From: Pristiophorus japonicus
Taxonomy: Eukaryota
Direction of reading: 5' to 3'
DNA: 64,000 nucleotides
Assembly: GCF_044704955.1 (NCBI RefSeq)
Contig: NW_027254549.1
Coordinates: 62,001-126,000 of the forward strand
The notes below the pieces were generated by a model. That model made no database searches. It was not told where the DNA came from and saw nothing but the letters and a program-made list of their open reading frames with translations. This document shows positions 1 to 64,000 of the stretch, in pieces (position 1 is the first letter of the stretch; each line of letters begins with the position of its first letter). Position numbers and translations under genes: made by a program.

Positions 1-88
1 TGTGTATGTGCTTCTGTGGGTATGTCTCTACGTGTGTGTATGTGCTTCTGTGGGTATGTCTCTACGTGTGTGTATGTGTCTGTGTGAG
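1..88. repeat. TG-rich simple repeat with a ~36-bp duplication
   Basis: tgtgtatgtgcttctgtgggtatgtctctacgtg occurs twice. Confidence 0.7.
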
Positions 89-301
89 ATTGTCTCTTCC
101 TCCTTGTTCTATTGCTCACTAAATACAGTTCAGTATCAATGTGTCTCGGCCATTCACCTCCCCAGAAAGTGCTGAATTTTCTGTTTCAATTGGTGCATTC
201 TGATCAATTTGATTCTGGTATTTAACAGCAGAAAACAATTGCTGCAGAGTCTCAGCAAATGAATCTCTATTTGGATTATTTCACCAGTCCTGGCAAGTGC
301 T

Positions 302-1385
302 CCATAGGAACAGGAACAGGCCATTGAGCCCCTCGAGCCTGTTCCCCCATTCAATGAGATGATGGCTGATCTGTGACCTTACTCCATATACCCACCTTTG
401 ACCAGATCCTTTAATACCTTTAGTTAACAAACGGCTATCAATCTCCGATTTAAAATTAACAACTGACCTAGCATCAATTGGTGTTTGAGGAAGCAAGTTC
501 CAAACTTCTACCACCCATTATGTATACATGTGTTTCCTCATTTCACTGCTAAAAGTTCTGGCTCTAATCTTTAGACTGCCCCGAGTCCTAGAATCCCCAA
601 CCAGCGGAAATAGTTTCTCTCGATCTACCCCATCTGTTCCGTTTAATATCTTAAACTTCGATCAGATCAGCCCTTAACCTAAATTCTAGGGGATACAGCC
701 CTAATTTGTGTAATTTTTCCTCATACCTTAAATCTTGGAGTCCGAGTATCATTGTGGTAAATCTACGCTGCACTCGCTTCAAGGCCAATATAACCTTCCT
801 AAGGCATGGTACCCAGAACTGCTCACAGTGCTCCAGGTGTTGGCTAACCAGGGCTTTGTATAGCTGCAGCATAACTTCTACCCCCTAGTATTCTAGTGCT
901 CTAGATGTAAAAACCAGCATTCCATCAGCCTTTCTGATTATTTTCTGTACTTGTTCATGACATTTTCATGATCTCTGTACCTGGACTCCCAAGTCTTTGT
1001 GGACCTCCACTGTTTTTAGCTTTTTACCATTTAGAAAGTACCTTCTTGTATCCTTTTTAGGTCCAAAGTGGATGACCTCACATTTGTCTACATTGAAATC
1101 GATTTGACGCAGTTTTGCTCATTAACTTAATCTATCGCTATCCCTTTGTAATTTGATGCTTTCAACTACACTGCCTGCAATGCCATCTTTCTTTTGTGTC
1201 AGTGGCAAATTTAGATATATGACTTTCTATTGCCATCAACTAAGTCATTAATAAATACTAGGAAGAGTTGAATCCCCAACACAGATCCCTGTGGGACACC
1301 ACATCCTGCCAACTTGAGAACCAACCTTTGTCCCTACCCTCTGTCTCCTACAGCTCAGTCAATTTCCTAACCAGGTCAATAATTT
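302..1385 (-). mobile_element. CR1-type LINE, decayed 3' fragment
   Basis: ORF 651..872 LQLYKALV...LKRVQRRFTTMI matches the CR1 ORF2 C-terminus; 3' tail near 302. Confidence 0.85.
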
Positions 1386-1784
1386 GCAATGAATTCCTAC
1401 TATCACCAAATTCCTCCACCCTGCTTGCGATCCACTTATCTGTGATGTTACAAGAAAAAGCTAAATTCCAATCTGGTGATTATTTACCTTACTCACTGAA
1501 TACCTATCAGTGAATTCATACTATCACCAAATTAATCCACTTGGCTTGTGTGAACGATCCAGTGATGGATTCCCACCAGCCCGAGCTCTCTCTCTAAATC
1601 TACTGGGCCTTGTTTTCCATTATTTTTGACAGCTTGTGTCTGTTTTTGAAGCAATTTGGTCATTTTGTGCATTTATCTGAAACTTTTGAATAATCGGCAA
1701 GCGATTCGTGCTGATCTGCTGAGTGTATTTCCAGAGGACACCTATGCTGCGAGGGAGCAGGGTTCATAGCCAGGTTAAAATAGA

Positions 1785-2610
1785 ATAAACCCAAACTCAC
1801 ATTCCAGAGATTGACAGGTACAGAAAAAAATCTACACTCACATATTAGAAACTGACAGGTAGAGTAAAACCCACACTTTCACAACATGGACTGACAGGTA
1901 CAGAATAAAACCCACACTCTCCCACCATAAACTGAGGATAAAAACCCACACTCGCATACTAGAAACTGACAGGTAGAGTAAAACCTGCACTCGCATAGCA
2001 GAGACTGACAGGTACAGAATTAAACCCACATTCCCATAGCAGAGACTGACAGGTACAGAATAAAACCCACATTCCCATAGCAGAGACTGAGAGGTACAGA
2101 ATTAAACCCACATTCCCATAGTAGAGACTGCAGGTACAGAATAAAACCCACATTCCCATAGTAGAGACTGCAGGTACAGAATTAAACCCACATTCCCATA
2201 GCAGAGACTGACAGGTACAGAATAAAACCCACATTCTCACAGCAGAGACTGACAGGTACAGAATAAAACCCACACTCTCCCACCATAAACTGAGGATAAA
2301 AACCCACACTCGCATACTAGAAACTGACAGGTAGAGTAAAACCTGCACTCGCATAGCAGAGACTGACAGGTCCAGAATAAAACCCACATTCCCATAGCAG
2401 AGACTGACAGGTACAGAATAAAACCCACATTCCCATAGCAGAGACTGACAGGTCCAGAATAAAACCCACATTCCCATAGCAGAGACTGACAGGTACAGAA
2501 TAAAACCCACACCCAGTTATCAGAACAATAATATGCAGCAAATAAAACCCATAGTCCCCTATCAGAAATGACAGGGGCACACTCACACACACCAGAGACT
2601 GACGGAAAGA
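1785..2610. repeat. ~41-bp satellite array
   Basis: Tandem gcagagactgacaggtacagaataaaacccacattcccata-like units. Confidence 0.9.
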
Positions 2611-2759
2611 GTAAAACTCTCGAGGAAATCCCACTCCAGTGTCCGGCGCACCGAATCATTTTGTTGGTAATTCGGATTATAATTAAAATCCTCTCAATGT
2701 GACCTATTTAATTAGAGATAAAATCAACTTATGAAACAATCCATTTTTGTTAATTTAAT

Positions 2760-5000
2760 TTGTGACAAAAAGATGGTCTGAGCATGCGCTAAATACATGC
2801 TGCTCCTCCCCTCCCCACACAGTGTTTAAACCGACAAGAAGGGCCCAGGCAAGCTCCCCTCCCCCAGCTCTGTCAGCGGCTGCCGTTTCCTCTGTGCTGG
2901 GCTGATGATCGTTGAACACATCAGGGAGCGGAGATATCCCGGGCCCAAGTAAGGGAGCAAACAGCAGCCTCCTTACAGCACCTCATCACATTAGCACTGT
3001 GTCCACAGATGGGCTTTGAGTCGGGGTAAGTGCAGCGGCAGTCGGGGGCTGTCTGTAATAGGTGGAGTGGAGCAGGAACTAGTTCCGGAACATGGAGTGA
3101 GTGGGGGAAGGGAGAGGCCATTCTCGGGCTGTGTGTGTACGGTGTAAGGTAACAGAGAAAGTCAATCACCTCGCTCTTTCAAATCATTGTTGCTTTCTTT
3201 CCCCAAATCAGTAATGAATGTTCCCGATTCATTTCCAATCTCACAGTGTCTGTTGTTCTGGGACATTGAACAGTGGGAACACAGCCTGAGAGTGAGGATG
3301 TGAGGAGTGTCACAAAGTACATCTATTGCAGGCACCAGGAGAGGAGTGTGACAGGAGATATTTCAAAAATGGGTTATTTTGTTTCGGTGTGTTGAATTCT
3401 CCAGAACTGTGTTGCAGGAGATCGAGAGATACATTGTCGCTCCCTCAGATACATCTGTGACATTCTGTTAACTGCACAGGCTCTCAGCTCTGTTTCATTG
3501 GACTGAAAACAATTGTTGTACAGCCCAGGTACCTGTGGTTATAATCCAGGAAGCGATTCAGAATTGTACAGGTAGTCCCATGGAAGTGGGAGATATAAAC
3601 CTGGACTCTGCCAATCGGGTGTTCCCATTCATGGACCAGTGCTGGGTTTGGGTTGTGTCTGGATGCTGATAACTTACTATAGAACCGTCTGACACAGCTG
3701 GTGTGGGGAATCTGATCACTCGACACAGCTGGTGTGGGGAATCTGATCACTCACCACACCTCCGCCACGACCGTCCCGCTCCTCTGCTCATGGTCGTGGC
3801 GGAGGTGTGGTGAGTGATCGAGGCGGAGGGGCATTGAGGGATCGTGGCTGAGATTCGGTGGGTGATCGTGGCGGAGGTTCGGCGAATGTTTGGTGTGGAT
3901 GTGCGGTGGGAGATCATGACGGAGGTGCGGCAAGTGTTTTGTGGCGGAGGAGCGACGAGAGATAGTGGCGGAGGTGTAGCAAATGAGGGTACAGGGCCCA
4001 GGGGCAGCACAGGCCAGCCCACACTGGGTTTGTGCGCACTCGGTCTGTGCAGCCGAGCAGGTCTCCAGTCCTGGTCAACCCTTGCCACTGGATAAAGTCC
4101 TAGCTCTGTCAAGCCTGTGTGGTGGCTGATGGATAATGGTCACCACACGTTAAAAAAATCCACGCACAGGCATCTTCCACCCTTTCAATTGGAGTTCAGG
4201 ACTGGAATATCAGGTCCTTCATTGAAACATCTGAACTCACGTGGAAGCAAGTCATCCTGGTTCGAGGGACCGCCTATGATGATGACGATGATGAGAGAAT
4301 CTGAGTGCTGCTGTACTGCAGTGAGGTCAGATAATGCCACTGTTTGTATCGCGCATTCCTCTCTCCAGATACTTTACTTTATGATAAAAATACACATTAA
4401 TTATAACTATTGTTATAGTCTACGGGCACCTGTCCATGACTTGTACCTAATATTTTTCTCTCATTATTCTTGGAGCAAAATACTTCACCTCCAGATTAAA
4501 TGTGATCTTTCCTCCACCCGGAACACAAGGAACAGTGTAGGCAGCTCCTTCTCACACACAGTAAGTACATTATCACTCACAGAGCGCAGAGACACAGAAC
4601 TGACCTCAATCATATTGTCACAGGCAGCAGAAGCTGTCAGTTCCACAGTGATCCGAATCCCAGAGTTACATTATGAATCCCACTGTCACTTGGAACAGTA
4701 CAATAAGATGTTGTTTCAAAGTCCAAACATATCGCTCTGAGAGGCAGATCCATTTTCACTCCCTTACTCACACACAAGGACTGACTGACACAGTGTCAAT
4801 CTACACTGGTGTCTGTACACTGACTCTCAAACCCAGCAACTAACATACAAGAGCAGAGAAACGGAGGTAATGGACTGAACCAAACCTCCTCCTGAGACAA
4901 TCGTGGATAATCTCAAACTAACATAGGCCTAAAGAAGGAACAGAATCCAACAGTCACACAGAGCAAGAATAGCACAGTACAAGAGACCGTCAATTACATA
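2760..5000 (+). other. Duplicated promoter/first-exon block, copy A (mini-exon 2905..2948)
   Basis: Colinear similarity to 8780-10070, 40500-41540 and 46400-48075; ATG at 2905, GTAAGG donor at 2949. Confidence 0.65.
3747..4296 (+). mobile_element. Non-autonomous element with RTE-type 3' tail
   Basis: 3' end gtggaagcaagtcatcc...gagggaccgcctatgatgatga matches the RTE end at ~40346-40397; TSD gaatctga at 3739-3746 and 4297-4304; the paralogous site near 47360 is empty. Confidence 0.8.
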
Positions 5001-5084
5001 ATGAATCTCACTCTCACACACATCACCAGTCTAACCGATACATAATCAATCTCACACTCTCAAACAGTAACAGAAACTGGCAGT

Positions 5085-5830
5085 TACAGAATGAACCCCA
5101 TAACCACAAACAGTGCCAGGGACTGAGACACAGAATGGACCCCACACCCACAAACAGTGCCACGGACTGAGAGACACAGAATGGACCCCACACCCACAAA
5201 CAGTGCCAGAGACTGAGAGACACAGAATGGACCCCACATCCACAAACAGTGCCAGGGACTGAGACACACAGAATGAACCCCACACCCACACACAGTGCCA
5301 GGGACTGAGAGACACAGAATGGACCCCACACCTACACACAGTGCCAGAGACTGAGACACACAGAATGAACCCCACACCCACAAACAGTGCCAGAGACTGA
5401 GAGACACAGAATGAACCCCACACCTACACACAGTGCCAGAGACTGAGAGACACAGAATGAACCCCACACCCACACACAGTGCCAGAGACTGAGAGACACA
5501 GAATGGAGCCCACACCCACACACAGTGCCAGGGACTGAGAGACACAGAATGGACCCCACACCCACACGCAGTGCCAGGGACTGAGAGACACAGAATGGAC
5601 CCCACACCCACACACAGTGCCAGGGACTGAGAGACACAGAATGGACCCCACACCCACAAACAGTGCCAGGGACTGAGACACAGAATGGACCCCACACCTA
5701 TAAACAGTGCCAGGGACTGAGACACACAGAATGGACCCCACACCTACACACAGTGCCAGAGACTGAGACACACAGAATGAACCCCACACCCACAAACAGT
5801 GCCAGGGACTGAGAGACACAGAATGATACA
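5085..5830. repeat. Homogeneous 46-bp minisatellite, ~16 copies
   Basis: cacagtgccagggactgagagacacagaatggaccccacacccaca with a period of 46 (occasionally 44). Confidence 0.95.
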
Positions 5831-7420
5831 TACACTCGGGCACAGTGAATGACAGATTGAGATTGAATCACAATCACATATGGTAACAGACTGACTGACT
5901 GGCAGATATAGGTTAAATCCACACACATATTGGAAAGTGACTGGTACAGAGTAAAATGGATATTCACATAACTTTTATTCTGTACCCTTCAGCTTTTGTT
6001 AACACATTCTGTAAACCAATAGATACAGAATAAAATACACACTTGCATCCCAGAGTCAGACAGCTATAAAGTAAAACACACACTCACATACCAGAGACTG
6101 GAAGATATGACTAATATCCACACTCCGGTACAAGAAACTGGCAGGTACTGATTAAAATACACAATCACATCCTGGAAACTAACAATTGGAGAGTAACAAC
6201 AACAGACAAATACCAGAAACTGACAGGTAAAGATTAAAACCAAACTCTCATTCCAAAAACTGACAGATACAGAGTAAAGCCCACACTCACACCACAGAGA
6301 GTGACAGCTGCAGAGCAAAATCAACAGCCACATAAAAGATGCTGATCGATGCAGAGTCAAGTATACGCTCACATCCCACAGCCTAACAGGTACAGATTAA
6401 AACAGACTCACATATCAGAAACTGACAGATACAGCACAAAAGCAGCACTATCACAGCAGAAACTGACAGGTACAGATTAAAACCCCTATTCATATACTAG
6501 AAACTGACAGGTACAAAATAAAACCCAACTCAGATTTGAGAAAATGAAAGTTACAGAGGACAACCCAGACTCACGTCGCAGATATTAACATACAGAGTAA
6601 AACTCTCACTTTCATCCCAGAGCCTGAATGATAGAAGAAAACCACACTTGCATACCAGAAACTGACAGATACAGAGTAAAACTCTCACTCTCACATCAGA
6701 GACTAACAGATACAGAGTAAAATCCACACTTGCATCACACAGACAGACAGCTATAGAGCAAATTCTGCACTCCCATATCCAAGACTAAGCAATACAGAGT
6801 AAAACTTACACTTACATAAAAGACAGAGAGATACCCACTCTTACATATCATAAACTGACAGATACAGGCTAAAATCCACACTCGCATATCAGAAACTGGC
6901 AGGTTCTGATTAAAGCCCTCGTTAACATATCAGAAAATGACAGGTACAGAATAAAACCCCACTCACATACCAAAGACTGACTGATACAGAATAAAACGCA
7001 CACTCACATCCCAGAGACTGAGAACTACAGAGTTTTACCTACATTCCTATACCGGAAACAGACAGGTACAGACAAAAAATTAACACTCACATCCCAGAAA
7101 CTGGCAGGTACAGAGGAAAACCCATGTTACAAATTCAGAAAATAACAGGTACAGAATAAAGCTCACATAACAGAAACTGACAAGTACAGAATAAATCCCC
7201 AATCACATACGAGAAACTGACAGGTGCAGGGTAATACTTACATTGACATACCAGAGACCGACAGGTACAGAGTAAAATCCACACTCATATCCCGGAGACA
7301 GGCAAAAACAGAGTGGAACTCGCAGTCATATTCAAGAAGCTGACATGGTGTATAATAAAACCCACTTTTGCCCACCAAAAACTGAAGAAAGAACAACAGA
7401 ACAACACTCACAACACTGAC
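5831..7420. repeat. Diverged ~41-bp satellite
   Basis: Recurrent agaaactgacaggtacaga...aaacccacactcacatac. Confidence 0.85.
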
Positions 7421-7424
7421 AGCT

Positions 7425-8130
7425 ATAAGAAAATAAGAAATAGCAGGCAGTAAGGCCACTCGAGCCTGCTCCACAATTCATTACATTCATGGCTGAACTT
7501 CACCCTGAACTCCTGCCTGATACCCATTTCCCTTGATTCCCTTTGTTCTCTGTCTTGAATATACTCAATGACTGAGCGTCTCCGACCTATGTGTATAGAA
7601 TTCCAAGGATTCACATCCCTCTGAGTGAATACATTTCTCCTCATCTCAGTCCTAAGTGTCCGATCCCTTATCCTGAGACTATGACCCCTAATCTAGACTA
7701 TCCAGCAAAGGGAAACATCCTCACAGCATCTACCCTGCCAAGCCTGCTAAGATTTTTTTTTTAGGTTTCAATGTGCTCAGCTCTCATTCTTCTAAACTCC
7801 AGAGTGTATAGGTGCATTTCACTCAATCTCTCTATCCCAGGATTCAATGTTGCACCCCCTCTAATATCCTTCCTTTGGCACTGAGACCAAAACTGTGCCC
7901 AGTAATCCAGGTGTGGTCTCACCAAAGCCCTACATAATTGCAGCCACACTTCTTTACTCTTATACTCCAAACCCCTTGTAATAAAGGCCAACATATCCTT
8001 TACCTTCCGAATTGCTTGCAGTAGCTGCAAGTTAACTATATGTGATTTGTTTACAATGACACTCAAATCCCCCTGAATAACTACATTTACTAGTCTCTCC
8101 TCTTTTAAGCATTCGGCTTTTCCATTCATA
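7425..8130 (-). mobile_element. CR1 3' fragment
   Basis: ORF 7761..8192 LQLCRALVRPHLDYWAQFW; tail near 7425. Confidence 0.85.
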
Positions 8131-8139
8131 TAAAATTTA

Positions 8140-8665
8140 ACACACACTCGCATCCCATAGTCTGAACAATACAGTGTAAAACACACACTCACATCCCATA
8201 GTCTGAATTATACAGTGTAAAACCCACACTCACATCCCATAGTCTGAACTATACAGTGTAAAACACACACTCACATCCCATAGTCTGAACTATACAGTGT
8301 AAAACCCACACTCACATCCCATAGTCTGAACTATACAGTGTAAAACACACACTCACATCCCATAGTCTGAACTCTACAGTGTAAAACACACACTCACATC
8401 CCATAGTCTGAACTCTACAGTGTAAAACCCATACTCACATCCCATAGTCTGAACTCTACAGTGTAAAACCCACACTCACATCCTATAGTCTGAACTATAC
8501 AGTGTAAAACACACACTCACATCCCATAGTCTGAACTATACAGTGTAAAACCCACACTCACATCCCATAGTCTGAACTATACAGTGTAAAACCCACACTC
8601 ACATCCCATAGTCTGAACAATACAGTGTAAAACACACACTCACATCCCATAGTCTGAACAATACA
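8140..8665. repeat. Homogeneous 41-bp array, ~13 copies
   Basis: cacactcacatcccatagtctgaactatacagtgtaaaacc with a period of 41. Confidence 0.95.
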
Positions 8666-8779
8666 GGGTGACAGATTGAGCAGAGACAGCGGCCTCTGAG
8701 CTTCCAGATCCACCTCCAAGCTTCACGCTCCAGCATTGAAATACTTGCCTGCTCCCCCGCAACACCGCCCCCCCCCCCA

Positions 8780-10070
8780 CCCCACCCGTCTCCCCGCCCA
8801 GTGTTTAAACTGACGGGAAGGGCCCATGCGACCTCCCCTTCCCCAGCTCTGCCTTTGGCTGCCGTTTCCTCTGTGCTGGGCTGATGATCGTTGAACACAT
8901 CAGGGAGCGGAGATATTCCGGGCCAGAGTAAGGGAGCAAACAGCAGCCTCCTTACAGCAGCTCGTCGCATTGGGAATGTGTCTGTAAATGGGCTTTGTGT
9001 CGGGGTACCGGGGGCTGTTTGTAAGAGGCAGAATGGAGCAGGAAGTAGTTCGGGAACATGGAGCGAGTGGGGGAAGGGAAAGCATGTGTACAGTGCAAGG
9101 TAACAGAGAAAGTTAATCACCGCACTCTTCTAAATCATTGCTGCTTTCTTTCACCAAATCAGTAGTGAATGTTCCTGATTCAGTCCCAATCTCAGTGTCT
9201 GCTCTTCTTGGACATTGAACAGTGGAAACACAGCCTGACAGTGAGGATGTGAGGAGTGTCACAAAGTGCATCTATTGCAGGCACCAGGACAGAAAGTAGA
9301 CATTTAAATTTGGTAATTTTGTTTCGGTGCGTTGAGTTCTCCAGAATTGTGTTGAAGGTGATTGAGAGATACATTGTCGCTCCCTCAGATACATCATGAT
9401 CCGGGCTCTGTGACATTCTGTTGCCTGCACAGGCACTTAACTCGGTTCCAATAGACTGAGAACAATTGTTGTACAGCCCAGGTACCTGTGGTTATAATCC
9501 AGAAAGCGATTCAGAATTTTACAGGTAGTTCTATGGGAGTGGAAGATATAAACCTCGATTGTATCAATCGGGTGATCCCATTCATGGACCAGTGCTGGGT
9601 TTGAGTTGTATCTGGATGCTGATAACTTTCTATAGAACCATCCTACACACCTGGTGTAGAAAATCTGAGTGACACTGTACTGCAGTGAGGTCAGACAAGG
9701 ACAAGTATCACGGTTTCCTCTCTCCAGATACTTTACTTTATTATAAACATACACATTCATTACAACTTTATTGTATATTTTTCCCATCAGTTGTCCATAT
9801 CATAACTAATATTTTTCTGGTATTATTATTCTCAAAGCAAAATACTTCATTGAGCCAGTATAAATGTGATATTTCTTCCACCCAGAATGCAAGGAAAAGT
9901 GCAGGCCGCTCCTTCTCGTGAGTACTCCTTAAGTACATTATCACTCACAGAGCGCAGAGACACAGAACTGACCTCAATCCTATTATCACAGGCAGCAGAA
10001 GCTGTCAGTCCAACAGTGATCCGAAATGGCTGAGTTACATTGTGAATCTTACAGCCACATGGAACGATAG
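8780..10070 (+). other. Duplicated promoter/first-exon block, copy B (mini-exon 8884..8927)
   Basis: Similar to copies A, C and D; ATG at 8884, GTAAGG donor at 8928. Confidence 0.6.
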
Positions 10071-10094
10071 GATCAAATGCTGTTTCACCATTGA

Positions 10095-10280
10095 AACAAC
10101 TCATTGGATATATTCAAGAGGGAGTTAGATATGGCCCTTACGGTTAAGGGGATCAAAGGGTATGGAGAGAAAGCAGGAAAGAGGTACTGAGGGAATATCA
10201 GCCATGATCTTATTGAATGGTGGTGCAGGCTCGAAGGGCCAAATGGCCTACTCCTGCACCTATTTTCTATGTTTCTGTGT
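10095..10280 (+). mobile_element. CR1 3'-terminal fragment
   Basis: Ends ggtgcaggctcgaagggccaaatggcctactcctgcacctattttctatgtttct. Confidence 0.85.
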
Positions 10281-11401
<1,121 letters not shown>

Positions 11402-12317
11402 AGCTCCACGCTGTCCTGAGAGAACACTCCAAACACAACGACTCTTAAGAGCCGCCCACAACCTCTCTGAAAGGCTTGCCAAGCGCATCACCCTTTAGAC
11501 TCAATTTACTGTAATTATTTCCTGAACAAGGGTGTTTGGGAACCTTTGCAGTTCCAGCTGTGGATTTAGTTTTGAATTCTCATAAGCAGCTTCACTGTCT
11601 GGTTCGACGTTGGGACCGCTGTTGAATTTCCCGCCATTCATGCTACAAACACGATTCCTTGTCGCTTATTCCCATTTACAGCTCCTGCCGAGGAATTAAG
11701 AGCTTGTTTAGGGAATGAGACTCAGATTTCAGTCACTTCATTCTCTCGCAAGCCCTTTACAAGTTTATTTTTCAATTCCAGTTACGGTCAATCCGTTTAT
11801 TAACCCGGGACTCCTCGCAGTTTAAAAACCCAGAACGGGAGTTCTTACAGAGACCAGAACGGGAGCAGTGTGAACACTCTATCCCTCTTCCCTTTTCACA
11901 GAAGAACTCCCAGTTCTGGTCTCACTCCCGCCTGTGCAGAGGATCAATCCATGATCTGTGATTCCCAACTTTTACACAGTTTGAGCTGGAATGTGCCCTG
12001 TTAGAGTTAGTGGGGATTGATTGTCATCCATTACAGGCAGATTGACTGAACGTGAATTTAATCCTGATTGTAACAGCCTGGAATTTGTAAGGGAAATATG
12101 GAATATAATAAAAGGAAGTAAAACCTGTTTGTAAATCTTTGGCTAATGGTGAATTTATTAACATAATCCGCACTTTAAAAAATTATTGGCGGGGTTTTTG
12201 AAATTAAAAATTGTTCGAGGTGTGACTTTTGACAGGAATTTCTGCCCTCGTTTCATTGGTGGTCTCAACAGACAATGGGTAAGGCAAGAGATTAACATTC
12301 AGCGGTGATTTCAGTAA

Positions 12318-12710
<393 letters not shown>

Positions 12711-12907
12711 TGACCTGGGGAATGGGGGCGAGATAGTTGATTTACATTTTGTTCTGTATAGATATGTTTTTTGCCTAGATCTATATCTGGTGTTCGGTGT
12801 TTTCAATCAGCATATACACGATGGATGGAATGTCCTTTTAGTCTTCGAATCATTGACATTTACGGGGCATTCCAGATGAAGGTAATATTGGAACAACTAA
12901 TATAGTT

Positions 12908-14172
12908 AGAACATAAAAACATAAGAAATAGGAGCAGGTGTAGGCCATACGGCCCCTCGAGCCTGCTCTGCCATTTAACTTCCCTGCCCCAGTATCCCTT
13001 ATTCCCTTATCGTTTAAGAAACTATCTGTTTTTGTCATAAATTTATTCAATATCCCAGCTTCCACAGCTCTCTGAGGCAGCGAATTCCACAGATCCACAA
13101 CCCTCAGAGAAGAAATTTCTCCTCATCTCAGTTTTAAATGGGTGGCCTTTTATTCTAAGATGCAGCCCTCCAGTTCTCGTCTCCCCTAGCAGTGGAAACA
13201 TCCTCTCTGCATTCACCTTGTCAAGCCCCCTCATAATCTTATATGTTTCGATAAGATCATCTCTCATTCTTCTGAATTCCAATGAGTAGAGGCCCAACCT
13301 ACTCAACCTTTCCTCATAAATCAACCCCCTCATTCCGGAATCAACCTTGTGAGCCTTCTCTGAACTGCCTCCAAAGCAAGTATATCCTTTTTGTAAATAT
13401 GGAAACCAAAACTGCATGCAATATTCCAGGTGTAGCCTCACCAATACCCTGTACAACTGCAGCAAGACTTCCCTGCTTTTATACTCCATCCCATTTGCAA
13501 TAAAGGTCAAGATTCCATTGGCCTTCCTGATCACTTGCTGTACCTGCATACTAACCTTTTGTGTTTCATGCGCAAGTACCCCCAGGTCCCACTGTACTGC
13601 AGCACTTTGCAATCTTTCTCCATTTAAATAATAACTTGCTCTTTGATTTTTTTTCTGCCAAAGTGCATGACCTCACACTTTCCAATATTATACTCCATCT
13701 GCCAAACTCTTGCTCACTCACTTAGCTTTTCTATGTCCTTTTGCAGAATTTGTGTGTCCTCCTCACATATTGCTTTTCCTCCCATCTTTGTATCATCAGC
13801 AAACTTGGCTGTGTTACACTCGGTCCCTTCTTCCAAGTCGTTAATATAGATCATAAATAGTTGGGGTCCCAGCACTGATCCCTGTGGCATCCCATTGGTT
13901 ACTGATTGCCAACCCGAGAATGAACCATTTATCCCGACTCTCTGGTTTCTGTTCGTTATCCAATCCTCTATCCATGCTAATATATTACCCCCAACCCCGT
14001 GAACTTTTATCTTGTGCAGTCAGTAACCTTTTATGTGGTACCTTGTCAAATGCCTTCTGGAAGTCCAAATACACCACATCCACTGCTTCCCCTTTATCCA
14101 CCCTGTTCGTTACATCCTCAAAGAATTCCAGCAAATTTGTCAAACATGACTTCCCCTTCATAAATCCATGCT
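12908..14172 (-). mobile_element. CR1 LINE, 5'-truncated
   Basis: ORF 13043..13612 is an RT C-terminus; absent from the paralogous spacer near 21480. Confidence 0.9.
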
Positions 14173-14737
14173 GTTACATCCATGTTACAGCAGTGACAGA
14201 TAAGAAAGGTGTTGAATTAAATGATAGGAGGAAGGCAGCATCAGGGAGGAAGGGCAGTGAGGGTCCCTTGCCCTCACAGAAGGATTCCCAAGTCCAAATC
14301 AGAAGTGACCCTCAAGCAATCTCGGTTACAAACCGGTCAATGTCGCGAACATGTCGAAATCTAGATCGACAAACACAGCAGCGAGTTTGCTGTTCAGATA
14401 TATATATAGGAAAAAACCTTCCTCATAAGTCCGGCCGTCATTAAACATTTTTGCATGAGAGCAGAATAGAAACAAAGAATAGAGGATAAATCGGGAGGGG
14501 ATGTAATTGATGACCTCATTCAAGAATTTGTAATTGTGGCGAGCATTAAATCTGATTGGTCTCTTTATACATCCAATCAGAGAGATACAGAACAATGGAA
14601 ATTGACAATGCAGCCAATGAACCAATCACAGTCATTGCCTTCACCCATCCCTCATTAGCATAGGGTTGTGGGGCTTCCGATATAATGCTAGCCTGGAGCA
14701 GAATTTCCTTCATATCTGTGCCTGACTGAACAAGACA

Positions 14738-15765
14738 ATTCCTGAGGAAAAGAAACCAGCTTCAGACAGACATCACCTGCTGCTGGAGGGCCATCAACTC
14801 GGTCAAAGACGCTCTTTGGTCTTGCCGAAACTTGCTGGTCTTCCAGAACAAGGAGATGACCACGTCCGCATGTTGCAGACTGGCGCAATCCAAGATCCAG
14901 GAATACGTGCTGAGGGACGCACTGAAAATTGGTGCAGTCGCCGCAAAGGCACGGTGGGGAAGGGCCACAGTCTAAATCCCTTCCGCCACGGAAAACCCGG
15001 GGGCAGAAATCAGCACCAAACTCCCTCGGGCTGTATTTGTAATTTACACTTTGTGTACATAGAGCACCAAATCTGTAAACACCAATGTCGTGTCATGTAC
15101 AATGCAAGGTGTGTTATGAAATGCATGTTTGAAAAGAAAAAAATGTAAATGTACCGTCACCCATTCCGGGCACTGTATTGTAACACATAAAATGTAATTT
15201 GTGTAAATGTACCACAATGTACCCTGTTAATTGTACTGAATCGCAGTTGAACAGAAAAACGAGAAATGTAACGAACGGAACTGCCGTCAGCACCCAGATG
15301 TATTGTATGGGATTGCTGACCGCAGCAAAATGTAATGAAATGCCCTTGAATGTACTGTACAGATTCTTTTTATGAATAAAGTATATTTTGAAATTTAAAA
15401 AAAAGAAACCAGCTTTGAAAAAAGGTGCCAAGAAAGCCATCAAGAAAACACCACCGAAGGGCGGCAAGAAGCGCCGAAAGTCAAGGAAGGAGAGTTATGC
15501 TATCTACATCTACAAAGTGATGAAGCAGGTTCACCCCGACACCGGCATCTCCTCCAAGGCCATGGGCATCATGAATTCGTTTGTGAACGATATTTTTGAG
15601 CGCATCGCGAGTGAGGCTTCCCGCCTGGCCCAAAACAACAAGCGCCGCACCATCAGCTCCTGGGAGATCCAGACCGCCGTGCGCCTGCTGCTGCCCGGGG
15701 AGCTGGCCAAGCACGCCGTGTCGGAAGGGACAAAGGCGGTGACCAAGTACACCAGCTCCAAGTAA
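14738..15765 (+). pseudogene. H2B: Histone H2B pseudogene interrupted by Tx1
   Basis: Start codon is ATT (14738) where the intact copy has ATG; 638-bp insert after codon 8; core substitutions (AQNNK, SSWEI); stem-loop 15806-15821 intact. Confidence 0.9.
14763..15400 (+). mobile_element. 5'-truncated Tx1/L1-clade retrotransposon
   Basis: Frame 14763..14975 reads ...CWRAINSVKDALWSCRNLLVFQ...CCRLAQSKIQEYVLRDALKIG...WGRATV*, a Tx1-like ORF2 end; AATAAA at 15375; A tail; 15-bp TSD aaaagaaaccagctt (14748-14762, 15401-15415). Confidence 0.85.
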
Positions 15766-16770
15766 AACTCCACGCTGTCCTGACAGAACAAACCCCAAAC
15801 ACAACGGCTCTTTTAAGAGCCACTCACAACATCATTGAAAGAGCTGCACAAACACATCACCCTTTAGACTGAATTTACTGTAATTATTTCCCGAACAAGT
15901 GTGTGTGAGAACCTTTGTAGTTCCAGCTGTAGATTTAGTTTTGAATTCTCATAAGTAGCTTCACTGACCGGCTTGACCTTGGCGTCGCTGGAATTTCCTG
16001 CAGTGAGTAAACTACAAATATGGTGCCTGGTCGCTTTCCCTTTGTTCTCAGACCCGTTCATTCACAGCGCCTGCTGACGAATTTATTTTTGGGGGGCAGG
16101 GAAACTCCGATTTCAGTCACATTCTCACTCAAGTCCTTTTCACTTTTTTAAAAATTCCGTTCCCGCTCTGTCTGTTTATTAACCCGAGAGTCCCCGCAGT
16201 GTAACAACCCAGAATGGGAGTTCTTAGAGACTAGAACAGGGGCAATTTGAACACTGTCCCTCTTTTTACAGAAGGAATCTCAGTTCTGGTCTCACTCCCA
16301 CAGCAGCTCCTGTGAAAAGATGGAGCTGGAATGTGTCCCGTTACAGAATCAGTGGGGACTGAGTCCCGCCCGTTACAGACAGTTTGAAACTGAAGCCGAA
16401 TTTAATCCTGATTGTTACAGGCTGGAATTTGCAAGTAATGAGACAAAAGGAAACAATTATTACATGTAATAAGACAAAAGGAAACAAAAAGTGCTTTGAA
16501 GTATTTGGCTAATGGTGAAGTTACTAACATAATCTGCAATTTTACAATTATTGGCGGAGTTTTTGAATTAAAAAAATCGTTAAGTTCTGACTGTTGAGAA
16601 CCAGTAATTTCCACCCTCCTTTCATTGGTGGACGAAGCAGGCTGTGATTGGGAATCGGAAATGACCAATGAAATTCACCACAGAGTCACCAATCACAAGT
16701 TCGCTCCCTGCATCCCTCCAGAAGCTATAAGAAGGGCAGATGTGGGAAGAGTTTCTGATTCTTTCTCTAA

Positions 16771-17172
<402 letters not shown>

Positions 17173-17480
17173 AGCAGACAAGATTTAATCTAATAACTTA
17201 AAGGCTCTTCTCAGAGCCACCCACAGTTTCTGAAAGGGCTGCTTACTGTCTTAATGGAGACCTTGAGTTCAAGTACCAATAAATTGGTCTGTTTCAGACC
17301 TGTATGCGGGAATTTTCAGTACCTGGTATCTGCATTACGGTTCTGTGCTCACACAAACTCTCTTCCAGTTAGCAGCGAATAATTGAACGACAGTTATCAG
17401 GGACTCAAAAATTGTATAAAGGCCACAACCAGTTCCCTAAATGTTCTTTAGTCTTTCAATGAAAACTGTATGAAGAGATT

Positions 17481-20400
17481 CATAGAAAATAGGTGCAGGA
17501 GTAGGCCATTTGGCCCTTCGAGCCTGCACCACCATTCAATATGATCATGGCTGATCATTCCATCAGTACCCCTTTCCTGCTTTCTCTCCATACCCCTTGA
17601 TCCCATTAACTGTAAGGGCCATATCTAACTACCTCTTGAATATATCCAATGAACTGGCATCAACAACTCTCTGCGGTAGGGAATTCCACAGGTTAACAAC
17701 TCTTGAGTGAAGAAGTTTCTCCTCATCTCAGTCGTAAATGGCCTACCCCTTATCCTAAGTCTGTGTCCCCTGATTCTGGATTTCCCCAATATCGGGAACA
17801 TTCTACCCGCATCTAACCTGTCCCATCCCGTCAGAATCGTATATATTTCTATGACATCCCCCCCTTATCCTTCTAAACTCCAATGTATAAAGGCCCAGTT
17901 GATCCAGTCTCTCCTCATATGTCAGTCCTACCATCCCAGGAATCAGTCTGATGAACCTTCGCTGTACTCCTCAATAGCAAGAACGTCCTTCCTCAGATTA
18001 GGAGACCAAAACTGAACACAATAGTCCAGGTGAGACCTCACCAAGGCCCTGTACAACTGCAGTAAGACCTCCCTGCTCCTATACTCAAATCCCCGAGCTA
18101 TGAAGGCCAACATACCATTTGCTTTCTTCACCGCCTGCTGTAACTGTATGCTAACATTCAATGACTGATGAACCATGACACCCAGGTCTGGTTGCACTTC
18201 CCTTTTTACTAATCCGCCACCATTCAGATAATATTCTGTCTTTGTGTTTTTGCCCCCAAAGTGGATAACCTCACATTTATCCACATTATACTGCATCTGC
18301 CATGCATTTGCCCACTCATCTAACCTGTCCAAGTCACCCTGCAGCCTCCAAGCATCCCCCTCACAGCTCAAACCGCCACCCAGTTTAGTGTCATCTGCAA
18401 ACTTGGAGATATTACACTCAATTCCTTCATCCAAATCATTGATGTATATTGTAAAGAGCTGGGGTCCCAGCACCGAGCCCTGCGGCACTCCACTAGTCAC
18501 TGCCTGCCATTCTGAAAAGGATCCATTTATCCCGACTGTCTGCTTCCTATCTGCCAACCAGTTCTCTAACCACGTCAGTACATTACCCCCAATACCATGT
18601 GCTTTGACCTTGCACACCAATCTCTTGTGTGGGACCTTGTCAAAAGCCTTTTGAAAGTCCAAATACACCACATCCACTGGTTCTCACTTGTCCATTCTAC
18701 TAGTTACATCCTCAAAAAATTCCAGAAGATTTGTCAAGCATGATTTCCTCTTCATAAATCCATGCTGACTTGGACCGATCCTGTCACTGCTTTCCAAATA
18801 CGCTGCTATTTCATCCTTAATAATGGATTCCAACATTTTCCCCACTACTGATGTCAGGCTAACCGGTCTATAATTACCCGCTTTCTCTCTTTCTCTCTTC
18901 CTCCCTTTTTAAAATGTGGCGTTACATTAGCTACCCTCCAGTCCATAAGAACTGATCCAGAGTCGATAGATTGTTGGAAAATGATCACCAATGCATCCAC
19001 TATTTCTAGGGCCATTTCCTTAAGTATCTGGGATGCAGACTATCAGGCCCCAGGGATTTATCGGCCTTCAATCCCATCAATTTCCCGCCTAATAAGGATA
19101 TCCTTCAGTTCCTCCTTCTCACTAGACCCTCGGTCCCCTAGTACTTCCAGAAGGTTATTTGTGTCTTCCTTCGTGAAGACAGAACCAAAGTATTTGTTCA
19201 ATTGGTCTGCCATTTCTTTGTTCCCCATTATAAATTCACCGGAATCCGACTGCAAGGGATCTACATTTGTCGTCACTAATCTTTTTCTCTTCACATATCT
19301 ATAGAAGCTTTTGCAGTCAGTTTTTATGTTCCCGGCAAGCTTCTTCTCATACTCTATTTCCCCCCTCTTAATTAAACCCTTTGTCCTCCTCTGCTGAATT
19401 TTAAATTTCTTCCACTCCTCAGGTTTGTTGCTTTTTCTGGCCAACTTATATGCCTCTTCCTTGGATTTAGCACTATCCCTAATTTCCCTTGTTAGCCGCG
19501 GTTGAGCCACCTTCCCCATTTTATTTTTACTCCATACAGAGATGTACAATTGCTGAAGTTCATCCATGTGATCTTTAAATGTTTGCCATTGCCTATCCAC
19601 CGTCAACCCTTTAAGTGTCATTTGCCAGTCTATTGTAGCCAATTCATGTCTCAAACCATCGAAGTTACCTTTCCTTAAGTTCAGGACCCTTTTTCTGAAT
19701 TAACTGTATCACACTCCATCTTAATAAATAATTCTATCATGTTATGTCCATTCTTCCCCAAGGGGTCTCGCACAACAAGATTGCTAATTAGTCCTTTCTC
19801 ATTACACATCACCCAGCCTAGGATGGCCAGCTCCCTAGTTGGTTCCTCGACATCTTGGCCTAGAAAACCATCCCTAATACACTCCAGGAAATCCTCCTCC
19901 ACCGCATTGCTACCAGTTTGGTTAGCCCAATCAATATGTAGATTAAAGTTACCCATGATAACTGATGTATTTTTATTGCATGCATCCCTAATTTCTTGTT
20001 TGATGCTGTCCCCAACCTTACTACTACTGTTTGGTGGTCTGTACACAACTCCCACTAGCGTTTTCTGCCCCTTGGTATTCTGTAACTCCATCCATACCGA
20101 TTCTACATCATCCAAGCTAATGTCCTTTCTTACTATTGCATTAATTTCCTCTTTAACCAGCAATGCCACCCCGCCTCATTTTCCTTTCTGTCTATCCTTC
20201 CTAAATGTTGAATACCCCTGGATGTTGAGTTCCCAGCCTTGGTCACCCTGCAGCCATGTCTCTGATGCCAATTACATCATACCCGTCAACTGCTATCTGC
20301 ACAGTTAATTTGTCTACCTTATTCCAAATACTCCTTGCATTGAGGCACAGAGCCATCAGGCTTGTCTTTCTAACACTCTGTGCCCCTTTAGAATGTTGGT

Positions 20401-20715
20401 GTAATGTGGCCCTTTTTGCTTTTTGCCTTAGGTTTCTCTGCCCTCCACTTTTACTTTGCTTCTTTGTATCTTTTGTTTCTGCCCCCATTCTACTTCCCTC
20501 TGTCTCCCTGCATCGGTTCCCATCCACCTGCCATATTAGTTTAACTCCTCCCCAACAGCACTAGCAAACACTCCCACTTGGACATTGGTTCCAGTCCTGC
20601 CCAGGTGCAGACCTCCGGTTTGTACTGCTCCCACCTCCGCCAGAACCGGTTCCAATGTCCCAAAATTTGTATCCCTCCCTTGTGCACCACTCCTCAAGCC
20701 ACGTATTCATCTGAG
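17481..20715 (-). mobile_element. CR1 LINE (ORF1 end plus broken ORF2)
   Basis: APE fragments (CLNARS, GVVYRPP) and RT fragments (YLDFQKAFD, FADD) spread over several frames. Confidence 0.95.
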
Positions 20716-20840
20716 TCAGCGATTGTTAAAATGGCCTAGTTTAATTCTGGTCTGGTTTGAGAGTTCGAATGCTGGTTCTATTCCCGGGAGCTCCGGCCGT
20801 TCCCGGGCTGTGTATTGCTCTCCTAAGCCGGTCATTTTAG

Positions 20841-20927
20841 ACCTACACTGAGCAGCCAAGCGCAAGACGGTCACTGCCATGGATGTGGTTTACACTCTGA
20901 AACGGCAGGGCCGCACTCGCTGGATTC
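20841..20927 (+). pseudogene. H4: Histone H4 3' fragment
   Basis: acctacactgag...gccaagcgcaagacggtcactgccatggatgtggtt; downstream flank matches 12640-12900. Confidence 0.85.
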
Positions 20928-21136
20928 AACGTGTCCCTCTCCCCCAAGCACAAAGCAAAGGCTCCACTAAGTTGCACCCACTGCCTCGCAGTAGGGGGAA
21001 GGAGAGATAGTTGATTAACATTTTGTTCTGTATAGATATATATTTTTCGCCAAGGTCTATATATTTTAAATCAGCATATGCACGATGGACGGAATATCCT
21101 TTTAGTTTCAGAATTATAGACATTTATCGTCGAAGC

Positions 21137-21420
21137 TTACAACACGGAATGAGGCCACTTTGGCCCATCGTGTCCGTGCCGGCCAACAAAAGGCTATCCA
21201 GCCGAATCCCGCTTTCCAGCTTTAGGTCCGTAACCCTGCAGGTTACGGCACTTCAAGTGAACCTCCAAGTAGTTTTAAATAACGTAAGGGTTTCTGCCTC
21301 TACCTCCCTTTCAGGCAGTGTGTTCCAGACCCCCACAACCCTCTACGTGAAGACATTTCCCCTCGAACCTTCGACCAATTACTTTAAATGTATGCCTCCT
21401 GTGGTGAGGGAAATAGGCCC
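21137..21420 (-). mobile_element. CR1-like 3' fragment of a second family
   Basis: Similar to 60550-60870 and, inverted, to 61640-61855; absent from the paralogous spacer near 12860. Confidence 0.7.
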
Positions 21421-21764
21421 TTTACGGCACAGAAGGTATGGCATATTTCAGGTGAAGGTAATACTGAAACAACTAATGTAGTTACAGCAGTGACCGATAA
21501 GAAAGGTTAAATTAAACGGTGGGAGGAAGGCAGCATCAGGTCGGAAGGACAGTGAGGGTCTTTTGCCCTCATAGAAGGACTTCCAAATCCTGACCAGAAG
21601 TGACCCTCAGACAATCTTGGTTATAAACGGGTCAATGTCTGTCGAACATGTAGATATCTCGATCGATAAAGAAGAGTATGGCTCGGGAGGGGATGTAACT
21701 GATGACCTACCTCAAGCATTTGAGATTGTGGCGAGCAGTAAATCTGATTGGATGTTTAAAGAGA

Positions 21765-21886
21765 CCAATCAGAGATACAGAACAATGGAAATTGACAACG
21801 CAGCCAATGAACCAATCACAATCGTTGCCTTCACCTATCCATCATTAGCATAGGGCTGTGGGCGGGCTGTGGAGCTGCCTATATAA
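21765..21886 (+). promoter_or_regulatory. H2B promoter
   Basis: Three CCAAT boxes, octamer variant ATTAGCAT (21844-21851), GC box and TATATAA (21880). Confidence 0.8.
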
Positions 21887-21938
21887 TGCGAGCTCCGAGC
21901 TGAAATTTTTTCATATCTGGACCGGACCGAACAAGACG

Positions 21939-22313
21939 ATGCCTGAGGAAAAGAAAACAGTTACTTCCAAGAAAGGCGCCAAGAAAGTTAAGAAAACACC
22001 ACCGAAGGGAGGCAAGAAGCGCAGAAAGTCGAGGAAGGAGAGTTACTCTATCTACATCTACAAAGTGATGAAGCAGGTTCATCCCGACACTGGCATTTCC
22101 TCCAAGGCCATGGGCATCATGAACTCATTTGTGAACGATATTTTCGAGCGCATTGCGGGTGAGGCTTCCCGCCTGGCCCATTATAACAAGCGATCCACAA
22201 TCAGTTCTCGGGAGATCCAGACCGCCGTGCGCCTGCTGTTGCCCGGGGAGTTGGCCAAGCACGCCGTATCGGAAGGGACAAAGGCGGTCACTAAGTACAC
22301 CAGCTCTAAGTAA
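21939..22313 (+). CDS. H2B: Histone H2B, replication-dependent, 124 aa
   Basis: MPEEKK...[26 protein letters not shown]...TKYTSSK; promoter and stem-loop intact. Confidence 0.97.
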
Positions 22314-22353
22314 AACTCCACGCTGTCCTGACAGAACAAACCCCAAACACAAC

Positions 22354-22394
22354 GGCTCTTTTAAGAGCCACCCACAACGTTTCTGAAAGAGCTG
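22354..22394 (+). terminator. Histone 3' stem-loop plus HDE
   Basis: GGCTCT-TTTA-AGAGCC ACCCA followed by GAAAGAGCTG. Confidence 0.95.
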
Positions 22395-23036
22395 CACAAA
22401 CGCATCACCCTTTAAACTCAATTTACTGTCGTTATTTTCTGAGCAAGTGTGATGACATTTAAAGTTCCAGCTGTAGATTTAGATTTGAATTCTCAGATAG
22501 CGGTTTTACTATCCGGTTCAACCTTAGCTTCGCTGATGAATTTTCCTCCCAATAAACTGTACACACTGTCCCTGGTCGCCTGCCAATTAATTATGATCTT
22601 GTTTTAGAGGATGAAACAAAGACTTCATTCTCTCTCAAGCCCTTTACAATATAAAAAAAATTCTAGTTCGGGTCAGCCCGCTTATTAATCCGAGATTCCG
22701 AGTGCAACAGCCTAGACTGGGAGTTCTTACAGAGACCAGAACAGGGAGTTTGAACCCTGTGTCCCTCTTCTCTTTTCACAGAAGGACTCCCAGTTCTGGT
22801 CTCACTCCCGCCTGTGCGGAGGATCGATCCATGATCTGTGATTCCCAAATTGTACAAAGATTGAGCTGGAATGTGTCCTGTTACAGAATGTTTGAAACTG
22901 AACCCGAATTTAAACCTGATTGTAACACCCTGGAATTTGGAAGGTAATATGGAATACGGCAATAGGAAATAAAAAGTGTTTGGAAATCTTTGGCTAATGG
23001 TGAATTTATTAATTTAATCCGCATTGTAAAAATTAT

Positions 23037-23648
<612 letters not shown>

Positions 23649-23678
23649 AGCGGACAAGATTTAATCTAATAACCCAAA

Positions 23679-23719
23679 GGCTCTTTTCAGAGCCACCCAC
23701 AGTATCTTTGAAAGGGCTG
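23679..23719 (+). terminator. Histone 3' stem-loop plus HDE
   Basis: GGCTCT-TTTC-AGAGCC ACCCA followed by GAAAGGGCTG. Confidence 0.95.
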
Positions 23720-23788
23720 CTTACTGTCTTAATGCAGTCAGTCATTTAATTCATGTACCGATAGATGGGCCTGTTTTAGACCTGTAAA

Positions 23789-24061
23789 TATAGAAAATAG
23801 GTGCAGGAGTAAGCCATTCGGTCCTTCGAGCCTGCACCACCATTCAATAAGATCATGGCTGACCATTCCCTAAGTACCCCTTTCCTGCTTTCTCTCCATA
23901 CCCCTTGATCCCTTTAGCTATAAGGGCCGCATCAAACTCCCTCTTGAATATATCAAACGAACTGGCATCAACAACTCTGCCGTAGGGAATTCCACAGGTT
24001 AACAACTCTTGAGTGAAGAAGTTTCTCCTCATCTCAGTCCTAAATGGCTTACCCCTTATCC
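23789..24061 (-). mobile_element. CR1 3'-terminal fragment
   Basis: Begins tagaaaataggtgcaggag; absent from the paralogous spacer near 17300. Confidence 0.88.
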
Positions 24062-24667
24062 GTATGAGAGTTTTCAGTTCCCAGTATCTGCATTACGGTT
24101 CTCTGCTCACACATACACGCTTCCTGTTAACAGCGAATTGTCACTCAACAATTGTATAAATACCGCTACCGGTTCTTTAAATATTCTTTAATCTGTCTGA
24201 AAACTAGAGAGTCGTCGGTGATGAATTAATGTAGTAATAAAAGGGCCTAGTTTAATTCTGGTCTGGTGTGAGATAAGTTTGAATGCTGGTTCTGTTCTCG
24301 GGAGCTCCGGCCGTTCCCGGGCTGTGTATTTCTCTGCTAAGCCGGTCAGTTTAGACCGCACTGCATCAGCGAGCGATGTACACACACAGGACCCGGGTCA
24401 ATTGCAGTCCTTCCCAGATCTGCCTGCCCCCATTCTCCGACAACGCCGAATGGGGAAATCTGTGCTCTGCCCCGGGGAACTCGAGGTCAGAGCGACGCAA
24501 AGCCGATGTCAGTTTCTGAAAATATTAAAGGGCTCATTAATTAATCGTCAATAACTCCCATGTGAAGGGAGCTGGTATATGAACACACGATCAGTAATCA
24601 GTCCACCGCACTCTGCCCGTCCCTACAATGGGTTAATGAACACGAAGCTTTGGTTACAAGAGATCGT

Positions 24668-24707
24668 AGCTCTTTCCTTTGCTGATTTGGTGGCTCTGAG
24701 AAGAGCC
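24668..24707 (-). terminator. H3 stem-loop plus HDE
   Basis: Minus strand GGCTCT-TCTC-AGAGCC ACCAA followed by GAAAGAGCT. Confidence 0.93.
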
Positions 24708-24752
24708 GTTGTTGCACTTGGTGCCGAAGCTTCGAGCCGAGGCAGGGGGAGT

Positions 24753-25178
<426 letters not shown>

Positions 25179-25775
25179 TCAGCACAATCTGGGACACATA
25201 GATTGTTAATGCAGAATGGCCTCTGGGGCCTCCTTTTAAAGTGTGTGAGGGTCCGCCCCGGGGATGTGATTGGCGGTCAGGCTCCAGCCAATCAAGTTTG
25301 ACCCAAGCACCGAGAGTGAAAATGAAGGGCGGGGATTACTGGGCCCTGATTGGCTGAACTGAAACTGACAGTTCGTTAATTTCAAAAAGCCCGCCAATTT
25401 CACAGGATCAACCAACAGAGATTAAATAAAATCTAATTTCCCGCCAGCAATTTAAGAATCCGCTCCTTATAACGGCGATTGTGCCCCATTATAAGTCACC
25501 AATCCCATTCTCTGTAACATTCCGGTTTGAATTATGTTCTATTCCCTGATCGGTCTGTACAGGGCGGGAATAAATCCCCGGTCACTGCTTCCTGTAAACA
25601 CAAAGTCCCGCATCGATCCCGCCAGTGCCATACCATTTAATCGATTCTCACACAGAAACCTCACATGACAGGAATTATGTGAGGAGACTGTGTATCCCGC
25701 CCGGTAATTATGACTGTCAGCCGGAGTTTCTGATCTCTCATATTTACAATAGTTGTAAAATATTTAATTCCCATA

Positions 25776-25864
25776 TTCCTACAGCGACTACACTCTCAAA
25801 GTACTTCATTGGTGTTGAGACATTGGTCGTGAAAGGCGCTATATAAATCCAAATCTTTCTTTCC
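25776..25864 (+). mobile_element. Deu-SINE/L2-type 3' tail fragment
   Basis: gactacactctcaaagtacttcattgg...gaaaggcgctatataaatccaaatctttc. Confidence 0.6.
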
Positions 25865-25950
25865 ATTAATTAAACAGCCGAAACCATTTCCCAACCAAAC
25901 TGTCCGCGCTCCGATCCCCAGGTCGTTGCTCTCTCTGTGAGGCGGTGGGT

Positions 25951-25966
25951 GGCTCTTAGAAGAGCC
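25951..25966 (-). terminator. H4 stem-loop
   Basis: Minus strand GGCTCT-TCTA-AGAGCC ACCCA. Confidence 0.93.
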
Positions 25967-26000
25967 TTTGTGTTGTATTTGGGGGAAAAGGTCGAGTTAT

Positions 26001-26321
<321 letters not shown>

Positions 26322-27028
26322 TCACTCAAACAGCCGCTGAATGAGACGCGAGCTCCTCCCGGCTCTTTTTTATATAGCCGGAGCCGACCTGACTGAGAAA
26401 GCGCAGAGTGAGAGAGGCGGGAAGGGGAGGAGACATAGTCAAGATTGACAGACAGAGCAGAGAGCGGCCTCTGATCTTCCAGCTCCGCCTCCAGCTTTCT
26501 GCAGCCGCCAATTTCAAAACATTTTCCCACAATAGAACCGAAACAGACTCGGAATTTATATTCAAAGCTTCCAGAAACCAGAAGCTTTTAAATGTCTCGT
26601 TAAAATTAGCAATCGCGAATATTCCCGCCTATATACAGCCCCTTCCCTGTTAATCTCCCCACACTTCCTCTCACAGACGGGTTCAGCAGTTTACAAACAC
26701 CTTATTCCAGCTGATTTGGAGAATGTGGTGTTTAGGGTTTGAGTTGTGAGGCGGGGTATCTCCGCCAGTATCACCGTCTCACAGACTCTCCCCCTTACCA
26801 TCTGTGAAATGACAATGACCAGGAACTGAGACTGGAGCCGAACACATCCCCAGTTACAGTGAGGCTCGGGCCGGACATCCCATTCTCTGTGTGTTTTATT
26901 GCAGACACTGGGGGAGGGGTGAGTGCAGCCAATGTCAGCGAGTCACCAGGGATCCTGGCTTCATGTTCAATGTTTTCTGTCTGAAATCTGAGCCCAGCCC
27001 CGGGACAGGGGTCATTTGATTCGGGGAT

Positions 27029-27067
27029 CAGCTCTTTTCTGAGGTGTGGGTGGCTCTGAGAAGAGCC
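27029..27067 (-). terminator. H1 stem-loop plus HDE
   Basis: Minus strand GGCTCT-TCTC-AGAGCC ACCCA followed by AGAAAAGAGCTG. Confidence 0.93.
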
Positions 27068-27477
27068 TTTGTGTTCAGATGTTTACAAGTTGAATTTTTT
27101 ATTTACTTTGTGGGCGTTGCTTTCTTGGGTTTTGCTGATTTGGCCTTGGCCCTCGGTTTTTCCACCTTTTTGGCCGCCTTCACCTTTGCGCCCGAGGCCT
27201 TCTTGGGGCTCTTGGGCTTCGCCGCCGCCGCCTTCTTCCTAGCCGCCGCTTTCGCTGTCTTTTTTACTGTTGGCGCCTTCTTGACCGGAGATTTCTTCGC
27301 TGCTGGTTTCTTGGCCGAAGATTTCTTGGCTGCTGGTTTCTTGGCCGGAGATTTCTTGGCTGCTGGTTTCTTGGCTGGAGTTTTACATAGAAACATAGAA
27401 AATAGGTGCAGGAGTAGGCCACTCGGCCCCTCCAGCCTGCACCGCCATTCAATGAGTTCATGGCTGAACATTCAACT

Positions 27478-30464
27478 TCAGTACCCCATTCCTGCTTTCT
27501 CGCCATACCCCTTGATCCCCCTAGTAGTAAGGACCTCATCTAACTCCTTTTTGAATATATTTAGTGAATTGGCCTCAACAACTTTCTGTGGTAGAGAATT
27601 CCATAGGTTCACCACTCTCTGGGTGAAGAAGTTCCTCCGCATCTCGGTCCTAAATGGCTTACCCCTTATCCTTAGACTGTGACCTCTGGTTCTGGACTTC
27701 CCCAACATTGGGAACATTCTTCCTGCATCTAACCTGTCTAACCCCGTCAGAATTTTAAATGTTTCTATGAGGTCCCCTCTCATTCTTCTGAACTCCAGTG
27801 AATACAAGCCCAGTTGATCCAGTCTTTCTTGATAGGTCAGTCCCGCCATCCCAGGAATCAGTCTGGTGAACCTTCGCTGCACTCCCTCAATAGCAAGAAT
27901 GTCCTTCCTCAGGTTAGGAGACCAAAACTGTACACAATACTCCAGGTGTGGCCTCACCAATGCCCTGTACAACTGTAGCAACACCTCCCTGCCCCTGTAC
28001 TCAAATCCCCTTGCTATGAAGGCCAACATGCCATTTGCTTTCTTAACCGCCTGCTGCACCTGCATGCCAACCTTCAATGACTGATGTACCATGACACCCA
28101 GGTCTCTTTGCACCTCCCCTTTTCCTAATCTGTCACCATTCAGATAATAGTCTGTCTCTCTGTTTTTACCACCAAAGTGGATAACCTCACATTTATCCAC
28201 ATTATACTTCATCTGCCATGCATTTGCCCACTCACCTAACCTATCCAAGTCGCTCTGCAGCCTCACCGCATCCTCCTCGCAGCCCACACTGCCACCCAAC
28301 TTAGTGTCATCCGCAAATTTGGAGATACTACATTTAATCCCCTCATCTAAATCATTAATGTACAGTGTAAACAGCTGGGGCCCCAGCACAGAACCTTGCG
28401 GTACCCCACTAGTCACTGCCTGCCATTCTGAAAACTACCCATTTACTCCTACTCTTTGCTTCCTGTCTGACAACCAGTTCTCAATCCATGTCAGTACACT
28501 ACCCCCAATCCCATGTGCTCTAACTTTGCACATCAATCTCTTGTGTGGGACCTTGTCGAACGCCTTCTGAAAGTCCAAATATACCACATCAACTGGTTCT
28601 CCCTTATCCACTCTACTGGAAACATCCTCAAAAAATTCCAGAAGATTTGTCAAGCATGATTTCCCTTTCACAAATCCATGCTGACTTGGACCTATCATGT
28701 CACCTCTTTCCAAATGCACTGCTATGACATCCTTAATAATTGATTCCATCATTTTACCCACTACCGATGTCAGGCTGACCGGTCTATAATTCCCTGTTTT
28801 CTCTCTCCCTCCTTTTTTAAAAAGTGGGGTTACATTGGCTACCCTCCACTCCATAGGAACTGATCCAGAGTCAATGGAATGTTGGAAAATGACTGTCAAC
28901 GCATCCACTATTTCCAAGGCCACCTCCTTAAGTACTCTGGGATGCAGTCCATCAAGCCCTGGGAATTTATCGGCCTTCAATCCCATCAATTTTCCCAACA
29001 CAATTTCCCGACTAATAAGGATTTCCCTCAGTTCCTCCTCCTTACTAGACCTCCCGACCCCTTTTATAACCGGAAGGTTGTTCGTGTCCTCCTTCGTGAA
29101 TACCGAACCAAAGTACTTGTTCAATTGGTCCGCCATTCCTTTGTTCCCCGTTATGACTTCCCCTGATTCTGACTGCAGGGGACCTACGTTTGTCTTTACT
29201 AACCTTTTTCTCTTTACAAATCTATAGAAACTTTTGCAATCCGTCTTAATGTTCCCTGCAAGCTTCTTCTCATACTCCATTTTCCCTGCCCTAATCAAAC
29301 CCTTTGTCCTCCTCTGCTGAGTTCTAAATTTCTCCCAGTCCCCAGCTTCGCTGCTATTTCTGGCCAATTTGTATGCCACTTCCTTGGCTTTAATACTATC
29401 CCTGATTTCCCTTGATAGCCACGGTTGAGCCACCTTCCCTTTTTTATTTTTATGCCAGACAGGAATGTACAATTGTTGTAGTTCATCCATGTGGTCTCTA
29501 AATGTCTGCCATTGCCCATCCACAGTCAACCCCTTAAGTATCATTCGCCAATCCATCCCAGCCAATTCACGCCTCATACCTTCAAAGTTAGCCTTCTTTA
29601 AGGTCTGGACCATGGTCTCTGAATTAAATGTTTCATTCTCCATCCCAATGCAGAATTCCATCATATTATGGTCACTCTTCCCCAAAGGGCCTCGCACAAC
29701 GAGATTGCTAATTAATCCTCTCTCATTACATAACACCCAGTCTAAGATGGCCTCCCCCCTAGTTGGTTCCTCGACATATTGGTCTAAAAAACCATCCCTT
29801 ATGCACTCCAGAAAATCCTCCTCCACCGTATTGCTTCCAGTTTGGTTAGCCCAATCTATGTGCATATTAAAGTCACCCATTATAACTGCTGCACCTTTAT
29901 TGCACGCACCCCTAATTTCATGTTTGATGCCCTCCCCAACATCACTACTACTGTTTGGAGGTCTGTACACAACTCCCACTAACGTTTTTTGCCCTTTGGT
30001 GTTCTGCAGCTCTACCCATATAGATTCCACATCATCCAAGCTAATGTCCTTCCTAACTATTGCCTTAATCTCCTCCTTAACCAGCAATGCTACCCCACCT
30101 CCTTTTCCTTTTATTCTATCCTTCCTGAATGTTGAATACCCCTGGATGTTGAGTTCCCAGCCCTGACCATCCTGGAGCCACGTCTCCGTAATCCCAATCA
30201 CATCATATTTGTTAACATCTATTTGCACAGTTAATTCATCCACCTTATTGCAGATACTCCTTGCATTAAGACACAAAGCCTTTAGGCTTGTTTTTTTAAC
30301 ACCCTCTGTCCTTTTAGAATTTTGCTGTACAATGGCCCTTTTTGTTCTTTGCCTTGGGTTTCTCTGCCCTCCATTTTTCCTCATCTCCTTTCTGTCTTTT
30401 GTTTTTGCCTCCTTTTTGTTTCCCTCTATCTCCCTGCATTGTTTCCCATCCCCCTGCCATATTA
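27478..30464 (-). pseudogene. CR1 ORF2 (APE endonuclease plus reverse transcriptase) with one TAG
   Basis: ORFs 28435..30384 and 27478..28416 share a frame; TAG at 28435-28437 is TAC (Tyr) in the sister copy near 45945; the frame is open up to the ORF1 stop. Confidence 0.93.
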
Positions 30465-31409
30465 GTTTAACTCCTCCCCAACAGCACTAGCAAACACTCC
30501 CCCGAGGACATTGGTTCCGATTCTGCCCAGGTGCAGACCGTCCGGATTGTACTGGTCCCACCTCCCCCAGAACCGGTTCCAATGCCCCAGGAATTTGAAT
30601 CTCTCCCTGCTGCACCATTGCTCAAGCCACGTATTCATCTGAGCTATCCTGCAATTCCTACTCTGACTAGCACGTGGCACTGGTAGCAATCCCGAGATTA
30701 CTACTTTTGAGGTCCTACTTTTTAATTTAGCTCCTAGCTCCTTAAATTCATTTCGTAGGAACTCATCCCTTTTTTTACCTATGTCATTGGTACCAACATG
30801 CACCATGACAACTGGCTGTTCTCCCTCCCTTTTTAGAATGTCCTGCACCCGCTCCGAGACATCCTTGACCCTTGCACCAGGGAGGCAACATACCATCCTG
30901 GAGTCTCGGTTGCGGCCGCAGAAACGCCTATCTATTCCCCTTACAATTGAATCCCCTATCACTATCGCTCGCCCACTCTTTTTCCTGCCCTCCTGTGCAA
31001 CAGAGCCAGCCACGGTGCCATGAACTTGGCTGCTGCTGCCTGCTCCTGATGAGTCATCCCCCTCAACAGCACTCAAAGCAGTGTATCTGTTTTGCAGTGG
31101 GATGACCACAGGGGACCCCTGCACTACCTTCTTTGCACTACTCTTCCTGCAGGTCTTCCATTCCCTCGCTGGCTGTGGACCCTTCTCCTGCGGTAAGACC
31201 AACTCGCTACACGTGATACTCACGTCATTCTCAGCATCGTGGATGCTCCAGAGTGAATCCACCTTCAGCTCCAACTCCGCAACGCGGACCGTCAGTAGCC
31301 GGAGGTGGACACACTTCCCGCACATGTAGTCGTCAGGGACACTGGTATTGTCCCCGTGTTCCCACATGGTACAGGAGGAGCATATCACACGACCGAGCTG
31401 TCCTGCCAT
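30462..31409 (-). CDS. CR1 ORF1: zinc finger/leucine zipper plus SGNH esterase domain
   Basis: CSSC...CGKC, heptad leucines, GDSIVRG, HVGTNDI and DGLHL motifs. Confidence 0.92.
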   Translation of the reverse strand: MAGQLGRVICSSCTMWEHGDNTSVPDDYMCGKCVHLRLLTVRVAELELKVDSLWSIHDAENDVSITCSELVLPQEKGPQPAREWKTCRKSSAKKVVQGSPVVIPLQNRYTALSAVEGDDSSGAGSSSQVHGTVAGSVAQEGRKKSGRAIVIGDSIVRGIDRRFCGRNRDSRMVCCLPGARVKDVSERVQDILKREGEQPVVMVHVGTNDIGKKRDEFLRNEFKELGAKLKSRTSKVVISGLLPVPRASQSRNCRIAQMNTWLEQWCSRERFKFLGHWNRFWGRWDQYNPDGLHLGRIGTNVLGGVFASAVGEELN

Positions 31410-32070
31410 GACTTAACCCTTAGATACACTTAAATTGCCGACAACAATGTTAAAAGTTACTGACTAATAAAGAAAAAGAAAAACTACTCACCAATCAGCA
31501 GCCAATCACTTACCACATTGGCTGTGACGTCACCTTTTGATTTCTTTCTACTTCTTTTTTGACTTCTCTCAGCTGGAGCTGCACAAGTACGTCTCTCTCG
31601 ACGCTCCCCGGACTGCTAAGCCTTGGCTGCTGGTTTCTTTACCTTCCTTCCCACTTTCCCCTGGTTTTCCTTCTTAGCGAGTTTGAAGGAGCCCGAGGCG
31701 CCCGTACCCTTGGTCTGCACCAGGAAGCCATTTGTCACATTCTTCTTGATACTGAACCTGATCTGGGACCCGCGCTTCTCCACATCCACGCCTTTGGCCG
31801 CCAGAGCCTTCTTTATCGCGGCCAGAGACATCCCCTTGCGATCGCTGCCATCGGCCACAACCTTGAGGATCTGTTCGCCCAACGGGGGCCGGCTGGCTTG
31901 GAGCGGGGAGCTGCCTTCTTCTTCTTGCTGGGAGCCTTGGTTTGAGCTGCGGCGGCAGGAGGAGCGGTTTCGGCGGCTGCAGTGTCAGTCATGTCGGCGG
32001 CTCTGTGGAAAATCTCTCTGACAGTCAGAGCTCGGTCAGAAATGAAACGGGAGGCGGCGGCACAGAGCAA

Positions 32071-32530
32071 CTTAAAGGCAGCGAGCGGACGGGGCGAGAC
32101 ATCCTGCTGTCAGCTCACCGCCCCTCCAGCCTCTCTGTGTTTCTCTCTCCTCATTAACTGTCCGATTCCAATTCAACCCTGGCCCTCCAGATTCCCAGAC
32201 TGGCCTCTTTCTGTCCCGAAGACCGGGATGTTTGTTGTCGAGAAAGTTTCATCCGAATTGAAGACAGCAATTTGGATTTAAACCCGTTTTATTGCTGCAC
32301 TGATCGCGCTCTCTCACCCGATCGCGGACATTTTCTCTGTTTTTCGATTGAAATTTGAAATCACATCAAACTTGACGTTTAATTCCCACTTTAGACCTGA
32401 GCAGGGCAGCAGGGCGATCCTGTGACAGGGAAATCTTTGAATTTTACACAAGAGGGACTCTGGAATCCGGCGATGAGACGGACACACAAACACAGTGACA
32501 TTAATCTCACCGGGCCGCCCCTTTAACACA
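32071..32530 (-). promoter_or_regulatory. H1 promoter
   Basis: AC box AAACACA (32136-32142), GC box (32118-32124), weak TTTAAG TATA and distal TGTGTTA (32524-32530). Confidence 0.65.
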
Positions 32531-34577
32531 CTCTCGCTCACACAATGTTCACATCTGCACATTCACAGCACAAACTGTCCCAGATTTACAGCTCCCAGCA
32601 CAGGGTTACCTCTCCGCTCGGCCTGTGCTGCCGATTCTCGGGGTTAGTTGTAGTTTCGCAGCTCAGTAAGTGTTAAACACTCCGAGGCCGGCGCTCCTCA
32701 GTGTCTGTTCCCCAGATTCAGGGGCAGGAGCCAATCACAGCAGTGGCTGGCTTAACTCATATCTACTGTTAAGTTGTTATATTGTTCCAATGCAGAAATA
32801 TGTTTGATTAGTATGAAAATATAAATTATATGTTCACCGTCCCTCCAGCCTTTCTTTGTCTCTCGCCTCCTAAACTGAGGGACATTCAACAGTAACGAGT
32901 GTCCTATCCATCCCATGCTCATCACCCAGAGATGTGTCTCCATATTACGCTCAATACTAGTATCAGACATTCCTGTACCGCACTACGAAAGATAGAGAGA
33001 GATACACACACTTTATCAGTCTTACACTTGGTATCAGTGTTCCCATATTACGCTCAGTCACAGTGCCACACCGTCATGTACAGCACCAGAGAGAGAAACA
33101 GAAACAGTATCAGGATTGTACTTCCAATAGTGTTTCCACATCATGCTCATTAGCAGTATCCCCCATCACAGACAGTACAAGAGAAAGAGGATTGTAACAG
33201 AGTCAGAGATGGGGGAGAGTGCTGAGTGAGAGACAGGAGAGATCGAGGTCTGGCGGTGAGACACAGAAACATGCACAGGAGCAGTTCCAGACTGACCTGT
33301 GAGGTCCGGTTTTATCCTGAAAGTCCCATTGGGGAGATAGAAGATGCAGTCCCCTCTCTCACTGCTGTTGTACCACAGAGGGAGACATTATTAATCCCAC
33401 ACTGCTGGACAGTGTCAGAGACTGAGAGAAACAAGGTCCCACATTTAACCATCGCTTGCCTGTTGTACTCCCTGTAATCTTGCAGCTCATGGCTGTTCGG
33501 TATTATTCTCAGTGACTGAGTGTTTCACTCTAATTAAATTAATCTGGGAACGTTTCTGTCAGATATTAACTCCTGCACAGTCCCAGCAAACACTCCTGCT
33601 CCCTAGTCCCTCCGATGATTCTGCAGGATTGCTTGGTGAAGACGGGCTCACGAAGAGAAAAACATCCTGCATGGCATGATCCCAAATTGAGCATCTCAAA
33701 GAGGCAAGGCCCCCAGCTTTAAACATTCTCTGCCCTTCAGGCCTCCATAACCAGTGCCTGTGAAGAGACACTTGGTCACTCAACCAGAAAACTCCAGGAC
33801 TGGTTTGATGAGAATGATCAGGAGATCCAAGAACTAACAGATCGCAAGCGCAGAGCATTTCTGAGCCTCAAGCAACAACACAACTCAGGAGCAGCAAAGC
33901 AACATTACAGGCAGCTCAAGGCTGAGGTCCAACAAAAAACCTGGGACCTAACAAACAGCTGGTGGATGGAGAAAGCACAGGAGATACAACAACTGGCCAA
34001 CAGCCATGATGTGTGAGGATTTTTCATCACAGTCAAGGCCACCTATGATCCAAACTCCCAAGGACCCACCCCACTGCTGGCCAAGAACGAGGAAACCATC
34101 AAGGACACCGAGGCTGTCAGGGTCCCGCTGGAAGGAGGACTTTGAAGATCTCCTCAATCGAGACTCTGCCTTTGACTCGAGTGTTCTCAATTCCATCCCG
34201 CAGCATGCGACCCGCCACCACCTCAGTGAAACCCCAACGGTGCATGAGGTAGGAAAAGCCATAAGACAACTCAAGAACAACAAGGCTATGGGAGCGGATG
34301 GTATCTCTGCTGAGGCACTAATGTATGGCGGAGAGGCGCTGTTGACGCGGATACATGACCTCATCTGGAGGGAGGAGAGTATGCCGGGAGATCTGAGAGT
34401 TGCAGTGATCGTGACCATCTTTAAAAAAGGGGACAAGTCCGACTGCGGCAATTACTTAGGAATCTCCCTGCTATCAACCACTGGGAAGGTTGTCGCTAGA
34501 GTCCTCCTCAACCATCTTCACCCTGTGACCGAGGAGAACCTCCCAGAATCACAGTGCGGATTTCGTCCCCTACGGTG

Positions 34578-37500
34578 CATAGAAACAGAGGAACATAGAA
34601 AATAGGTGCAGGAGTAGGCCATTCGGCTCTTCGAGCCTGCACCACCATTCAATAAGATCATGGCTGATCATTCAACTCAGTACCCCTTTCCTGCTTTCTC
34701 TCCATACCCCTTGATCCCTTTAGCCGTAAGGGCCATATCTAACTCCCTCTTGAATATATCCAATCAACTGGCATCAACAACTCTCTGCAGTGGGGAATTC
34801 CACAGGTTAACAACTCTCTGAGTGAAGAAGTTTCTTCTCAACTCAGTCCTAAATAGCTTACTCCTTATCATTCGACTGTGACCCCTGGTTCTGGACTTAC
34901 CCAACATCGGGAACATTCTTCCTACATCTAATCTGTCCAGTCCCGTCAGAATTTTATATGTTTCAATGAGATCCCCTCTCATCCTTCTAAACTCCAGTGA
35001 ATACAGGCCCAGTCAATCCAGTCTCTCCTCATATGTCAGTCCAGCCATCCCAGGAATCAATCTGGTGAACCTTCGCTGCACTCCTTCAATAGCAAGAACA
35101 TCCTTCCTCAGATTAGGAGACCCAAACTGACCACCTCACCAAGGCCCTGTACAACTGCAGTAAGACCTCCCTGTTCCTATACTCAAATCCCCTAGCCATG
35201 AAGGCCAACATACCATTTGCCTTCTTCACCACCTGCTGTACCTGAATGCCAACTTTCAATGACTGATGTACCGTGACACCCAGGTCTCGTTGCACCTCCC
35301 CTTTTCCTAATCTGCCGCCATTCAGATAATATTCTGCCTTCGTGTTTTTGCCCCCAAAGTGGATAACCTCACATTTATCCACATTATACTGCATCTGCCA
35401 TGCATTTGTCCACCTACCTAACCTGTCCAAGTCACCCTGCAGCCTCTTAGCGTTCTCCTCACAGCTCACTTCATCACCCAGTTTAGTGTCATCTGCAAAC
35501 TTGGAGATATTACACTCAATTTCTTCATCCAAATCATTAATGTATATTGTAAATAGCTGGGGTCCCAGCACTGAGCCCTGCGGCACCCTAGTAGTCACTG
35601 CCTGCCATTCTGAAAAGGACCCGTTAATCCCGACTCCCTGCTTCCTGTCTGGCAACCAGTTCTCTATCCACGTCAGTACATTACCCCCAATAACATGTGC
35701 TTTAATTTTGCACACCAATCTCTTGTGTGGGACCTTGTCAAAAGGGCAAATACATCAGCTCCACTGGTTCTCCCCTGTCCACTCTACTAGTTACATCCTC
35801 AAAAAATTCCAGAACATTTGTCAAGCATGATTTCCCTTTCATGATTTCCCATGTTGACTTGTCACTGTCACTGCTTTCCAAATGCGCTGTTATTTCATCT
35901 TTAATAATTGATTCCAACTTTTCCCCCACTACTGATGTCAGGCTAACCTGTCTATAATTATCCATTTTCTCTCTCCCTCCTTTTTTAAAAAGTGGTGTTA
36001 CGTTATCTACCCTCCAGTTCATAGGAACTGATCCAGAGTCAATAGACTGTTGGAAAATGATCACCAATGCATCTACTATTCCTAGGGCCACTTCCTTAAG
36101 TACTCTGGGATGCAGACTATCAGGCCCCGGGGATTTATCGGCCTTTAATCCGATCAATTTCCCTAACACAATTTCCCGCCTAATAAGGATATCCTTCAGT
36201 TCCTCCTTCTCACAAGACCCTCGGTCCCCTAGTACTTCCAGAAGGTTATTTGTGTCTTCCTTCGTGAAGACAGAACCAAAGTATTTGTTCAGTTGGTCTG
36301 CCATTTCTTTGTTCCCCATTATAAATTCACCTGAATCTGATTGCAAGGGACCTACATTTGTCTTCACTAATCTTTTTCTCTTCACATATCTATCAAAGCT
36401 TTTGCAGTCAGTTTTTATGTTCCTGGCAAGCTTCCTTCACACTCTATTTTCCCCCTCCGAATTAAACCCTTTTTCCTCCTCTGCCGAATTCTAAATTTCT
36501 CCCAGTCCTCTGGTTTGCTGCTTTTTTGGGCCAATTTATATGCCTCTTTCTTGGATTTAACACTATCCTTAATTTCCCTGTTAGCCACGGTTGAACCACC
36601 TTCCCCGTTTTATTTTTACTCCAAACAGGGATGCACAATTGTTGAAGTTCATCCATGTGATCTTTAAATGCTTGCTATTGCCTATCCACCATCAACCCTT
36701 TAAGGATCATTTGCCAGTCTATTCTAACCAATATCACATATCATACCATCGAAGTTACATTTCCTCAAGTTCAGGACCCTAGTCTCTGAAGGAACTGTGG
36801 CACTATCCATCTTAATAAAGAATTTTACCATATTATGGTCACTCTTCTCCAAGGGGCCTTGCACAACAAGATTGCTAATTAGTCCTTTCTCATTACACAT
36901 CACCCAGTCTAGGATGGCCCGCCCTTTAATTGGTTCCTCGACATATTGGTCCAGAAAACCATCCCTAACACTTTCCAGGAAATCCTCCTCCACCATATTG
37001 CTACCAGTTTGGTTATCACAATCTATATGTAGATTAAAGTCGCCCATGATAACTGCTGTACCTTTATTGCATGCATCCCTAATTTCTTGTTTGATGCTGT
37101 CCCCAACCTCACTACTAGTGTTTGGTGGTCTGTACACAACTCCCACTAGCGTTTTCTGCCCTTTGGTATTCCGCAGCTCCAACCATACAGATTCCACATC
37201 ATGCAAACTGATGTCCTTCCTTACTATTGCGTTAATTTCCTCGTTAACCAGCAACACTACCCCATGTCCTTTTCCTTTCTGTCTATCCTTCCTGAATGAT
37301 GAATACCCCTGGATGTTGAGTTCCCAGCCTTGGTCACCCTGGAGCCATGTCTCCGTGATGCCAATTATATCATATTCATTCATTGCTGCCTGTGCAATTA
37401 ATTCTTCAACCATGTTATGAATACTCTTTGCATTGAGGCAGAGAACCTTCAGACTTTCTTTTTAACACACTTTGCCCTTTTAGAATTTTGCTGCAATGTG

Positions 37501-38987
37501 GCCCTTTTGGATTTTTGTCTTGGGTTTCTCTGCCCTCCACTTTTACTTTTCTTCTTTCAATCATTTGCTTCTGTCCCCATTTTACTTCCCTCTGTCTCCC
37601 TGCATAGGTTCCCATCCCCCTGCCATATTAGTTTAACGCCTCCCCAACAGCACTAGCAAACACTCCCCCTAGGACATTGGTTCCGTTCCTGCCCAGGTGC
37701 AGACTGTCCGGTTTGTACTGGTCCCATCTCTCCCAGAACCGGTTCCAATGTCCCAGGAATTTGAATCCTTCCCTTCTACACCACTCCTCAAGCCATGTAT
37801 TCACCTGAGCTATCCTGCAATTCCTACTCTGACTAGCACGTGACACTGGTAGCAATCCTGAGATTACTACCTTTGAGATCCTACTTTTTAATTTAGCTCC
37901 TAGCTCCCTAAATTCAGCTTGTAGGAGCTCATCCCATTTCTTTACCGATATCTTTGGTACCTATATGCAGCACGATAACTGGCTGTTCACCCTCCCCCTT
38001 CAAAATGTCCTGCAACCGCTCCGAGACATCCTTGAACCTTGACCTGGGAAGCAACATACCATTGTGGCCACAGAAACGTCTATCTATTCCGATTACAATA
38101 GAATCCCCTACCACTATTGCTCTCCCACTCTTTTTCCTGCCCTCCTGTGCAGCAGAGCCACCCACAATGCCATGAACTTGGCTGCTGCTGCCCTGCCCTA
38201 TGAGTCATCCCCCCAACAATACCCACAGCAGTGTATCTGTTTTGGCGGGGGATGACCGCAGGAGACCTCTGCACTGCCCTTCCTGTTGGCCATCCATTCC
38301 CCATCTGTCTGTGTAACCCTTACCTGCGGTAAGACCAATTCACTAAACGTGCTATTCATGGCATCCTCAGCATCATGCATGCTCCAGAGTGAATCCACCC
38401 ACAGCTCCAGTACCGCAATGCAGTCTGTCAGAAGCTGCAGCAGAGTACACTTCCTGCATATGTAGTCGTCAGGGACACTGGAAACGTCCCTGAGTTCCCA
38501 CATAATACAGGAGGAGCATGACACCTGTCTGAGCTCTCCTACCATGAGTTAACCCTTAGATCTACTTAATTTGGCAACAACAATGATAAAGGTTACCCAC
38601 TGATAGGGAAAATAAAAATAAAAACTACTCACCAATCACCAGCCAATCACTTACCCCCTTGGCTGTGACGTCACCTTGTGATTTCTTTCTACTTCTTTGT
38701 TTACCTTCTACCCCTGCACCTGCACCAGCAGGCCTCTCCGACTGTTGGGTCTTTTATAGGCCTCTCCGATGCTGCCCCAGACTCCCGCTGCTCGAACTCC
38801 CGCCTCTCCGACTGTTGGGCCTTTTATAGGCCTCTCCGATGCTGCCCCAGACTCCCACTGCTCGAACTCCCGCCTCTCCGATGCCGAGCCTTTTATAGGC
38901 CTCTCCAACACTGCTCCGGACTCCCGCTGCTCAAACTCCTGTCTCTCCGATGCCGAGCCTTTTATAGGCCTCCCTGACACTGCCCCT
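34578..38987 (-). mobile_element. Full-length decayed CR1 nested in the RTE
   Basis: ORF1 pieces 37628-38545 and ORF2 pieces; interrupts the RTE between GFRPLR and GTMDM. Confidence 0.93.
38728..38985 (-). repeat. CR1 5' UTR tandem monomers (69-70 bp), each with a TATA box
   Basis: cttttatagg (CCTATAAAAG on minus) at 38751, 38821, 38890 and 38959. Confidence 0.85.
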
Positions 38988-40507
38988 GGGCACAATGGAC
39001 ATGATATTTGCAGCGCGACAGCTGCAGGAAAAATGCAGAGAGCAGCACCAGCCCTTATACATGGCCTTTTTCGACCTTACAAAGGCCTTTGACAATGTCA
39101 ACCACAAGGGTCTATGGAACTTCCTCCTCCATTTCAGATGCTCCCAAAAGTTTGTCAACATCCTTCGCCTGCTCCACGACGACATGCAGGCAATGATCCT
39201 TACCAATGGATCCATTACAGACCCAATCCACGTCCGGATTGGGGTCAAACAGGGCTGTGTCATCGCTCCAACACTCTTCTCAATCGTCCTCACTGCCATG
39301 CTCCACCTCACAGTCAACAAGCTCCCCGCTGCAGTGGAACTAAATTACAGAACCAGTGGGAAGTTGTTTAACCTTCGCTGCCTCTAGGCCAGGTCCACGA
39401 TCACCCCAACCTCTGTCGTTGAGCTACAGCACGCGGATGACACCTGCGTCTGCACACATTCTGAGGCTGGACTCCAGGATATAGTCGATGTATTTACTGA
39501 GGCATATGAAAGCATAGGCCTTAGGCTAAACATCTGTGAGACAAAGGTCCTCCACTAGCCTGTCCTCGATCCACGGTGCAGCCCTTGACAATGTGGACCA
39601 TTTCCCATACCTCGATATATCAACAAAAGCAGACATTGATGAGGAGATTCAACACCACCTGCAGTGTGTCAGTGCAGCCTTCGGCCACCTGAGGAAAAGA
39701 GTGTTCGAAGACCAGGCCCTCAGGTCTACCACCAAGCTCGTGGTCTACAGGACCGTTGTAATACCTGCCCTCCTGTATGGCTCAGAGACATGGACCATGA
39801 CAGCAGACACCTCAAGTTGCTTAAGAAATATCACCAACGATATCTCCCCAAGATCGTACAAATCCCCTGGGAGGACAGGTGTACCAATATCAGCGTCCTC
39901 TTACAGGCTAACATCCCTAGCATTGAAGCACTGACTACACTCGATCAGCACCGCTGGGCAGGCCACATAGTTCACATGCCAGACACGAGACTCCCAAAGC
40001 AAGTGCTCTATGCGGAGCTCCCTCACGGCAAATGAGCCAAAGGTGGGCAGCGGAAACATTACAAGTTCACCCTCAAAGCCTCCCTGATAAAGTGCAACAA
40101 CCCCACTGACACCTGGGAGTCCCTGGCCAAAGACCGCCCTAAGTGGAGATAGTACATTCGGGAGGGCGCTGAGCACTTCAAGTCTCATCGCTGAGAGTGG
40201 AAGAAATTAAGTGCAGGCAGCGGAAAGAGCGTGCAGCAAACCAGTCCCACGCACCCCTCCCCTCAACGACTGTCTGTCCCACCTGCGACACAGTCTGTGG
40301 CTCTCGTATTGGACTGTTCAGTCACCAAAGAACTCACTTCAGGAGTGGAAGCAAGTCTTCCTCGATTCCGAGGGACTGCCTATGATGATGATAATGATAA
40401 ACATTCTCTATCCTTGCCCCCCAGGCCCAGTTCCTTTGCTCAGATTCTGATAAAAGTAAATTGGGAAAAGTTCACTTTGATTTTTAAAGGTGAATTGTTG
40501 CAGAGAC

Positions 40508-40660
40508 CTGCGCATGCGGGGATAAGCCCCGCCCCCTGTGTCGATTTCCAGTGAGCAGAAGAGCGCATGCGCCCTCCCCCAGCCTGTGAGCGCCATTCAC
40601 TCAGTGAGCGGAAGAAGATGGTTGAAACAGCCGGGAATGGAGATACCGCGGCCCCGGGGT
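40508..40660 (+). promoter_or_regulatory. CpG-rich promoter and first exon (copy C, coding 40618..40658)
   Basis: Two NRF1-type GCGCATGCG sites, GC box CCCCGCCCC, CGGAAG, AAGATGG and donor GG|GTAAGG at 40659. Confidence 0.75.
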
Positions 40661-41594
40661 AAGGCAGCGAGCAGTAGCCTCCTTACAGCAGCACATCGCT
40701 TTGGGAGCGTGTCCGCAGATGGGCTCAGAGATCGGCACCGAGTCCGGGGGAAGTTCAGGGGGAGTCGGGGTCTGTGTGTAACAGGCGGAGTGGAGCAAGA
40801 ACTGGTCTCAGTGCGTGGAGTGAGTGGGGGAAGGGAGAGGCCATTCTCGGGCTGTGTGTGGACAGCGTGTGTCCCGGGTAAGGGAGACAGAATGGGAAGG
40901 ATCTGCTGTTTACAATCATTGCTGCTTTCTTCCTGCAAACCAGTAGTGAGCGTTCCTGCTTTAGTTCCAGTCTCACTGTGTTTGTTGTCATTGGACAGCG
41001 AGTAGTGGAAGCAGAGCCGGACACTGAGGATTTATACAAGGAGAATCTATTGCAGGCACCGGGTGAGAAATGTGAAGGACACGTTTTAAACAGTGGCTCT
41101 TTGTTTTTGGTTGAACGGTTAGTGCCCTGGGAGAGGGGAGTAGCAATCTGAGCTGTGTAAAAGTCCGTGCTCCATCGGGTAGTCCCATTCCTGAAGCAGG
41201 GCAGGGGTTGGGTTGTGTCTGGATGTCAATAAATTGCTGTAAATCTGCCCAACACATTTGGTATGCAGAAGCCGAGTGCTGCAGTACTGCAGTGGAGTCA
41301 GACACACACTGTTTGTATCGCTGGCTTCCCTTTGTGAATGTTCATAATGAATATTAATTGAACGATTATATTCATCACTTTAGTCTTTTGTACCTCTCCT
41401 GTTTTTGAATGATCAGAGATACCTTCTCCTCCTACAGGCAAGGAATTGAAGAAACTGGAACAAATGTGAAGTTTCCACCACCTGAGACATAAGGAACAGT
41501 GCAATCAGCTCCTTCTCACACACAGTAGGTATGGTACCTATCACTGTGTGCGGATACACAGACAGGTTATCCGAATTAAACATGTTTGTGGTGC

Positions 41595-43278
41595 TGAATG
41601 GCTTCCTCCTATTCCTGTGTAACAGGCCCGAGGGGGCTGATGGCCACCTCCTATTCCTAATTTAACAGATTGGAGATACTGAGTGCCCTTCTGTTCCTAA
41701 TGTAATAAACACGAGGGTCTTAATGCCTTCCTCCTGTTCATATGTAACAAGCTCTAGGGGCAGAATGACCTCCCCTGTACCTTTTGTATCAGGCTAGAAT
41801 GGGATGAATGGCCTCCTTTAGTTCTTATGTAACAGGTTCCAGGGGCTGAATAGCCTCCTCCAGTTCCCATGTAACAAGCATGAGGGGCTAAATGCCCTCC
41901 TTCTGTTCCCATGAAACAATCCCATGGGGATGATTGCCTTTGTCCTATTCCTAATGTAACAGACCCGAGGGGCAGAATTGCGTTGTCCTATTGCTTTTTA
42001 ACTCCAGTTGCTGAATGGCCCTCTCCAGTTCCTAATGTAATAGGCTCGAGGAGCTGAATGGCACTCTCCAGTTCTTAATGTAATAGGCTCGAGGAGCTGA
42101 ATGGCACTCTCCAGTTCCTCATGTAATAGGCTCGAGGAGCTGAATGGCCCTCTCCAGTTCCTAATGTAATAGGCTCGAGGAGCTGAATGGTCACTTCCTG
42201 TTCCTGGTTAACAGTTCCGAGGGGTGGAATTGGCCTACTCCTGTTCCTATGTAACAGACCTGAGGGACTGAGTGGTCTTCTCCTGTTCCTAATGTAAGAA
42301 GCTCGAGGGGATGAAAAACGTCCTGCTGTTCCCATGTCACAGAATCAAAGACTGAGTGGTCTGCTTGTGTTTCTAATGTTAGAGAGGCTGAATGGCCTCT
42401 TCCCACATAAGAGAATGGAAGGGTTGAATGGCATCCTCCTGATCCAATGTAACAGGCTTGAGGGGAAGAATGGCCTCATCCTGTTCCTGTCTAACAACAT
42501 TCGGTGCTGAACAGCCACCTCTTGTTCCTGTGTAATAAGTTAGATGGGGTGAGTGGCCTCCTCCAGTTGCAATATAACATGTGCTACTGGTTTATTGGCC
42601 TCTTCCAGTTCCTATAATATTATCAGGTGACTGAATGGCCTCCTCCAGTTCCTACATAACATGCTTGAGGGTCTGAATGGCCTCCTCCTGTTCCAAAGTA
42701 AAAGGCTCCAGAGGATGAATGGCCGCCTCTATTCCTGTGTAACAGTATCCAGTCAATGCATCGCCTCCACCAATTCCTTTATAGCAAGGCTGAGGTGCTG
42801 AATGCCCACCTCCTGTTCCTATGCAACAAACTCAAAGGTCTGAATGGCTTCCTATTCATTTGTAACAGGTTCGAGGGGCTGAATGGCTTCTTATTCATTT
42901 GTAACAGGTTTGAGGGGCTGAATGGCACCCTATTCATTTGTAACAGGTTCGAGGCGCTGAATGGCGTTGAATTTCTGTAAAGCAGACTCCAAGGCTGAAT
43001 GGCCCACTCGAGTTTCTAATGTAACAGAGTCGAGGGGCAGAATGGCTTACTGTTCCTATGTAACAGAGACTGAATGGGCCTCCTCCTCTTCCACTGTAAC
43101 AGACTCGAGGGACAAAATGGCCTCCTCCTGTTCCAATGTAACAGGCTCGAGGGACTGAATGGCCTCCTCCTGTTCCTTATGTAACAGGCTCGAGGGACTG
43201 AATGGCCACCTCCTGTTCCTTATGTGACAGACTCGAGGGACTGAATGACCTCCCCCTGTTCCTTATGTAACAGGCTCA
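41595..43278 (+). repeat. ~40-bp satellite derived from the CR1 3' terminus
   Basis: Monomer acaggctcgaggggctgaatggcctcctcctgttcctatgta resembles the sense-strand CR1 end. Confidence 0.85.
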
Positions 43279-43799
43279 AAGGGATGATTTGCCTGCAGGT
43301 TCCATGTGCTGAAAGGACTCCTCAAGTTCCCAGATCCAGGGACTGTTCTTCCCCGTTGTTTTGGAAATAGCATCGGGCAGTAAACAGGAGCTCAATGCTT
43401 CTTGCCCGCCAGCTCTCTGATCGGGCTCCTCGCGCTGATTATGTTTTCTCATCTCGCTCAAACGTCCCCAAAATGTTGCTTTCTTTTCCATCACCTCTAG
43501 AGTTATTAGCGAAGTTTGCATCAAGCAAATCGTGATCTCACCAGTAACAGCACTTTCCCGACGGTTATCCACGAGGCTGCTTCTGACATTTTCTTCTGCG
43601 TAATTGTTAACCACCGTAAGTAACTGAAAATCTTCATTTCTGCAGCAACAACAAACACTTGCATTTATGACAGATTCAGAATGAATCCCACACTCACTCA
43701 CTGTACCACAGACTGACATGGATTATATAATGTACTAATAGCTCATCTCTACTCAAAATATTTCTGAATCGCATTCATCCAATATAATGAGAGAAAAAA

Positions 43800-44870
43800 A
43801 TTCACAGAGGATAAAACTCATTCTCACATACCAGAAACTGACAGATACAGAATAAATCCCACTCAGATACTAGAAAATGACAGGTTCAGAATAAAACCCA
43901 CACTCACATACCAGAAACTGACAGGTACAGAGGAAACACACATTCACTTACCCCAGAATGAGAGATACAGAATGAATCCCACATTCACATAGCGCAAACT
44001 GACATATAAAGGTAAAAATCCACACTTGAATACCAGAAACTGACACCCCACACATCTACCACAAACTGACAGGTACAGAAAAAAAACACAATCACATATC
44101 ATAAACTGGAGGTACATATTAATTCCTGCACTCGCACAGCAGTAACTGACCAGTACAGAATAAAATCCACATTCACATAGCAGAAACTGACAGGTACAGA
44201 ATATAATCAACACCCAGATTCCAGAAACTGACGGGTACAGAATGCAATCCACACTTGGATACCAGAAAGTGACCGGTACAGATTAAAACCACAGTCACAT
44301 ATCAGAAACTGACAGGTACCGATTAAGCCCCATACTCCCATACCGGAATCAGACGGGTACAGAATAAAATCCATACTCCAATCCAAAAAAACTGACAGGT
44401 ACTGGTCAATATCCACACTCCCTACCAGAAGCTGACGATATAGGTTAAACTACACACTCGCATACCAGAAACTGACAGATACGTGATAAAACACACACTC
44501 ACATACCAGAAACTGACAGGTACATGATAAAACACACACTCACATACCAGAAACTGACAGGTACAGAATAAAACCCAGACTCACATATCAAAACTTGACG
44601 GGTACACAACTCACATAGCAGAGACTGACAGGTACAGAATAAATCTCTCATTCACTTCACAAAAACTGATAGGTACAGAATAAAACACACACTCTGATAC
44701 CAGAAACAGAGAGTTACAGAATAAATCCCACATTCACATAACAGACACTGACCGGTACAGTATGAAACCCACATCCATGTATCTGAACAATAATATGCAA
44801 GTAAAACCCATACCTGCCTATTAGAAACTGACAGCGAAACACTCACACACCAGAGACTGACGGAACGAGT
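43800..44870. repeat. Diverged ~41-bp satellite
   Basis: agaaactgacaggtacagaataaaacccac family; its end is paralogous to 2500-2610. Confidence 0.9.
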
Positions 44871-44890
44871 AGAACAGTTTAGTCACTCTT

Positions 44891-46280
44891 ACATAGAAAC
44901 ATAGAAAATAGGTGCAGGAGTAGGCCATTCGGCCCTTCTAGCCTGCACCGCCATTCAATAAGTTCATGGCTGAACATTCAACTTCAGTACCCCATTCCTG
45001 CTTTCTCGCCATACCCCTTGATCCCCCTAGTAGTAAGGACCTCATCTAACTCCTTTTTGAATATATTTAGTGAATTGGCCTCAACAACTTTCTGTGGTAG
45101 AGAATTCCACAAGTTCACCACTCTCTGGGTGAAGAAGTTCCTCCGCATCTCGGTCCTAAATGGCTTACCCCTTATCCTTAGACTGTGACCTCTGGTTCTG
45201 GACTTCCCCAACATTGGGAACATTCTTCCTGCATCTAACCTGTCTAACCCCGTCAGAATTTTAAAATGTTTCTATGAGGTCCCCTCTCATTCTTCTGAAC
45301 TCCAGTGAATACAAGCCCAGTTGATCCAGTCTTTCTTGATAGGTCAGTCCCGCCATCCCAGGAATCAGTCTGGTGAACCTTCGCTGCACTCCCTCAATAG
45401 CAAGAATGTCCTTCCTCAGGTTAGGAGACCAAAACTGTACACAATACTCCAGGTGTGGCCTCACCAATGCCCTGTACAACTGTAGCAACACCTCCCTGCC
45501 CCTGTACTCAAATCCCCTTGCTATGAAGGCCAACATGCCATTTGCTTTCTTAACCGCCTGCTGCACCTGCATGCCAACCTTCAATGACTGATGTACCACG
45601 ACACCCAGGTCTCTTTGCACCTCCCCTTTTCCTAATCTGTCACCATTCAGATAATAGTCTGTCTCTCTGTTTTTACCACCAAAGTGGATAACCTCACATT
45701 TATCCACATTATACTTCATCTGCCATGCATTTGCCCACTCGCCTAACCTATCCAAGTCACTCTGCAGCCTCACAGCATCCTCCTCGCAGCTCACACTGCC
45801 ACCCAACTTAGTGTCATCCGCAAATTTGGAGATACTACATTTAATCCCCTCATCTAAATCATTAATGTACAGTGTAAACAGCTGGGGCCCCAGCACAGAA
45901 CCTTGCGGTACCCCACTAGTCACTGCCTGCCATTCTGAAAAGTACCCATTTACTCCTACTCTTTGCTTCCTGTCTGACAACCAGTTCTCAATCCATGTCA
46001 GCACACTACCCCCAATCCCATGTGCTCTAACTTTGCACATCAATCTCTTGTGTGGGACCTTGTCGAACGCCTTCTGAAAGTCCAAATATACCACATCAAC
46101 TGGTTCTCCCTTGTCCACTCTACTGGAAACATTCTCAAAAAATTCCAGAAGATTTGTCAAGCATGATTTCCCTTTCACAAATCCATGCTGACTTGGACCT
46201 ATCATGTCACCTCTTTCCAAATGCACTGCTATGACATCCTTAATAATTGATTCCATCATTTTACCCACTACCGATGTCAG
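44891..46280 (-). mobile_element. 5'-truncated young CR1, same subfamily as the H1 insertion
   Basis: Nearly identical to 27385-28775; 1-nt insertion near 45264. Confidence 0.95.
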
Positions 46281-46399
46281 TGTCAGGCTCACACAATTGT
46301 TTCTTCAGTAATTCGGATGATAACTAACATGCTCTCAGTGTGGCCCATTTAATTAGTGATAAAAGCAACTTATGAAACAATCCTATTTTTGCTAATTTA

Positions 46400-48075
46400 A
46401 TTTGTGACAAAAAGATGGTCTGAGCATGTGCTAAATACATGCTGCTCCTCCCCTCCCCACACAGTGTTTAAACCGACGGGAAGGGCCCAGGCGAGCTCCC
46501 CTCCTCCAGCTCTGTCGGCGGCTGCCGTTTCCTCTGTGCTGGGCTGATGATCGTTGAACACATCAGGGAGCAGAGATATCCCGGGCCCGAGTAAGGGAGC
46601 AAACATCAGCCTCCTTACAGCAGTTCATCGCATTGGCACTGTGTCCGCAGATGGGCTTTGTGTCAGGGTAAGTTCAGCGGCAGTCGGGGACTGTCTGTAA
46701 GAAGCAGAGTGGAGCAGGAACTAGTTCCGGAACACGGAGTGAGTGGGGGAAGGAAGAGGCCATTCTCGGGCTGTGTGTGTACGGTGTAAGGTAACAGAGA
46801 AAGTAAATCACCTCGCTCTTTGAAATCATTGCTGCTTTCTTTCCCCAAATCAGTAATGAATGTTCCTGATTCAGTTCCAATCTCACCGCATCTGTTCTTG
46901 TACAGTGAACAGTGGAAACACAGCCTGACAGTGAAGATATGAGGAATTTCACAAAATGCATCTATTGCAGGCACCAGGAGAGGAGTGTGACAGGAGACAT
47001 TTCAATAATCGGTTATTTTGTTTCGGTGCGTTGAATTCTCCAGAACCCTGTGGCTGGTGATCGAGAGATACATTGTCGCTCCCTCAGATACATCAGCATC
47101 GAGTCACTGTGACATTCTGTTAATGACACAGGCCCTTAACTCGGTTCCAATAGACTGAGAACAATTGTTGTACAGCCCAGGTACCTGTGGTTATATTCCA
47201 GGAAGCAATTCAGAATTTTACAGGTAGTCCCATGGGAGTGGGAGATATAAACCTGGACTGTGCCAATCGGGTGGTCCCATTCATGGACCAGTGCTGGGTT
47301 TGGGTTGTGTCTGGATGCTGATAACTTACTATAGAACCATCCTACACACCTGGTGTGGTGAATCTGAGTGCCGCTGTACTGCAGTGAGGTCAGACAATGT
47401 CACTGTTTGTATCGCAGATTCCTCTCTCCAGATACTTTACTTTATTATAAAGAAACACATTAATTATAACTTTATTGTTATAGTCTACAGGCACCTGTCC
47501 ATATCATAACTAATAGTGTTCTCCTATTATTATTCTCAGAGCAAAATACTTCAAGCCAGAATAAATTTGATCTTTACTCCACCCAGAACACAAGGAACAG
47601 TGCAGGCAGCTCCTTCTCACACACAGTAAGTACATTATCACACTCAGCGCAGAGAGACAGAACTGACCTCAATCATATTGTCACAGGCAGCAGAAGCTGT
47701 CAGTCACACAGTGATCCAAATTTCCAGTTATATTATGCATCCCACAGTCACTTGGAACAGTACAATAATGTGTTGTTTCAAAATCCAATCATATCGCAAT
47801 GAAAGGCAGATCCAATTTCACTCCCTTACACTCACCCACGATCAGTTAGACACTGACACGGTGTCAATCCACACTGGTGTCTGTACACTGACTCTCAAAC
47901 CCAACAGCTAACTTACAAGAGCAGAGAAACGGAGGTAATGGACTGAACCAAACCTCCTCCTGAGACAGTCACAGATAATCGCAAACTATCATCCGTCTAC
48001 AGCAGGTGGAGAAGGAACTAAATTCAACAGTCACACAGAGCAAGAATAGTTCAGTACAAGAGACTGTCAATTACA
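46400..48075 (+). other. Duplicated promoter/first-exon block, copy D (mini-exon 46547..46590)
   Basis: Close paralog of 2760-5000; ATG at 46547, GTAAGG donor at 46591. Confidence 0.65.
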
Positions 48076-48084
48076 TAATGAATC

Positions 48085-48530
48085 CCACACTCACACACAT
48101 CACCAGTCTAACAGATACATAATCAATCCCACACTCACACACATCACCAGTCTAACCGATACATAATCAATCCCACACTCTCACACATCACTAGTCTAAC
48201 AGATACATAATCAATCCCACACTTACACACAACACCAGTCTAACAGATACATAATCAATCCCACACTCTCACACATCACTAGTCTAACATACATAATCAA
48301 TCCCACACTCACACACAACACCAGTCTAACATATACATAATCAGTTCCACACTTACACACAACACCAGTCTAACAGATACATAATCAATCCCACACTCTC
48401 ACACATCACTAGTCTAACAGATACATAATCAATCCCACACTCACACACAACACCAGTCTAACATATACATAATCAATCCCACACTCTCACACATCACCAG
48501 TCTAACAGATACATAATCAATCCCTCACTC
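48085..48530. repeat. Homogeneous 44-bp array, ~10 copies
   Basis: acatcaccagtctaacagatacataatcaatcccacactc... with a period of 44. Confidence 0.93.
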
Positions 48531-48539
48531 TCAAACAGT

Positions 48540-50230
48540 ACCAGAGACTGAGAGAAACATAATGATTCATATACTCAGACACATTGAATGACAGATTGAG
48601 AGAGAATCACGATCACTTCCAGTACCTGAGATTGACTGACTGACTGATGGTGAAACCCACACTCCCATACCAGGCCCTTACAGCTACAGACAAATTCTCA
48701 CACTCACATACCAGAGACAGATAGTTAGTGAACTCCACAGTCATTCACCAGAAACTGACAGGTACAGAAAAAAACACGTTTGCTTTCCAGAGACTGATAG
48801 ATACAGAGTAATACCCACACTCACATGCCAAAGACTGAGAAATACAGACTAAAAACCACGCTCCCATAACAGAAACTTACAGGTGCTGATTAAAACCCTT
48901 ACTCAAATATCAGAAACAGATAGATACAGAATAAAACCCACACTCACTTCCCAGAGATGGACTGATACAGAATAAAACACACAGTCACATACCAGAGAGT
49001 GACAGGTAGAGAGTAAAATCAACATTTACCTGAAAGTGACTGACTGATTCAATGTCAAACCCACAATACCACAGCTGTACCAGACACTTAAAGGCACAGA
49101 ATGAAATCAACATTCATATCGCCATTGACAGGTACAGAAAACATACACACATTAACATACCAGTGACAGACAGGTAGAATGTGGTAAACTCCACACTCAC
49201 ATAACAGAAACTGTGACATATAGAATATAACCCCACTCATAACAGAAACAGACAGGTACAGATAAAAAGTGCCACACTCTCACACAAGAGACTGACAGGT
49301 ACAGAGTGAAATCCACATTCACACTTGAATAAAACACACGTTCACATAACATGCAACTGACAGGAGGAAAACCCACATACATATCCCAGAGACTGACATT
49401 CACAGAATAATACTCACACATAGACTGATGGATACAAAATAAAACTCACACTCATGTGCCAGAAACTGACCAGTACAGATTAAAGCCCACATTACCTGAA
49501 ATTGATTGAGAGTAAAACTCACCTACCAGAGATTGAAATTTACAGATAAAATCCACACATATACCAAAAACTGAAAGGTTGAGAGTGAAAACCACACTCA
49601 CACACCAGTAACTGACAGATACAGATTACAACCCACACTCACATATATCAAACACTGACAAATAAAGAGTAAAACCGCGCTCACAAAGAAAATCAACACA
49701 AATACCAAAAATTGACAGTGCCAGACGAAAACCCACAATCACAGAGTAGAACCAGACATGGACAGAGTAAAATGCACACTCACATTTCAGAAACTGATAG
49801 GTACAGAATACAGCTCGCATTCACATAACAGAAACTGACTGGGATAGAGGAATCACAAACTAACATACCAGAGACTGACAAGTATAGAGTGAACTCCACA
49901 CTCGCACACCAAAAACTGTTATATACAGAGTAAAATTCACACTCACATACCATAGACTGAGAGATAGCGTGTAAAACCCACACACAAATATCAGAAACAG
50001 ACAGACACAGGTAAAACCCACACTCGCATATCAGAAATTGACAGGGACTGTGTAAACCCAACACTTGCATACCAGAGAATGAAAGATACAGAATGAAACC
50101 CACACTCACTTACCAGTAATTGACAGGCACAGAGTGAAAACCTCTCTTCCATACCATAAACTTACAGATATAAAGGAAAAGCCACACTCGCTAACCAGAG
50201 ACTGAGATACAGAATAAATACTACACTCAC
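48540..50230. repeat. Diverged ~41-bp satellite
   Basis: Same monomer family as the other ~41-bp arrays. Confidence 0.85.
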
Positions 50231-50269
50231 TGGCGGGCAAAGTTTATAGCTACACTGTAGCTACACTGT

Positions 50270-50475
50270 TAATCAAGAAATAATGGAGGCTTGTAAAAAA
50301 AGGAACAGAAATAATCATCGGCAATTTTAATCTTCATATTGATTGAACAAATCAAATAGGCCAAGGTAGCCTTGAGGAAGAATTCATCGTGTGTATCTGG
50401 GATAGTTTACTTGAACAGTACTTTGCGGAACCATCCGGGAGCAGGCTTACTTAGATCTGGTACTGTGTAATGGGA
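50270..50475 (+). mobile_element. CR1 endonuclease-region fragment
   Basis: Degenerate GNFNLHID...EEEFI..I.DS.LEQY coding remnants. Confidence 0.65.
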
Positions 50476-50476
50476 A

Positions 50477-51805
50477 CATAAGAACATAAGAAATAGGAGT
50501 AGGCCATTTGGCCCCTCGAACCTGCTCTGCCATTTAGTAAGAACGTGGCTGGTCTGATCATGGACTCACCTCCACTTCCCTGCCCGCTCCTCATAACCCT
50601 TTATTCCCTTATTGCTCGAATATCTGTCCATCTCCGCCTTAAATATATTCATTGGCCCAGCCGCCACAGATCTTTGGGGCAGAGAATTGCACAGATTTAC
50701 AACCACCTGAGAGAATAAATTCCTCCTCATCTCAGTTTTAAATGGGCGACCCCTTATTCTGAGACTATGTCCCCTAGTTTGAGTTTCACCCTATTTTTGG
50801 AAATATCCTCATTGCATCCACCTTGTCAAGCCCCCTCATTATCTTATATGTTTCAATAAGACCACCTCTCATTCTTCTGAACTCCAATGAGTATTGGCCC
50901 AACCTACTCAACCTCTCTTCATAAGTCAACCCCTTCATTTCTGGAATCAACCTAGTGAACCTTCTCTGAACAGCCTCCAATGCAAGTATATCCTTTCTTA
51001 AATACGGAGACTAAAACTGTACGCAGTACTCCAGGTGTGGCCTCACCAATACCCTGTACAGTTGTAGCAGGACTTCTCTGCTTTTATTCTCTATCCCCCC
51101 TTGCAATAAAGGCCAACATTCCATTTGCCTTCCTGGTTACTTGCTGTACTTGCATACTAACTTTTTGTGTTTCATGCACAAGGATGCCCAGGTCCCTCTG
51201 TACTGCAATTGCACTTTGCAATTTTGCTCCATTTAAATAATAATTTGCTTTTTAATTATTTCTGCCAAAGTGGACAACCTCACACTTTTCCACATTATAC
51301 TCCATCTGCCAAATGTTTGCCCACTCACTTAGCCTGTCTATATCCCCTGCAGATTTTGTGTGTCCTCCTCACAACTTGCTTTCCCACCCATCTTTGTATC
51401 ATCAGCAAACTTGGCTACATTACACTTGGTCCCTTCATCCAAATCATTAGTATAGATTGTAAATAGTTGAGGTCCCAGCAACGATCCCTGTGGCACCCCA
51501 CGAGTTACTGTTTGCCAACCGGAAAATGACCTATTTATCCCGACTCTCTGTTTTCTGTTAGTTAGCCAATCCTCTAGCCATATTACCCTCAACCCAGTGA
51601 ACTTTTATCTTGTGCAGTCACCTTTTATGTGGCACCTTATAGAATGCCTTTTGGAAATCCAAATACACCACATCCACTGGTTCCCCTTTATCCACTTTGC
51701 TCATTACATCCTCAAAGAACTCCAGTAAATTTGTCAAACATGATTTCCCTTTCATAAAAACATGCTGACTCTGCTTGACTGAATTATGCTTTTCCAAATG
51801 TCCTG
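50477..51805 (-). mobile_element. CR1 LINE, 5'-truncated
   Basis: RT motifs KSCLTNLLEFF, YLDFQKAF and FADD; acataagaacataaga tail. Confidence 0.92.
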
Positions 51806-52029
51806 TGACAGATGTTAGGCTAACTCGTCTTGTAACACTGTTGTGAATCACCTTGGGACGTTGGACTACATTAAAGGTGCTATATCAATAAAAGTTATTC
51901 TTATTATTGTTATTAATAAAGGAAAGCTGCAGGTTTCTTTGCCACCACCGAGATTCATCAAGATGTGGAGCGCATGCATGGCCATCTTTGCAAAACAGCA
52001 AAGTGTGGGCGGGGCTACACGGTCCCAGT

Positions 52030-52170
52030 GAACCCAGCCAGAGTCAGCACCTTCAGGGGAGGAGAGGGAGGGGAACCAGTGAGTGTAGAACTGAACCCAG
52101 CCAGAGTCAGCACCTTCAGGGGAGGAGAGGGAGGGGAACCAGTGAGTGTAGAACTGAACCCAGACAGAGT
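52030..52170. repeat. 63-bp direct duplication
   Basis: gaacccagccagagtcagcaccttcaggggaggagagggaggggaaccagtgagtgtagaact occurs twice. Confidence 0.9.
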
Positions 52171-52380
52171 TGGTGGTGAAAACTGGTAGTGGAGGATATG
52201 GTGTCTTCAGACGTGAGATGTGTTTGAATTTCAGCACAGGGAGGACGGAGAGTGTATGGGATGAGGATTTACAGCTTTGGAGGAACAAGAGAGGCAAGAA
52301 TGTTCCATGGATTCTACAATTGTCTGTTCTGAATTTGTGTCCTGTACTTGCAGTAATGGTTTCTGTAAACTCCTTTCCAG

Positions 52381-53507
52381 GGTATTAGAATGGCAGGATT
52401 TGCAGACGGGAAACTCAAACCAAACTTCGCATCAAGTTCTGACCGAATCACTCGATTCCTCAGGACCTGAATATCATCAGACTTTACTTTGAATGCTGAA
52501 GGAGAAATGTTTGTCTGTTCTGTCTGTGGGAATAGATTTCAAACATCAGTGTGACTGGAGAAGCACTGAGACACACACACCCGAGTGAGAGTGTTCCAGT
52601 GCACTGACTGTGGAAAGAGCTTTAACCAGTTTCACAGCCTGAAAAACATCGCACCATTCACAGCGGGAAGAAACCGTACATGTGTTGTGTGTGTGGACGA
52701 GGCTTCAACTGATCGCCCAACCTGGAGAGACACAAGGACACCCACACCACGGAGAAACCGTGGGAATGTGGGGATTGTGGGAAGGGATTCAATTACCCTT
52801 CTGATCTGGAAGTTCATCAGTGCAGTTCCACCGTGGAGAGACCGTTCACCTGCTCTGAGTGTGGGAAGAGATTCACTCATTCATCCTACCTGCTGATACA
52901 CCAGCGAGTTCACACTGGGGAGAGGCCATTCACCTGCTCGGTGTGTGGGAAGGGATTCACTATTTCATCCAACCTGCTGACACACCAACGCATTCACACT
53001 GGGGAGAGGCCGTTCACCTGCTCTGAGTGTGGAAAGAGATTTACTCAGTCATCCAACCTGCTGAAACACCAGCGAGTTCACACCAGGGAGAGGCCGTTCA
53101 CCTGCTCCATATGTGGAAAGGGATTCACTTATTCATCCGACCTGCTGACACACCAACGCATTCACACTGGGGAGAGGCCATTTATCTGCTCCACATGTGG
53201 GAAGGGATTCACTCGATCATCCCACCTGCTGGTACACCAGCGAGTCCACACTGGGGAGAGGCCATTCATCTGCTCCACATGTGGGAAGGGATTCACTCAG
53301 TCATCCAACCTGCTGGTACACCAGCGAGTCCACACTGGGGAGAGACCGTTCACCTGCTCTGAATGTGGGAAGGGATTTACTCATTCATCCCACCTGCTGG
53401 TACACCAGCGAGTTCACACTGGGGAGAGACTGTTCACCTGCTCGAAGTGTGTGAAGGGATTCACTAACTCATCCAACCTGCTGAGACACCAGCGAGTTCA
53501 CAAGTGA
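52381..53507 (+). pseudogene. C2H2 zinc-finger exon: disrupted 5' linker and fingers, eight intact 3' fingers (52833..53507)
   Basis: Acceptor tcctttccAG|G at 52380; 5-bp duplication at 52481; TGA at 52552, 52567 and 52710; frameshift near 52645; then eight CxxC...HxxxH fingers with TGERP-type linkers and no in-frame ATG. Confidence 0.8.
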
Positions 53508-53719
53508 CTGCAGGGGTTAGATTCTGCTGTTGTTGCTGCTTTTATTCACCTCCTAATGAACAGTGTTCATTCTGTTAGTTGGTGTTTGTTTCTGCTGATA
53601 ACCCTTCAACTAGGCAGGAGTTTAATATTTTGATATTTCAAATAACTGTTGTTACTTGATGTCTCCAAGATAAGAGGAGACCAATTGATGACCTGTTTCT
53701 GACTGCTCCATTTTTGATT

Positions 53720-54133
53720 GGGGCGGAGGAGCAGTGAGAGATTGGGGCCCAGGAGCGTCATGAGGTGAGGGTTCAGGGCTTAGGAGAGGTGAGAGTTCGG
53801 GGCCCAGAAGAGGCGAGGGCCCAGGGGCAGCACGGGCCAGCCCACACTGCGATCTATGGATAGTAGGAGCATGCGTGTGCACTAGGTCCGTGCAGCAGAG
53901 TCTTGGTTAACCCTTGCCACTGGATCAAGACCTAGCTCTGTCAAGCCCGTGTGGTGGCTGGTGTACAACGGCCGCCCCACATTAAAAGAATCCATGCACA
54001 GGCATTTTCCACCCTTCAGCATGGAGTTTGGGACCTAGAATGTCAGTTCCCTCATTGAAACACCTGTGAACTCATGTATTTTTGGTGTGGAAGTGGGTCA
54101 TCCTCGATACGAGGGACAGCCTAATACTATACT
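53720..54133 (+). mobile_element. Second copy of the RTE-tailed non-autonomous element
   Basis: gcccaggggcagcacgggccagcccacactg...ctagctctgtcaagcc matches 3995-4290. Confidence 0.78.
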
Positions 54134-54694
54134 ATCATTTTTGAGCCTTTTCTCCTTTCTGACTCCAGATTATTTCAGTTCTCAGACCTTCGATTACTCT
54201 CAGGGACAAGTCCCAGCTTCCCATATCTTCCAGAGTGCCTCTCCTAGCCTTGATATCCAGGGAAGGTATCGTTAACACGCCCAGGATCACTGAACACAAA
54301 ACCCAGTCTGTTAATCACTTTCAGTTGCTGGACTTGGCGTGTGCCTCACAGCATCTCTCTCACCTTCGATGTGTGATTGGAGCATCATGCCTCAAACCTG
54401 GGTTCAATTTAAATTTGAATCCATTCAGCAATTGTATTTTTAAAAAAAACTACATAAAAGTATACAGATCACATCAAATAATTGGCAATGATTTAGTGTC
54501 AACAAGATGAACAAGTAAACACATCACGGCTCACTACTCCAGCTCTATAATCACAGGAGAAAGTCTGTTATCTTACTCCTCAAGTGATAGAGAAAGATCA
54601 GGACTCTAAGAACATCTAGAATCTGTTGTAAATATATTTCAAATCCTCACTGGTACAACCTGTCTATCTCTTTTCAATTGAAGTGAATGGAAGA

Positions 54695-54834
54695 TGAGGA
54701 GGGGTTAGAGAGTAGGGGTGAAAGAGGAAATGGGGGTGAGGAGGGTTGGAGAGGAGGGAGGGGGGTTGGAGAGTAGGGGTGAAAGAGGAGTTGGGGTGAG
54801 GGGTTTGGAGAGTTGGGGTGAGGGAGGGTTGGAG
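54695..54834. repeat. G-rich minisatellite that resumes at 56678-56800 after the CR1
   Basis: gggttggagagtaggggtgaaagaggagttggggtgag units on both sides of the insertion. Confidence 0.75.
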
Positions 54835-56670
54835 AGAAACATAGAAAATAGGTGCAGGAGTAGGCCATTCGGCCCTTCGAGCCTGCACCACCATTCATAG
54901 AAACATAGAAAATAGGTGCAGGAGCAGGCCATTCAGCCCTTCTAGCCTGCACCACCATTCAATAAGATCGTGGCTGATCATTCAACACAAGACCACTTTC
55001 CTGCTTTCTCTCCATACCCCTTGATCCCTTTAGCCGTAAGGACCATATCTAACTCCCTCTTGAATATATCTAACGAACTGGCCTCAACAACTTTCTTCAG
55101 TAGAGAATTTCACAGGTTAACAACTCTCTGAGTGAAGAAGTTTCTCCTCATCTCGGTCCTAAATGGCTTACCCCTTATCCTTAGACTATGGCCCCTGGTT
55201 CTGGACTTCCCCAACATCGGGAACATTCTTCCTGCCTCTAACCTGTCCAATCCCGTCAGAATTTTATATATTTCTATGAGATCCCCTCTCATTCTTCCAA
55301 ACTCCAGTGAATACAGGCACAGTCGATCCAGTCTCTCCTGATATGACAGCCCAGCCATCCCTGTACTCCCTCAATAGCAAGAATGTCCTTCCTCAGATTA
55401 GGAGACCAAAACTCAACACAATATTCCAAGTGAGGCCTCACCAAGGCCCTGTACAACTGCACTAAGATCTCCCTGTTCCTATACTCACATCCCCTAGCTA
55501 TGAAGGCCAAAGTGCCATTTGCCTTCTTCACCGCCTGCTGTACCTGCATGCCAACTTTCAATGACTGATGTACCATGACACCCAGGTCTCATTGCACCTC
55601 CCCTTTTCCTAATCTGCCGCCATTCAGCTAATATTCTGCCTTCCTGTTTTTGCCACCAAAGTGGATAACCTCACATTTATCCACATTAGACTGCATCTGC
55701 CATGTATTTGCCCACTCACCTAACCTATCCAAGTCACCCTGCAGCCTCCTCACAGCTCACACAGCCACCCAGCTTAGTGTCATCTGCAAAGTTGGAGATA
55801 TTACACTCAATTCGTTCATCTAAATCATTGATGTATATTGTAAATAGCTGGGGTCCCAGCACTGAGCCCCGTGGCACCCCACTAGTCACTGCCTGCCATT
55901 CTGAAAAGGACCCTTTTATCCCGACTCTCTGCTTCCTGTCTGACAAACAGTTCTCTATCCACGTCAATACATTATCCCCAATACCATATGCTTTAATTTT
56001 GCACACTAATCTCTCGTGTGGGACCTTATCAAAAGCCTTTTGTAAGTCCAAATACACCACATCCACTGGTTCTCCCTTGTCCACTCTACTAGTTACATCC
56101 TCAAATAATTCTAGAAGATTTAGCAAGCATGATTTCCTTTTCATAAATCCATGCTGACTTGGACCGATCCTGTCACTGCTTTCCAAATGCGCTGCTATTT
56201 CATCTAAATAATTGATTCCAACATTTTCCCCACCGCCGATGTCAGGCTAACCGGTCTCTAATTCCCTGTTTTCTCTCGCCCTTCTTTTTTTAAAAAGTGG
56301 TGTTACATTAGCTACCCTCTAGTCTATAGGAACTGATCCAGAGTCGATAGACTGTTGGAAAATGATCACCAATGCATCCACTATTTCTAGGGCCACTTCC
56401 TTAAGTACTCAGGGATGCAGACTATCAGGCCCTGGGGATTTATCGGCCTTCAATCCCACCAATTTCCCTAACACAATTTCCTGACTAATAAGGATTTCCT
56501 TCAGTTCCTCCTTCTCACTAGACCCTCAGTCCCTTAGTATTTCCAGAATATTATTTGTGTCTTCCTTCCTGAAGACAGAGCCAAAGTATTTGTTCCATTG
56601 GTCTGCAATTTCATTGTTCCCCATTATAAATTCAACTGATTCTGACTGCAAGGGACCTACGTTTGTCTTC
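54835..56670 (-). mobile_element. CR1 LINE, 5'-truncated, with a duplicated 3' terminus
   Basis: RT ORF pieces; 64-bp terminal unit repeated at 54835 and 54899. Confidence 0.92.
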
Positions 56671-56803
56671 AATTTCAGGGGTGAAACAGGAGTTGGGCTG
56701 AGGAGGGGGGGTTGGAGAGTAGGGATGAAAAAGGAGTTGAGGTTGGGGAGTTGGAGAGTACTGGTGAAGGAGGAGTTGGGGTGGAGAGTGAATGGAGAGG
56801 AGA

Positions 56804-57174
56804 TGTAACGTAGGAAATGCCGCAGCCAATTTGTGAACAGCAAGATCCCACAAACAGCAATGTAATGATGACAAGATAATCCATTCGCAATGATGTTAGT
56901 TGAGGGATACACATTGGCCAGGACACCGTGGAGAACTCCACCTGATCTTCCTCAGAATCGTGGCCGTGGGATCTTTTACATCCAACTTAGGGACTAGACG
57001 GGGCATTGGTTCAATGTCTCCTCTGAAAGATGGCACCTCTGACAGTGCAGCACTCCCTCTGTACTGGCACCTGGAGTCTCGGCCTAGATTATGTGCTCGG
57101 GTCTCTGGATTGGGAATTGAACCCTCGATCCCCTGACTCAGGGCCGAGAGTGGTACCACTGAGCCAAGGCTGAC
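56804..57174 (-). mobile_element. tRNA-headed Deu-domain SINE (SacSINE1-like)
   Basis: A box TGGCTCAGTGG, B box GGTTCAATTCC, core ggatgtaaaagatcccac...ggtgtcctggccaat...cacaaattggctgc. Confidence 0.8.
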
Positions 57175-57309
57175 ATGATCTGTTCCCTGTTCCCATTACA
57201 CTAGACCGTGCCTGTGTTATTACACTAACCCCACCCATTCTTACTGCAGTGGGCCCTAACTCTGTTATTAGACATTCGACAAAGCATTTACTACAACAAC
57301 AAAACAACC

Positions 57310-57755
57310 AGAACTTACATTAATATAGCGCCTTTAACGCAGTGAAACATTCCAGAGTGCTTAACAAAATCGATTCAATAAGAAAACAGTTTTGACACAG
57401 AGCCACAGAGAAAGATATCAGGACAGATTCTCAAAAGTTTGATCGAAGAGGTCGTTTTTAAGAAGAATCTTGAAAGAGGAGGTGGAGATTTAGGGGGAAT
57501 TCCAAAACTTAGAGCCTCGGCAGCTGAAGGCACGGCTGCCAATGGTGGATCGATTAAAATCGGGGATGACCAAAATGATAGATTTGGAGGAGCACAGAGT
57601 ATTCGTTGGGTTGTGGGGCTGGAGGAGATTACAGAGATAGGGAGGGGCGAGGCCATGGAGAGTTTTGAAACCAAAGATTAGAATTTTAAAATTGAGGCGT
57701 TGCTTAACCGGGCGCCAATGTAGGTCAGTGAGCACAGGGGTGATGGGTGAATGAG
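57310..57755 (-). mobile_element. L2-clade LINE 3' fragment
   Basis: SPITPVLTDLHWRPVKQRLNFKIL...GLAPPYL...RAFS...WNS; tail aaaggcgctatattaatg. Confidence 0.85.
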
Positions 57756-58265
57756 AATATAGCAATAGGCCCTGACTTGCACACACTATTAGATGAGACC
57801 CAATCTTTGTTTGAGTGCACTAGATACTGCCTGTGTGATCATCACACTAGATCCAGCCTTGTGTTCAGTATAACTCTAGGGTCTGCCTCGTTATTATTGG
57901 ATCCAGCACTGTCTTTGTTACTCTCACAGTGGGCCATGCATTTGCTGTTGTTAATCTGGACTCTGTCTCCACTCTTATTGTACGAGACCCGGTCTCTGGA
58001 ATTGTTACACTAGACCTGGCCTCTGCGATGATTGGAAAATAACCTGCCCTTGTTGTTCCAGTTCTAGTGCACGCCTCTATTATTATAACTATAGATCTTG
58101 TCTCTGTTGTATTCAATAGAGTATGTATTGTTCTGGTATTGTTAAAGTAGACCCGGCTTCTGTGAGTGTCACACTATCACCTCTTTCAGTTATTGCAAAA
58201 AAACTGTTTCAATTATTAAAGACTTGTTTCTAGTGTAAAACTAGGCCTTGTCTCAGTTATCAATG

Positions 58266-58490
58266 CACTATACCCTGTCCCTGTTTATATTACACTCGGC
58301 CCTGTCTGTTTATATTAGACTAGACCCTGTCCCTGTTTATGTTACATAGGACCCTGTCTCTGTTTATGTTACATAGGACCCTGTCTCTGTTTATGTTACA
58401 TAGGACCCTGTCCCTGTTTATATTACACCGGACCCTGTCCCTGTTTATACTGCACTCGGCCCTGTCTCTGTTTTTTGACACTCGACCATG
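58266..58490. repeat. ~30-bp minisatellite with older diverged units from ~57780
   Basis: gaccctgtctctgtttatgttacatag-like units. Confidence 0.85.
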
Positions 58491-59400
58491 TCTTAGTTAT
58501 TGCGGCACTAAACAATGTCCACAAATATTGGAAATGGTTTTGGAGGAAACAGTGAAAGTAACAGTCAAGAAATAGAAGACTGGAGACAGAAATAGAGCAA
58601 ATTTTGCTGGATAGTTGCAAGTGTTTCATTCCTTTCCAAACGAAGGATAGAACCAGTGAGAGAATAAGAGATTTATTAACCTCACGGCAGGTTTAGGTAC
58701 AGCTTCACTTTTCCCATCACTGGCACCAATCATCACACACCGGAGGTAAATCTCAGGAGCTTCTGTGTGATGGTGAGGTGATCACTGGACAATAAAGCTC
58801 AGAGACTGGTGGGGGGGCTGCTCATTATCCTCGGTGTGATTTAATCCCCTTTCCCACTGAATACTGCGGACAGATATGGTCACCTTGGTAACAGAATGGT
58901 CAGTGTGACATCACTTTCTAAACAAGAGACACACAAGACAATGGGTTATCAATCAATGGTAAAGGTATTAAACACTCTGCAATTACATTTTACATAAAAG
59001 GAAATACAATGCTGGAAAAGAATTGCTGAAGAGAATAATTTATCTCTGGGGAATTGACTAGCAAACATTAAAAATGATGTGTTTTGTTTACACACATACA
59101 CACAAATATATATATTATAGCAAAGACAGTGTGTGTGCTCTTTTCCATTGTTCTGCTACACCCGAGGTGTTATACTTTCTGTGGACTTTAGGAGCCTGCG
59201 GCAGCCCATCCAGCGGTGCTTACTGGGTCAGGATATAAAGAGACCGAGCACTGTTCCTCCTCCCACTGCCTGGGGGAATGGGTCAGATATTTAAAGGGGC
59301 AGGGACTCCCCCTTTCTTTGCATAGTTATAGTTAAAGGGACAGTCCAGTGCGGCGATTGTAAAGCTGTCTATTTCAGTGACTTAAGCCTTTCTAAATTGT

Positions 59401-59577
59401 GCTGGTCCAATCGGGTGAGCCCGGCTGGCCCAATAGGGTGAGCCTGAGCTGGCCCAATAGGGTGAGCCTGTGCTGGCCCAATAGGGTGAGCCCGGTCTGG
59501 CCCAATAGGGTGAGCCTGGGCTGGTCAAATAGGGTGAGCCCGGGCTGGCCCAATAGGGTGAGCCCGGGTTGGACCAA
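59401..59577 (+). repeat. 24-bp tandem array carrying CCAAT boxes
   Basis: gctggcccaatagggtgagcc(c/t)g(g/a) about seven times. Confidence 0.9.
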
Positions 59578-59671
59578 AGTCACCAGACAACAATCAACAC
59601 AACAAGGCTCCCTTTCAGGGGCCACTGACCTGGGCATAAACATGTGTCCAATCAAACTGACAGACAGCCTG

Positions 59672-59830
59672 AAGCCCCGCCCACCCCTTGTCCCTGCCCA
59701 AAGGACCGCGCATGCGCTGCGATACCCGCCCTGACCAAGATGGCGGAAGGTAACTCCGCTCCCCCGCCCTGACCAAGATGGCGGAAGGTGACTCCGCTCC
59801 CCTGCCCTGACTAAGGTGGCGCCCGCTTCC
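59672..59830 (+). promoter_or_regulatory. CpG-rich housekeeping-type promoter and possible first exon
   Basis: GC box CCCCGCCC, NRF1 GCGCATGCGC, duplicated YY1/ETS CAAGATGGCGGAAG followed by GTAACT or GTGACT. Confidence 0.72.
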
Positions 59831-60065
59831 CCGGGTGCTCACTGACTGGGCCTGGAACCAGTGGGCAAACACGAGGCCTGCGGGCTGTGATTCGGGGCCT
59901 GGGGCTGAGCCCGGATGTGTGTGAAGCGGATGGTGCGGAGTGTTGTCTCTCGGGCCTGGGCCTGCACTCGGTGTGTGTGAAGCTCACGTCCCCCCCCGGG
60001 GTTTATTAACCCATGGAACTATTTGTGCTGCACTTTTTTGACTGACAGGCAACAAGTCCCGCCCC

Positions 60066-61855
60066 CTCAGAGAGCTGTGGAAGTTGGGTCATTGAATAAA
60101 TTTAAGACAGAAATAGACAGTTTCTTAACCAATAAGGGAATAATGGGTAATGGGGAGCGGGCAGGGAAGTGGACCTGAGTCCATGATCGGATCAACCATG
60201 ATCGTATTAAATGACGAAGCAGGCTCCTGCTCCTATTTATTATGTTTTTTATGTCAAGCCCCAGCCCCCCAACTCCCCCCCGCCTCCCGGACCAGTGCTT
60301 AATGTACACACTTCAATGCAAGAAAGACTAGGGAATAAGGCAGATAAGCTGAGGTGTTGTTACAGCAGTGATGAGAGATGATATGTTAAAAGGATCATCA
60401 AATGAGGCCATATGTGTTGAATTGATAAACAAAAAAGGAGCAATCACAATGTTGGGAGTGTACTATAAACAGTCAGAGGGAGATAGAAAAGCAAATATGT
60501 AGGAACGTTTGAGAATTAGGCAGCAATAGTCGGAGATATCAACTACCACAGAATCAGAGAAATTTATGGCACAAAAGGAGGCCATTCAGCCCACTGTGTT
60601 TGTGCCAGTTGAGAAAGAGCTATCCCGCCTAATCCCACTTTCCAGCTCTTGCTCCACAGCCTGGTAGGTTATGACACTTCCAGTGCATATCTAAGTATGT
60701 TTCAAATGTTGTGAGGGTTTCTGCATCTACCACCCTTTCAGGCTGTGAGTTCCAGACCTCCACCACCCTCTGTGTGAAAAGTTTCTCCTCAACTCCCCTC
60801 TAAAGCTTCTACCAATTACTTTAAATCTGTGCCCCCTGGTTATTGACCTCTCTGTAAAGGGAAATAGGTCAGTTCAGAGAAGGTTCACGAGATTGATTTC
60901 GGAGAAGAAGGGGTTGTCATATGAAGATAGGTTGAGCAGGTTGGGCCTATACTCATTGGAATTTAGAAGAATGAGAGGTGATCTTATTGAAACGTGTAAG
61001 ATTCTGAGTGGGCTTGACAGGGTTGATGTAGAAAGGATGTTTCCCCTCATGGGGGAATCTAGAATTAGGAGGCATAGTTTCAGAATAAGGGGTTGCCCAT
61101 TTAAAACAGAAATGAGGAAAAATTTCACTCTCAGAGGTTTGTGAATCTTTGGAATTCTCTACCCCAGAGAGCTGTGGAGGCTGGGTCATTGAATATATTT
61201 AAGGTGGGGATAGACAGATTTTTGAATGATAAGGGAGTGAAGGGTTATGGGGAGTGGGCAGGGAAGTGGAGTTGAGGCCAAGATCAGATCAGCCATGATC
61301 TTATTGAATGGTGGATCAGGCTCGTGGAGCCAGATGGCTTACTCCTGCTCCTATTTGTTTGTCTTATGTTCGTATGTCCTTCTTATCCACTCCATCTGGG
61401 ACCCTCATAATTTTGTACACAATTAAGTCTACCCTCAGCCACCTCTCTTCCAAAGAAAACAACACCAGCCCACCCAAACTTTCTTCATAGCTCAAATTCT
61501 TCAGTCCAGTTAACATCCTCGTAAATCTCCTTTGTACCCTCTCCAGTGCAATCACATCGTTCCTGTAATGTGGGGACCAGAACTGTGCGAGTACTCTACC
61601 TGTGGCCTAACTCGTATTTTACACAGTCCGAGCATAACCTCCAGAGTCTGGAACTTACTGCCTGAAAGAGTGCTGGAGACAGAAACCCTCATTGCATTTA
61701 CAAAATTACTTGGATATGCATTTGAAGTGCCATAACCTACAGGGCTACGGACCAAGAGCTGCAAAGTGGGATTAGGCTGGATAGCTCTTTTTCAGCCGCA
61801 CAGACACGATGGGCCAAATGGCCTCTTTCTGTGTTGTAAACTGCTATGATTCCAT
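60066..61855. mobile_element. Mosaic of nested CR1 fragments in both orientations
   Basis: Plus-strand 3' ends (60066-60250, 60870-61375, 61640-61855) and minus-strand pieces (60550-60870, 61385-61640). Confidence 0.8.
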
Positions 61856-62256
61856 GACACCAATCTCCTCCTGACTGATATAAACCAACCCCACAGTCAC
61901 TGACACCAATCTCCTCGTCTGATATAAACCCACCCCACAGTCACTGACACCAATCTCCTCCTGTCTGATATAAACCCACCCCACAGTCACTGACACCAAT
62001 CTCCTCCTGTCTGATATAAACCCACCCCACAGTCACTGACATCAATCTCCTCCTGTCTGATATAAACCCACCCCACAGTCACTGACACCAATCTCCTCCT
62101 GTCTGATATAAACCAACCCCACAGTCACTGACACCAATCCCCTCCTGTCTGATATAAACCCACCCCACAGTCACTGACAACAATCTCCTCCTGTCTGATA
62201 TAAACCAATCCCACAGTCACTGACACCAATCCCCTCTTGTCTGATATAAACCAACC
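61856..62256. repeat. 46-bp minisatellite, ~9 copies, resuming at 63650-63718
   Basis: ctgacaccaatctcctcctgtctgatataaacccaccccacagtca. Confidence 0.93.
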
Positions 62257-63649
62257 ATCATCATAAAAGACAGTCTCTTGGAGTCGAGGATGACTTGCTT
62301 CCACATTAAAAATGAGATCTCAGTTGTCTGTTAAGTCCAATGCGGGAGCTCCAGTCTCTGTTGCAGGTTGGTCAGACAGTGGTCGAAAGTACGTTGGTTG
62401 AAGTGTCGGTTTGTTGAAGTACTTGGGTTGTTGTTTGCTCCTTCCGCCGTATGCGCTTGGTCTCTGCTTACTCCTGGTGATGAGACTCAAAGTGTTCAAT
62501 GCCCTCACGGACTATTCTCTTCCCTTTTCAGTGATCTTGTGGCAGGGATTCCCAGGTGTCGGTGGGGATGTTGAACTTCTTCAAAGAGGCCTTGAGGGTG
62601 TCCTTGAAGCATTTCCTCTGCACCCCTGGGGCTCGCTTGCCGTGTCAAAGCTCCAAGTAGAGCGCTTGCTTTGGGAGTCTTGTATCGGGCATATGGACAA
62701 TGTGGCCCATCCATTGTAACTGATCGAGTGTGGTCAATGCTTCAATGCTGAGGATGTTGGCCTGTGCGAGGACATTGATGCACCTATCCTAGCAATGGAT
62801 TTGCAGGACCTTTCACAGGCAATGTTGATGGTACTTCTCCAGTGCTTTGATGTGCCTACTGTATAGTCCATGTCAGAGAAGCACATATGAGGGCAGGTAT
62901 CACTACTGCTCTGTAGACCATGAGCTTTGTGCCGCTTTTAAGGTTCTGGTCTTCAAACACTCTATTCCTTAGGCGACCAAAGGCTGTGCTGGCACACTGA
63001 AGGTAGTATTGGACCTAGTTATCAAAATCTGCCCTTGTTAACAGTAGGCTCCCGAGGTATGAAAAATGGTCCTAATTGTTCAAGGCCTCAGCATGGATTT
63101 TGATAATTGGGGGAGGGGGATGGGGGGTGATAGTGCTGTGTGGCAGGAGCAGGTTGATAGAGCACCTTTGTTTTACGGATGTTTAGTGTAAGGCCTATGC
63201 TCTCAGTCGCTACGGTGAAAGTGTTGATGATGGTTTGGAGTTCGTCCTCCGAGTGAACGCAGACGCAAGCGTCATCTGCATATTGTAATTCGAGGACAGA
63301 GGATGGCACGACCTTGGATCTGGTCTGAAGGTGATGGAAGTTGAACAGTTTCCTGTTTGTTCTACAGATTATCTCCACTCCAGCGGGAAGCTTACTGATA
63401 GTGACAAGTGGTATTGCAGCAAGGAAGATCGAGAAGAGCGTCGGTGCAATGACACAGCCTTGCTTCACCCCGGTTCATACATGAATTGGGTCTGTGGTGG
63501 ATCCATTGGTCAGGATCACGGCTTGCAAGTTATCATGAAGCAAGCGGAGGATGGTGACAAATTTTTGAGACAGCCGAATTTGTAGAGTACACTCGATAAT
63601 CGCTCACAGTTGACCATGTCAAAGGCCTTGGTCAGGTCAAAGAAGGTTG
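62257..63649 (-). mobile_element. 5'-truncated RTE LINE inserted in the minisatellite
   Basis: KQGCVIAPTLFSIFL and LQYADD motifs; TSD aaccaacc at 62249-62256 and 63650-63657. Confidence 0.9.
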
Positions 63650-63718
63650 AACCAACCCCACAGTCTGACACCAAGCTCCTGCCATGTGATATAAACCAAC
63701 CCTCGTCACTGACACCAA

Positions 63719-64000
63719 GTGGACTGGGAAAATATGTTAAAGGTTAAGACTGTAGAAACGCAGTGGCAAACATTTAAGGAGATATTTCATAACTCTCAGC
63801 AAAGATTTATTCACGTGAGAAATAAAGATGTTCAGAGAAGGATGAACCATCCCTGGCTAACTAAGGAAGTAAAGGATGGTATCAAATTGAAAAAAAAGGC
63901 ATATAATGTGGCGAAGGACAGTGGAAGCCCAGAGGTTTGGGAAATTTTTATAAACCAGCAAAGGGCAACTAAAAATATGATAAAGACAGAGAAGGTAGCA
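63719..64000 (+). mobile_element. CR1 ORF2 internal fragment running off the window
   Basis: DW..MLK..TVETQWQTFK...PWLTKEVKD.IKLK, homologous to the CR1 ORF2 linker. Confidence 0.75.

Follow-up and report, generated by a model that had tools for sequence, protein, structure and literature searches.

The question raised by this locus is how a ribosome reaches the second reading frame of a CR1 retrotransposon when ORF1 closes with a stop codon and ORF2 lies in the -1 frame. The DNA analysed (hereafter the window) comprises 64,000 nucleotides of the shark Pristiophorus japonicus, whose genome measures 5.9 Gb. The translation of ORF2 in LINEs has been studied in L1, SART1 and Zorro3. Our literature search, outside whose reach the original CR1 papers lay, returned no frameshift report for CR1, and the words 'frameshift', 'slippery' and 'overlap' never occur in a 2026 survey of vertebrate CR1-group elements (PMC13343379). 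An earlier note on this DNA had read the junction as a candidate -1 ribosomal frameshift signal that a G-quadruplex might stimulate. As a whole, that reading is partly supported: the frameshift receives strong comparative support, extends to CR1 of sharks and birds and has the canonical U_UUA_AAC as its site; the quadruplex fares less well. Judging from these sequence comparisons, it is likely that CR1 elements of sharks and birds use a programmed -1 frameshift at this heptamer to make an ORF1-ORF2 fusion.

The CR1 copies of the window

The element is a CR1-clade LINE with an esterase ORF1, and both the ORF1 esterase and the APE and RT domains of ORF2 were found (Table 1). The esterase domain of ORF1 is recognised as PF13472 (E 2.7e-11), and the ORF1 profile matches the ZfL2-1 esterase (PDB 4c1b, E 8.8e-45). 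The placement in CR1 rather than L2 is presumed; the ORF1 homologs range from sharks to reptiles and birds, and the 3' end carries short tandem repeats (TTTCTATG-type in the full-length copy). The full-length copy is inserted in a histone H1-like sequence and has one premature stop in ORF2, within the RT (28437-28435).

Table 1. Coordinates of the features of the CR1 copies in the window
Feature	Position	Strand	Remarks
Full-length CR1 LINE copy, ~4.2 kb	27385..31621	-	Ends read from sequence
ORF1, 315 aa from first ATG	30462..31409	-	N-terminal Cys motif and SGNH esterase; ends ...GEELN*
Heptamer G_UUA_AAC, in phase with ORF1	30465..30471	-	U_UUA_AAC elsewhere among families sampled
ORF1 stop TAA	30462..30464	-	Adjoins heptamer on its 3' side
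TAG closing the -1 (ORF2) frame	30487..30489	-	Five codons 5' of heptamer
G-tract GGGGG-AT-GGG, candidate stimulator	30445..30454	-	Runs 30454-50 and 30447-45; first starts 10 nt 3' of heptamer; position common to shark and bird-type CR1; reads Q-G-D-G in ORF2 frame
GGG runs three and four	30422..30434	-	30434-32 and 30424-22; with them a three-tier G-quadruplex is possible, mostly in window's family
First in-frame ORF2 ATG	30382..30384	-	29 codons past first heptamer codon of -1 frame; position varies between subfamilies
Lys/Arg-rich linker, shift site to endonuclease	30295..30464	-	Length family-dependent, -1 frame kept
ORF2 frame, APE endonuclease and reverse transcriptase	27478..30486	-	PF03372, PF00078
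Heptamer of second, older copy	20539..20545	-	In-frame ATG at 20488
Heptamer of third, older copy	37631..37637	-	In-frame ATG at 37580

What had been described in these copies is confirmed, with one point that misleads. ORF1 ends in GAG TTA AAC TAA on the minus strand, the -1 frame is open from 30486 and reads VKLIWQGDG on into the endonuclease, and the heptamer is present in both other copies; over the two strands of the 64 kb, the pattern [G/T]TTAAACTA[A/G] has exactly 3 matches, each at one of these CR1 junctions. The four G-runs downstream are in place, and the first of them is indeed broken in the 20.5-kb copy. The ATG at 30384 is missing from the other two copies, as had been observed, but in each of these another in-frame ATG stands ten codons further upstream. 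An ORF2 without AUG is therefore not shown by the window copies taken on their own; that part of the claim holds in other families. The linker of the 37.6-kb copy carries a stop and a one-base loss. The three copies belong to one family and are not independent evidence; the argument against chance is drawn from divergent families instead.

Conservation of the ORF1 end and of the heptamer

Of 87 ORF1 homologs in which G-x-H stands close to the C terminus (from sharks, rays, coelacanth, eel, Xenopus, turtles, lizards and snake), 82 terminate in LN, nearly always equally far from the G-x-H; 94 of the 99 bird-type proteins that end at this place do so too. At the DNA level, which covers one shark genome and bird-type contigs (other vertebrates being represented by proteins), codons were counted in 149 in-register copies, bearing in mind that copies of one family are not independent of each other. 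The terminal Leu codon is TTA in 132/132, against 31/884 of the other Leu codons, and the terminal Asn codon is AAC in 130/135, against 204/451. Outside the window's family, the free third base before Leu is T in 61/65 cases, compared with 348/2062 elsewhere. This base is T in all other families sampled, giving U_UUA_AAC, and G_UUA_AAC dominates in the window's family only; in phase with ORF1, the U form occurs at 89 and the G form at 34 of 156 loci. Where two families have the same amino acid, they share its codon in 39-60% of cases at codons -25 to -4, against 100% at the terminal Leu. Conservation at the nucleotide level thus exceeds what the protein needs in both the codon and the between-family comparisons. 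In the 131 copies whose stop is in register, the heptamer is followed by TAG (73), TAA (57) or TGA (1).

With the same flanks, the shark genome contains 23842 exact matches to the G form and 4637 to the U form; the synonymous, motif-breaking TTG change is rare, its 124 matches being comparable to the 209 for two non-synonymous changes taken together. Two of these genome counts weigh against frameshifting: the commonest form is the imperfect G form, and the synonymous AAT variant (about 418, by subtraction) is roughly three times as frequent as TTG. The AAT variant leaves the XXXYYYZ pattern intact.

In contigs from 4 of 16 sequencing runs, three other organisms mostly carry the U form at position 30471; no change at 30465-30470 was found among the 40 of 132 matches listed, and no joint at the ORF1-ORF2 junction was found in the same contigs, whose RNA nature is only guessed, so that no conclusion on expression or splicing is drawn. 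The tree with a G-heptamer clade gives that clade weak support (65/84) and has long-branch warnings, and only 2x2 counts were used from it. An amniote-type query gave no match in the shark's own genome, and the viral and prokaryote collections gave distant SGNH proteins only; L155, being bacterial, was dropped as a homolog, and row L174, with wrong coordinates, was left out of alignment A4.

Frame and start codons of ORF2

The main linker-length classes (91, 136, 145, 178 and 190 nt) differ in size, and ORF2 stays in the -1 frame in 5/5. This frame is open in 44/58 copies, against 1/58 and 2/58 for the other two, and is open from the site in 49 of 57 stop-free linkers; just upstream of the heptamer it is closed, and an ATG occurs within its open upstream stretch in 3/129 copies. 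Purifying selection on the linker amino acids of sharks in this frame was not detected (pN/pS 1.7-1.9, 3 pairs).

Start codons in the ORF2 frame depend on the family. In one shark family (c7, one exact junction pattern of which has 2684 genomic matches), 10 of 14 stop-free copies lack an ATG before the first conserved Asn of the endonuclease, and the codons concerned have a pN/pS of 0.31-0.65 among the 18 pairs listed. An in-frame linker ATG is present in 28/29 stop-free copies of the window's family, and one lies within 4 codons of the shift site in 4/6 stop-free bird-type copies, which makes reinitiation possible in these two groups. In the shark families no conserved AUG in the ORF2 frame lies on or close to the stop of ORF1, and one was seen in some bird-type copies only; between subfamilies the ATG stands at codon 3-4, 19, 22 or 29, or there is none.

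Natural ORF1-ORF2 fusion proteins were also sought, and the 6 longer matches were mostly gene-model chimeras. Two stingray proteins (P0123 and P0042) run continuously from the esterase through ...GFKL... into the endonuclease. We did not retain them as a natural in-frame family and take them to be copies or models in which an indel lies a short way upstream; they would then be evidence of an open -1 frame in rays.

Candidate stimulators downstream of the heptamer

A GGGG is found between +8 and +20 in 113/130 copies. This shorter G-tract, about 10 nt downstream, is common to the families, unlike the four-run form: four GGG runs occur in 35/46 copies of the window's family, 0/38 of a second shark family, 7/23 of a third, 2/8 of a further group and 0/15 of the bird-type copies. 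A G-quadruplex as general stimulator was thus rejected, the four runs not being kept in all users of the site. The spacer of 10 nt is also longer than the optimum of 6-8 nt given for G4-stimulated shifting in PMC3919603.

No Watson-Crick alternative emerged: RNAalifold found 0 consensus pairs over 14 junctions, and 7 of 8 single folds were no better than shuffles. On these secondary-structure predictions, a conserved hairpin and, less directly, a pseudoknot were set aside. Long-range pairing of the G-tract in the full-length copy gave interrupted duplexes of about -20 kcal/mol at best (without control) and was not retained either.

Alternative explanations

Ribosomes might instead terminate at the ORF1 stop and restart on ORF2 nearby, with an AUG as in SART1 or without one as in L1, the conserved bases then being a reinitiation signal. 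SART1 offers a precedent with its UAAUG stop-start (excerpt of PMC3708506), the start of mammalian L1 ORF2 is thought to be AUG-independent (excerpts of PMC5009743 and PMC1965478), and the ATGs of the window's family and of the bird-type copies are in agreement with such a restart. However, their place shifts between subfamilies, and restart at an AUG could use any frame, whereas the five main length classes without exception keep -1. Moreover, the conserved bases make up exactly an in-phase XXXYYYZ heptamer, and the variants that occur in large numbers (base 1 G/U, base 7 C/U) fit known or pattern-conforming slip sites. We regard reinitiation as unlikely; in families with an AUG, it could operate alongside frameshifting.

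The junction might also hold another RNA or DNA signal, be it a splice acceptor or a site of protein binding, packaging or polymerase slippage. Conservation at the nucleotide level does reach into the stop (TAR) and the G-tract; a conserved sequence does not by itself tell which mechanism it serves. A splice acceptor agrees poorly with the TAA of 57/131 in-register copies, which leaves no AG there, and with the purine-rich bases upstream; three-base runs are rather short for a polymerase to slip on. Signals of this kind, which would leave both the translation of the endonuclease start in AUG-less families and the fixed -1 phase unexplained, appear distinctly improbable. Even less credence can be given to a protein constraint, in which Leu-Asn is needed at the C terminus of the esterase and the heptamer merely results from the codons inherited for it. 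Asn316 is invariant in an alignment of 47 proteins, but Leu has six codons and only TTA is used at this place, the wobble base before it is T though the residue varies freely (A, T, S, G, V, C, D), and nearby synonymous sites are largely randomised between families. On these sequence comparisons, the protein constraint is largely refuted.

Proposed mechanism and comparison with known systems

Under the frameshift reading, a minority of ribosomes would slip by -1 at the in-phase U_UUA_AAC (G_UUA_AAC in the window's family) before the ORF1 stop, by tandem slippage of tRNA-Leu and tRNA-Asn from UUA AAC to UUU AAA or GUU AAA. The predicted transframe peptide is ...GEELN-LIWQGDG and the esterase-endonuclease-RT fusion would measure about 1310 aa, a few such molecules being made beside abundant ORF1p, as Gag-Pol is beside Gag. 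Stimulation is the step of which we are least sure. GGGGG-A(N)-GGG, the G-tract 10 nt past the heptamer, is the strongest candidate and may act through a bound protein or as a G-quadruplex, and the four-run form may be a late addition in the window's family, whose heptamer is of the less perfect G form. More tentatively, we suggest that a single coronavirus-type -1 shift has made a Gag-Pol-like esterase-endonuclease-RT fusion in CR1, which dominates among the retrotransposons of most vertebrate groups, since the origin of jawed vertebrates, driven without a pseudoknot by the conserved single-stranded G-tract (a G-rich counterpart of the C-rich, protein-bound stimulator of arteriviruses) or, in the window's shark family, by a natural G-quadruplex; taken in full, this scenario is open to considerable doubt. 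If frameshifting is true, the commonest retrotransposon of birds, reptiles and sharks uses a retroviral solution, the CR1 RT is tethered to the esterase ORF1p, the ORF2 starts of CR1 as annotated are wrong, and the junction offers an old, naturally occurring -1 site whose stimulator is not base-paired.

The nearest parallels are the nidovirus ORF1a/1b junction (coronaviruses, equine arteritis virus) and retroviral gag-pol, which share with CR1 a downstream enzyme ORF in -1 and the logic of a structural-plus-polymerase fusion. According to passages of PMC5009743, U_UUA_AAC ranks with the heptamers most prone to shifting, and equine arteritis virus uses G_UU(A), the G form being an accepted imperfect type; heptamer and phase are the same in nidoviruses and CR1. 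The differences are that CR1 is a non-LTR retrotransposon, that its ORF1 stop follows the heptamer immediately and that the predictions give neither a pseudoknot nor a stem-loop at 5-9 nt. The closest LINE precedents are the APE-type elements TRE5-A and TRE3-A of Dictyostelium, known here from one statement in a review legend that ORF2 requires a -1 frameshift (PMC5911963); these belong to another clade, with an unrelated ORF1, in an amoeba and not a vertebrate. Mammalian L1 and silkworm SART1 resemble CR1 in their bicistronic RNA and unconventional route to ORF2, but L1 has an inter-ORF spacer and unconventional initiation (PMC5009743) and SART1 its stop-start (PMC3708506), neither of them producing a fusion.

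For the stimulator, two comparisons are relevant. In synthetic G4 constructs, UUUAAAC followed by G-runs gave up to ~7% shifting (excerpt of PMC3919603), and natural G4-stimulated frameshifting had no known use as of 2016, according to a passage of PMC5009743. CR1 differs from these constructs by its spacer, by its long loops (2, 10 and 7 nt) and by the absence of the four runs from two of the other three main CR1 groups and their rarity in the third. In the -2/-1 frameshift of PRRSV nsp2, the stimulator is a PCBP-nsp1beta complex on CCCANCUCC, a short single-stranded motif that lies 11 nt beyond the shift site on its 3' side, described in excerpts of PMC5009743 and PMC8915115 as acting with no downstream structure. 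The CR1 G-tract has nearly the same spacer (10 nt) and is G-rich where the PRRSV motif is C-rich, its binding protein being hypothetical.

The ORF1-ORF2 junction in the window

The earlier note had proposed that this CR1 family joins ORF1 to ORF2 by -1 ribosomal frameshifting on a G_UUA_AAC heptamer, with a downstream G-quadruplex as stimulator. The junction it described, with ORF2 in the -1 frame, was borne out at three sites, and the pattern [G/T]TTAAACTA[A/G] has three matches in the whole window, all of them at these CR1 junctions. The G-runs and the ATG at 30384 are present as reported, and 30384 is the first ORF2 ATG of its copy, but the other two copies carry different in-frame ATGs (20488 and 37580), which had been missed. 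At 90% identity to its sawshark match, the ORF1 protein of the window points to a shark as host, as does the genome size of 5.9 Gb.

Features of the CR1 copies and their surroundings in the window
Feature	Position	Strand	Description
Junction	30471-30462	minus	G TTA AAC TAA (sequence read)
ORF1	31409-30462	minus	SGNH esterase protein, C-terminus GEELN
ORF2 frame	open from 30486	minus	-1 relative to ORF1; VKLIWQGDG, basic linker, then endonuclease and RT
Further junctions, same sequence	20545 and 37637	minus	sequence comparison
Full-length CR1 copy	about 27385-31621	minus	one premature stop, inside RT
Histone H1-like gene	31992-31622 and 27384-27103	minus	interrupted by the CR1 copy
ATTAAACTAG-bearing sequence	20745 and 24256	minus

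The H1-like gene, identified by reading the translation, is split within KKPAAK repeats without obvious target-site duplication, and its 5' part is also frameshifted. The sequence bearing ATTAAACTAG is possibly a repeat derived from a small structured RNA; its copy at 20745 adjoins the 5'-truncated CR1 copy with the 20.5-kb junction.

Conservation of the heptamer

The junction set comprises 156 distinct loci, from searches of the window's own genome (5.9 Gb) and from bird-type CR1 on metagenome contigs. Two own-genome queries included the junction (one as DNA, one as protein); three others and the locating profile excluded the last residues. Conservation across copies was confirmed, as 123 of the 156 loci have an in-register heptamer (U_UUA_AAC 89, G_UUA_AAC 34), with 4 more off by one base. 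A register test blind to the last six codons removed 7 loci. In the remainder, TTA encodes the terminal Leu in 132/132 cases (31/884 at other Leu codons) and AAC the terminal Asn in 130/135 (204/451 at other Asn codons); in copies from outside the window's family, T occupies the fourfold-degenerate third position preceding the terminal Leu in 61/65 (348/2062 elsewhere).

Since copies are related, the comparison between families is the informative one. Shark and bird-type ORF1 ends share about 35% DNA identity, and synonymous divergence at the endonuclease start is high between families (pS 0.75-0.98). For amino acids shared between families, codon identity is 39-60% over codons -25 to -4 but reaches 100% at the terminal Leu and 93-100% at the terminal Asn. 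The junction is a real, deeply conserved feature, and these codon comparisons indicate that the constraint at the ORF1 end acts on nucleotides.

The terminus is also conserved as protein. Among 121 ORF1 proteins (the query and the best 120 of 254 matches; named sources include sharks, rays, coelacanth, eel, mormyrid, Xenopus, turtles, lizards and a snake), 87 have a G-x-H motif 18-32 residues before the C-terminus, 82 of them with LN as the last two residues; the remaining 34, truncated, extended or without the motif, were left out of the count. Of the 120 listed matches to a bird-type ORF1, with birds as named sources, 105 extend to the last helix and 99 stop at the expected place, 94 of them with LN. 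The preceding residue varies freely. Protein constraint on the esterase C-terminus, which these LN ends would suit, is highly improbable next to the invariant TTA. One shark-type ORF1 protein (P0008) appears at NCBI under Pseudomonas aeruginosa, as an SGNH hydrolase from a 4-kb contig; contamination is the likely reason.

Exact-match counts in the own genome, with flanks held fixed, gave 23842 matches for the G form, 4637 for the U form and 124 for the synonymous TTG variant; by subtraction of the G form, TTG and AAT combined amount to 542 and two non-synonymous transitions combined to 209. The motif-breaking TTG is at decay level. AAT, which keeps the slip pattern, is commoner (about 418); a small lineage or a bias towards C-to-T change could account for this excess. 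Taken alone, these counts are of low power because families stem from few masters. The window's family alone accounts for at least 28,000 exact matches of 26 nt across the junction, so very many copies extend to ORF1, which is unusual for CR1, described in the part of PMC4316615 covered as mostly 5'-truncated. One rare variant has eight matches at about 40-kb spacing (G000:C10:199866956-200151500, own genome), which point to a tandem segmental repeat.

ORF2 frame and start codons

Heptamer-to-endonuclease lengths fall into classes of 91 (3 copies), 136 (5), 145 (16), 178 (31) and 190 nt (3), all in the -1 frame; a further 6 copies at 177 nt and 3 at 179 nt differ from the 178-nt class by a single base. 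In the five main classes, the stop-free -1 linker recurs in 44/58 copies (0 frame 1, +1 frame 2). Over the 105 copies tested, the linker is stop-free in the endonuclease frame in 57 (-1 in 49, +1 in 6, 0 in 2). On the upstream side, a stop ends the -1 frame five codons ahead of the heptamer in 93/129 copies, and this frame contains an ATG in 3/129.

No conserved ORF2 ATG emerged. In the shark family c7, 10/14 stop-free copies have no ATG ahead of the endonuclease's first conserved Asn. Three examples have their first Met at codon 120-134, whereas the endonuclease domain begins at codon 45-51, and the ATG-less endonuclease-start codons have pN/pS of 0.31-0.65. ATG positions differ between families: the window's family has a linker ATG in 28/29 stop-free copies, mostly at codon 19 or 29, and bird-type elements have one at codon 3-4 in 4/6 stop-free copies. 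These ATGs speak against the frameshift reading, as does a pN/pS greater than 1 for the shark linker read in the -1 frame; the ATGs would suit reinitiation after the ORF1 stop, which we consider unlikely beside ATG positions that move between families.

The downstream G-tract

In 113/130 copies GGGG is present between +8 and +20, and in alignments of shark and bird-type junctions the G-tracts coincide or are offset by one base at most. Four GGG runs, proposed earlier as a G-quadruplex, are common in the window's family (35/46; 31/34 G-heptamer and 4/12 U-heptamer copies) but absent from c7 (0/38) and bird-type elements (0/15), with 7/23 in c3, another shark group, where they are partly long G homopolymers, and 2/8 in others. 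Read in the ORF2 frame, the tract gives G-[DE]-G, and GGG is a favoured Gly codon here, so RNA and protein constraint are inseparable; from either cause, the codons directly after the heptamer are constrained, and in the shark families they precede any AUG. Consensus base pairs were absent over 14 aligned junctions, and one of eight single folds beats shuffles (z -2.3), its stem starting 27 nt past the heptamer.

The 10-nt CR1 spacer is longer than the 6-8 nt given as optimal for G-quadruplex-stimulated shifting in the part of PMC3919603 covered, and close to the 11 nt between shift site and protein-bound motif of PRRSV (PMC5009743, first 300,000 characters), of which the G-tract may be a counterpart. 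In four older shark copies (L032, L036, L058, L163) the tract just past the ORF1 stop has grown to homopolymers of 12-25 nt. Four bird-type loci (L093, L094, L105, L115) have an inverted repeat of the CCAGGC...GCCTGG type behind it, about 27-52 nt after the stop, too distant to act as a classical stimulator; shark copies lack it.

Proposed mechanism and precedents

With heptamer, frame and nucleotide conservation all as in a -1 frameshift site, the CR1 junction probably works like its viral counterparts; the earlier reading stands in these respects, its four-run G-quadruplex not being general. Most probably, some ribosomes would slip -1 on the last two ORF1 codons, yielding a fused protein of some 315 + 995 aa with the transframe peptide ...GEELN-LIWQGDG, while the majority would terminate at the adjoining UAR. 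That the heptamer bases serve as another nucleic-acid signal would suit the nucleotide constraint, and is improbable beside the -1 linkers.

Literature searches turned up no CR1 slippery site described before, and no paper combining CR1, retrotransposon, slippery and frameshifting; the original CR1 papers (Haas 1997 and 2001, Kajikawa 1997, Kapitonov and Jurka 2003) and Repbase entries lay outside their coverage, and an earlier mention in them is possible. 'CR1' does not occur in the first 300,000 characters of PMC5009743; the term search also covered parts of PMC13343379, PMC3708506, PMC1965478, PMC5006619, PMC3905857, PMC8915115 and PMC11835228 (first 300,000 characters). In the parts covered, a +1 shift or readthrough is suggested for Paramecium LINEs (PMC5405496), and TRE5-A and TRE3-A require a -1 shift (PMC5911963).
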